The notes: generated by a model not told the origin, from the sequence alone. A DNA stretch of 64,000 nucleotides from Podarcis muralis (GCF_964188315.1 NC_135671.1:38006001-38070000), one strand, 5' to 3'; shown: positions 1-64,000, counted from the stretch's first letter. Numbers and translations: made by a program.

Positions 1-384
1 AGCAGGGCCCGCTCAGTAATGGCACCAGTTCCCTGGAAAACTTGCCCTAAAAGCTAACCAAGTTCCTATAGTGTTGGCTTTCTTAGCAAAAAACACAACA
101 CAACACAAAACAAAACAAAAAACAAAACACACTATGTTTTTAAAGAGTGTTTGGATAATCCTGCTGGTTTTAGAACTATCTTAATGTATTTTTAGTTTAC
201 TGTATTTTAATTGTTCTTAAATGCTTGCATCCCATTAATGTGCCTGCCTTGGGAACAATATTTGGGGGCCTAAAGGCAGGGCATAAATGAAAGTTAATGA
301 GATGAAAGGAGATTCCTGGGAATGGAGGAATACACAGAGCAGGTATCTAACCAAGGTAGGCTAGGAATCTAAAGAGTCATGTAC

Positions 385-3300
385 CCGTGAGGGCCGCAGA
401 GCAGTCAGGATGGCCGTGTAGGGGATGTCCTCTGACTGAAGAGCACTCAAAACCTGTCCAAGAATTTCATCTGCAAGGAGAAATCTTGTTTTAGAAAGAG
501 AAACTCTCCAAAGGCTAGAGACTCCCACTTACGAAAGCACAAGCCCATGAAAAACCTTCAGTCCTACGCAGCACTACTTGTAACCTAAGAATCCAGCCTC
601 ATTTATAAATGCACCAAACTTCTTGGCTTTCCTATAAGACTGGTGTCCCTTCTCAGAGAACAACAGTCACTTTACAGCTATGGCTCATTTGCATGCATTA
701 ATTCACAGAGAAATATGCAGATTCTAGTTGCTCCCCCACTCCCTATTTACTGAACATATATCCTGCCCTTCTTCCTGAAGGAGCCGAAGACCTCAAACTG
801 CGAGGCAACAAATACCCACCCAGAAAGCTAAATGCAAGGCCAGACGTTCCAAGCAGCGACCTCTCAACCCAAACTCAGCCCCATCCTAAAAGCTTCCAAA
901 CAACCCCGCTCCACAATGCTCACCATTGCTGGTTAGAACTTCCTTTGGGGCCATGAGACTAGAGCTGGAAGGTGGGGGGGGGGGGGAGGAGAGAGAAATA
1001 AGTTCTGTTATCTTCTTTATATAGGAAATGTCATCAATGCCATCCTAGCCGGTGGGACAGGTTTTTGTCATTAGTTCAATGGCATCTGTAACCATATTGC
1101 CTCTCCATGTACAATTATCTGGGACAGAAGAGAGTCCACAACCTTGGCAACTGAACGTACATTTTAAGACCATGCAGCGGACTGACGGGTTTGTTTGGAA
1201 CACTAGGGCAGCCATCCTTGACCTGATGTCCTCCAGATGTTTTAGGCTACAATCCCCATCAGCCCCAGCCAGCATGGCTAATCAGGCATGGTGGGAGGGC
1301 AGCCGGATGGAGAAGGCTGTTCTAAGGGAAGTATAATATACACTTGGGAACAGGGAGTTCTGAAGCAGTAAATGAGGGATGTGTCCACATACCCTATAAG
1401 AACAGGAAAGTACAAGTGCCAAGACACAATGGCAGGCTAGAAGACATTAAGATCTTGGGGTGCCAAGGGGTGTCAACCGTGAGAGCTGGAAACTTGCTCT
1501 TTCAAAGTTAAAATAACGTAAGTTTCTCAGAATGTTAAATTTCATGCTAAACAGCATGCTTTGTTCTTTGGAAGTTAACCTCACAGACACAGGAATACAC
1601 CAGGGCAGCTCATGCATTAGGGGAGGTAAAGCAAGTTGCTTCAGTGTAAGATCCACTCACATCGCTGTGCTGCTGCCAGCCCCACCAGGGCTTCATCTGC
1701 ACTGCTAACATGGCCCCAATGCCTTCACCATTGCACCCTTACCGCTGCTGTTGCATTGTGGCAGCAACGCAGCCACGGGTACAGTTGTGGTGATGGGGTT
1801 GGCAGTAGCGCAGGCATGATAGTGGGGGCATGGAGGGGGCCCAGACCTGTTGGGGAGGCCATTGTTGTGGGGCTGGGCAGAAGATTCCACTTTGCATCCA
1901 GTGCCATGGGGCCCCTTGGCAACGTAAGGAAATGTACTATGGAGCTGGTTACAAACCCCGTGGCATACGGCAGTCGTATCAACAGCAGGGCTGGCAGGCT
2001 GGCGTTGAGCCGCAGCTCCTGCAGGGTGTTCTGATCGACGTGAAGAGGAGATATGCCCAGCTTGGCCTTCAAGAAGGCGGGGACAGCACTGGCTGCAAAC
2101 CAATCCACAGATGGAAGCACCAAGGACGACGGAGCGGCACCAAGCGCATTCTGTCAAAAAGACACGGTTAAGAGTTAGAGCCAGAGCCATAGGATTTCCT
2201 AAGGCAAACAGCATGCCTGCCCCAGCCTGGTGCTTTCCAGATAATGTCAGACAACAACACCCATCATCAATTGCCACACGGCTGTGGATGGAATTCAGAG
2301 CTCATTCTGAGACATGTTTTGAAACAACTAGCCCATTCAAGCAGAGAATGAGCCAGAAACTGCTACGTCTTTCAGCCAAGTCAATGGAGAGGCCCTGCAT
2401 TCCCATCTCTCCCTCTGCTATTGTCTGATAGAACGGCTGCTGCTAGATGACCGTGGAGGCAGGAGCCAGGTCAACTACTAAAGGCCAGCATGACAATCTA
2501 CTGATTCCTAGCATAAAGTAATTTTTAAAACTGTTTCTAAGAAGAAGGTAGCGGTTCCATGACCAATGCATGTGATGTTCAGCTCATGCACTGGCTGTTT
2601 CACTGTTTCCAAGGACATCATTCCATACAACAGTGAATCATTTCCATCTCTAGAAAGAACTTCTCTAAAGCCAGGAGTTAGGTTTTGTGCAACACACTTT
2701 TGAAGCATTTCAGAATCCTACCCTGATGAAAAATATTAAGCATCTTCAGCAGGGTATTCTATGTTTCTTTTATATTTAGATTTGTAATTTCCTTTCCAAA
2801 AATATAATTTATTTAGGTTTCTCACACACCTTGGGTTCTTTGGAAGAGCCAAGATCCAGCAAAGCCTTTGACAGCTTAGAAACAAGTTATTATTGTGTTA
2901 TCTTTTATTTAATTCAGAAGAGAGGTACAGAGAGGAAATGTACATGTATTTAATTTTTTCTCAGACCTACACCCAACTGTTGGCATCTTCCAATTCTAGC
3001 CAATACAAAACTTGGTTAGAACTTGTTAACGTTGTAGCTAGAATAAAGTATAATCAAAGTTTTATTCCACACTTTGTCCAAGGATGCAAGTTTCTCCCCC
3101 ATCCCCCAGCTCAAGTTATTTTTCTTCACTTTATCCTCTAATCCAGCCTTTCTCAACCTTGGGTCCCAAGACATTGCTGTACTACAACCCCCATCTTCCC
3201 TGACCACTGGTCCTGCTGGCTAGGGATGAGATTTGGGGACATTTGGAGACCCAAAGTTGATAAAGATTGCTGCAACCTAAGGAAGTGGAACATGTGTCCC

Positions 3301-6300
3301 TTAACATGTTGATGGACTACAAAGCCCATTATCCCTCTCTACTGGCCATGCTGGCTGAAGCTGATGGCAGCTGGAGCCTAACAACATCTGAAGGGCCCGT
3401 ATGCCAACAGAGGATCAAAGAGCAGAGTGAGATGCTCCATCTTACACTGCAGACCATGGAAAGAGGAGGAATGGGAAAAGCACAACCCTAGTTAGCTGTA
3501 CCAGAACTTGAATTTACAATTGCTCTTAAAGTTCCTCTTTTTTATTTATATTCTTGGCACAGCACTGCAGTGCAGTGGCCCATCAAAAGTATAGACGTAT
3601 ATATAAAAGCAGGGAGAGACACGGGCAACTTGCCTAAAGTATAGCTCCCCATTTCTCACTTACCTCCAGATTGGGGAAGGCACTGTCTGGCTTGTTTCCA
3701 AAAACCCCTCCATAGGCTGTGAAATCCTCAACACTGAGCTGGGAGAGAAGATTGATTTTTTAAAACTTTTTAAAAGTACAATTTTTAATGTTTCACAGTG
3801 ATGCTTTTGTACTGTGTTTAAAAATATTTTTTCATTCCGATTGTTGTTCAAACACACAGAACAAAGAAAAAACTAGGAGCAGCTTTTGACAGCAAGCACT
3901 CTGCAGGCTCCCAAACCCTCCAGATTAGAAGCAGCCTAGCTTCTCCTGCCTCCATCTTATATTTTCCCCCAATCATGTTAACAAACAAATGCAAAAAACA
4001 GCCTAGCCACAATTCATCATCAGAGGAACTAGCAAAGAGAAGGGGGGGGGGTGATAAATGGAATGAGGAAGTGATAAATAGAGAGTCATGAGACACCCAA
4101 TTCACATGACCAGCAGAAAAAAGTTTCTTCTCCTTTATGCTGTACAAGCTCTGAAAAGACTACAAGCACCTCTTTTTGCTCAAGCCCCAAATGGATGAAA
4201 TGGGTGGAAACAGCCCTTTGGACAATTATTGAATTATGCAGTTGAAAAAAAGGCCATTTCCAGAAGATAATTCCGACCTCTAAAATGAGAACTAGATTAA
4301 GTGGGGGAGAGGTGGCTGAAGGGTATGCCTGCGGTAAAAAGTGAATTACCGTATTTTTCGTCCTATAGGGCGCACCGGCCCATAGGAAGCACCTCGGTTT
4401 TGGGGAGGAAAATGAATAAAAAAACTTTATTTTCCCCCCCAGCCGCAGCTGCCGCCCCAAGCCTTGCGCACACCCGCCCAAAGCACGGGGAGCCCTCCGT
4501 AGGGCTCCCCGTGCTTCAGGCTGCTGCCCACAAGCCTTGTGAGCCCGCGGGAACCCCCGCCGGGCTTGCAAGGCTTGCGGATAGCTTCCTGAAGCCTGGA
4601 GAGCGAGAGGGGTCGGTGCGCACCGATGCCTCTCGCTCTCCAGGCTTCAGCGAAAGCCTCCATTTGCCCCATAGGACGCACACACATTTCCCCTTCATTT
4701 TTGGAGGGGGGAAAGTGCGTCCTATGGGGCGAAAAATACGGTAATTGAAAACTGCCAAGCCAGTTAATGGCTCCCAACCATAAAAGAGCCAAGCGTGTTT
4801 AGCTTGGAGAAGAGGAGATTAAGGGGAAACATGACAGTGGTCTCCAAATATCTGAAGGGGTGTCATGCAGAAGATGAAGCAAGCTTTTTCTCTGCTGGAT
4901 GGAAATTGCAGGGAAGCAGATTTTGACTAAATAGCGGAAGAAACTTCCTGTTGGTGAGAGCTATTTAGGCAGAAGCTGGATGGCCATCTGCCAGGGATGC
5001 TGCCATTGCCTCCTGCACTGCACAGCCTACACTGAGCACAGGTTTGAGCTAAATGACCTCCATAATTCTACAAACTCGCAGTCACAACAAACCCCAGGGT
5101 TCCTTAGGAAGGAAAACTTTTCACTGAAGATCTGCATCTGTGGTGCATTTGTGTCCTCAGCAAAGAGTTCTGCCAGGGGCCAGACTCACTTTCTCCTGAA
5201 GGAACAGCAGCACGTTGTGAGGTCCACCGTCTAGTGCAGAGTCCAGTAAAGCTGCAAGCTGAGTTTCTGTCACCACATGGCCCTCATGTGGGACTGCCAA
5301 GGGAGACCATAAGGAGCTGGATTCACAAAAGGAAGAGAGACACACACAGTGAGAAAGGGATAGACACAGAAACAGGGTCATAAAAAGAGCAGTTGTGATT
5401 ACATAGATTGTCTTTTATTTCACAGGTGCCATCTCCCTACTCTTAGACTAGCAGATAGGAAAACATTCGTACCTTGGACTTCCAAAACGTTTGAAAACCA
5501 AATCACAGCTTCTGATTGGCTGCAGGAAGCTCAATCAAGGCAACTCATTGCAGCCAATCAGAAGCTATGGAAGCCCTATCAGACGTTTGGATTCCAAAAG
5601 AATGTTCACAAACCGGAACAATCACTTCCGGGTTTGCAGTGTTCGGGAGCCGAAACATCCGAGTTCCAGGGCGTTCGGGATCCAAGGTACGACTGTATAT
5701 TTGTCTGTTTTATGAGGACTGAAGGGCTACTTCACCCATTAGAAAACAAAGGGCAGAGAAACCCAATGAAGGTTTGTGTTCACTATATGGCTCCTGATGA
5801 GGCCAACTCAGGCCCCATCTACACTCTGCCGTATATTTAATGCAATATCATACTGCTTTAAACAGTCATGGCTCCCCCCCCCCCAAGCATCCTAGGAAAT
5901 GTTTGCAGAGTTCTTCGAAAAGAGGGATTGACTGCTAAACCACTTTGAGAATTGGAGCTCTGTAAAAGAAATGGGGGTTTGTGTGTGTCTCCAAACAACC
6001 CTCAACATGCTTTACAAACTGCAGCTCCCAGGATGCTTCGTGAGAAGCCCCAATGGTTTTGATGATGCTTTAAATGTATAGTGCAGATGTGGCCTTAGTG
6101 TTCAAAGTTATGTGCCACGTGCAGGCTGGGTTCAAACCCCCAGCTCAACCATATTCTCAGTGGGGAAATCACCATTGTTAGCTTCTACAACTGAAAAATG
6201 AGAACAAATTACACAACTCTAAGGAGGAGCAAGACAGTGCAGTATCAAATATCTTCTCTAAAACCTGGATTCTACTTAAACAAAAAGGGTGGTGGTGGTA

Positions 6301-8788
6301 GAAAAACCAAATGCCAATCCTTCTCACACCCACACCAGGTTGGTTACTAAATGTTTCAAGGACACAAACACTTCTGCACGTGCACAGTCTTAATCAGACT
6401 CTGGTCAACTGACCAAGGGTTTTTCATCTAAGGCAGACTTCTGCAGTCTAGTGCCCTCCAAATGATTTGGAGTACAATACCCATGTTGGCTGGGGATGAT
6501 AGGAGTTGTAGTCCATAATATCTGGAGAGCACCAGACTGAGCTCAGGGCAGTCCAAAGAAACCTTTTTTAATTCTCAATTCAACCTCCAATACAATTTCT
6601 CAATTTAGAACTGTAGCTCCCCCTTGCCAGGGAAAAGAGAAAATTAAAGAGAGTCAGAAAATATCAAAGATATAGGTGTCAGAAGGAGAAAATGAAGCGA
6701 AACAGGGAAATATTAAATCAGCATCGTGTGAAATGAGGAGGGACACCAAGGAAAACAAATTTACCTTTAGGTCCTAAGTAGGAGTATTATACCAAAGCTG
6801 TAGTCCTATACCCACTTATCTGCAACTAAGCCACACTCAACTCAATGGGACTTGCTTTCATGTATATAAAGCTCAGCTGTATAGTACTACTTTGGGAAAG
6901 CAAGCACATCACACGCGAACCAATACCCTGCCAATCCAGTGTCAAAGATGCCACAGCTCAGGTAGCCTCTTTGCCACCTTTGATGCAAGACATGATTTAT
7001 GAACGATTTACCCCAAAGGTGGGATCCTGCCATTATCTGTATGTTGCTCTTTCCTGTCCCTTCCATACTTTGACAATTCAAGTATTTTGTTTTGTGGTAC
7101 ACACCTTTTTATTGAATTTATACAATAAATTCTGTTACATTTGTTATGGTTTTACTTGTTTTATCATTGCAACTGTTTTATCTGTTTTCATAATTGTACA
7201 TTGGATGGTCGTTAGAGGTCTTGGGGTCTTGCGGTGAAAGGCAGATAAGAAATCTTTAAAATAACAGGACATCATAATAGTCATCATTATTATTGTGAGC
7301 CTGCAGTGCCAAATGAAGACCAGTCTGCTGCTGTTTTTCTAACTATGAGTTGCTCAATTGCCCCGTTTTATAAAGCATTTGCTACATTATGCTTTTGGAG
7401 TGTGTGAGGGAATAGCAATGTGCTCAAATACAATTATGATTCTTAATTACAAATGTGTCTAGAGACTTTAAAAGCTGGGGTTCTCTATAATCCCTGGCTA
7501 CATGTATTTAGAACTGGCAAACATTTTTGCCACTATAAAGCAGTTGTGAGACTGACAGCCTTCTCCAGATGGCCAAAGGATGAACTAGGGAGCAAATTTG
7601 AATTGGCTCTTTCCCCTTTTAGCATTTAGCCTTGCTTGTCCCTGTGGCTGGGCTGATAAGAACACACTTCAATGAACAAGGCAACCCAATGGGCCACTCT
7701 AGTTCGTCAATGCCATGCCAAGAGCCCTAGAACCAGCCTTCCACCCTACCCTAGGAGTGTGCATTTCTACTCTTACTCTCCAGTAGACATCACAGTACCC
7801 ACTGACCTCACTATATTGCAGGGCTAGATCCATAACCCACCACATACACAGAAGAAAGTCCCAACCTGTCATTCTTGAGTTACAAACTCACACATCAACC
7901 ACCCCTCTCTGTGATGAAGAATGTTTCATGCTGTCCAGTACCAGAAATTTTACTCTTGGCTAACTCTGGTTTTGCAATGCATTTATGTACCTAAACCTAG
8001 ATTTGGGTGCAGCTCATTATGGGAAAGCGGAGTATAAGTGAACCAATCAATCAGAAAAGCCACCAAACTCTGCACTCAAGGCAGCTCATGAACAAACCTG
8101 CCAGACAACAACACCTTTGCAAACATGCATTTGTGTTACGTTTCAAGTGCAGTGCAGCACATTTTCAATACCTGAAGCCGCTAGTGTGCACAAGGGCAAC
8201 CCAGAGCAACTGAAGAGACACTGGGTCAGTGGTTCGCAAGCTTTTCTTGTCTGGGCCATACAGTACTTTCAGAATAGAAACTTGCTTGTGACACACCGAA
8301 TACATTGGAAAACAAAAGCAAACAACTCCTGGCAGTGCTTGATTTATAACCCAGAACACAACTGCTTTATAATATGATCATGGGGCATCTAGAGAGCACA
8401 AAACAATGCAGCTACATAAGAACATGAATCATTACATTAAGCAGAGCTTCAACTCAGGGTTTGTGGGCATAAGATTCCTGCACTGCGAGGACCCTCGCGG
8501 TCCCTTCCAACTCTATTGATTCCCTAAATATAGTGTTTGCCCTTGAATCTTCCCCCCTTGGAGAACCGCTACATTCAGAGAAACAGCCGAGTTGCCCGTG
8601 CGCATCAAGCCCTCTGCGGATCTGCCCCCGGCCGAGGCCAGCCTCACCGCGCCGCCGCCCCCCCCCAGCCCAGGGCCGCCCACCTACCTGCGGCTGCACC
8701 AAGCCACCAAGGGCACCTGCCCTGTCTGCGCGGACACCAGACCCAGCAGCGCCAGCAGAAGAAGCCCGGCCGCCTCCCGCACCGCCAT
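385..8788 (-). CDS. ATP6AP1: V-type ATPase accessory subunit S1 (Ac45), exons 1-6; remaining exons lie off the left edge
   Basis: GT-AG exons 8688-8788 ([33 protein letters not shown]), 5190-5316 ([24 protein letters not shown]), 3664-3738 ([25 protein letters not shown]), 1957-2150 ([32 protein letters not shown]), 924-964 ([14 protein letters not shown]), 385-470 ([28 protein letters not shown]). Phases join in frame; sizes 127/75/194/41/86 match human exons 2-6 as recalled. Confidence 0.96.
4349..4741. mobile_element. Tc1/mariner-superfamily (Tc2/pogo-like) MITE
   Basis: TA|CCGTATTTTTCGTCCTATAGGGCGCAC..GTGCGTCCTATGGGGCGAAAAATACGG|TA. Confidence 0.85.
4790..5060 (+). mobile_element. CR1 LINE 3' fragment
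   Basis: Translates [23 protein letters not shown]. Confidence 0.8.
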
Positions 8789-8789
8789 C

Positions 8790-9180
8790 TTGCCTTCCCT
8801 GCTTCCTTGCTCCTTCCAGCAACAACGCTTCCCCTGCGCGCCCCAGCCAATCAGGACGCCGGGGGAAGCGACGCCCGGGAAGGCAGCCAGTCAGGTCGCG
8901 AGGCGGGACCAGCGGCAGCCAATGGGAGCCGCCTGCTCCGCGCTGTTTCCTCCTCCGCCACCCGGCCTCCCACTTCCTGCCCTTCTCGCCCCTGTTCGGC
9001 AAAACCCGCAGCTCCGCGGATTCAGTCCCGTCCGCTGTCGCGCGTTTGGCCCGGCGAGAGGCCGGCGCAGGCGGGGGAAGCCGAGCGTCGTGGCGCTTCG
9101 CCAGCTTTGGCCGCAGTGACGCAGGCCTCGGCCACGTCCCAGGTTGTGGGGCTGCCCTTGGCGGGTGCGCTGACCTGGCT
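8790..9180 (-). promoter_or_regulatory. CpG-island promoter of ATP6AP1
   Basis: CpG-rich ~8600-9180; CCAAT boxes (~8846, ~8918), ETS-like CACTTCCTG (~8970), YY1-like AAGATGGCGG overlapping the start codon. Confidence 0.75.
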
Positions 9181-9182
9181 GG

Positions 9183-9314
9183 TTATCCCAACCTTGGGCC
9201 TCCAGCTGTTTTTGGACTACAACTCCCATCATCCCTAGCTAGCAAGACCAGTGGTCAGGGATGATGGGAATTGTAGTTCAAAAACAGCTGGAGGCCCAAG
9301 GTTGGGAAACACTG
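9183..9314. mobile_element. Palindromic ~130-bp hAT-type MITE
   Basis: Near-perfect inverted arms CCCAACCTTGGGCCTCCAGCTGTTTTTGGACTACAACTCCCATCATCCCT / AGGGATGATGGGAATTGTAGTTCAAAAACAGCTGGAGGCCCAAGGTTGGG; degenerate relatives near 3144-3260, 21500-21620, 31490-31600, 37020-37140. Confidence 0.75.
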
Positions 9315-9614
9315 ATCTAGGGAGAACACGGCTCCCTTGCTATAAATGCTCATAAATGTACCAACCAAGCAGTATATAGATATGTGGACCACATGTCTGG
9401 AGCAGCACAGGAAGACCGCCCTGAAACCATTTTGACTCCCAAACTGACCAAATGTTTTCTCTGCAAGGAGGGAGGGGGTGAGGGAACCTTCCCATTGTCT
9501 CAGGAATTGGGTAATCACCATCTCAAAGGAATGGGCAGACTACCAGGAAAGGCAATCAGATAAGGCATTATCAGATAACCTGGCAGACAGGGAAAACAAC
9601 AACTTTCAAATTTC

Positions 9615-10203
9615 TGTTGTAGACCGCCTTTTCTGTGATGTAGGTATGATGTTTGTGGGGGGCGGTCTTGGGTTACACCCCTTCTGTGATGAATGTACAG
9701 TGGTACCTTGGGCTAAGTACTTAATTCATTCCAGAGGTCCGTTCTTAACCTGAAACTGTTCTTAAACTGAAGCACCACTTTAGCTAATGGGGCCTCCCGC
9801 TGCTGCCGCGCCGTCAGAGCATGATTTCTGTTCTCATCCTGAAGCAAAGTTCTTAACCCGAGGTACTATTTCTGGGTTAACGGAGTCTGTAACCTGAAGC
9901 GTATGTAACCCAAGGTACCACTATATGATGTATGGATGGGTGGTCTTGAGCTCCGGGGCAGGGTATTTAAGATGTCTATATAAGGGCAGGCACACCTTTG
10001 TTCGGGGTCCTCCTCTTTTCCTGCGTGTGGGGGGAGCAACCTGTTGCAACAGTTCAATAAAGATCAGGCTTACTAGCTGCTTTGCTTCTCAATATTCTCT
10101 GCTTGGCCTGTTATTTTCTCCTACCGATGGAGAACCTACAAAGGACTCTATAAGGGCTCTTGTGTCCCCCATAAGGGAATAAGGGCAGATTTTGTTTACA
10201 ACA
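9615..10203 (+). mobile_element. Probable solo LTR interrupted by MITE copy 1
   Basis: Inverted termini TGTTGTA..TACAACA; TATA-like motif then AATAAA; no TSD found. Confidence 0.55.
9698..9923. mobile_element. Tc1/mariner (pogo/Tigger-like) MITE, copy 1
   Basis: TIR CAGTGGTACCTYGG..GGTACCACT; TA flanks; ~225 bp. Confidence 0.85.
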
Positions 10204-11301
10204 CTAGAATACTCTCCTCAGAGAGGCTCGCTTGGCACCTTCATTACTGTACATATACTGTATTTGACTCATTAACATCCTATGGCCTTTGTCTGTGGAA
10301 GGGGGGTTATTAGAGGTTGTTTTTTACTTCCACTTTTGTTTTATTATGTTTTTTTGTGTTTTCATCTGTATTTTAATGTTGTGAACTGTGATCTTCGGAT
10401 CAGGGGCAGTATACAAATTTAATCAGTAAAATAACAATAATAGAACAGCTCCACTGCCTACTGATCTGTTTCCACTTATAATTCAAAGTGCTGGTTATGA
10501 CCTATAGAGCCCCATACAGCTTGAAGACCAGACTATCTGAAAGGCCATATTCCCTCATACAAACCTGCCTAGGTTCTGAGATCTTCGGGGCAGGCCCTTC
10601 ACTTGGTCCCACCACCCTCACAGACATACTTGGTGGAGATGCAGGATAGGACCTTCTTGGTTGTGGCTGATACCATAAGCTTGCCACTACTCCACCCACC
10701 CTTATAAAAGGAAGTTTGCTTCTATGGATGGGATGGCTGTTGTTAGCCAAGATGCAGCACCATATGGAAACAAGCCCACACTTCAGCAGAAAAAGAAATA
10801 AAAACTGCACTGGATTGGAAAGAGACAAAGATTTTCCAGAATCAGCTGAAAATCAAAACAGTAGTGGTACCTAAAGTGGCCACGTCACTGAGGTGCATCA
10901 GGCCAAGGAAGCTGCCTAACTGCATGAGTCCTCTGGGCAAGAACTAGTGCAGATTCTTCCAGCACTTCATGAATCAGGCCACAAATATCTGACTGTCTCC
11001 TTCCCTATGAACCCTCTCAGGTGTTAAGGTCAGCAGAGGGTCGTCATACTCAGAAGTTGGGGACTGGGTGGCGGCCCAGAAGAGAGCAATCTTTTCAGGC
11101 TGTGGAATCCCCTCCCCAGGGAGCTGCATCTGGCAGATTTCATTACGACACAGCTCTTTATCCTGGCCTTTTGACACCCGAGATATTTTTCAGGACCTGC
11201 TCTAATTGCATTTTTAAAAACTGTTTTCAATAGATTTACATTGTTGTAACCTGTCCTGAGACCTGATGGTGAAGGACAGGTAAGAAATATTATTATTATT
11301 A

Positions 11302-11528
11302 CAGTGGTACCTCGGGTTAAGAACTTAATTCGTTCTGGAGGTCCGTTCTTAACCTGAAACTGTTCTTAACCTGAAGCACCACTTTAGCTAATGGGGCCTC
11401 CTGCTCCCGCTGCGCCGCCAGAGCACGATTTCTTTTCTCATCCTGAAGCAAAAGTTCTTAACCCGAGCTAATATTTTTGGGTTAGCGGAGTCTGTAACCT
11501 GAAGCGTATGTAACCCGAGGTACCACTG
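11302..11528. mobile_element. Same MITE family, copy 2
   Basis: TA|CAGTGGTACCTCGGG..CCGAGGTACCACTG|TA. Confidence 0.85.
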
Positions 11529-11650
11529 TACTGCTGAAAAGGGAAGGTCCATCCTGGCCAGTGTCATCAGAATCATCTTCCCTCACTCTCCACTGCCCAC
11601 AGTGGTAAGTCAAATTGCAATGGGTATGTTCTGTGTGACACTTAAATCAC

Positions 11651-11658
<8 letters not shown>

Positions 11659-11689
<31 letters not shown>
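11659..11689. repeat. (GA)n microsatellite
   Basis: Direct inspection. Confidence 0.9.
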
Positions 11690-11695
<6 letters not shown>

Positions 11696-12011
11696 GTGAA
11701 GAGAGAAGCCTTGACAACTTTCTAGCACAATGTCTCCTCTGGTCAGCAGGAGGGAGGCATTTTCCTTGACACTAAACCACAGCCTTCCTCAGCCTGGCAT
11801 CCTCTAAATGTTTTGCACTACAAATCCCATCAGCCACCTGGCTGGGAAAGGCTCCTATAAACAGAGGCGAACTGATATAAACAGCTGAGGCATCCTTTGC
11901 ATGTGTCTCTTTCTGAACAAAGAACAGCATGTGCAGAGAGCCATCGCCAGTCCTACCCTCCTCCCAGCCACCAGAAGAACTCAGCACAGGCTGCAGCAGG
12001 GTTTAAAATCA

Positions 12012-12017
12012 TTTATT
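12012..12017 (-). terminator. Probable TAFAZZIN polyadenylation signal (AATAAA)
   Basis: TTTATT on the plus strand ~540 nt past the stop codon. Confidence 0.55.
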
Positions 12018-12552
12018 GGAAAATTGCCAAGTATAAAATCCACATTGGGGCCAATATTCTACAAAAAAGGAGAGAACTGACGGAATCAATCACCGATCCT
12101 TTCCAGCCCCCACTAAGCAATGCAGGCTGGTGCAAAAAGGGGGTCACTGCAAGGAGGGGCGGAGCCTGCTATACCGTCCCCTCCCTAGCTCCTCCCCTTG
12201 GTCCTGTATATCCATCACCCACAGCTGCCAGTCTGGGCCCAAGCTCCTTCCAGCACCTCTGCTTCTGGTCACAGGGAACTCCACATTCAATAGTCTTTCT
12301 GTGTTTCTCCCCTCCCTTTGGGAGGAAGCACAACAACAGAGCGTGAGACACACAGGTGGGGTTGGGGCTCCATGAGGTACGCAGAGAGCCTTCATCCATC
12401 TCTCTACATGCAATGCCAGTCCACTTGTGGCGTGGCATGGGCAACAGGTGGCAAAGTGGGAACGTCAGAGGTAGTCCATGCATCGTGTCGCACAGGACTG
12501 CACAATCCATGCTTTGGTGGAAGAGCTTCTGGTGCTCATCCCGTTCACATCG

Positions 12553-15500
12553 CTAGCCCTGAAGTTTGAAAGTCTGATGCAGCCTTTCGGCCTGGTCCTT
12601 CAGTGCCTGGATCTCCTCCTGAATGAAATCAGTCAACGCTTTCCGCATCTCCACCTGCAAACACAAGGAGCCGTAGTCAGCAAGTCCATGCAACACACGC
12701 CAGCTCTCCGCCTACGTGCGGATGGGTACACCAGGAGCAGGTGTATCCCAAGAACTATTCCCCACCTCCAGTTCAAACAAATGCACAAGCCTGGGGCCCA
12801 ACCTAAGCCATCGTTTGGGATCTCAAAGACTCCTGACGCATAAATGATAAAATCATCATGCAGCTAAGGTGGACCAATTTATAAATCAGCCAGGTAGGCA
12901 AAGCTTGAGCCCCCCCCTCCCCAGTCTCTCCCATTCCCATCGATGCCAGCCTGAACTCATCATACCTTCAACAGCTGATAAATACTTCTGCTTCTCTTAG
13001 CAGATCAGTCTTACTTATTCCCATCATCGTTCTCCCACATCTAGAAAGACGGCTGTTGATTTCCAATTGTACTATAAAAAGGAATAGTCCCATGTTTCAG
13101 GGAATTACGGTATATGACAGCCACAATGGTTGTGTTTTGCCTCCACTGCCAGAGGTATTATGCCTCTGAATACCAGTTGCTGAGAATGGCAGGTGGGCAG
13201 AGTCCTGTTGCACTCATGGCATCTGGCCACCCACTGTGCGAACAGATTGGTGCCCTAGATGGGCCACTGGGCTCTTTTTATGTTCTTATGAAAGGCAAAC
13301 ATAAGAAGCAGGCTTGGCACACAGTCTTCCCTCATTGGGGGGAAATCTGTAACTGCTCATCCCTGCAAGGCCCCCTGTTTTACTAGTGCCCAACTCTATG
13401 AGAATGAACCTTAAGGATGAATCCAGCTCTGAACCCAGCAGTGCAGTATGTCAAGCCCTTAACGATCAGCCATCCTATTTCTTCCCTACTTTGCACTCAC
13501 CGCTGATTTGTTCTCTGCCCGCAGGTGCTCCAGCAGCGGACGGGCACTGAATGGCTTCCCAATTAGCACGGTGATCTTCTGTAACAAGAAGAAAAGGCAG
13601 CATGAGCAAACTGGTAACAAGGGAGGCAAATGGCTTCACTTGCACAAGTCTTCAACTTGCTGGTGACTTAGAATCCCCTGCCACTCCCATCTGCAATGCT
13701 AGGAGCGCCTCTTCCCACCTCCAACACTCACCTGCCCAGCACGGGGCACGTATGGGGGTGCATTGGGGAGTACATCGTTCATTCCTAGGGAGATGGAGCG
13801 GGGAAAACAACAACACAAACAGTTAGTCTTGATCCCAGCCCCATCATAAGCCATATATATATATAATGACAAAATGGAATAGGATTCCTGTGTATCTGTA
13901 CAGAAGGGATCATTTTAGCAGGACCTGAAAAGAGCCTCCACTACTAAATTCATAGCATTCCATGTGGATTATGCAAGTAGGTTAGACATACTGCCTATTC
14001 AGACAAAGTAGAAATTGACATGTGTTTAAATTCTTTTCTTTTTTTTAATACCTGGCTTTAACAGTTTTTATGTTTGTAAGATTTTACCAAAGATAAAAAA
14101 ATAAAAATCATGTGCTAGATAAATGTTGGAGTTGTGTGTGGAGCCCCGGCTCACTCAGCAGCGGCAGAGCAGAAAATTGGGAGAGGCTCCTCCCACTTCA
14201 GAGAACAAGGTTTAAATAGAGCTACCTCTGGAAGTAGATGGGAGGAGTTACTTGTTCCAGGGTACCCTCCAGCATCAAGTGAGAAGAAAAGGTCATGTTG
14301 GTTTTTCAAAACCCATTCCTGCATCCTGAATCTCAATATTCTCACTAAACTACTTCTGAAATACAAAATGTTGGTTTGGAAAGTAAGATGGAGAGCTAGT
14401 TTGTGTCACATTCTGCCAGCCTTCCTTGTGCACACTTTGGGCATTGCCTTTGGAAGCCCCCTTGGGTGGGAAATCTGGTACCTGCCAAAATCAACCTTTC
14501 TACACAGATCTTAAAGGAACACAAGTGTCCTATTCCACCAGAAATCTGAGAACCCTTATATCTTCTACCTATGCCATTGCCACCTGCCTAACATCAGACC
14601 TCGTCCCTCTCCTGATTCAGGTCTCACCTACATGCCAGAGTGGCAGTATAATGGGGTGAAGGCGGCATTCAGCCAGAAGACGCCCAATGCCTGGAAGAAA
14701 TAAGAGGAAGGGGAGTTAGAGAGGATGAAATGGTCCCAGAATGCTCCTCTCCTACTATAAAATACCTACCCCATTTGAAGCGCATGAATTCCTGAGTCAT
14801 GTTTACTTTGCCTGGAAGAGGAAGATGGAGAACAGTTAGGGCAACTGGTGGGCAGTGTAGGTTAGCCTCTGAAGCAAGCAATATCACCACCACACCTATA
14901 TCCCAGTATGCTCACAGAACCACTTCCAAGTATTGCTACCTACCTTCTGGGAACACGTGAACCCAGTCTCCATGGTTGAGCTTCTCAAGAATGTAGTCCA
15001 TGCCTTTCTGATAGACTCCATCTCCTGCAGGAAGAATGAACAGATTAATGGCAGTTCAATCCCACATGGAGGGCTCATGCAGCCCTAACCAGAACATTCT
15101 CTCACCATGCCTAGACAAGTCATAAGCATTGAAAAGAAAACAGATTTTTGCCTTTAAGAGTGATGCTTAATAAGAACCCTTTTCATTTGCAAGGCAATTA
15201 AAAATCTCTTTCTTCACAGGATCCTTGTTGATAAGCCACTATTATTCCCATTTTACACATGTCAGCTGGAAAATAGAGGCTGGGAGAAATGGAGGCACAA
15301 GGCTTCAAACTGAGTAAGTGAATTACTTCTCAGGCCTGGATTTGGTACAGCTGTCCATGGCCCAAGCCTTGTCTGGGCAACCACCCCATTTATAACCCAA
15401 GAGCTGCTTGCCTGCCCCATGTCTATTAAGCAAACCATCTGCTTACCACGACAGACAGGTACACATCGCCCAAGGCTGAAGAAACGGGAATGCAGCTCCT

Positions 15501-17630
15501 TGGTGAAGCAGATGTCTGCAGCTGTTGGGGTCCTGAGAGAGCACAGAGACTGTTAAAACCACGTCACAACATGCTCAGCCAAGTTTTCATCTGGGCTCTC
15601 CAAAACCTTGGGAGCTCAAACTGAATATGATGGGCAGCCCCACAAACACCTAGGAGCTTTTAGTTTTATATATTCAGTTTGTATACTGCCCTATCCCTGT
15701 AGATCTCAGCTCGTTCCTTCCTCACAGGGAATAACCACCTTTCCCAATACTTACCAGCGCATCTTCTGCAAGTTCCAGACGTGCCGTAATTTCAGGATCC
15801 CTGGGGGAGGCACAACTATATTAATACAGGGAACAATCCAAATTAAATCTACCATAGCTAATGCAGGAAAATGTTGCATGCACAGGGGGTCAGGCTTGGG
15901 GTTCATCCTTAAGAAAGACAGGTTAAGCCTCCTTCATGAAGGTCCTAAGGGAGTGGGTGGGGGGAGCACCCATTCTTGCCCACAGTGCTCCAGACCTCAG
16001 GAAGGTGAATGGCCTGGTCTCTCAAACTGAAGAAAAAAGCAATACCTTCCCCTTCCCATCCACCAGGTGGCAGCACTTCCCTTCTAGTACCCTACCCCAC
16101 AGATGTGGATCATCCATGCAGGACTGGTGGTTGCAGACCGTCAAAAGAGGGATGCCTTCCTGGCGCTTCTCAATAAGCTCATACAGTACTTCTTTGTTAT
16201 GGACATTCAGCTGGTTCATATACCCTGAAAGTGGGAGAGCAAAATGACAGCTCAGTGACAGCAAAGAGAGTGTAGAGAGAAAGGCTGAGGAGTTCCTAGG
16301 CTCGAATTCAGACTGGAGCAAGATAGATCGCTCTGTCTAGGTTCCCAGTGCTCTAGCTAGCCATTAATAACAATGAATAGCGGCAATAATTTGTGGCTTT
16401 CCATAGTTAGCAGTCATATGGCAGTTTTGAGCAAAGCATTAGGTAAATGTAAAGGTAAAGGACCCCAAGACGGTTAAGTCCAGTCAAAGCATTACACACA
16501 GTTCACATAGGAAGCTGCCTTGGTATTGGCTACACAGACTGGAAGCAGAACTGTCTGGTTCCTGGGTTCAGGGATCTTTCCCAGACATGCCTGGAGATGC
16601 CAAGGTTTGAACACTCTGCATTCGAAGTGCAAGCTGCCCCACTGAGATGCACACATTGTTTTGCTGCAACAACCTTGAAACAACCTTGCAAGGTCAATAT
16701 TGTTACATCCACCATTGCCAGAGTGCTAGTAGTGGATGGGTTGCCAAAAGATACCTAGCGAGCTCTTGGCAGAGATGAGCTACAACAGCTCTCATTAGGG
16801 GCATCGGGGAGAAATGGGGAAAACAGAAGACCTAGCTTAATACAAGGCCTGGCTCCTGGGTTCTGGTGGCCCTCAGGCAAGACTGAGTGGCTATAAAGAA
16901 GAGGGAGAGGCCAAGATGTGTAAACCAATGGAGCACACGGACAGCTCCGTCACTGGCTTTGAGGCAGAAGTGGCCTCAAAACTCTCCTCTGGCTGTACCA
17001 CTTCCGAGCCCTGCTTTTCACCCTGCTTCCAGAGAGATTTTGTCTCTTGCTTGCCTTGTGTAGAAGCCTCTGGTTTCTGCTCAGGTGAAACGTAACCTAT
17101 TACACAAAGGCAAGAATCCTCTCTCTTGTTCCACCCACTTTGCTTCTGGCTCCACCCACCCATATGACCCCCAGAAGTTTGCCCAAGAGACAATTTGGCC
17201 CTCAGGTGAAAATAGGTTCCCCACCCCCACCCTATGCCCACCCCGTCACTAATCTAGTTCTGATCCCAAGAGCTCAGTCTCCATTTCCCTGCCCAGCAGA
17301 AGTGAGTCAAAACCTCGGGATCCCCTCCACTTCTACATATTCTAAGGAATCTCCCCATGTCTTCCTGAGCTCCAGGCACAGCATGAGTCTCTTGTACTGC
17401 TGCAGTCTTCCAGGGAGCCTAAATGGCAATGCCGTCAAGCATTTCTGCATACCCTGCCAGGAACTCTTTTTGTCCCTTTTGTGACACTAGCTGTGTAGGG
17501 GCAGAAGTTACAGGTACTCACTGGTCCAGAAGCAGCTGTAGGTGCCCACCAAGCCCATGACCACCCTGCTGGCCAAGGTCCAGGGCAGATGTGGGGCCCG
17601 GGGAAAGGGCCATTTCACCTCAAGGGGCAT
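12553..17630 (-). CDS. TAFAZZIN: Tafazzin (cardiolipin transacylase), complete, 262 aa
   Basis: Ten coding exons: 17522-17630, 16096-16224, 15755-15800, 15447-15532, 14944-15024, 14770-14811, 14628-14690, 13732-13784, 13501-13578, 12553-12654 (789 nt). [10 protein letters not shown]..., NHQSCMDDP (HX4D acyltransferase motif), FPEGKVN, ...[33 protein letters not shown]. Confidence 0.98.
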
Positions 17631-19182
17631 CTTCCCATCCCTGGCAATCCTTGAGGTAAGAGTGTCAGCTGTCCCTGCCAAAGAGAACAGCAGATTGCTT
17701 TGCAACCTATCACATTTGCCTACGGCTCTTGGTATGTAGTCCTCTCCCCTGCCAAGAAGGTTGTGTTGCAACTTGCAGGTGGAGCCACCACATCCTGCCG
17801 TCTAACCTCTGCCTGAGGGCTGTCACCACATTTAAAAAAAGAAAAAAGTGATGAGGCTAAACAACAGGATTATGCAGAACAGTGCAATGATGAGAAACAG
17901 AGAGGTTGCAACTGAAGTTACCTGGGCCAACCCTATAGAAATTGAGAAACTGCTGTTGCAAGTCCACACCCAGCAAAAACTATTACTAAAGCACCTCCGT
18001 TGTGTTGTTTTACCCCAGATCTAGAAAAATTTGAGGTGGAGGTGTGAAAGGGTGGCAAAGACCACTAGTTAGTGGTGCAGGGATTTTACTATACACATTA
18101 AATACAAATATACTGTGAATGAAAGCTTGGAGAGAAGTGGTAATTTTGAGAAGTATTTTGAGGGAATGCCTTCTTTCCACCCGTCATCCCTGATGCACCC
18201 ATTCTTTTTTAAATTGGTCCTCTAATCAGAGGAGCAATCTGAGCAACACAAACTCAAGAAATGGCTCTCAAATGTTTTAGGTGGGTATTTATTGCACTTT
18301 TGTTCGTATTTATTTATTTCACTTCTTGATTGTAGAAAAACCTTTAAGTGGTTTACAAAAAGAACAGTACAATAGAACTATTTTTTTAAAAAATAAAACA
18401 TACAAAAAGTAAAAACCAGGAATAAACTAAAAACACATCAGAATTCTAGAAATCTAGGTAATTTCTTTTGTGAGCCGAATCTTCTTCCCCTGTGTGCATA
18501 CAGAGGTGTAACGAAAGATGCACCAAATCCCTCAGTCGTCCTCTCCCTTCCTACCAGCCTTCACCTCCTTTTCTTGCAGCAAGCAGGCAGGCAGCCACCC
18601 GGAGCCCACCGCTCCCCACCTGCGCCCCGATACCCTCCCACATCTCTCCCATGGAAAGAGGGACATCCTAAAGCAGCATGTCCAGAGTCCACTTTGGGGA
18701 CCTAATCCGGTCCGCCGGTCGGTTTAATCCGGTCCCTGTGGCAGTTCATCTCCTGGGGTAAAATCTTTAAAAAGCTCAATCTTAAAAACAACTTTGGTCG
18801 GGGCCTCACGCATGTTCACTTCATCAAATCTGGCCGTCTATGAAAAAAGTTTGGACCCCCCCCCCCGTCCTAAGGGAACATTCCTAAGGGACGTTCCGGG
18901 ATGAAATCGGAAGCCTAGCTCGGCTTCTCTCCATCAGGGGCGCCCCTGGAGAAGAGGGAGGGTCTGCGCGCCCCTTTCCGACCTTTGCCTTGGCGCCTCT
19001 TTCTCTCTCTCTCTGCCTGGGGGTCTGGGAGCCCCTTTCCCCCGCCCTTCTCTACCAAGCAGCCTCTGCCGGCCGGTTTCCGCCGGGGGAGGCGGGTGCC
19101 AGACGGAGATGCCAGACGCCGGGAATGAAGCGGGAGGCAAGCGGCGCCTCCTCCCCGCTTCTCCCCATTGCACCCCACTCAC

Positions 19183-19560
19183 CTCCTGCTAGCTGCCTTC
19201 AAACTCCTCTTCTTTCTTATCGCGGCGAGAAAGAAGTAGCTCGGCCCCAAAGCGCCCCAGTTTTGCAAACTCTCTTCCCACGTAAATATTTTTTAATTAT
19301 TTATTTATTTTTATTTTAATAAAAGAGGCGTAATCCGAAACAGAGGGTCGTAAAGCGTTCTCGGACACTTAGCGGCCGTGAACTGTCGCAAAAGGCTACT
19401 CGAGTGACACGCACGCTTTCCGGCAAGGCCTCGGAACCGGATGGTGGTTCAGAGTGACGCGCACGATCGGAGCTTCCGCTAAATGTTGATGGCAGCAGTG
19501 TCGCTCTACCCCGTGGCATCTCTATGGTGGATCCCCTATTCGCCTCGCCTTGCGAGTTAA
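19183..19560. promoter_or_regulatory. Divergent CpG promoter region: TAFAZZIN non-coding first exon (minus) and possibly the BED/hAT gene (plus)
   Basis: CpG-rich ~18880-19560; minus-strand donor GAG|GTGAGT at 19183/19182; pyrimidine-rich acceptor ~40 nt upstream of the TAFAZZIN ATG; ETS-type CCGGAA/TTCCG motifs 19330-19480. Confidence 0.6.
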
Positions 19561-20542
19561 AAGTGGGAAATGCAGTATCCTGCTTTAATTTAGTGAGGAA
19601 TAATCACGAATAATGAACCTCCTCCCGCCTTGGTTTTATGATACGAGTGGAGAACTCCGGCATTTTGAAAGAGAAACAGAAACAGACAGAAAAGGCTTTT
19701 GTTCTTAGATTAGGAACTTCCTCATGAGTTAAAAAAGAGCTGGCTGAGCTCGCTTAAAACATGCTGCCCCCCCTTTCATATAAGCATATTGTATTCCTTA
19801 TCTCTCTCTGCGTGGTGCACATATATTTTAAATGGGAGCAAACACAATATTCCATGTGCAATGTCCCTATATTTGGCGCCCTTTAACAGCGCGATCCTAT
19901 ACATTTTACTCAAAGGGACTTGCTTTGTTTCAGGAGACTCGCGGCGAAATCCTGGTGCACGTTTTCAAAGAAGTCCTACTGAGCTACTCCCAGAAAAGCG
20001 TGCATAGAATTGCAACCTTTATTTAATGTAATAGATCACTGAATATTACTTTGTTTTGCATGTTGTTTATTTCAAGTCATAACTTTGACTTGTATCGGAT
20101 CGGATTTGTTATAAGATGTGCGACCTTTGCTGTATGTGTTGTTGCTTTTTCAGCTTGTAAAGCGCCTTGTGTATAGCAACACAGAAAGGTGATATGCAAA
20201 TAAAAAGTGATGATGGCGATTCATAACTGAATCTCATCTCGCCACGTGCAAATCCTTTTCCCTGTGGAAATGCGTTGAAGCCGAAAGCGTGACTGGATGC
20301 AGCTCGTGAGCATCAAAACGGCAGCTAAAGCAAAGAATGGTCTCTCTTATTGTGAAGGAGAAAAACAAACGCACCGGCGTGAAACGTTTGGCAAAGGACT
20401 ACATTTCCCAGCAGCCGCATTAGGGTTGACGCATGCCCTCGCGGGGCTAGAAGCCCTCTCCAGGTGGCCGCCGAAGGCTTCCCCGTGTCCCGGTTCCCAT
20501 TCATCAGTCCCGGAGCCGTGCACGACCTCGGGAGCCGCCGGC

Positions 20543-23500
20543 ATGTCTTCTTCTGCAGCCGCGGAACCCGAGAGCAAAGCGCTGCCCATCGTCGTGAGGA
20601 CGTACTTCTCCGAGGTCGTGGAAGACGACGGGAACTTCATCCAGGCGGTTTGCAGCCTGTGCAGGCACAAGAGGAAGACCATCCGAGGGCAGCACAAGGC
20701 GCCATCCAATTTCACCAAGCACGTGCAGGTACAGAATGGCAGCAAAGGGCCACTACGCATTCGCACGTGAGCCAGCCCGATTTGCAGAAAGGTTTGAGAT
20801 TAGCGATCCGGGAGCCCCCGTGGGCACGACCGGCATGTAGACTCCCCGTGCAATCGTGCAAAAGGGATGGCGGCTCAGGTGCTCTGTGCGCTTTAGGGCC
20901 GCTTATTATGCTCAGGAGCGCTTTGCCGTTATTAGCCACCCACCCGGCCGGCAGCATCTTGTTTCGGACCCCGATGTCGCCTGGTTCGAGTGCGCGTGTT
21001 CAATAGATCAGCGCGTCCTCAATAGATCAGATTCAGGCCATGGCCCTCCTGCAGTTGCTAATCTCTACCCTTATGGCTGGAACAGGGATGTGGCTCTCCA
21101 GGTGTTGTTGGACTACTTTTATCAGCCCCAAGCCAACATGACCAGTGAGTGGTCAAGCATGGTGGGAGCTGTAATCCAGCAAGATCTGGAGAGCCACAAG
21201 TTCCCTGACCCCAGGCTAAACAAAGACTATTCTGCATTGCAAGGAGTGGAGTCTGGACTCTTACATCACCTGATTCCACAAATCGTGGTTGACCTCTCCA
21301 GTCCTCAAGGATCCTAGTCTTGGACTGGAGAAGGGATAGCACATCACGTTGGAGAACCACATCAAAATATTTTCAGTGCATATTTTCATACACATCAAAT
21401 GCCAAACTACAGCAGATAAATTTATTGCCTTTAGGATGATCTTACTTTAAAATAATAATCATGAAATAGGAGATGCTTAGAACGTAAGAAGAATCTTGCA
21501 GGGATAGGGAAGCTGTGGACTTCCAAGTGTTGTTGAACCACAGCTCCCATCATCCCTGACCACCGGCCAAGGTGGCTGAGGGTGATGAGAGTTTGACAAC
21601 CTCTGGAGGGTCACTGGTCCCATCATCACATGTTTTAGTGGCTCCAGCCAAAGGTCCATAGGAAACCATCATTCTGTTTGGGAAGGCCTGCTAGATGCTT
21701 CAGGAAAGGTCATAAGATGAGTGGGAAAGTACCCACCCCCAATTTTTTATGCCCAGCATTTGGTATTTAGAGATATACTGCCTCTGAATATGTTGATTCT
21801 AATCGGTTGTCATAGCTAAGAGACTTTGCAAAAAGCATAATTTAAAATCAGATGTATTATAAAAAGAATTTATTTTTACTTAAAATTAATTTTTAGCAAG
21901 GTTAGTGGATCCTTTTGCTTCTTTGCTTTTTTTCGTTTAGCAATTTGGCAGCATTCTTGCAAATTTCTCTGTAAGGTTATGGAGACTGGATATTTTAAAA
22001 GAAAAATAAAGGGGCTTGATTTGACTAATGGGTGGACATCCACATAAGGACTCTGCCAGTGCAATGGGACTTTCCTCCCCATTGCAACCCCCATTGGCTT
22101 AGGTTGGGATTGGGAGAATCCCCAGAACAGCACATGGGATGTGGTGGGAGGAGAGGGGAGTTGATTCCATCAAGCACGCAGAAATGTTTGTGCTGATCTC
22201 CTTAGTGCTATGTTAAATTCCTCCCAATATCTGTGAGATCCTGACTCCACAGGTCACTGAGCAATTCATCAGGTCTGTCAGTACTTTTGCATGTGACAAG
22301 CATTTATATATTTCTGTATGATTCCCATAATAATTTCTATATCATATAGCACTGACTGAAATATTTCTCTGTTGTAGAGAATCCATGGAGAAAAATATCT
22401 GAAGCTGATGCACAAAAGGAAGAATATCCATTGCAAACAAATTGGTAGTGGCATGTTAAAAGTTTCTGAGAAAATTCCAAAATACAGTGAGCCTCATTGG
22501 GACCCTTACTCACAGTACCAGCTCTGTGATCAGTCTTTATCCAAAGAAAACCTGGATCAACTAATTCTCAATTTTCTCATCACTGATATGCTTCCCTTGT
22601 CAATTGTTGACGGAAGTGGCTTCCACACTTTGATTAAAGGGATTATTCCCAGTGCCGCAGTCACTTCTACAGAAACCTTACGGAACAACCTTGCAAGACA
22701 GTATTCCCTGGTTCTTGAAAAAATTAAAAGGAAATTGGACTCAGTTTCTTATGTTTGTACAACTGCAGATGTGTGGATGCATCAGGGGCAAAGTTATGTG
22801 GGTGTCACATGCCACTGGATCAATTCAGCTACCTTGGCAAGAGAATCTGCTGCCTTGAGCTTCCGACGCTTTCCTGGGCCGTGTTCATACAGCAAGCTTG
22901 CTTCTGTGCTGACTGAGATCCATTCGCAGTATGATTTGGACTCCACAAAAATAACACACATTGTCACGGACAACAGGAACCATTTCCAGAAAACCTTTCA
23001 GCTGTTCTCTGGACCCAAAGAGCAGCTGGAGGATAGCTTCGACCAGCAAGAGGGGAGTGATGGGGAGAAGCAAGTGAATCCCCCGGATGCTGATGCCTGT
23101 GTCAACGTGCGCATTTATGAAGCCTTGTCAAGTGACACTGTTGATTCTTCTGACCTCTTCTACTTGCCACCCCGCGTGGCCTGCTTTTCCTGCACGCTCA
23201 GCTTTGTGGCTGCGACAGCTACTTCCAGAGCACTGGCCTCCAACCCTCCATACAGGCACCTTTTCCAAAGCGTGGCAAGCAAATGTTGTGCTTTAAGGAA
23301 TGTTTCCCAAGATAGCCTGAAAAATGCAGAGCTTGTTAATTACGCCCTCGGAAAGTCTCTCTCCAAACCGGCCTCCATATGGAATTCTGAGTTTGACAGC
23401 TTTTGCCGCATATACGACATGCGTGGCACGGTGAATCTCATAATGGCCTGCCTCCAGCTTCCAAAATTTACCAACCTGGAGCTGGAGTTCTTAGGGGAGT

Positions 23501-24186
23501 GGTTGGAGGTGATGTCTCCGATTGCTACAGCACTTGACAAACTTCAGACAGAAGAGGCCATCGAGTCTTTCTGCGGTGCTGTCCTGCCAATGGTGCTTGT
23601 GTTAAACAGCCGACTTGAGTCGGTGTCTCCAAAATACACTTCTTGCCTGGCAGATGCACTGAAGGAGGAGCTTCAGAAGCAGTTTGGGCACATGCTGACC
23701 TTTGACACAGCCGTAAGTAGTAAAAATACAAAGCCACTAGTCATTGCTTCTGTATCACATCCATTTTTTAAATTGCGTTGGCTGCAAAGTCAAGATGATA
23801 AGAAAATTGCTCAGGAGCTTTTCTTACGGGAGCTGCTCCGCTGTGACACTCTGTCGTCGAAGGCTGACAGTCAAGCCGCAGCAATGAAAGCTGCCGATGA
23901 TTTTTATGGCTTTGATGATCAGGGGGTGGCGGCAGCTGAGTCCGCATTAAGGAATATTGGGGTGCAGTTCCTCAACGATCCATCGCATGAGCTGAGGCAA
24001 CTGAAAAGATACCCAGCCATCGCCAAGCTTTTTATCAAGTTCAACACCACTCTGCCAAATTCTGCTCCTGTAGAAAAACTGTTCTGCCACAATGGACCAA
24101 TCCTGGGACCCAAAATGGCCTCCCTTCAGGATGATGTGTTAGAGATGATGATGATGTTGCAGAAAAATTCCCAGTTTCTTGTATGA
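20543..24186 (+). CDS. BED zinc-finger / hAT (Tol2-like) transposase-derived protein, 2 coding exons, 664 aa; candidate domesticated gene
   Basis: Exon 20543-20728 (MSSSAAAE..CSLC..PSNFTKHVQ|gtacag) joins in phase 0 to 22378-24186 (ttgtag|RIHGEKY..), completing C-x2-C-x19-H-x4-H. hAT motifs TTADVW, GVTCHWI, IVTDN, WNS, EWLEVMSPIATALDKLQ, NTTLPNSAPVEKLF. No stops. An in-frame upstream ATG exists at 20297. Confidence 0.9.
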
Positions 24187-25100
24187 TACGTGTCCATAGA
24201 GCAGTGGCCTAGCGTCAACATGGTGCCCTCCATATGTTGTTGGACAGCAACTCTCATACTCATCTCTAACCATTGGTCATACTGGCTGGAGCTGAAGGAG
24301 TCCCAACAATGACTGGAGTGCCACAGGCTCCCACACCACTGCTCTGCAGCCCAGTTTTTCCACATGTTCCACCTTCAGAAAAACTCTTTCCATGTTGCTC
24401 CTTCTGCTGAGGCACCAATGAAACTGTCACATCACTCCTATGCATTGCAGAGTGTTTGGGGGTATGTTCCAGGGTGCATACTCAGGGATGGCTCAAGAAA
24501 GGTGCTGTTGTTGCTGCTGCTGTTGCTGTATTAAGCAGTGTAGGTGTGATGGGCTACAGGGACTCGCCAGTAACTTGCCAGTACCTTGCCCTTAAGTAGA
24601 CCCCAGTCCCTACCACCAAGCAATGACAAGGCAATGAATCCTGAGGAGGCCATGTTTGCTCTCCTTGCTTGGAGACTCCACTTGTGCTAGAAGGGGCATG
24701 GTAGCTCTCGTTCATCTGCTTGATGGGAGAGAAGGAGTACTTGGAGGATATAAAGCCACAGGGAGAGGGAGGAGGGGCAGTGGAGGGCCAGAGAACAGGC
24801 TGGACTACCTAGGCATCTAAGAGGGCTCTCACACAAATAAGGGTGGCTTGGCCCATACTCCCTTGCCAGATGCCTTCTGCAATCTTGCTGAGTTTTCCTC
24901 AGACAGTTGCCCAGTGCGCCTGCATGGTGAGGGCCAGACCTGTGTCCACTCAGTTCATGCTGAGCACTGGACAAGCTTGTTGGCTTTCGTACAAACTTGG
25001 TTTGAAATTTGCTGCTTTGAACTGTATTCTTTTGATAAATATTTTACACTCTCTTTTACGAAAGCGTAGCGTTGATTAAGTGACGTATACATTTTGTTAA

Positions 25101-25106
25101 AATAAA
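25101..25106 (+). terminator. Probable polyadenylation signal of the BED/hAT gene
   Basis: AATAAA ~915 nt after the stop codon. Confidence 0.55.
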
Positions 25107-25463
25107 AGAAAACATTTCCATGGTCATGAACTGACGGTGCACCCTGAAGTCCCCTCTGACTGTATATTGCACAGGAAGATCATCAGCAATAAGGAAGTTG
25201 CCTTTCGCGGCAGCTTTTCCACCCTTCCTGATCTTACCAAGAACCTCTTATGAGAGGAACTCAGAAGCTTGAGACTGCCATTCGGGAGTCTGGCTTCTCA
25301 AATGCAGCCAAGGCGACTCCATGAGGTTACAAGGAGCTTTAGATGTGGTGACACCTAGTTTGCTCTGTTTATCTTGTGGCATGTTACTTTAGTGTGGGGC
25401 CTCCCCTCTGGCCACAAGTAAAGGCCAGTCTGAGAACTGCTGCTGTAGAGAGATGATATAGAA

Positions 25464-25692
25464 TAGGGGTCAGCAACCTTTTTCAGCCGTGGGCTGGTCC
25501 ACCATCCCTCAGACCATGGGGGGGGGGGATGAACGAATTCCAATGCCCCACAAATAACCCAGAGATGCATTTTAAATAAAAGGACACATTCTACTCATGT
25601 AAAAACAAGCTGATTCCTGGACCATCCGTGGACCGGATTGAGAAGGCGATTGGGCCGCATCTGGCCCCCGGGCCTTAGGTTGCCTGCCCTTG
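25464..25692. mobile_element. hAT-Charlie-like MITE
   Basis: TAGGGGTCAGCAACCT..AGGTTGCCTGCCCTTG termini; related sequence at ~18690-18872. Confidence 0.6.
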
Positions 25693-25697
25693 ATATA

Positions 25698-25923
25698 CAG
25701 TGGTACCTCGGGTTACATATGCTTCAGGTTACAGACTCCGCTAATCCAGAAATAGTACCTTGGGTTAAGAAGTTTGCTTCAGGATGAGAACAGAAATCGT
25801 TCTCCGGCGGCCCGGCAGCAGCAGGAGGCCCCATTAGCTAAAGTGGTGCTTCATGTTGAGAACAGTTTCAGGTTAAGAACAGACCTCCAGAAAGAATTAA
25901 GTACTTAAGCCGAGGTACCACTG
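25698..25923. mobile_element. Same MITE family, copy 3 (opposite orientation to copies 1-2)
   Basis: TA|CAGTGGTACCTCGGG..GAGGTACCACTG|TA. Confidence 0.85.
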
Positions 25924-26712
25924 TAGAATCTTTCCTAAGAAAGTGAGCTGGCAAATCGCCTGCTTCAAATCTCCCCTCAGTTATGACCTCAGGCAAGTCA
26001 CTCTGGTAGCTCAGTTGAAGACTGCCTCTTTGCATGCAGAAGGACCCAGGTTCAATTCTTGGCATCTCCAATTAAAAAAGCACATTGAGTAGCAGTTAGT
26101 CAATTGGGGCACTATCCATTGTTCCATCAGTGCAAGGTTTTCACTTATCCTGGGACACATCTGCAATAAAGATGTAATAACAGTGGCCTACCTCACAGAA
26201 CTGTTGTAAGGAGTATTGAAAGAATGTATATCAAGAGCTTTCAACAATTGGGTTAAGCACTATATAAATGCTAGATATTATTGTTGGATGATTTATATAA
26301 TGTAGCAGGTATGTCAGAACACCCACATTTTCATGGTTCACTGTACTTTTTTTTTGTCAAAATGCATTTATAACATTTAAATTTCAGAAAGCCACTATAT
26401 ATGATACTTTTTAAATGTGCAAATAAAAAAACTGATCATTGAAATTCTTCATAACTCAACAAGCAACAGCCAAAAACCAAAACAGATAACTGTTTCCTGT
26501 GGAGAAAGACTGCACTCAGAGCTGGCCTACCCATGAAGCAAGTTGAGGCGACCGCCTCAGGTGGCAGGATTCATCACCTGAATTGACAGCAGATCCTGAT
26601 GTTGATCTTCCTTCTTGGGCCGGCCCTGCGTATACTTAGTTAGTGAAACTCCTGCATAGGATTGCACCTTCTAGCTAGGAAGTTTTGATTAAAACAATGA
26701 GGAGGATGTAAG

Positions 26713-28140
26713 GATGTTTAACAGACGATCTCCGTAGACAGCTGGATCGAGGCGGGTCAGGACTGGTGATCTTTTTAGATTTGTCAGCAGCCTTTGACAT
26801 GGTCGATCATGATCTTCTGGACCACCGCCTCGCAGACGTGGGGATACAGGGCATAGCCCATAACTGGCTGTGCTCTTTTATCTCTGGTCGGGGACAGAGG
26901 GTGGCACTAGGGAGGGAAATGTCGTTGTGCCACTCCTTGGTGTGTGGAGTGCCGCAGGGCGCAATTCTCTCCCCGATGCTTTTTAACAACTTTATGCGCC
27001 CCCTTGCCCAGATTATCCGGAGCTTTGGGCTGGGCTGTTGCCAATATGCTGATGACACTCAGCTCTATCTGCTGATGGATGGCCACACCGACTCGGCCCC
27101 GAACACACTGACCAGATGCTTGGAAGCTGTGGCTGGATGGTTTCGTGGGAGCCGATTGAAACTAAATCCTTCGAAGACAGAGGTCCTATGGCTAGGTCGG
27201 GATGGCATGGGGATGAGGGACCAACTCCCTTCTTTTGCGGGGGGCCAATTAGTGCCATTGCCTTCCGTTAAGAATTTGGGTGTAATCCTTGACACCTCCC
27301 TTTCCATGGAGGCACAAGTTACAGCAACAGCTAAGGCGACATTTTTCCACCTTCGCCACATCAATCAATTGGTCCCTTACCTTTCCCGCCCTGACCTGGC
27401 CACAGTGATCCACACGACGATCATCTCCAGGCTTGAGATGTAATTCTCAAGTAATTCGCTCTACGCGGGGTTGCCCTTGAAGCTGACCCAGAAACTCCAG
27501 CGGGTGCAGAATGCTGCAGCGAGGCTCCTTACGGGGTCTCTGCCATGGGAGCATATTCACCCAGTGCTTTTCAAACTACACTGGCTCCCGGTGGAGTACA
27601 GAGTCAGATTTAAGGTGCTGGTTTTGACCTTTAAAGCCCTTCACAGCCTAGGACCCTCGTACCTACGGGACCGCCTCTCCTGGTATGCTCCACGGAGAGC
27701 CTCAAGGTCCACAAATAGCAACACCCTAGTGGTCCCGGGCCCTAAGGAAGTTAGATTGGCTTCAACCAGAGCCAGGGTCTTTTCAACTCTGGCTCCGGCC
27801 TGGTGGAACTCTCTGCCTCATGAGACCAGGGCCCTGCGGGACTTGACATCTTTCCACAGGGCCTGCAAGACGGAGCTGTTCCGCCTGGCCTTTGGCTTGG
27901 AGCCAATTTGATTCCCTCCCTCCCTCTCTTTCTTTTTTCCTTTCCTTCTCCTCCTGCAATGAGGCTACATTTTAACATTTTAATGTTTCAATATTTTAAT
28001 GTTGTATTTTAATGTTGTTTTTAAGTTGTAATCATTCAACTTGTTTTTATTATTGCTTGTAAGCCGCTCTGAGCCCAGCCTTGGCTGGGGAGGATGGGGT
28101 ATAAATAAAAATTATTACAGTATTATTATTATTATTATTA
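26713..28140 (+). mobile_element. 5'-truncated L2-clade LINE (RT domain plus 3' UTR), disrupted
   Basis: FLDLSAAFDMVDH, GVPQGAILSPMLF, QYADDTQLY, LKLNPSKTE; break at ~27440; then LQRVQNAAARLL..LHWLPV..WNSLP; (TTA)n tail. Confidence 0.85.
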
Positions 28141-28713
28141 AGATTCTTTTGTGTTCTTTGCTTATCAGAGTTTCCACAGAAATTGTAAATTTGGATTAAA
28201 TGGAAAAATAACATGGGGTGGCATTTTGACAAGGGTGATGTCCTGTAGATACGGCACAAAACATGCACGCGTGAGCAGCTCTGAGTGCACAATGAAATGC
28301 TGTAGAAGCGCCCACAAGGTGCTTCTTCAAGTATACATGGCACAGACCACTGAGGGCTGGGGTAGGTAAAAGTATATATAATTAGCAGACCTAGAAGTTA
28401 ACTGGCAACCCTGAGTTTAAGCTGTCATGGTTCTTGGTGTCTGCCCCCCAACCCCCACCATGTATATGATCTGACCTGTTATCCTGGTATGTCCAACAAG
28501 CAGTAACACACATCGCATTGAAAATGCTTTTGCTTTCTCAGGTGTTGTGCTTGATACTTAATGAGCTTTTATTAGTGCTAGTGAAGACATACTGCGTAAT
28601 GGATTGCCGTAGTATTACCACATCAGTTTTAAGCAAGTTGCCCCACACTTTCACTGAATGTGATGGCATTGTGGTTGGTTGTATATTCAGTTGTTGCTGG
28701 ATATAGTTTCACT

Positions 28714-29003
28714 CATGGGCGTAGCCAGGATTTTTGTTAGGGGGGGGGAAGGCCTTTGTTGGGGGGGACAGAACCTCAGTTACCGATGTATTTTTATTTA
28801 ATTTTATTTATTTGGGGGGACAGCTGCCTTTGTTGGGGGGGCAGAACCTCAGTTACCGATGTATTTTTATTTAATTTTATTTATTTGGGGGGACAGCTGC
28901 CTTTCTTGGGGGGGCAGAACCTCAGTTACCGATGTATTTTTATTTAATTTTATTTATTTGGGGGGACAGCTGCCCCTTCCTGCCCCCCTTGACTACGCCC
29001 ATG
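28714..29003. mobile_element. hAT-type MITE containing a 73-bp tandem triplication
   Basis: TIR CATGGGCGTAGCCAGG / CTTGACTACGCCCATG; 8-bp flanks GTTTCACT / GTTGCACT; GAACCTCAGTT at 28771, 28844, 28917. Confidence 0.8.
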
Positions 29004-30030
29004 GTTGCACTGACGATACATGGTTGTGATGACAAAACCAGATGGAAGTACAGTTTACCCTTCCATAAACAAGGTTTTATGAAAGCAAGCGTCTTTCTGA
29101 CATTTATTCCTATGGCACCTCTTGGCACATATTAGTGCTTAGAGCTGTGTCCTTTTTGTGTATGTGCTGAGTTGCTGTGTTCAAATGTCTATTGATGTTT
29201 TATTTCAGTGTGCTGATGCACACGTTTGATTTTGAGTCACTTGAGATAGGGGAATGTGCTAGGAAGCCCTGGGGAACAGTGAAACCTGTGGGATTCCTGA
29301 AACAAAGAAATGTGGGGGCGGATGGAGATAGGAGTATGGTGAGTAGTCAGTAGAACAATAATTGCACTTGTTTTACTGGTTTGGGATCTGATCAGAGAGA
29401 GGGAGGAGAGAATGAATATGGGAATTCCTGTTTGAATTGCAAACTAGTTGCAACATAGGGTATGGGATAAGAAAGGCAAATCCTGCACCTTTCCAGACAA
29501 AAAAACAATACTCGAAACTATTGTTAAACTATATCCATTTTGTGCAGTATCCATCCTATTACCATTGACTGGAACTGGAGTTAATATGCTTGCAGGAATT
29601 ATTGCTCCTCCCCCGCTGTAGTAACAAGAAAGGGTGGTACTGTAGATGTACACCACTGTGCTAAAGGATAGGACTGCACATGTTTCAAGTGAAAAATAAT
29701 AATAAAATAAAAGTTTATTTAAATAAAATATTTAAATAGTATTTCTAGATATTGCAAGAGATCAACACAATATTGCCAAGCAATAGTGTTCACTATCCCT
29801 CATGAAAGTGCGCAGAAGCTTTACATATATTAATTAGTGTGATGTATCTGTCCACAGCGCCACCCGCGTCCCTTTACTGACACCTTAATGTGGCAGCTAC
29901 ACATGCCACATGATCTATGTATATCTCGGGCCAAACTAGGCATGATAAACACCAGGGGTAAGTCATTGAGCTCTCTAAGTGTATTTCCACAGAAGCCCCA
30001 TAACACTGAAATGCACTCAGTATATGTGCT

Positions 30031-30418
30031 GATCGCCAAAGAATTGATGCTTTTGAATTCTGGTGCTGGAGGAGACTCTTGAGAGTCTTCTTGGACTGCA
30101 AGAAGATCAAACCTCTCCATTCTGAAGGAAATCAGCCCTGAGTGCTCACTGGAAGGACAGATCCTGAAGCTGAGGCTCCAATACTTTGGCCACCTCGTGA
30201 GAAGAGAAGACTCCCTGGAAAAGACCCTGATGTTGGGAAAGATGGAGGGCGCAAGGAGAAGGGGACGACAGAGGGCGAGATGGTGGGACAGTGTTCTCGA
30301 AGCTACCAGCATGAGTCTGACCAAACTGCGGGAAGTAGTGGAGGACAGGAGTGCCTGGCGTGCTCTGGTCCAGGGGGTCACCAAGAGGCGGACACAACTA
30401 AACAACTAAACAACAACA
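30031..30418 (+). mobile_element. Bov-B (RTE) LINE 3' fragment
   Basis: GAAGCTGAGGCTCCAATACTTTGGCCACC..AAGACCCTGATGTTGGGAAAGATGGAGGGC; MRREDSLEKTLMLGK..RGRQRARW; CAACTAAACAAC tail. Confidence 0.9.
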
Positions 30419-30649
30419 TGTGTGGAATATATTAGCCATGCCAGCCACCTGCCCCTCCTGTCAGTCATTGGCACAGAGACGCAACACCCAAATGGGCTGA
30501 TTTGTGGGGTACCCCGGGATGGGAGCCCGTGAGTGGGTGCCCTACGAGGGGGGAGGCAAAACGAAGCCAGCCTCCCTTGTCCGTTTTACCCTCATACAAA
30601 GTTCTGCCCCGTTTTCTGAGAAGCTTCCTGCACAAAGCGGCTTACAGTT

Positions 30650-31310
30650 TTATTTAAAACAGAAGCGTTGCACAACGCAACAACCACTATAGGCCAGGCG
30701 GGTTCGCAAGGGAGGCCCCCCCCCCCCCTCGAAAGCGGGCTCGGGGAGAAGTGGCGAGGGGGCGAGCGCTCCCTTCTCCCGCCCAGCTGCGCCTCCGCCC
30801 TCCTCCGAGCTCCCCGAGTGGCGCCTCCTTCGAGCGCGGGGCTGGACTGTCCCGCCCGCTCCCTCTGGCTGTTCTGCTGCTGCCGCCCGACGGGCGGACG
30901 GAGGCGCAGCGGCGCGAGGAAACGGGCACGGCGCTTCCCAGCGCGCCGCGATGCGGGTGAGAGGCGCGAGGCGAGGCCGTGGGGTGGGAGGGCGGGGAAG
31001 TGGGGGGGGGGGACTGGGGGCGACTGAAGGGCAAATGCAGGAAACAGCCGCCCTGAGTTGCAAGGCAGGAACGGGCGCAGCGAGAGGAGCAGCAGCCGCT
31101 GCATCGGATCCACCCTTCCCTTTTTGCGTTGACGGCGGCGGACGCCCATATGTTCGGCTGCTGGGTGGCTCCTCAGCGGAGTGTCTCAGGATCGGGAGCA
31201 CCCAGGTCCTTCCCGACAAATTAAAGGACAGTCCGAGACAGGGAGGAAACTTCCTCTTCCTTGGAAATAGACAGGTTAACTTGGAATTAACCCGTTTCCG
31301 GATAAGCAGG
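30650..31310 (+). promoter_or_regulatory. CpG island, probable promoter and non-coding first exon of DNASE1L1 copy A
   Basis: Very GC/CpG-rich; donor CAGG|GTAGGT at 31310/31311; acceptor TTGCACAG at 34412, 38 nt upstream of the ATG; G-tract cluster 30981-31020. Confidence 0.55.
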
Positions 31311-32053
31311 GTAGGTGCATCAGAGCCATAGCTGTCAACGTTTCCCTTTTTTTTAAGGCAAATTCCCTTATTCCGAATAGGATTCCTCGCAAGAAAAGGG
31401 GAAAGTTGACAGCTATGATCAGAGCACTCAGCCAGGCACACACGAGATCTGATTATTGATGGTGATGATGGTGATGATTGAGCAGGAAGGTCGCATGAAT
31501 CAGGAGTAGTGGCTGGACTCAAACTCCCATCAGCCATAGCCAGCCCAGCCAATGGTCAGGGATTATGGGAGTTGTAGTCCAGCAACATCTGTGGTGCTGC
31601 AGGTTGTCCACACCTGCCGTAAACAACCTTGCAGATCTGGCTTAACTGAGAAAAATAATTTGCCATTCGCTCTTACTTTACACACAGTGGGTTCAACACC
31701 TGTTATTAATTTATGCAAATTAAAGTTTTTTCTGGTACAGTGAAACCAATCGGAAAGTGCACCTCGGTTGTCAAACATTTTGGAAGCCAAACGGGCTTCC
31801 GGAACAGATTACGTTTGACAGCCAAGGTCTGGCTGTACTAATAATTCTGCCTGACAATATAAACAGCTAGGAATACAGACGACTGGGTTTCTGTGTTTTG
31901 GCTTATGCAGTAATTCTTACTCGACAGTTTTGGTCCACACAATTACAGGCTGCTCCTTCTGATGTCCCAGCACACACACGCTGGGCACCCACAGTGTAGG
32001 GCCTAAGTTGGCGCCACTGCGCTGTTGATTTAAGTTCAGCTTGTGGTCTACTA

Positions 32054-32432
32054 GGGACACGGGTGGCACTGTGGTCTACTAAACCACTGAACCTCTTGAG
32101 CTTGCCGATCAGAAGGTCAGCGGTTCGGATCCCTGCGATGGGGTGAGCTCCCGTTGCTTGGTCCCTGCTCCTGCCAACCTAGCAGCTCAAAAGCACACCT
32201 CCCCAAAAAGTGCAAGTAGATAAATAGGTACTGCTCCGGCGAGAAGGTAAACGGCGTTTCCGTGTGCTGCTGTGGTTTTGGTGTTCATTGCACCAGAAGC
32301 GGGTGGCCACATGACCCGGAAAAACTGCCTGTGGACAAACGCTGGCTCCCTCGGCCTGTAAAGCAAGATGAGCACTGCAACCCCAGAGTTGTCTGCAACT
32401 GGACTTAACTGTCAGGGGTCCTTTACCTTTAC
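32054..32432 (+). mobile_element. Sauria SINE, full length
   Basis: Same family; CCTTTACCTTTA tail; 11-bp TSD GTGGTCTACTA at 32043-32053 / 32433-32443. Confidence 0.88.
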
Positions 32433-34450
32433 GTGGTCTACTAAGACAAGTCAGGTGTCCTCCATCTTATATTTGTACTGCTGGTTCTTACTGCCTAAGT
32501 ATAGAACCTTACATTTGTCCCTACTGAAATTCATGTTGTTGGTTTGGGCCCAGTTTTCCAATCTGTTAAGGTCTTGAATCCTAATTATGTCTTCTGCAGC
32601 ATTAGACACCCTCCCAGTTTGGTGTCATCTGCAAATTTGATGAGCATCCCCTCAGTTCCTTCATGCAAGTTGTTTATAAAGACAGTGAACAACAACGGGC
32701 CCATGACAGAACCCTGCAGTACCCCACTTGTCACTTCCCCCCGAACTACAATTCCCATAATCTCCGGTCATTGGCTGTGCTTGCTGGGGCTGATGAAAGT
32801 TGTAGTTTAACAGCATCTGGAGTGCCAAAGTTTCCCCACCCTGGTTGTAGACACCATGAAAGAGGAACTTAGATGTGCAGTTGCTGCTCTGGGCAGCACC
32901 CACACAACAAGTGTGGTCAGACTTAGGACTGAGGAGATCCGAGTTCAAATCCCCACTCAGCCATGAAGCTCACTGGGTGCCTTTGGGGCAGTTAGGGGCA
33001 GTTAGTATCTCTCAGTCAAATCTATCTCATCAAGTTGTTGTATAGATAAAATGGGGGAAAGAAGATGAGAGAACCATAGACTAGCCTGAGAAACTTAGAT
33101 ATCAAGGTAATAATACTGTCCAAATGTAATGTCTAATTTAACCCTTAATGCAACTTGTGAAAATGCTGTTGGTCTATTCTTGGTCTATATGAATACCTTG
33201 CATATTTCTTTGCTTGGCACTGGAGAATGAGACATTAAAAATCGAATATATGATATCTTTTGTAAAAGCTGAGTCACTGAAAAGAAAGATAAGAGTGTGA
33301 GAAGCCTCTGTGGGCCAGTCTGGCCTAGTGATTAGAGTCCTAGATTAGAACCTTGGAGACTAGGGTTTAAATCCCTACTCAGCCCGGAATTTCACTGGTT
33401 GACTCAGCCTCTACCTCACATGGATGCTGTGAGCATTAAATCAGGAGGGGAGAACCATATTTCCCCCCTTGATCTCCTCTAAGGAAAGGTGAGATGTGAA
33501 GCAAAAAGGAATAAACAAGAGTATTTATTTGTTTAGTCGCATTATTTGTATGCCTCCTTTCATCGAACAGGAATACCAGAAAAAGAGCCCAAAGGCCCAT
33601 CTCCCCCAGCAGCCTGTTGTCAGAGTAGCTAACCAGAGTCCTGTGGGAACTCCATAAGCAGGGCACGAGCGCAGTAGCCCCCTCCATTCATGAATTATTT
33701 TGGGGTAGCAAATTCCTTAGTTTTACTCTGCGCCGTGTGAGGGACGTCCTTTTGTCTGATCTGAATTTTCCAGCGTTCAGCTTCCCCGGACGCTGAGTTA
33801 TGCCTGCATGGAAGCTGTAACTTCTAACTTGGAAACCCCACTCCCTAATTTCAGATAGGAAGCTTGTGAGAGATGCATATAGCCTGCCTTTTTTCGGGAG
33901 GCCCTCACCGCATGTTCTAGAGCTGATGCTGGAGCTCAAGGCAAGTTTTTAGCATCAAAGCAGAAGATAGGTTAAAGGTGTGAATACATTCAACAGATCT
34001 TCGTATTTGAAAATAATGCCGCAAAGGAGCCTGACCAACTTCATGACTGCAGTCTGCGGGGGCGGGGGGAATCTTTCTCTCTACACCATGATCCTGTTTA
34101 AAATTGGCACAGCAGCTGCCCCCTCCAAGAGGAAAACTGCCTCTGTGCCAGTGCCCCCAGGCTCAAACCAGGCCTTGCCTAGGAGGAGTCTGTTGGCATA
34201 AGAATCATGAACTAACACGCTGCTGCTTTCTGCTCTTTCGTTTGTGTTGGTCTTTATTTAGTAGCACTCATCTCTATATTTAGATTCGTCCCAGAAGATT
34301 CATGAGTGGCCACTATTGTAGGAGTGATTCCCTCGACAGGCTCCCAGCCACTGCCACCTCCTCCATCGGCCTGCTTTTCCGTCTTTCTCTGATTCACTTT
34401 TATCTTGCACAGAATCCGTCTGTAGAAGGAACCTGACTGGATTCCCAAGG

Positions 34451-37400
34451 ATGGAGCCCTCCTGCTTTCTGCGCTTCTTGCCGCTCTTGTTGCTGTGCCC
34501 AGCAGGAGCCCCCTTCCGGATCTGTGCCTTCAACACTCAGCGCTTTGCCCAAGGGAAGGCAAGCAAGGCCAACGTCATGGACACACTTGTCAAGGTGGGG
34601 ACTTCAAGGCAACCCCCGACGGGATGCATGTCGCTTCTGTGGGTTGAATTCCTTCTTTAGACAGGATTTGCTCACATGAACAACGTGTATTAACAAGTTC
34701 TAATGGGTGTGGAAGGAGTAGGAAGGACAGGTTAGGAAGAGAAGCCACTAAAGTGAGGTGTAGGGCTGGATCTGCTATGAAACCAATGAAGCTTAAGCTT
34801 CAGAGCACCTAATTCCAGAGGAGCCCCAGAAGTGACTTTAGTCTACATTGCTTTAAAAAAATTGGTCCAGTAGATCCAATTTGAGTTGCATGACTCAAAT
34901 TGATTAATTTTTTGTTGTGTATATTTTGATAATCCCAAAGTTTTTTAGTAAAGCTGTTGTAAAGGTGTGGCAATCTGTTGTGGAACAACCCCATTGAAGA
35001 AAATAACAGTGGTTGGTTACCCAGACCTTTTTGCTGGTTGCGAAGGGGCCCCCATGGCAGTTCAAGTTTCAGGGCTCCCAAAACATAGGTCCGTCACTGG
35101 TTAGGAGCTCCAGGGGAGAGCCAAAGTTCAGTAAGAACACATGCTTTGCAGGCAGAAGGTTCACTTTTAAATGTGAACTGAATCAGAATTCTCTCCCATT
35201 CCCTAGGTATAGCCCAGACACAGATTTACCACCTTGTTTAGGACTAACATGTTGGAGTCCAACAACATTTGGGCTGTCTACCCCTGATATACAAGCTAAT
35301 GTGTCTCTGTTCCCTCCCACAGATCCTCTCTCGTTGTGATATTGCTGTCCTACAAGAGGTGATGGATGCAAAGGGAAAAGCAGTTCCTGCCTTGGTGGCT
35401 GCCCTGAATCGGTGAGTGTGAGTAATATGGGAGAAATGCAACCAGAGGGAGAGGAATCCATGAAGAGATAGTGGAGGAGACGACAACAGGGCCTTTGGGG
35501 GGAAAAATGGGAGGAAAGCTGGACAGTTGCATGATGGGAGCAGAGCTGGCCCAGATATTTTGGTGCTTGAGGTGGAAAAACCCTTCCCCCTAAATTGTGT
35601 TGGGCATAATTCCCCAGGCTGTTCTGCATGAGTCTCACAGGAATGAGAGTGAGATCTGTGCAAGACTACCAATACCATTTATTTCAATGAGGCTTGTGCA
35701 GGAAAATTGCCAGTGTGCTGTGCTTTGTCTCATGGCAGGACTGTGTCAGAATGGGGAGGAATGTAGGATATGGTGATGGTGTGTGGGTGTGTGGGTGGGT
35801 GTTTGTACACACTAACCCCCAGAGCCAGGCAGTAAACAGAATACAGTGGTACCTCTGGTTACGAACTTAATTTGTTCCAGAGGTCCGTTCTTAACCTGAG
35901 GTACCACTTTAGCTAATAGGGCCTCCTGCTGCCGCCCCGCTGCTGGTGCACGATTTCTGTTCTCTTCCTGAGGTAAAGTTCTTAACCCGAGGTACTACTT
36001 CTGGGTTAGCAGAGTCTGTAACCCGAAGTGTTTGTAACCCGACATACCACTGTACCAGCTAAGGAGCCCCACTGGGTTCATAGCTCTGAGGCTCATGCTG
36101 GTAGTCAGGGAAACTACTGAACCCAAGGCCAGCCAGCAGGAGCTCATTGAACCTGATGCACAGCACCAGGGCACATAAAACCAGCACCAGGGCTCTCACA
36201 GGTGCCTTCCTGTGGGCCCAAAAAACAGAGTGCCTCGCACAGTACCTCACCAGTCCACAGCCCAGGGAATGCATCAGGTGGGAAGCTATGGAACATGGGA
36301 GCGTGCTTGTCTTCAGAGGGGGGGATTGTCCCTTTAAGAGGCTCTTCTTTTCCATAAGGGACAGAGCATAGGAGAGATGGACTAGACAGAAGAAGAGCTC
36401 AGTTCACTTCCAACCTTTGTTGGAACAAGTTGCTACCTAGAAGCTCTCCTTGGTGCTGTCCTCCTCCAAACTATGATGTGGTGAGAATAGTAAGGGCCCA
36501 CCTTTACTCATGGAAGGCAAGGCTATCAGCAGTTACAAGCCATGGTAGCTATGTTCTTCGTCCATGGTTGGAGGCAGCAGTTTTTTCCCTGAATACCAGT
36601 TCTGGAAGCCACAGGTCCTGCTTCTGGACTTCCCATAGGCATCTGGTTGGTCATTGTGGGAAAAGGATGCTAGACTAGATGGGCCTTTGACCTGATTCAG
36701 CTTGGCTCTTGTGCTCTCCCCTTCCAGTAGCTCCTGGAGTATCAAGGGACTGAGGTCCAAGAGTTGACACATACCTTAGGTGGGAGCAGAGGAGCAAGTC
36801 ACACAGGCTAGTGGTTCTCCACAGCAGCACAGTGACCATACTGAGGGAGGGCACTGGATCTGGGAGCTTTATTGTTCTCCTGAATCACCCTACTCCCAGC
36901 ACCAAGAGGATTCTGGGCTGTAATGATGGTGTCCTGGCCTGAACTGCCTGATGCTCCCTCCTCTGACCTGGCTGGTGCAGGAAGCGAGTGTCTGACTTGC
37001 AAAACTACCACATTGCCTTATAGTAGGGCTGGAGAACCTGTGGCCCTCCAGATGTTGTTGGAATTAACTCCCATCAGCTCCAGCCAACAAAGGCCAATGA
37101 TCAGGGATGGTAGTTGTAGTTCAGTAGCTAGAGGAATACAGGTTTTCCATTCCGACTTTACAGTGAGACTTTTTCTCTATTGATCCACTCACTGGCTGAA
37201 GTGCTTTTTATATATCCATGTATATTTTCAATGCAGCTGAATTCTCTTTTCCTGTCAGGTATCATAGTTCTAGTCCCTATACCTACCTCACCAGCCCTCT
37301 GCTGGGCCGGAACAACTACCAAGAACGCTATGTATTCATATACAGGTGAGTGTCATGAGTGTGAGTGTGCATTTAGATGATGATGGTGATGAATTAACGT

Positions 37401-40400
37401 TTATATAGTGATCTTTAGTACATATTAAAGAGCTTTCATAAATAATAATTTTAGAGCTTTTATAAATAATAATTTCTATAATTTTTATAGAGCTTTTTTT
37501 TTTAGGGACGCGGGTGGCGCTGTGGGTAAAAGCCTCAGCGCCTAGGGCTTGCCGATCGAAAGGTCGGCGGTTTGAATCCCCGCAACGGGGTGCGCTCCCG
37601 TTGCTCGGTCCCAGCGCCTGCCAACCTAGCAGTTCGAAAGCACCCCCGGGTGCAAGTAGATAAATAGGGACCACTTATAAGCGGGAAGGTAAACGGCGTT
37701 TCCGTGTGCGGCTCTGGCTCGCCAGAGCAGCGATGTCACGCTGGCCACGTGACCCGGAAGTGTCTCCGGACAGCGCTGGCCCCCGGCCTCTTAAGCGAGA
37801 TGGGTGCACAACCCTAGAGTCTGTCAAGACTGGCCTGTACGGGCAGGGGTACCTTATAGAGCTTTTAACTACATTATCTCAGATATCCTTTACAATGCTG
37901 TAAGATATGGAGAAAATAATACTGACCTATCACAAATGGGAGATTGGAGGCTGATAGAATAGAAGCTTGGGGTATGTCACACTTTTAAATTGTGTCTTAC
38001 TCCCCATCTTCAGAGGCTGAGGCTGTGGGTTCAGAGGAGACACCAGACTGCCCTGGAAGCTCTGGCACAAGAGGAGCCTGTTTTTGCCAGCACCTTTCTA
38101 GCACTTATTGCCTTGTTCTACCTTGACTTACCGTACCTTCCTTTGCTTTGCCAGAGCCTGGACTTTGCTTTATCTCGCCTTGCTTTGCTTGACTCTGTGC
38201 TGCCCTGGCTGAACCCTGGACTTTACCCTGCTCTGCTGGACCTTGAACTCTTGTCCTGCTTCTGCCAGAACTTTCATGCTGCTGTGGCCATCACTTGGAA
38301 CAGAACCAGGTTATTTGAGGGAGGGCCTTCTCCTGTACAAACCATCCAGGTCACTGTGGTCTGTAGATGGGGCTTTCATGACTGTGCCACATTTTTAAAA
38401 TGCAGAAATAATGAGACCCTTTTATTGTGAGAAAAACGCAATTGTTGGTGCCCAACATAGGATGTGCCTTGTTACCTTGGTGAGGGCTCTGCATCAATTT
38501 CCTGCCCCACATATTGTCCTTAATTGTAATCCCCACAGATGCAAGGAGTCAAGTTTCTCTCTTAGCAAATATCCACCACTTATTTCACCCTTATTCGCTA
38601 GAATAATGTGAAATAAATTATTCCTTTTGTTGCTCACACAGCGCTGTCTCCATAGGTACAATCTAGCCTTCAGCTTCACCCTGGGTGCTTCCAAACTGTT
38701 GTTGTGTAGGACTCAATCGCATATTGGCCACTTCAGGTTGCACAATTGCAGTTGATTGGAAAGTGTTGTACAACAAACCCACAGCCCTAAAAGATTTGAC
38801 TCTTTGTGATCAGAAAACTGATACGGAAATGTACTGGAAAGTGTGCTTTAAACACAATGTCATCTAATCTCCCTGTAAACAAATCAGCCTCAATTAAAAT
38901 GCCATTTGGAAGCAGCCCATGTAATAATAATAATTACTACTACTACTACTAATATTTATATGAATACCTACTGAGACAATCCACAAAAAGCAAATGGATC
39001 ATAATGAATTACTGTTGAAACAATAAATATTTTGGGGGGGAGGGTGCCAAATTTTGTCCTCGCTCAGAGCACCACATTAAAGTCCCCCCCTGCATACTTT
39101 CACCTCTTCCCTGGGGCCAGAGTTATTTCTGTGTTCTCCCCTCCCCTAGGGAACAGAAGACTCGGATGCTGGACTTCTACTCCTACGAAGACAGACATCC
39201 AGACCGGCCTGATGTCTTCGCTCGCGAGCCCTTCATCGTCCGCGTCAGCATTCCAAACAAAAGTAAGGGGCCCAGGACATCTCAGGGGTTCTCTTTCTGC
39301 ATGGGGGAAAGTGGGGAGCTTGAACTTCCAGAGGGTGATATCTGGGTTTGATATCCATTTTGTTTTATGGAAAGTAGAAGGGTTGGATGCTATTCTGGAG
39401 GAAGGGTTTTGCATGTGGGTTAAACCACAGAGCCTAGGACTTGCTGATCAGAAGGTTGGCGGTTCGAATCCCCGTGACGGGGTGAGCTCCCGTTGCTCGG
39501 TCCCTGCTCCTGCCAACTTAGCAGTTCAAAAGCACATCAAAGTGCAAGTAGATAAATAGGTACCACTCTGGCGGGAAGGTAAACGGCGTTTCCGTGCGCT
39601 GCTCTGGTTCACCAGAAGCCGCTTAGTCACACCAGCTCCCTCGGCCAGTAAAGCGAGATGAGCGCAGAAACCCCAGAGTCGGCCACGACTGGACCTAATG
39701 GTCAGGGGTCCCTTTACCTTTACCTATAAAGCTGATTAGGTGCAGAATCAGAAGTCTTTCCTCTTCTTCCTCTTTTTTCTTTTTTCTTTATTTAATCTCT
39801 TTTAGTTTTTAATATTAAAAATGCTTGGTATTTGAAGTTAACTTTGGTGTATTATTTTTTCTCTTTTTTCCAAGCACTAATAAAAAAACATTATAATAAA
39901 ATAATAAAAAAGAGGGCTGAGAGTTATTAGGAGACTCCTATTCCCCTTACAGAGCTACAGTTTCCAGAGTTCTCTGGAAAGAAGGATTGACTGTTAAACA
40001 ACTCTGAGAATTGTAGCTCTGCGAGGATATTGGGGGAGTGGTCTCCTCTCAGCACCCTGAGCAGACTATAGTTCCCAGGATGATTGGGGGGGTGTTGAAA
40101 GCCATGACTATTTAAAGTGGCATGATACTGCTTTAAACCTATAGTGTAGATGCAGTCTAAGAGACCACCTACTTTACTCCTGCATTTTCTCATATCATCC
40201 AAGCAAAGATCTGTTGACAATAGCATTCATACAGCATGACTAGTTTGGACATAATAGAAAACCATGGGTTTTTGTTATGTGAACAAGCTGCAACAAACCT
40301 TGTTTTTGTGTATTCCACATTCTGCTTTATCATATGCTAGAGTAGGAAATCAGAAGTATCCAGACAAACCATAGTTCCTGTGATGTATGAACTCAGGGAA

Positions 40401-43400
40401 ATATGATTTGCTCGAATTATGTTTAGTGAGAGCAAGCCAGGATCAAAATGTTGGTTTCAGATCTTGTTTTGTTTTCAAACCGTAGGGGCTATATTGAGTT
40501 GGAATTCCAAGTTGCCTAGATTACTCTGTACCTTTTTCTCCATTTCCATTCTTGAGAACTCAAGGAGCTGGTGTTGATCCCACAGCACACAATGCCCAAG
40601 GCAGCTGAAACTGAAATAGATGCTCTCTATGATGTTTTCCTGAGTGTGAAGGAACGCTGGGGCACAGAGGTAAGGGATGGGGACTTGCAAGGGAGCTGAG
40701 GTTTAAGAGAATGGCAGGGGATTTGCTGTCTCACCGTGCATCTACATGGGAAATTTTTCTGCTGCTTCACTGCTGCAGCCACTACTGACCATGTCCAGCC
40801 ATTGTAATGTTTGCAGTCTTGTTGACCATTGGTAGATATCATGGACTGGCTGGAAGCAGAGGAGTCATGGGAAGCACCAGCTGGGGAACCCCAAGGGGAA
40901 GAAGGCTCAGAGCCAGGGGAGTGGTTCTGGGATGGCGATGAGTGGTCAGAGGAAGCAGTCTGGAAGGAGGTGTCAGAAGCTGAAGAGGTAACAGGGTTTA
41001 GTGAGCAGGAAGAGGCTGTGGCAGAGAGCAGTCCAAAATCAGAGGTATAAGTGGAAGTTGGGGAGGGGGGAGAGGCAGAGTTCAGGCAGGCTGCTGAAGA
41101 AGCCAAGGAGTTTCCCCTTCAAACTACAACCAGCCCCCCTTTCCCCTGGTCTCCCAGAAAGCAAAAAGGGCAGAGCAAAGACAGACAAGGCAAAAAAGTC
41201 TCAGATTGCTTGGGAAGGACCAGGGTGTGTGAGAGAGAGAGACTTAGAGAGCAGTGGGAAGGCAGGGATCTTCAGTCCTCACAACTGCCCCATTGGGGCA
41301 AGACCTAGCTGGAAGAATTGCTGTGCTCATTAGGCCTGAGCTGTTTTGTTTCTTTGAATAAAGAGTTAACTTCACTGACACCTTGTAAGTTATTGCTGAC
41401 TGGCAAACGGCTTCCACCTTGACAGTAGATTCTGCCATATTGGAAATATGTCTGGATGAAGCATGTGATGCCACCACAACCAATACAGCTTGCATCTCAG
41501 ACAGAGCACAAGGCAAGATGTTGAGCCAAGTATATGAGATAGCACATATTGGAGAAGCTGGTCCTTTAGGTAACCAGGCCCCAGGCGGTTAGGTTTCCTG
41601 TCCTGCTCCTTGACATAAAAAGTTCCTCTCCCCTAATCTGAAGGACAAACACCATCTCTGCTTGAGAACCTGGCAACTGCTTATTTTCCAACCAGCATCT
41701 CTTTTCTGCTCTCACTAATCCCGTTGCTCACTTAACGGATCTTGGCCAGCTGATTTTTTCTCTTTCTTATTCCTCCCCAGGATATGATTTTCTTGGGTGA
41801 TTTCAATGCTGACTGTGGCTATGTGGCAAAGAAACGCTGGGGACAAATCCGCCTACGCCAAGACCCTGGCTTTCATTGGCTCATCGGTGACAATGCTGAC
41901 ACCACCGTTCGGGACACAACCCACTGTGCCTATGACAGGTGAGATCCTGGAACCAGCCTTGCTGGTCAGGGGATGAATTGCATGATCCACTCTACTCTAA
42001 CCCATGCCTCACTCTTCCTTACACCTAAACAGGATTGTGGTCCATGGAGAACGCTGCCTGGCTGCTGTGGTGCCTGGATCTGCTCAGCCCTTCAACTTTG
42101 CCAAAGAATTTGGGCTCTCAGAAGCAGAGGTACCTGGAAATTCCGGTTGGGAGGGGGAAATTGCTTGCTGATAAACACATAGTATGGTATGTTTCCGCAT
42201 GCACTGGGCCGGTGACATGTTGGGACAGCCCCATCGTCATCATGGCAGCCATGAAGTCCTGAGCCAGTTGCTTTGGCATGAATGTTGAAGTCCCACAGAA
42301 CCAGCAGCCTGGGAGTCCTCAGCACCGCCTCTGAGACCAGCTCTGTCAATTCAGGCAGGGAGACTGCTGGGCGGCGAGGTGGGCGGTAAACCAGCAGAAT
42401 CCCTAATCTGTCCTGATTTCCCAGTGCCAGGATCCCCCCAACTGGACAGAAAGCCTGGAGAGAGATGAAATGTCTATAGACCACAGCAACTCCCCTCCCT
42501 GACCCTCAAGTCTGCCCTGATGTTGCACCACGTAACCAGGTTGGCATAGCTGGGTGAGACCAATTCCACCCTGCACACCCACCCAGGTCTCAGTGATGCA
42601 GAGCAGGTTGGCTTCTGCCTCTGCTGTGTGCCCCTTACCTGCCCTGTCCCCCCCCACCCCCCCCAGAGCCACTGTGATTGGGGTCACCTCTGCCTCCCCC
42701 AGCTCCTCTTTACCCAGAACACATTCTACATTCCTTATTTTAAAACAACAAAACCTAATTTCAAAACACACGTTAGTAGCAGTTAAAACAATTTAAAACA
42801 TTTTAAACAATTAGGGCAATAATAACAGCAGTGCAAACCCCCAACAAATGCCCCTAACAATATCTGAACCCAAGAGTCTGTTCAGCCCCCTCAGCTTTGC
42901 TGCTGGAGTCAGTCAGTGGAAAAGCCCTGCAAGGCGGGGAGTAGGTCTTCCAGGACTGAGAGCCAAGGTGGTTGATGCTTCTTCCTTACCTGGAATGGAG
43001 GGAGTGTGATTGCATGTAGAAACTCTCCTAAAGTACAAAAAGTTACATTATTCATTATTGCATTTCCCCCTACCTTTTCCTCCAAGGAGTTCAAGGGGGC
43101 ATATACAGTTCTCCCTCTCAACCCCCACAACATCCCTGTGAGGTCGGTTAGTCTAAGAGGCAGCGATTGACCCAAGGTCTCCCAGTGAGCTTCATGGTCA
43201 AGTGGGGATTTGAACCCTGGTCTCACAGGTCCTAGTCCGACCCTCTAACCACTACACCATACTAGCGCTCAGTTGCTCCTCTCACTTCTGCTACTGTCCC
43301 CACCCACCAGCCCCCAAGCTGAAGAAGGTTCCCCACTCCTGATATAGAGCGTTACAGGGTTGCCCATGCCTGCATTAAAGCACTGGAATCTGCTATGGAA

Positions 43401-43617
43401 AGGAACCCTTTTTTTGTACAGGGAATAGAAACCAGATCTCTTGTTGCCCAGCTCCTCATTTTCTCTTTACCTGCTGTTTCAGGCTTTGGAGATCAGCGAC
43501 CATTATCCTGTAGAGGTGGAACTGAACAGAGCCCATTGGAGATGCCAGCAAGCCAGTCCAGCTGGCCTTGTGTTGCTGGCCTTAGTCATGCTGGCTGGCT
43601 CAGGATATGGCATCTAA
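34451..43617 (+). CDS. DNASE1L1: Deoxyribonuclease-1-like 1 (DNase X), copy A, 311 aa, with signal peptide and GPI-type hydrophobic C-terminus
   Basis: Exons 34451-34594, 35323-35411, 37259-37345, 39150-39262, 40557-40669, 41781-41938, 42033-42129, 43483-43617 (936 nt). FRICAFN, LQEV, DVFAREPF, PQHT, GDFNADC, THCAYDR, ISDHYPVE; tail ..PAGLVLLALVMLAGSGYGI*. Synteny with RPL10/TAFAZZIN. Confidence 0.93.
35844..36052. mobile_element. Same MITE family, copy 4
   Basis: TIRs, TA flanks, small internal deletion. Confidence 0.8.
37505..37855 (+). mobile_element. Sauria SINE, full length, young
   Basis: GGGACGCGGGTGGCGCTG start, B-box-like GGTTTGAATCCC, AGGTAAACGGCGTTTCCGTG core, CpGs intact; TTATAGAGCTTTT on both flanks. 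Confidence 0.88.
39412..39725 (+). mobile_element. Sauria SINE, slightly 5'-truncated
   Basis: GGTTCGAATCCCCGTGACGGGGTGAGCTCCCG..CCCTTTACCTTTACC. Confidence 0.85.
40837..41424 (+). mobile_element. Solo LTR (probably Gypsy-type) in intron 5 of DNase copy A
   Basis: Termini TATCA (from TGTCA)..TGACA; 5-bp TSD GTAGA at 40832-40836 / 41425-41429; internal AATAAA near the 3' end. Confidence 0.75.
42190..42850 (-). mobile_element. Degraded LINE endonuclease fragment (L2/CR1-like) in intron 7 of DNase copy A
   Basis: Frameshifted LLCITETW, LLVYRPP, LVLWDFNIH motifs. Confidence 0.7.
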
Positions 43618-45779
43618 AGCTGTTCTGATACCAGGGGTCCAAATGCTGGTGGCTGCCTTGACTCTACAGTGACAGAAGTGTTGAACTGCCAAGAGGATTC
43701 CCTTTTTAAAATGAGAATGGATGGCTTGCCTGTGGTCACCCATGGAGTGTGCTTTGACATGGGACTTTCACAGTTCACACTTGGTCAGCCAGCATATTAT
43801 GTTTTTGTTGCCCCTGCAGTCCAGTACAAGCAGATTTCAAACACTGAAGGAAGCACTATATTGATGCAGTCGGAGCCCCCTCTGCAGCAGAAGGGAACGT
43901 GGATCTTTCAGCACAACTGGACCACTTATAGGAAGGTGAATTCTGTCTGGCAACTGCACCAAAGAAGATTTGCATGGATTTTCAGGCACCCTCATTCTCT
44001 TGCAGAGTCCAGCCTTCCCAGGACCAGATCTGGGTACTGTTTCAGGCTGCTTCAGAAATTCGCAAAAAGGGAATCAGCCGGCTGCTGATGAAAGTTTGTG
44101 TCACTGCTCAGTTACAATCAAAGAATTGGGGATGGGCCTTGAAAAGGGCCAACGAATCATCTGACCTTTTGCCAGAAGGACCTATCTACACACAGTACAG
44201 ACATGGGACTGTACCGTTCTGGACTACAGGTGGGGTTCATTGAAACGGAATGCTGCTCTGTGTCAAAAACTCTCTCTCTGTGAAAAGCGGGCATATCAGA
44301 GAGAAGGAGGCCCCATCTGCACCATTTAAAACAGGATCACAGGACCTTAACCAGCCATGGTTTCCCCCAAAGCATCCTAAGGAGAGTGGTAAGTGAAGGG
44401 TGTTGAGAGTTGCTAGGAAGCCCCTGTTCCTCTCACAGAGCTACAATTCCCAGAGTTCCCTGGGCAGAGGGATTGACTGTTAAACTAGTCTGAAAATTGT
44501 AGCTCTGGAAGGAGAATGGGGGTTGCTCCTTGTAGTTCTCAGCACCCTTAAGAAACTAGAGCTCCCAGGATTGTTTGGGGAGCCATGGTTGTTTCAAGTG
44601 GCATGATACTACTCTAAAGGGGTGGTGCAGCCAAAGCCAGAAGCTGCTATCATTCTCCCAGTTGTGTTACTTCCCAGGGTGCAGGGAGGGTTTTTTTTAA
44701 TAGGAGGTGGAGCCTACCTGCATTTTGAAGTAGCACAGTCCCAATAAAGCTCCACAGAGGACTTTTTCCACATGAGTAAATCTCAGTACTCAACCTAAAA
44801 AAAGTCTTCCAAGCAGAGGCATATGAAGGGGGGGCAGTGGGGGCAGACCGCCCCAGGTGCCCTCACTGAGGGGGGTGACATTTGGTGTGCTCACGACTCC
44901 CAAGCCTATCCTAAGCAGTTGGGGTAAGGGGGGAGCTGCGCCGTTTTTCAGGGGGCATTCCCCCCTTCCCCCTTCGTTTTGACAGCTTGGGGGAGGTTTG
45001 GGAGTCACTGGCGAGCAGCGTGCTGAATGTCGGCCATGGACAGCTTGCTCCACCCCCATGAGCGGCTTGCTCCGTGCAGGGCACACATGCTGCTCCAGGC
45101 ACCCTCCGCGCCATGCCCCCCTTGGGAGTGCACCCGCCCTGGGCAGTGTGGGCATATGCTGTGCCACTGCTTCCAAGCCAAAAAACATACAGCAGAACTT
45201 CACCACCTTTCTAATCCTTCTCCTACTGCTGAAGTGCTCTTTAGGAAGAACTATTAATGAAGTGCAGCCGAGATCTACCTCTCAGTCGCCTAAATAATTT
45301 ACCTCTTGTACTTCTTCCTCACCCACAGTTGATAGGGTGCTCTATCAGCAGGTCAGCGTGCTCACTGATCAGGCTTTTCCATCCCTGCCTTTTTTAAAAA
45401 TAATAACAGGTCATATGTGCTATTCGTCCTGAAAAACAGGCAGTCTAGGTGAAAGAAAAAATGGTAAAGGACATACAAAGAGGAACCGTGTTCTCAGAAT
45501 GGGAAGTGGCACTGAAACTTTTTGCCATTTTTGACTCAGGGAACATTCTCCCAGGCAACAATATGACAGAGCGCTCTCTCTCTCTCTCTCTCGTGTGTGT
45601 GTGTGTGACAGAAAGAGAGAGCACATTGTTTGTGTAATCTCATCCTTTTACGCTATAGGAATCAGTAGATGCCTATTTTCTCCTGTATATAGAGGTGCAC
45701 AGTAACATAGGAAGATGCTTTAATGATGACTCAAACCACTTGTCTGTCAGTCTTCTCTGGTTGTGGCTCTGTAGGGCTT

Positions 45780-48700
45780 GGGGGCTCTGTAGCAGGCAGG
45801 AACTTCTGAAGGTCGGGTTACAGTGTGAACAAGCTGTAAGAGCTGATTATTTTCGCCCAGATAACGTTCCTGTGGGAGTAGCCAGGCCACCGGGCTCTCC
45901 ATGGATTACTATGCCTCCAGGGAGGAGGCGAAGGCGGCGTAGAGACAGGAGGCAAAGGCGGGGTTGTCGGGCTGGCGTCCTGGTAAGATTGCAGAGGAGT
46001 CCATCTAAACCACCGCTCCCTAGCATATTTCTTGCTAATGTGAGATCTCTTGCCAACAAGATGGATGAATTGAGGCTGCAGGCAGCAAAGAACAGCCTTG
46101 TAAAAGATTGCTGCGTTTTATTTGTCATTGAGACATGGCTTCAACCGTCCATACCAGACACAGCTATTCAGTTGGAAGGCTGTGCGGTACATCGTCATGA
46201 CCGAGGCATGGACTTCGGAAAAACCAAAGGAGGGGGGCTGTGTGTATATGTGAACAAATACTGGTCCAATAATTCGAAGACTGTGGGCAGTCACTGTTCA
46301 CCGGATTTGGAATATGTGGCTGTTAAATGTAGACCAGCCTATCTCCCTAGGGAGTTCACAGCTGTTATGTTAACTGGTGTGTACGTGCCACCAGATGCCA
46401 ATGCCAACCTGGCTTTGGGATGCCTGCAGAGCCTTATCAGCAGCCAGCAAGACAAGTATCCTGAAGCTGTGCACATCATTGCGGGAGACTTCAACCATGT
46501 TGAACTTAAAACAGTGCTCCCAACGCTCTATCAGCATGTGAAATGTCCCACAAGAGGGGACAAGACACTGGATAAAGTTTATTCGAATGTAAATCACGGC
46601 TATAGGGCTTTACAGCTGCCACACTTGGGCCAGTCCGACCATATGTCTCTGTTCCTGGTACCAGCATATATCCCACTCAGGAAACGGGCTCCCACAATAT
46701 TAAAATCTGTTAAAATCTGGCCTGAAGGTGCTATTCACCAGCTGCAGGACTGTTTTGAGAGAACCAATTGGGATATTTTCGATCGTACAGACCTGGAGGA
46801 ACACACGGCGGCAGTTCTGTGCTATATCAATCACTGCACAGACACTGTCACAGTAAATAAATCCATCCGGTTTTACCCCAATCAGAAACCCTGGATGAAT
46901 AGAGAGGTCCAGTGCCTGTTGCGGGAAAGGAACAGGGCTTTCAGGTCAGGCGAGGTGCAGCTTTACAGTGTGGCAAGAGCAAACTTGAAGAGGGGTATTC
47001 GACGGGCAAAATTGGATTATAGGCTGAGGATTGAGGATAATTTAAGGAGCAACAACACAAGACAGATGTGGCAGGGGATTCAGCATATTACCAACTACAA
47101 ACCTAACCTTGGTGCTGTCGACGGTGACCCTTTGCTGGCGGAGGAGCTTAACCTCTTCTTTGCTCGCTTCGGGAGGGAGCCACCTGAGACGCCGGTATTA
47201 CAGCCACCAGCCCATAGGGGCCCCTCATTCACGGTAGAGGAGCATGAGGTGAGACAGGTATTGAGGATGGCGAATCCGAGGAAGGCGGCTGGACCTGATG
47301 GCATCACTGGAAAGGTGTTGAAGGGCTGTGCGGATCAGCTGGCGAGGGTCTTTACTAAGATCTTCAATAAGTCCTTAAACCAGTCTATTGTCCCACCCTG
47401 CCTGAAGTCGTCAACTATTGTCCCTCTGCCTAAAAAATCCACAATCAGTAGTTTGAATGACTACAGACCAGTTGCACTGACTCCAATCATCATGAAGTGT
47501 TTTGAGAAACTGGTGCGCCGTCACATTATTTCCTGTCTTCCATCAACTTTTGACAACTACCAGTTTGCATACAGGGCAAATAGATCCACAGAAGACGCTA
47601 TCACCACCACTCTCCATGCTGCTCTGTCCCATCTGGAGCAGCCGGGGAGTTATGTGAGGCTGCTGTTTGTGGATTTTAGCTCTGCTTTTAACACTATCCT
47701 CCCCCATAGACTGGTGTCCAAGCTAGAGGCGATTGGACTCTCCAACTCCACCTGTCTCTGGGTTTTGGATTTTTTGTCAGAACGTTCTCAGAGGGTTAGA
47801 GTAGGGTCACATATGTCCACAGCCCTTAGCCTTAACACCGGCTCACCACAGGGTTGTGTGTTGAGTCCCCTGCTCTATGCTCTCTATACGTATGACTGTA
47901 CAGCCATCTATTCCAGCAACAAAATCATCAAGTTTGCTGATGACACTACGGTGGTAGGGCTCATTTCAGGAGGGGATGAGTCCGCCTATCGGGACGAGGT
48001 GGAGCGGCTCTGTGTTTGGTGTGGAGAGAACAATCTGGCTCTTAATACGGCTAAGACCAAGGAATTGGTGGTGGATTACAGGGAAAAAAAGGCGGACATT
48101 CAGCCCTTGTATATCAACGGGGAACGGGTGGAGAGGGTGGCGGAATTCAGGTTTTTGGGAGTAACTATCGATCAGGGCATGACTTGGAGCGCAAATACCA
48201 CTGCTCTGGTGAAGAAGGCCCAGCAGAGAATTTATTTCCTCAGACTTTTGAAGAAGAACAATCTGAGTGAGAGACTGCTGGTGTCCTTCTACCGAGGCTC
48301 CATAGAGAGCATTCTTACATACTGTATTTGTGCTTGGTTCTCCAGTTGTACAGCTAGGGAGAGGAAGGTGCTCCAGAAGGTCATAACCACAGCCCAAAGG
48401 ATTATTGGTCATCCTCTCCCATCTTTGGAAGAACTGTATGGTTCCCGTTGTCTTAGGAAAGCAAACAACATCCTGCAGGATTCATCTCACCCGGGACACA
48501 GTCTGTTTGCACTACTGCCTTCTGGCAGGAGATATAGAAACATCAAGTCAAGGACAAATAGACTGAAAAACAGTTTCTATCCAAGAGCTGTGGCCTTTTT
48601 GAATGCTGTAACTCGATAGTGTGACCTGGGAGTTTGATGGGTGTTGGTGTGGGTGTGGCTGGAATGTGGTTTGTTTGGTTGTTGTTGTTGTTTTGCTTTT

Positions 48701-48806
48701 GTTGTTTTTAAGGGATGGCATCCAATTTCGTTGCACTTGTGCAATGTTGCACTTGTGTAATGACAATAAAGAATCTATTCTATTCTATTCTATTCTATTC
48801 TATTCT
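45780..48806 (+). mobile_element. Rex1/Babar-type non-LTR retrotransposon with intact APE endonuclease + reverse transcriptase ORF
   Basis: Stop-free frame through 48619 (902 aa from ATG 45911): RRGCRAGVLVRL..PPLPSIFLANVRSL, ETWL, GDFNH, SDH, KAAGPDG, DYRPVALT, FVDFSSAFNT, GSPQGCVLSPLLY, FADD. 3' UTR with AATAAA and (CTATT)n tail; flanking duplication 45718-45779 / 48805-48866. Confidence 0.88.
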
Positions 48807-48932
48807 TTAATGATGACTCAAACCACTTGTCTGTCAGTCTTCTCTGGTTGTGGCTCTGTAGGGCTTCAGGCAGGGGTCTGGCCTAGTCCTGCCTGGAGAT
48901 GCTGGGGACTGAACATGGGAATTTTGCATGTA

Positions 48933-49157
48933 CAGTGGTACCTCGGGTTACATACACTTCAGGTTACAGACTCCACCAACCCAGAAATAGTACATCGGGT
49001 AAGAACTTTGCTTCAGGATGAGAACAGAAATCGTGCTCCGGCGGTGCGGCAGCAGCAGGAGGCCCCATTAGCTAAAGTGGTGCTTCAGGTTAAGAACAGT
49101 TTCAGGTTAAGAACGGACCTCCAGAACGAATTAAGTACTTAACCCGAGGTACCACTG
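48933..49157. mobile_element. Same MITE family, copy 5
   Basis: TIRs and TA flanks. Confidence 0.85.
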
Positions 49158-51162
49158 TAAAGCATGTGTTCTGCCACTGAGCCACAGCCCTCCCCTATCA
49201 TTCTGATTTCTAAGATGCATTAAAGGGCAGCTTTGAAGCTGACAAGACCAAACACACAGTTTAGAAGGCTGTGCCATAAATGAGTTGCTATGGATTTTTC
49301 AGTTGCTTTGTTTTCGGCTGTGGGTCGGTTCCCTCTCTGTCTAGGAAGAGACGTATAAAGAGGGTTGGATATGGATTACAGTATATATGTTAGTAGAATT
49401 TTCATGCAGTAGAAACTCTAAACTCAATGATAAAAAGCAAATGCTTTTTGTGATGTTCTATAATGGTTTTCTGTAGCCTATCTTGGGTCATGATTGAACT
49501 AAACATCAAAGATAATTGGTTTAAATAAGGAACATTTTCCAGGGGGGTAGTCATGTTAGTCTGCTGCTGCTGCTGCAACAACAACAACAAAAAGACTTGT
49601 GGCACCTTAAAGATGTAATACCTTTTATTACAGCAAAACGTTTCATGGGGTGTAATCTTCAGGTATGGGCAACAAATGTAAGGATGGAAGTGAACTGCAA
49701 TGGAATACAAAAAGTACAGTCTGACAATTCAACTAGAGCTTGAATGTATGCAAAATGAGGAACGTTTAATCCATGCCAAAATGCTCCAGCTTGGTTTCAG
49801 TGGTCCTCAGCAAGGTTCATGGTTCGTAATGAGAAGCACAGGGTCTTCTGCAAAACAACTTTATGCTCTCTCCCATTCATTATTGCTCCTGTTATTTGTG
49901 GGTAAGCTCTCACTGCCATACTTTTAAAAAGCTGATTGTATTTCCTCTACCTTTGCAATCCGTCTTCCTTTAATGCATAGATTTGTTCAAAAAATCTATC
50001 AATAGATTGACCTTCTCACCATGACCATTTCCAATGAAGACCTTCCAAAGGATTTGTCCTGATAGGACAGTATCAAATTTAAAAATGTATATACACATAG
50101 CAGTGCGGCCTCTGTATACCGTGAACCTGTGCTTTAATTATACCAACAGAAAAATCTGAAATGATCAATAAAATAATGAATTAATAAAAGATAACTGCTA
50201 GATGTGATTTAATCAGAGAGAAAGTGCAAAAAGCAGGTATCAGGAGTTGGTCAGCAATACATCACACAGAATAAGTGAAATCTTTCTTAGAAGAAACAAG
50301 GTCTGCTCAGGCCCAATGGGCACAGCAAATCTACTTGGTAGATCTTGCCTCTATGAGGCAGTTGTGGGACTGAAGGTCCCTGCCTCCCCCCAGCTGCCTA
50401 AGTCTCTTCCTCTCCCACAATTTGAGACTGTGCTGGTGTGCCTGCCTTTGCTTCTCCCCCTTCATCCTTCTTCTAGTCCTGGGAGGTCAGGGAAGAAGGT
50501 AGCTTGTCACACCAAGAGCAGGGGAACTCCTGGCTTCTTCACCAGCCTGACTCATCTCTGCCTCTCTGGCCTCCCCTCTTGCTTCCGATTCTGATTCTGC
50601 ACGTCTCTCTGCCACAGACTCTTCCTGCTCACTAAACCCTGTTACATCTTCAGCTTCAGACACATCCTCTTCCCAGGCTTCTCCCTCTGTCTACTCATCA
50701 TCATCCCACCACCAAGCCCTAGGCTCTGAGCATTAGTTCCTTGGGGGTTTCCTAGCTTGTACCTTCCACCATTCCTCTGTGTCCAACCAACCCATGACAC
50801 AGAGAGATGGGGAGAGAGATGTGTATATGGACAAAGGGATCATTTATGGACAATCCCTGAGGCTGCATATACTGTTCAGCTTTTTCTGAATGATTGCTGG
50901 TTCTGGAAGGACAGTGGCAGCAAGGGAGGAGTAGGGAGGAGAAAGTGGGAACCTGACTTCTGGGATGCCCTTCTCTCTCAGCGAGTAATCATGCTGGTGT
51001 GGCCCAGCACTTTCTCTGCTAGGTTGTCATATGTTCAACACAACAGTCAGTACAAAGGCCTTTTCCCTCCCCTGCCTGGATGCTGATGCAGCAATACAGT
51101 CCTCTGGGCTATCATCACCCTCCAGCATCAGCTCAATACATACATCAAGGAACACCAGGGCT

Positions 51163-54100
51163 ATGGGACAGAGCTTCACCCTTCTGCTCATCTTTCTGGG
51201 CGTGCAGGTTGTGGCAGGAGCCTTCAAAATCTGTGCTTTCAACATACGCAGTTTTGGAAGAGCCAAGGCAGCAAACCGGAGGGTCATGGGAGCTCTCGTC
51301 CAGGTGAGTTTGTGATTGATTTGGACCAAGGGCAATGGTGATAACAGTGCTTCATTACTTTAATGAGCAATTCTTGCTCTCAGCCCTGCTCAGAAACCAT
51401 GAACTGTATTCCTAACCCTAGAGATCTGGGGGCAGCTGTGGTTATGGCAGAGGTAAAAACACTGTGGATGGCAGGCTGCAAATGTATTCCTGCTACAATG
51501 ATAAGCAAATAGAATCATAGAATTAATAGGGACCTGAAGGGTAGTCTAGTCCAACCCTCTGCAATGCAGCAATCTCAACTAAAGCATCCATAGCAGATGA
51601 CCATAAGCAAATAGCAGGGAGAAAAATGTACCAGCTACTCCACAAGCTGGGAGATTTAAGACCATGTAACAAAAATGAATTCTGAGCCGGAGGTCTTTCA
51701 GTTGAGGCAGTCTGACAAGCAGCTAAGTTCAAAGGCCTGCTCTAGCCTGTATTAAATATGGGTTTAATTGCAAACTTAGGAATTTTAGGAGCATGTATCT
51801 CATAACTATAGGGCTCAAGCTCAGTGATAGAGCATCTGCCTTGCATGCAAAAGGTCCCATGTTCAAATCTTGGCATTGCTAAGACTGTTGTCTGAAACCT
51901 GGAAAGCTGCTACCAGTCAGTGTAGATACTAAGCAAAATAGTTCAGTGTCTGGCTTGGTAGAAGGCATCTGTCTAATACAAGTCATACAGCAACCCCTTG
52001 TTTTTAAGCAAAGGGATGTGTGCTTTTGACAAACATTGGCTCACTTGATTTTTTTATAATGTCAATGCAATGTGTAGAAACCACACATTGGTCAGCTTCA
52101 CCCTGACTGGAGTGCTGAAGCAATTCCTAATTCATCTCTAGGCAAGACCTGAAAACCTTTGCATGGAATCTTAGAGACAGAATTGTAGAGTTGGAAGGGA
52201 TCCTGAGGGTCATCTAGTCCAACCCCCTGCAATGCAGAAATCTCAGCTAAAGCTCTCTGCTTAAAAACCTCCAAGGAAGGAGAATTCACCACCTTCTTAT
52301 GGAGTCCATTCCACTGACAAACAGCTCTTACTGTCAGAAAGTTATTTTTGATGTTTAGTCAGAATCTCCTTTCTTATAACTTGAAGCCATCACTTTGGGT
52401 TCTATCCTCAACAGCAGAAGAAAACAAGTTTGCTCCATCTTCTATGTGACATCCCTTTGGAGTCGGTTATCATAGTCTCCTCTTTTCCAGTCTAAACATA
52501 CCCAACTCCCACAACCGTTCCACATAAGTCTTGGTTCCCAGGGCCTTGTCCATCCCCACCATGTCAACGTCCCCGGTCACCGCATGCTAAGGCAGTGATA
52601 TGAACAAATGCTGCATCTGGTTACCTTTGATCATTCTTTCCAATATGTTTACTTAAGAGTTTGGCGAGATTTTGTGAGATCTGGCAGATGTTGATGCTGC
52701 TTCTCCACCAGGGCAGAGGTGGAAGGGCTGCTGCTTCACTCTGCTCACGAGTGGAGGGGGCCTGGTGCCTACATTCCTTTCTGTTACTAATTAATTCATC
52801 CAAGACGTCAATGGATTTCCCCATCACTTCCTGCACCACAAACTGGTTACTGTTGTTTTTAAAAAGCAGGCAACAAAGCACTCTAATCCACTATGAAGTT
52901 CTGTAGAACAGTGGCAATGCGGAAGCAACCAGGACCAAGAGAAAGGGGGAAACATGTGTGACAGTGACAATGCCCAGAGCACCTCATTGCCCTGACCACC
53001 CACTCTTCTCCCACTGCCAGATCCTCTCTCGCTGTGATATTTCTGCCATCCAAGAGGTGCGGGACTCCAGGGGTGCAGCTATTCAGACGTTGCTGCGGGA
53101 GCTGAACAGGTAGTACCAGCAGAGGCTGCTAATCGTAGACATAGTCAAAACATGCAGTAGAAGGAGGGGGTATAATCTGAATGGTACAATTTCAGGTTAC
53201 AGGTGGTGTGGGGAGATCGCACAGTTAGTTTATTTTTATTCACATGGAGATTTCTTTTTTTTATTGTGGGGGAGCATTCTAACAAGGCTTCCCCCCATTG
53301 CTCCATTCTTCATCTGAGGATCCATTCTGTTATCAGGCAAAGTGGCATCTTGAACTCTTTCTCCCTGGCAGGTATGACCCCTCTCATCACTACAGCCGCC
53401 TGGAGAGCAAGAGGCTGGGGCGAGGCAGCTACAAGGAGCAGAATGTCTTTGTGTATCGGTAATGTCTGGGGGAGCTGGGAACATGACTATATCAGAGCCC
53501 CAGGAACCAAAATCCAACTCTGGCCTATATATGCATGTATATCCTCTTCCAAGATAGTGTTTTACAGGGGTGGCCATTTTGTTACCCACGGTGAAGGACA
53601 AAATGATACCTGCCTTCCTCAATTTCAATCACCAAAGCTGAGCAGTGTGAGAATTTATTTATTACTTATTTCAGTAATAAACACCCAAGTCACTAGGCAG
53701 TAAGGCTAAAAAGATACAGTGAATATGAAATCAGTTAAAACTAACCAAAAAATAAAAAACGTAGCTAAAATGCCTGCTGATTTTTAAAGAAAGAAAACAT
53801 TTTCACTAGATGTCAAAACTTCAAGGGGGGGGGGCTACCTGATCTCAGCTGTGGTTTCCACAGAAATGGATCCACAGTACTGAACATACAATATGTGCTA
53901 GAAGCTGTCCAGAATGGTTAGGTGAGGTATAACAACAACAACAATTTCCTTGCACTGCTGTTCCCCTCCTGCCCACCCACCTAGCTATGGCATCTACCAG
54001 CTGAGGCAGCCACTTCACTGCCTAACGGTAGGGCCAATTCTGGTATTTTAATTGCCAATCAATTATAACACATTTTAACAATATGCATTTCCATATTTGC

Positions 54101-56407
54101 TACCCACCCTTCCTCCAGAACTATTTTTTAGCCTCAGAAAAATGTATTTGGGCAAACAGGGGTATGAGACAATAATTTTACAGTGAACTTTGTTTTGGCT
54201 GAGCAGCGATTTCAGTCTGGATTTGCCACATATAAAGCTGGACTTAAGTGTCCATCCACTACTCCACACCTGCTCATTAGTGTTGGGTCTCGCAGCTCTG
54301 GTTTGTAGTTGGTGAACCAAGGCCTGGATCTCCTGAGGATATAAACCTGTGTTTGGGCTGAGACTTTGGCCTGCTGACAGAGGCTTACCTGATTTAATCA
54401 TAATAATGACCCCTTCACAAAGACAGATTGCAAATCGGGGTGAAAGGGAGTATCAGGGTGCTGACATCTATTTTTTTTTTAAAAAAAGGATAGAGGAACA
54501 TTCAGTCATGAGAGCTTCCACTTGCAGGCTCTGTATTGGAACAAAACCAGACACAGGTTTACTTTATCTTCCCTCTGATGCCTACTTTTTTGTCCTTGAC
54601 AGAATGGATGTTGTGTCAGTTACTGATTGGTGCCAGTTTGGGGATGAGGATGACAGAGATTACAAGGCATTTGCCCGGGGGCCCTTTGCCGCTCGCTTTC
54701 ACTCTCCATGCACAGGTAACACCCAGTTTCTCCACACAGAGGTCTAAATTGTTCTGGATACTTGTCCACAGATTCTTGGTGATCCAGGAGCTGTTACCTC
54801 CAAGGCAGTTATGGAAGATTACCTCGGTTTTAGGACTGAAAGCCTGGCATTTCTTATGGACATTTCTTATGGTCTGTTCTTAACCTGAAACTGTTCTTAA
54901 CCTGAAGCACCACTTCAGCTAATAGGGTTTCCTGCCGCCGTGCGATTTCTGTTCTCATCCTGAAGCAAAGTTCTTAACCCCAGGTACTATTTCTGGGTTA
55001 GCGGAGTCTGTAACCTGAAGCGTATGTAACCTGAAGCGTATGTAACCCGAGGTACCACTGTATAGCCTTAGTTGGAGTGTTCAGTGGTGCTTAGGGTAGA
55101 TGAGGAAACAGAGGAAATTGAATGTATTGAGAAGCTGAGGAAAAGGAGCTAGCTCTTGTTAACTGTGCATGTGTGTGTAAAAACAGCCACTAAGAGGAAA
55201 GATTAGGGAGATCAGTAGCGAAACCTCTCCCATCATCTGAACTGCTGTCTTCCACCCCACAGCTATCCTAGACTTTGTGCTACTTTTACACCACACCAGT
55301 CCTCGGGAAGCTGCCCATGAGCTTGATCTGCTGTTTGGAGTGTGCACAGAACTGATGCAACGGTGGAAAACTGAGGTATATTATGGGGGCAGGAGATGTT
55401 GTAAACTCAGCAGGTCACTAAGAACATAAAAGCCCTGCTGGATCAGAAGACCCATCTAGTCCAACATCTTGTTCTCACAGTGGCTGACCAGATGTGTAAT
55501 AGGGCATTCTCCTGGTCCCGATTCCCAGAAACTAGTTTTCAGAGGCATGCCACCTCCCCTAGTGGAGATGCTACTCACATACAACCCTTTCCTTGTGATC
55601 TGAATAGAATGTGATGCTGCTGGGAGATCTGAATGCTGCTGGTGCCTACATCCCAGCAAGTGCTTGGGCTGGGATCCGCCTGCGCAATCACCTTGCTTTC
55701 CACTGGCTCATTGGTGACGGAGAGGACACCACAGTCAGTCACCGGACCTGCTGTGCCTACGACAGGTACCAGAGGACACTTTTCAGCTCCACTCACCCAT
55801 TCTCAACATGCTTCCCCTTATTCCCAAAAGCAATCCAGTATTTGCCAGCCTTTCAAGCAAGCATGCCAGACAGAAAGTAAGCCCTGAGGAGATTGTGTCA
55901 CTTACAGTGTATACCATATGCCCTTTTTTGGTGTGGTTTTGCTTCTGGTCTGTTGAGCTGGAGAGCAGACAACACTATAGGCAGAGACTACTCCTGATCT
56001 GTGCCATAGCCAGGCCAAGAACTTAAGAGCTAACCTGGCACACTAGACTCCTGCTTTGTGTCACGTAAACTGACCATGCTTTTTTTGTTGGGGGCAGAGC
56101 AGAGACCCATCACACTCCACTTTTGTACTCTGTCCTCCCATGCTAGGATTATAGTCCATGGAGAAGAGCTGCTTGGCGCCATTGTACCCAGATCTGCCAA
56201 GCCTTTCAACTTCACACAAGCACTCGGACTATCGGAGGAAGAGGTGGGTGTAATTGGGCTCCTTTCTTAACTGGCTGCTAGTTTGAATATGATGTAGAGA
56301 CCTGAATAACCCACACCATTTCATTCCTACAGGCCCTAGCAATCAGCGACCACTATCCTGTAGAGGTGAATCTTCGGCTTGCTCCGAAAGCCCAGCGGGA
56401 GCTCTAA
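51163..56407 (+). CDS. Second DNase I-family gene (DNASE1L1-like copy B), 290 aa, signal peptide, no GPI tail
   Basis: Exons 51163-51303, 53021-53109, 53372-53458, 54603-54715, 55263-55375, 55608-55765, 56147-56243, 56333-56407 (873 nt); internal exon sizes identical to copy A. FKICAFN, IQEVRD, LHHTSP, GDLNAAG, TCCAYDR, ISDHYPVE..PKAQREL*. Confidence 0.93.
52170..52560 (-). mobile_element. CR1 LINE 3' fragment
   Basis: Minus GMFRLEKRRL motif and CR1 3' UTR (TTGGACTAGATGACCC..CCCTTCCAACTCTAC); related pieces at ~32445-32750 and ~51510-51610. Confidence 0.75.
54820..55060. mobile_element. Same MITE family, copy 6 (left end degenerate)
   Basis: Shared body; right TIR GAGGTACCACTG|TA. Confidence 0.75.
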
Positions 56408-57163
56408 ACCGTCAACCATCCTTCTGGCTATAGAAGCAAGGGCAATGGCAGGGCAAAAAGAGACTTCTCTGACTATTCCATTCAGCAAGACCCGTCAAGG
56501 GCAGCAGTGGAACTGCCATACAGTAAAAGCAGTCCAATGCACATACACTTCCCCCGCTCTGCACCTTGCCTCCAGCATGAAAGCCAAGATGACAGAAGCG
56601 CCCCATCTACGTTGTAGCTAGTGCTTGCAAGCCTACATGCAGGCCTATCCAGGTGTGCCACAAAATTCATCACCCAAGCTTAGGGCTGGGTGAATGGTAA
56701 ATATCCTACATGGGTCATAGGCATTAGGCGCAGCATTCAGCTTCCTTAGAAACTACAGTTTTTAAAGAAGTATCTTTCTTTCATTCAGTTGTCATCTATA
56801 TCCCATCCTTTAACCCCAGAAACTCCCAACATTGTTTATCCTAGATAATCCAATTTTTGTTTCGGTTGAACCAACCAACCCTGACGAAGCAGGATACTGC
56901 CTCAGTAACACACACAACACAACTGTGGTTCTGCAGTGCAGGGCAATATTAGTAATAGAGGATAAGCTGTCTGAAATGGCCCCCTTCCCAATCTGCTCTG
57001 AATTACAAGGCAACCTTTTCCTGCATACTTTGCCCTGGTAGTCTTACAGGTTTTTTTGCCCCATCCTTAGGAATGCTTATGGGAGACCAGCCTGAGGGAT
57101 TAGCTACTGTGAGAATTGTCTTGTGTGACACTGACAAAGGTTTACAGATGTTCAAATTCATTA

Positions 57164-57362
57164 CAGTGGTACCTTGGGTTAAGTACTTAATTTGTTACGG
57201 AGGTCCATACTTAACCTGAAACTGTTCTTAACCTGAAGCACCACTTTAGCTAATGGGGCCTCCTGCTGCCGCCGTAGCACGATTTCTGTTCTCATCCTGA
57301 AGCACTATTTCTGGGTTAGCGGAGTCTGTAACCTGAAGCGTATGTAACCCAAGGTACCACTG
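57164..57362. mobile_element. Same MITE family, copy 7
   Basis: TIRs and TA flanks. Confidence 0.85.
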
Positions 57363-57531
57363 TACTATGTTCACTTGTTTCCAGAAGAGGGTGAACGTAT
57401 GTTTGATGTTTTATCAAACCCACAGTAACATTAATGTAACAGTAAATACAGCAGCTCAATAGACATTTTTTATTTCCATTCATCTTCCTTCAAGAATTTA
57501 GGAAAGCAGCTTGTGGATAACCACCAAGCAC

Positions 57532-60765
<3,234 letters not shown>

Positions 60766-60901
60766 GGCTGCAGGTCTGAGAGGCAAAGAGAGAGAGAGAG
60801 AGAGTCAGTCCGGGGCCGCCAAGGGAAGCGGGCCGAGCGCGGGGCCTGCTTCTCGCTCTCAGGCCCAAGCCGCGCCGCAGCCGCCTCACCCGCGTACTCA
60901 C

Positions 60902-61070
60902 CTCGCCGAGCGGAAAGAGAGCGGGGAGCGCGCCTGCGCCCTGCTTATCAACGCTGCCGCTCTAGGACGGCCGCGGACACAGAGGTTGGGGCTTGTCTGG
61001 ACCGGAAGCAGCGGAAGCTTAACGTATCCGGAAGGTCGGCGCGACACGTTAGCTTCCGGGTTGATTCTGA
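60902..61070 (-). promoter_or_regulatory. RPL10 non-coding exon 1 with 5' TOP tract, and promoter
   Basis: Minus strand CTCTCTTTCCGCTCGGCGAG|GTGAGT (donor at 60901); clustered ETS/GABP CCGGAAG motifs at 61002-61060. Confidence 0.8.
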
Positions 61071-62050
61071 CTCCATTTGAGTGGACGTTTAAGCCTTTAA
61101 CTGAGGGATAGAAGGGCGAAGGAGGTGCCCGTGCAGTTTTAGATGGGAGATCTTAAAAACAACAACAACCCTCGTGTCAGTGCTGAACGTTATAATAGCC
61201 TCAGTATTTTGAACTGTATAACGTGTGGAATTGCCCGTGGCTTTTGAGTTAGGTGGTGCTAGTTTTCAAGGTTTTTATTCACGGGAAGGAGCTGCAATGC
61301 CTCTATCGACCTCCGCTCTTACTTGGCACTTCGAAATACAGTAACATAGTTGTTCTTTTTATACATCTATATATCTTTATCTACTGTATACTATTTTTGT
61401 TATCTTTGTACACATAAATAATAAAACATGGAGTGAAGCCGCGTACATGTACATGAGTGACAAAAAAATGGGTCACCGGGGGTGTAAAATGCTAAACATA
61501 TTTTGCAGTACCGTAATAATGAGGTAAACCAGTTCAATGAATTCTTCAAAAAATCAGCTTGGGAAACAGAGTAATAGTTGTTTTATTAATGTGGCTGTAA
61601 TAAGCAATTTTGTCGAAAGTTTACAGAAAAAGAAAACAAAGACTTAATTCACATTGAAGTCCAGTATGTATCATTTAACTTGCTGGCTTTCCGTATAGTC
61701 TTCAACCCCGAAACGAGGAGCAATTTTATTAAGACGTCCTTGCTTGCACAGTTCTACTCTAACTAAGGATGCATTGCAGCTCTCGTTGCATTCAGCTGAA
61801 ATCATAAGCAAAAGCAACACTAAACGAAGAGCAGAATAATTAAACGAATTTCTATTCGTTTGGCGCCTACTGTGAGCCCTGCTTTCTTTGGACATTACGA
61901 CCTGCTGGGTTAATAACTAATAAAATGGCAGCTGTGAGTTATTTACGGTTGCAAAGTACGAATGAGAATGCTAGGAATCCCGGAGAATATCCACCGGGAA
62001 TTATAAGGATCTCAAGCTCTGTCGGAAGAGACAGGCTAAAGCAACTTTAC

Positions 62051-62061
62051 TGCGCATGCGC
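62051..62061 (+). promoter_or_regulatory. NRF1-type site in a CpG promoter
   Basis: TGCGCATGCGC ~110 nt upstream of the ATG; typical of nuclear genes for mitochondrial proteins. Confidence 0.7.
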
Positions 62062-62171
62062 TCCTCCCGCCGCTTGTGCGGGAAGACGCGGTTTCTTACG
62101 GGATTTCGTCACAGGTCTCGCGGTATCTGGATAAGACTCCTCTTAATTCGCCCCCCTCAGAAGATTGAAGG

Positions 62172-63126
62172 ATGGCGGCTTCGGCAGTTTTGTACACTGG
62201 CAGGCAGCTGTGGAGGCCAGCCTTGTTGGCGTCCCGCTCGGTAAGACGACGGTTTCGACTGCGGTTGTGGACAATGACCTTGTCCGGAGGTGAAGAGAAA
62301 CCGGCGCCGCTTCTTGGTTTCCTCTCAGGGGAGTGGGTGGGCGGGCTGCGGCAACCGTTGCCATGTTTCCGATTGGTTAAGGAGGCAGACGGCGGGTGGG
62401 ACAAAAGGAGAATGGTGCTTTCGCATTGGCTGGCCTCTTATGGAAAGGTTTTTTTATTGGGCGCTTCCTTTGGGACTCGTTGCGTAGCAGATAATTTTGA
62501 TTGGGCGATAGATATGAGACTAGGAGAGGAGAATTAAAGGGCTAAAAGCACAACCAAGGAAATTAAAGGAAAGGAAACAGCCCCGTTTGCACGAGGAGAT
62601 GATGATGATGATGATTAGTAACCTCTATAGTAATGAGTCTGGAATAACTGCCACCCATTGCTTTCCTACAGACTTATTTATTAATTGCATTTATCTCCCA
62701 CCTTTCATCCAGAGAGCTCAAGGTGGTTCACACTTTTCCTGCTGCTCCCCATTTATCCTCACAACAGCAGCCCTGTGAGAGGTTGAGAGGCTGGCCCACA
62801 GTCACCCAGTGAGCGTCATGGCTGAATGTGGATTTGAACCCTTCATTAGCAGTAAATACTTGATCATATTTGATGGGACAGTTGAGCAAGAACGCTTTGA
62901 CAGAGCAAATATCCAGCTCTAGCTTCTGGCAAAGGGGAATAAATGAAAGATCTCGCCCAAACCTGTAATTTCACAGAGTCAGGCAGACACCTAGTGTTTC
63001 ATTCCTGTCTTGTAAGAATCCTTTATTTCTGGATTCCCCAAATCACCTTCCTTAGCCTATACTGTTTTTCTCTCTCCCTCACAGGTGCAGGCTCTGACAG
63101 ATGGCAGTCGCAGGAATGTGGCCTCG
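62172..63126 (+). CDS. IDH3G: Probable isocitrate dehydrogenase 3 gamma subunit, exons 1-2 (mitochondrial presequence); gene continues beyond the window
   Basis: Exon 62172-62240 MAASAVLYTGRQLWRPALLASRS|gtaaga; exon 63085-63126 VQALTDGSRRNVAS (42 nt, same length as human exon 2 VLGAHEVPSRNIFS); shared PALL. Only the poorly conserved presequence is visible. Confidence 0.62.
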
Positions 63127-64000
63127 GTTTGTATTGCTTGTGCTTGCCATCCTTTGTCACAGAGAGATGTTAGGGGAGGCACTCTTGTCTTCTGTTGTAC
63201 ATTATTTCCCCCACAAATTCACTGACCGCTGTCTATGGACAGATGGGGAATGTAAATAGTCCTGATGTGACACCTGTTTCTAATCTCTTTACTGATTGGG
63301 CACCCGAGGAGTTGGGATCAAATCTGGTATGCAAACAAAATGTTGCAATCTAGGACAGTTTCTCCTCTTGGAGGAAGATGTTCTAATGGGCTCTGCCATG
63401 TTGACCTGCCTTTTCCATGTCTTCTCTTTGTTCAATTGGAGTAATAATTCTGACTTATTAACTGTGTAGGGAAATTACAAGGTAATAACAGTCTTGTACC
63501 TTTTAAAATCAGTGGTTAAAATCAGTGCAGTTTTCAAAGGTTGAGGCTATTATCTTGATTCAAAATGGCATCCAATTTTATCCCAACATAGATGAAAATC
63601 TGCTCCTTGATTCACAAACTGTTGTGCAAAATTTGGTTATGATATCTTGAAGAGGTATCCAAATGCATAGCAAGCAACTAACTTTCCAAAATACATGGAA
63701 AAATTAAAAAGATCTGTGGATAACATTTCAGAGGCACCAGATATACTTTCTGGACCCTTGGAAGTTTGGTCTTGTAGTCCTTAATACACTCTGGCTTCCC
63801 TGTTCACTGAAGCTGGTGTCCGTGCGGATTAGAATCCTGGTCATATTTGTTTAAAAATGAAAGAAATCTTTGACTATTGCAGCACACAGAGGAAGTCACA
63901 CTCTGTAAATCGCAATACTATAATGGATCTAAGGACCTAAGAGATTGTAAAGCACTCTGCTGGTTAAAATGCTAGATGAAGGATCTTGGCAAATGTTTGG

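Follow-up and report, generated by a model that had tools for sequence, protein, structure and literature searches.

The window analysed here, a stretch of 64,000 nucleotides of Podarcis muralis (NC_135671.1:38006001-38070000), contains DNASE1L1 (copy A) and a second DNase I-family gene, referred to below as copy B, which is the P. muralis orthologue of DNase1L1L, the ancient partner gene of DNASE1L1. The explanation that accounts best for the evidence overall, and that we hold to be very probable, is that the DNase1L1L product is likely an active DNase which does without the C173-C209 disulfide bridge, a loss dating back to the common stem of squamates and turtles. We show that the gene is intact, establish its orthology and the distribution of the traits across taxa, and find purifying selection and a confidently predicted DNase I fold. 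The new element is the loss of the bridge across sauropsid DNase1L1L; DNase1L1L itself is old and has already been described.

Structure of the copy B gene

Copy B is an intact gene of eight exons and 290 codons located at 51163-56407 on the plus strand, with a CDS of 873 nt that ends in a TAA stop codon (56405-56407) and GT-AG boundaries at every intron. Exon 1 (51163-51303) carries the start codon, a predicted signal peptide (residues 1-20, 51163-51222) and the mature N-terminus with Cys24 (51232-51234), numbered C4 by Mori et al. Its partner C32 is Cys52 (53033-53035) in exon 2 (53021-53109), where the catalytic E59 and R61 align with bovine E39 and R41. Exon 3 (53372-53458) encodes R94, Y97 and E99 (bovine R73, Y76 and E78). 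Exon 4 (54603-54715) contains Cys116 (54631-54633; bovine Y95), which varies among sauropsids, the degenerate Ca2+ site II with K127 (54664-54666; bovine D107) and G132 (54679-54681; bovine E112), R131 (aligned with bovine R111) and Cys142 of the SPCT motif (54709-54711). The catalytic H154 (bovine H134) and Cys171 (55343-55345; bovine position 151) are encoded in exon 5 (55263-55375). Exon 6 (55608-55765) holds D188 and N190 (aligned with bovine D168 and N170), G193 at the family C173 position (55641-55643), the Ca2+ site I loop (D221, T223, S225, T228), the vicinal Cys229-Cys230 (55749-55754; bovine N208 and C209) and D233 (bovine D212). Exon 7 (56147-56243) was defined by the gene model and by protein mapping, and exon 8 (56333-56407) encodes D272 and H273 (bovine D251 and H252), the C-terminal QREL (56393-56404) and the stop. 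All of these features lie on the plus strand.

A search with exon 6 retrieved the NCBI protein 'deoxyribonuclease-1-like [Podarcis muralis]' (P0154), which contains all eight copy B exon peptides as exact matches (8/8) and which, when mapped independently onto the window, returned identical exon coordinates. The full-length protein analyses were run on P0154:45-334. The MGQ/MAQ start of copy B is common to the P. lilfordi, Varanus and Elgaria proteins. Read directly, the N-terminus is hydrophobic over about 20 residues, a putative signal peptide that ends in AGA immediately before FKIC. The NCBI model begins at an upstream ATG (51031), which would place this stretch inside the protein. At the other end, the protein terminates in KAQREL directly before the stop and has no hydrophobic GPI-type tail. 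Pfam searches with single exons, which are too short for the purpose, gave nothing above cut-off, with exon 6 reaching 13.3 bits to PF03372, the EEP-fold entry of the DNase I family; a DUF739 match on exon 7 was put down to chance.

Copy B is the DNase1L1L gene of the RPL10 locus

Copy A (34451-43617, plus strand) has the GDFNADC and THCAYDR motifs and a hydrophobic GPI-type C-terminal tail. Downstream of copy B, an ORF at 57956-58171 on the minus strand translates into what we take to be an RPL10 exon, so that copy B stands in the window between DNASE1L1 and a minus-strand RPL10. The same order was found in Elgaria and in the sea turtle Eretmochelys, with a Ribosomal_L16 (PF00252) gene downstream. 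The DNase1L1L orthogroup was described by Mori et al. 2022, Sci Rep (PMC9208542), who used RPL10 as a synteny marker of the DNase1L1/1L1L locus and characterised the group by its tandem position with DNase1L1, RPL10 synteny, absence of a GPI signal, an EL end and the C4-C32 pair. Copy A matches the Pmur1L1 sequence of their supplement. We assign copy B to DNase1L1L because of its position between DNASE1L1 and RPL10, its REL end, its C4-C32 pair and its placement with zebrafish dnase1l1l in the tree.

In the maximum-likelihood tree (IQ-TREE, 41 proteins), the DNase1L1L clade including copy B and zebrafish dnase1l1l received support of 94/95 and mirrored the species tree all the way from sharks to squamates; the sauropsid members grouped together with 100/98. 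Copy B did not group with DNase1L1, 1L3, 1L4, 1 or 1L2. DNase1L1, represented by only three long-branched rows, formed a separate clade (99/96), as did the DNase1L4 rows (100/100). Among DNase1L1L proteins with an intact C-terminus, 98/106 end in EL. Birds and placental mammals no longer have a DNase1L1L gene (PMC9208542), and no crocodilian or bird DNase1L1L was present among the 120 best matches.

The motifs singled out by the sequence-only reading (GDLNAAGAY, TCCAYDR, YKAFARGPF, DWCQF, SPCT and GVCTE) are all present in copy B. That reading described them as replacing the residues of copy A; the differences are real, although the two copies are only about 50% identical and are ancient paralogues, so no recent change is involved. 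Nor are the changes a novelty of copy B: a condition that this reading itself named as refuting it applies, since copy B belongs to a known paralogue group (PMC9208542). GDLNA and the loss of D172 extend over the whole orthogroup, C173->G is found in all sauropsid members examined, and Cys208 in all squamates.

Conserved residues and predicted fold

Residue equivalences were taken from the alignment to the bovine DNase I chain 1dnk_A. At the disulfide positions, C173 corresponds to G193, D172 to A192, N208 to C229 and C209 to C230; with Gly193 at position 173, the C173-C209 pair is absent from copy B. The ligands of Ca2+ site II are lost as well (D107 to K127, E112 to G132), and the earlier account of both losses is confirmed. 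The same holds for its list of retained catalytic residues (E39, R41, E78, R111, H134, D168, N170, D212, H252); copy B additionally keeps bovine N7, R9, Y76, Y175 and D251. Across 47 orthologues, the catalytic and metal-binding residues E39, E78, H134, D168, N170, D212 and H252 were invariant together with the DNA contacts R9, R41, Y76 and R111, and in the DNase1L1L alignment the catalytic and DNA-contact residues do not vary from sharks to lizards. With every one of these residues invariant, nothing points to the new substrate or phosphodiesterase activity that had been suggested.

The C4-C32 pair (C24/C52), a second putative disulfide, is kept and is invariant in the orthologues; the copy B protein is not predicted to be free of disulfides. 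The best structure matches by sequence were DNase1L3 and DNase I (E 1e-73 to 1e-65). The AF2 model (pLDDT 89.2, pTM 0.88) superimposed on DNase I and DNase1L3 structures in Foldseek with TM 0.92-0.95 and rmsd 1.6-2.2 A. In the predicted secondary structure, Cys171 lies about two-thirds along the helix that follows H134, approximately 14 residues from its start. This position far down the helix would, by fold topology, put it at a distance from the active-site rim where 208 and 209 sit. A disulfide swap, in which C209 re-pairs with the new Cys171, both changes having arisen on the same branch, is unlikely on this topology.

Distribution of the cysteine changes

We tabulated 26 well-modelled sauropsid DNase1L1L sequences (squamates and turtles, including 23 squamates) against 21 others from amphibians, monotremes, marsupials, fish and sharks. 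C173->G was present in 26/26 sauropsid and 0/21 other sequences, all 21 of which keep C173. Cys171 showed the same distribution (26/26 versus 0/21), and Cys229 (bovine 208) occurred in 23/23 squamates and in squamates only. The loss of C173 predates the squamate-turtle split, since it is common to both groups. At position 230 (bovine C209), three of the 23 squamates (Varanus, Elgaria and Lerista) have Tyr; an obligatory vicinal C229-C230 bridge is ruled out on this ground. The remaining features are less regular. E112->G recurs in several clades, and none of the 22 further squamates in the alignment has Cys142; P. lilfordi and Zootoca carry Tyr there. In place of Cys116, W, R or Y stands in 5/23 tabulated squamates, H in Phrynosoma and Y in some turtles. 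Only four fixed substitutions are sauropsid-specific, G193 and Cys171 among them, and only four are squamate-specific, including Cys229. However, 133/270 mature positions are invariant in squamates, so that invariance by itself is nothing special.

Selection, expression and alternative readings

Pairwise NG86 estimates on concatenated exons gave dN/dS of 0.09-0.22 in all 28 species pairs, indicating strong purifying selection; in the four P. muralis pairs that were bootstrapped, the 95% upper limits were 0.17-0.31. The ORF is intact and its splice sites are canonical in P. muralis and in each of seven further species with mapped exons. Exon sizes were identical in seven squamates, and the turtle differed in exons 1 and 4 only. 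Intact orthologue proteins from about 24 squamates and several turtles are present in the database. Both the continuous reading frame, with its 8/8 exon peptides in P0154, and these dN/dS values uphold the earlier description of an intact gene. In three other runs, the exon differences listed with the best support included at least four synonymous and at least one nonsynonymous change; over exon 6, the contigs of other runs carried, among the differences listed, only synonymous ones (55739 and 55760). The evidence for expression of copy B is weak. One raw same-species RNA-seq run contained no exon reads for it, only intronic repeats being covered. Splicing is documented by a single contig, from run X1, in which the 89-nt intron 7 has been removed exactly and introns 5 and 6 are retained. 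For the most part the presumed RNA runs resemble DNA or pre-mRNA, their contigs being colinear with the genome.

These data bear directly on two readings that would deprive the substitutions of biological meaning. The idea that they are assembly errors, or private to this assembly, can be practically dismissed and is refuted by the orthologues, as P. lilfordi, Zootoca and all other squamates examined carry the same residues, and the exon 6 contigs agree with the genome apart from the synonymous differences listed. It is also very improbable that copy B is an incipient pseudogene, an unexpressed duplicate under relaxed selection that has been decaying since its stabilising disulfide was lost. 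The RNA-seq run lacking exon reads and the loss of the orthogroup in birds and placental mammals (PMC9208542) would fit such decay, but the ORF and splice sites are intact in all eight mapped species, intact proteins persist in squamates and turtles, dN/dS does not indicate relaxed selection, and C173 disappeared before the squamate-turtle split with constraint continuing afterwards.

A neofunctionalised or redox-regulated enzyme, in which a new disulfide or a reactive thiol alters metal or redox dependence or the substrate, seems unlikely, though it deserves more weight than decay or error. The candidate bridges would be the vicinal C229-C230, or either of these with C116 or C171, and a thiol would lie next to Ca2+ site I. 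Such an enzyme would agree with the place of Cys229 among only four squamate-specific, and of G193 and Cys171 among only four sauropsid-specific, fixed substitutions, with the two nucleotide steps that H208->C would take under the genetic code, and with the loss of the Ca2+ site II ligands. Thiols at these positions can matter, as alkylation of the free thiols at the equivalent positions of DNase1L2 abolishes its activity (PMC8002113). On the other hand, the fold is unchanged and the catalytic and DNA-contact residues are constant from sharks to lizards, Tyr at 230 in three squamates means that a vicinal bridge is not obligatory, Cys116 is variable, and about half of the mature positions are invariant in squamates anyway. 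The only sauropsid-wide new cysteine is Cys171, which by topology should lie far from the 208/209 rim, and the rewiring of disulfides proposed by the sequence-only reading appears improbable.

Discussion

We favour the view that copy B is a bridge-free DNase1L1L whose product would enter the secretory pathway without a GPI anchor and most likely still act as a divalent-cation-dependent endonuclease of the DNase I type. Activity is likely because His134 and His252, which form the acid-base pair, are intact, as are the ligands of Mg2+ and the DNA contacts, and C4-C32 is kept. Bovine DNase I is inactive once C173-C209 is reduced, according to work cited in PMC8002113, so that it is by inference from the conserved residues that we regard the copy B enzyme as catalytically competent without the bridge. 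In the proposed sequence of events, the disulfide would have been lost through C173->G on the squamate and turtle stem, the same branch probably fixing three other changes, each of which put a smaller residue in place of a larger one; the new Cys in the helix after H134 is among them. Squamates would later have fixed Cys at position 208. Position 209, now Tyr in Varanus, Elgaria and Lerista, may then have become dispensable. The loop of Ca2+ site II is degenerate. On this view, the new cysteines are probably free thiols that form no replacement bridge. By analogy, copy B may have a role resembling that in zebrafish, where nuclear DNA is cleared from lens fibre cells in a cell-autonomous manner; lens expression and lens fibre denucleation are known from zebrafish only (PMC9208542). 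A more elaborate scenario appears improbable: squamate Cys229 near Ca2+ site I might serve as a redox or metal-switch thiol in an orthogroup held in the ER by its xxEL (KDEL-like) end, reaching chromatin only upon breakdown of the nuclear envelope and ER, as a long-lived bridge-free sauropsid nuclease.

Textbooks treat C173-C209 as the 'essential' disulfide of DNase I. A recent survey regards it as common to all DNase1 proteins. Judged from the orthologue sequences, this published universality overlooks squamate and turtle DNase1L1L, and a small correction of the literature is due. Every squamate and turtle DNase1L1L examined has lost the bridge, once, and has been under strong purifying selection since. 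This amounts to a natural experiment in stabilising the DNase I fold without the bridge, relevant to the engineering of therapeutic DNases. It is nevertheless a modest lineage-wide curiosity, and neither a newly invented enzyme nor a new kind of enzyme is revealed.

Comparison with known DNases

Copy B resembles DNase1L1L as known from zebrafish dnase1l1l (PMC9208542) in standing in tandem beside DNase1L1 with RPL10 synteny, in its tree clade, and in having a signal-peptide-like N-terminus, C4-C32, GDLNA, no GPI signal and a C-terminal EL. It differs, with the other sauropsids, in lacking C173, and squamates add Cys208. DNASE1L1 (DNase X, copy A) shares the locus, the layout of eight coding exons, with 8/8 copy B peptides matching in order, the C4-C32 pair and the FAR.PF and HWLIGD motifs. 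In contrast, it is about 50% identical, falls into a separate clade and has C173-C209, D107/E112 and a hydrophobic GPI-type tail, all of which copy B lacks. Bovine and human DNase I (1dnk, 4awn) and human DNase1L3 (7kiu) are similar in structure (TM 0.93-0.95, 44-46% identity) and share the catalytic residues, and their Ca2+ site I loop is largely kept in copy B (T205->S); copy B, however, lacks the C173-C209 and C101-C104 bridges, and its Ca2+ site II ligands are replaced. DNase1L3 also shares an N-terminal disulfide pair and a 201-209 loop longer by one residue, but its basic C-terminal tail is absent from copy B. Human DNase1L2 is likewise reported to be active without a stable disulfide, its 173/209-equivalent cysteines being reduced (PMC8002113), although both are still present. 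DNase1L4 proteins read GDFNADG and have no such cysteine pair; unlike copy B, with its hydrophobic N-terminus and C4-C32, they have no signal peptide and form a separate clade. Since DNase1L2 and DNase1L4 do without the bridge, it is dispensable to the fold.

Gene structure and orthology of copy B

Two DNase I-family genes, both on the + strand, are present in the window. Copy B, called DNase1L1L (51163-56407, +), comprises eight coding exons of 141, 89, 87, 113, 113, 158, 97 and 75 nt. A search of exon 6 against a representative library gave squamate and turtle proteins, and a word search seeded by the Varanus match led to the NCBI protein 'deoxyribonuclease-1-like [Podarcis muralis]' (P0154), of which residues 45-334 served as the reference for every full-length analysis. 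All eight exon peptides occur exactly in P0154, which returned identical coordinates when mapped back onto the window. The sequence-only reading had described an intact gene, and the full 873-nt CDS with a TAA stop, GT-AG boundaries at every intron and the exons reproduced from P0154 bear this out; all the motifs it quoted were found in the window. The exon sizes are repeated in Zootoca, Elgaria, Varanus, Python and Sceloporus, in Eublepharis with a longer exon 1, and in a sea turtle orthologue except for exons 1 and 4. In the NCBI models of P. muralis and Zootoca, translation begins at an in-frame ATG further upstream (51031), which puts 44 extra residues (51031-51162) ahead of a signal-peptide-like stretch, while those of P. 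lilfordi, Varanus and Elgaria begin at a conserved MGQ/MAQ (51163). The extension is probably 5' UTR: Podarcis and Zootoca agree in 39/44 of its residues, a lower conservation than over the remainder of the protein (98%).

Compared exon by exon, copy B and copy A (DNASE1L1, 34451-43617, +) are only approximately 50% identical, so they are old paralogues. The copy B protein ends in AQREL and the copy A protein in a hydrophobic GPI-type tail. Immediately 3' of copy B, on the minus strand, lies an exon (57956..58171) that we take to be RPL10, and the same gene order, DNase1L1 - DNase1L1L - RPL10, was found in Elgaria and Eretmochelys. Mori et al. 2022 (PMC9208542) define DNase1L1L as the tandem partner of DNase1L1 with Rpl10 synteny, having a C4-C32 pair and a C-terminal 'EL' without a GPI signal. 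Copy B carries the corresponding N-terminal pair, Cys24/Cys52, which according to the same authors is a true disulfide in the DNase1L3 crystal structure. Copy A corresponds to the P. muralis DNase1L1 given in their supplement, apart from at least two residues (L versus M at position 7, S versus P within the tail) that are presumably polymorphisms. The P. muralis DNase1L1L is absent from their table.

A maximum-likelihood tree of 41 proteins placed copy B within a clade containing zebrafish dnase1l1l (support 94/95), apart from DNase1L1 (99/96*), DNase1L4, a DNase1L3-like shark protein and DNase1/1L2. The branching of this clade mirrors that of the species, namely sharks, ray-finned fishes and coelacanth, amphibians, monotreme and marsupials, turtles, and squamates. 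Gene order, sequence features and the tree assign copy B to a known paralogue group. Its proposed novelty stands only in part: the substitutions are real, but several are common to the whole orthogroup. Judged by its sequence, copy B is an intact, constrained member of DNase1L1L.

Substitutions and their distribution

Residue equivalences come from aligning copy B with HMMER to 1dnk_A (bovine DNase I) and 7kiu_A (human DNase1L3); C173 is lost and the catalytic residues are kept, as had been read from the DNA. In copy B, C173 is replaced by Gly193, D172 by Ala192 and N208 by Cys229, and C209 is unchanged (Cys230). The claimed replacement of the Ca2+ ligands D107 and E112 was likewise recovered, as Lys127 and Gly132. 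The retained residues are N7, R9, E39, R41, R73, Y76, E78, R111, H134, D168, N170, Y175, D212, D251 and H252.

The distribution of the changes was followed in a site table of 47 well-modelled orthologues and a motif scan with 116 matches. GDLNA (F169L) and the missing D172 are found in every clade, including sharks. The E112 to Gly change comes and goes among squamates and is seen in turtles, in marsupials and in some amphibians, fishes and sharks as well; at position 107 the acidic residue is gone in many sauropsids (here the squamates and turtles examined), and the loop varies in length. In contrast to 0/21 other sequences, 26/26 squamate and turtle sequences have both the C173 to Gly change and a new Cys171 (bovine position 151). 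Anolis G1KY77 reads GDLNAAG and Chrysemys XP_008174635.1 reads GDLNAGG. Only four substitutions are fixed and specific to sauropsids (P0154:45-334 numbering), and each puts a smaller residue in place of a larger one: L/V to A at 56, I/V to A at 135, F/V/I to C at 171 and C to G at 193. This hints at coordinated core repacking on the branch that lost the disulfide. Cys229 replaces His208 in all 23 squamates. Cys116 is C, W, R or Y among squamates (H in Phrynosoma) and C or Y among turtles, and Cys142 is not found in the other 22 aligned squamate sequences.

Two further cysteine positions were observed. The Sinocyclocheilus grahami DNase1L1L (P0246, from a cavefish genus) has C173 together with CC at 208/209 (GDLNAAC ... 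CCAYDR); therefore, the extra Cys208 arose independently outside squamates. Position 156 (bovine A136, two residues past H134) has gained or lost Cys (HHTCP motif) across the orthogroup: lizards and turtles have Ser there, and Cys occurs in sharks, platypus, marsupials and all snakes, and in some of the amphibians and fishes. Cys156 probably exists as a free thiol close to the active site.

The C173-C209 loss is a single, ancient and clade-wide event, with purifying selection continuing afterwards. The text of the survey by Mori et al. (PMC9208542) makes no mention of this sauropsid loss. The remaining interest, which is modest, lies in a hallmark disulfide lost clade-wide alongside a squamate-fixed Cys.

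Selective constraint, fold and expression

Pairwise Nei-Gojobori dN/dS values computed for seven squamates and a turtle were 0.09-0.22 in all 28 pairs, a sign of strong purifying selection; bootstrapping of four P. muralis pairs gave upper limits of 0.17-0.31. Among the best-supported of the exon differences that were listed for other runs, four were synonymous and one was not. The AlphaFold2 model was confident (pLDDT 89.2, pTM 0.88) and adopted the DNase I fold, superposing on DNase I and DNase1L3 structures with TM 0.92-0.95 and rmsd 1.6-2.2 A. Taken together, these results rule out a decaying copy B.

The expression of copy B is poorly documented. No exon reads were found in the approximately 12% read of one raw same-species RNA-seq run. 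A contig from another sequencing run (run X1; 55466-56465) has the 89-nt intron 7 precisely removed and introns 5 and 6 still in, and its final 350 letters have no match to the window past 56465. Incomplete processing of a transcript, a different 3' end or a chimeric assembly of the contig could each account for it. The remaining putative RNA runs were colinear with the genome. Within introns 1 and 4, segments 52193-52391 and 54780-55177 were covered very deeply in each of the four runs and look like abundant interspersed repeats, the latter with an inverted-repeat or hairpin structure; many 'opposite strands' joints fall at ~54871-55043.

C-terminal tail

The QREL of copy B (56393-56404, +) is one of several variants (QREL, DREL, RHEL, RNEL, HQEL; HQEF in platypus), and of 106 DNase1L1L proteins whose C-terminus is intact (P0151-P0266, database orthologues), ranging from sharks to lizards, 101 finish in EL, DL or EF. 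According to Mori et al. (PMC9208542), the function of the 'EL' tail is not known. KDEL-like ER retrieval tolerates any residue but Pro at -3, requires E at -2 and allows L or F at -1 (Raykhel et al. 2007, PMC2140024). Because it fits these rules, the tail may serve in ER retention, and DNase1L1L would then be an ER-resident DNase.

Predicted activity without the C173-C209 bridge

The rewired disulfide proposed from the sequence is unlikely. In the model, Cys171 lies about 11 residues along a helix (160-178) that follows directly on the catalytic His154, and residues 229/230 are 3-4 residues ahead of the catalytic Asp233, at the active-site rim. The fold topology would therefore hold Cys171 and 229/230 apart, an argument from secondary structure rather than a measured distance, and Cys116 is not conserved. 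An obligatory vicinal Cys229-Cys230 bridge was rejected, since C230 (bovine C209) is Tyr in three squamates, Varanus, Elgaria and Lerista.

Copy B is most likely an active DNase I-type endonuclease that would function without the C173-C209 bridge, having dispensed with it. Precedents for doing without the bridge are DNase1L2 and DNase1L4. Activity in the absence of a stable disulfide has been reported for human DNase1L2, along with inactivation by thiol alkylation (PMC8002113); DNase1L4 lacks both cysteines of the pair. By analogy with zebrafish dnase1l1l, which acts in lens denucleation (PMC9208542), the role of copy B may be cell-autonomous DNA removal.
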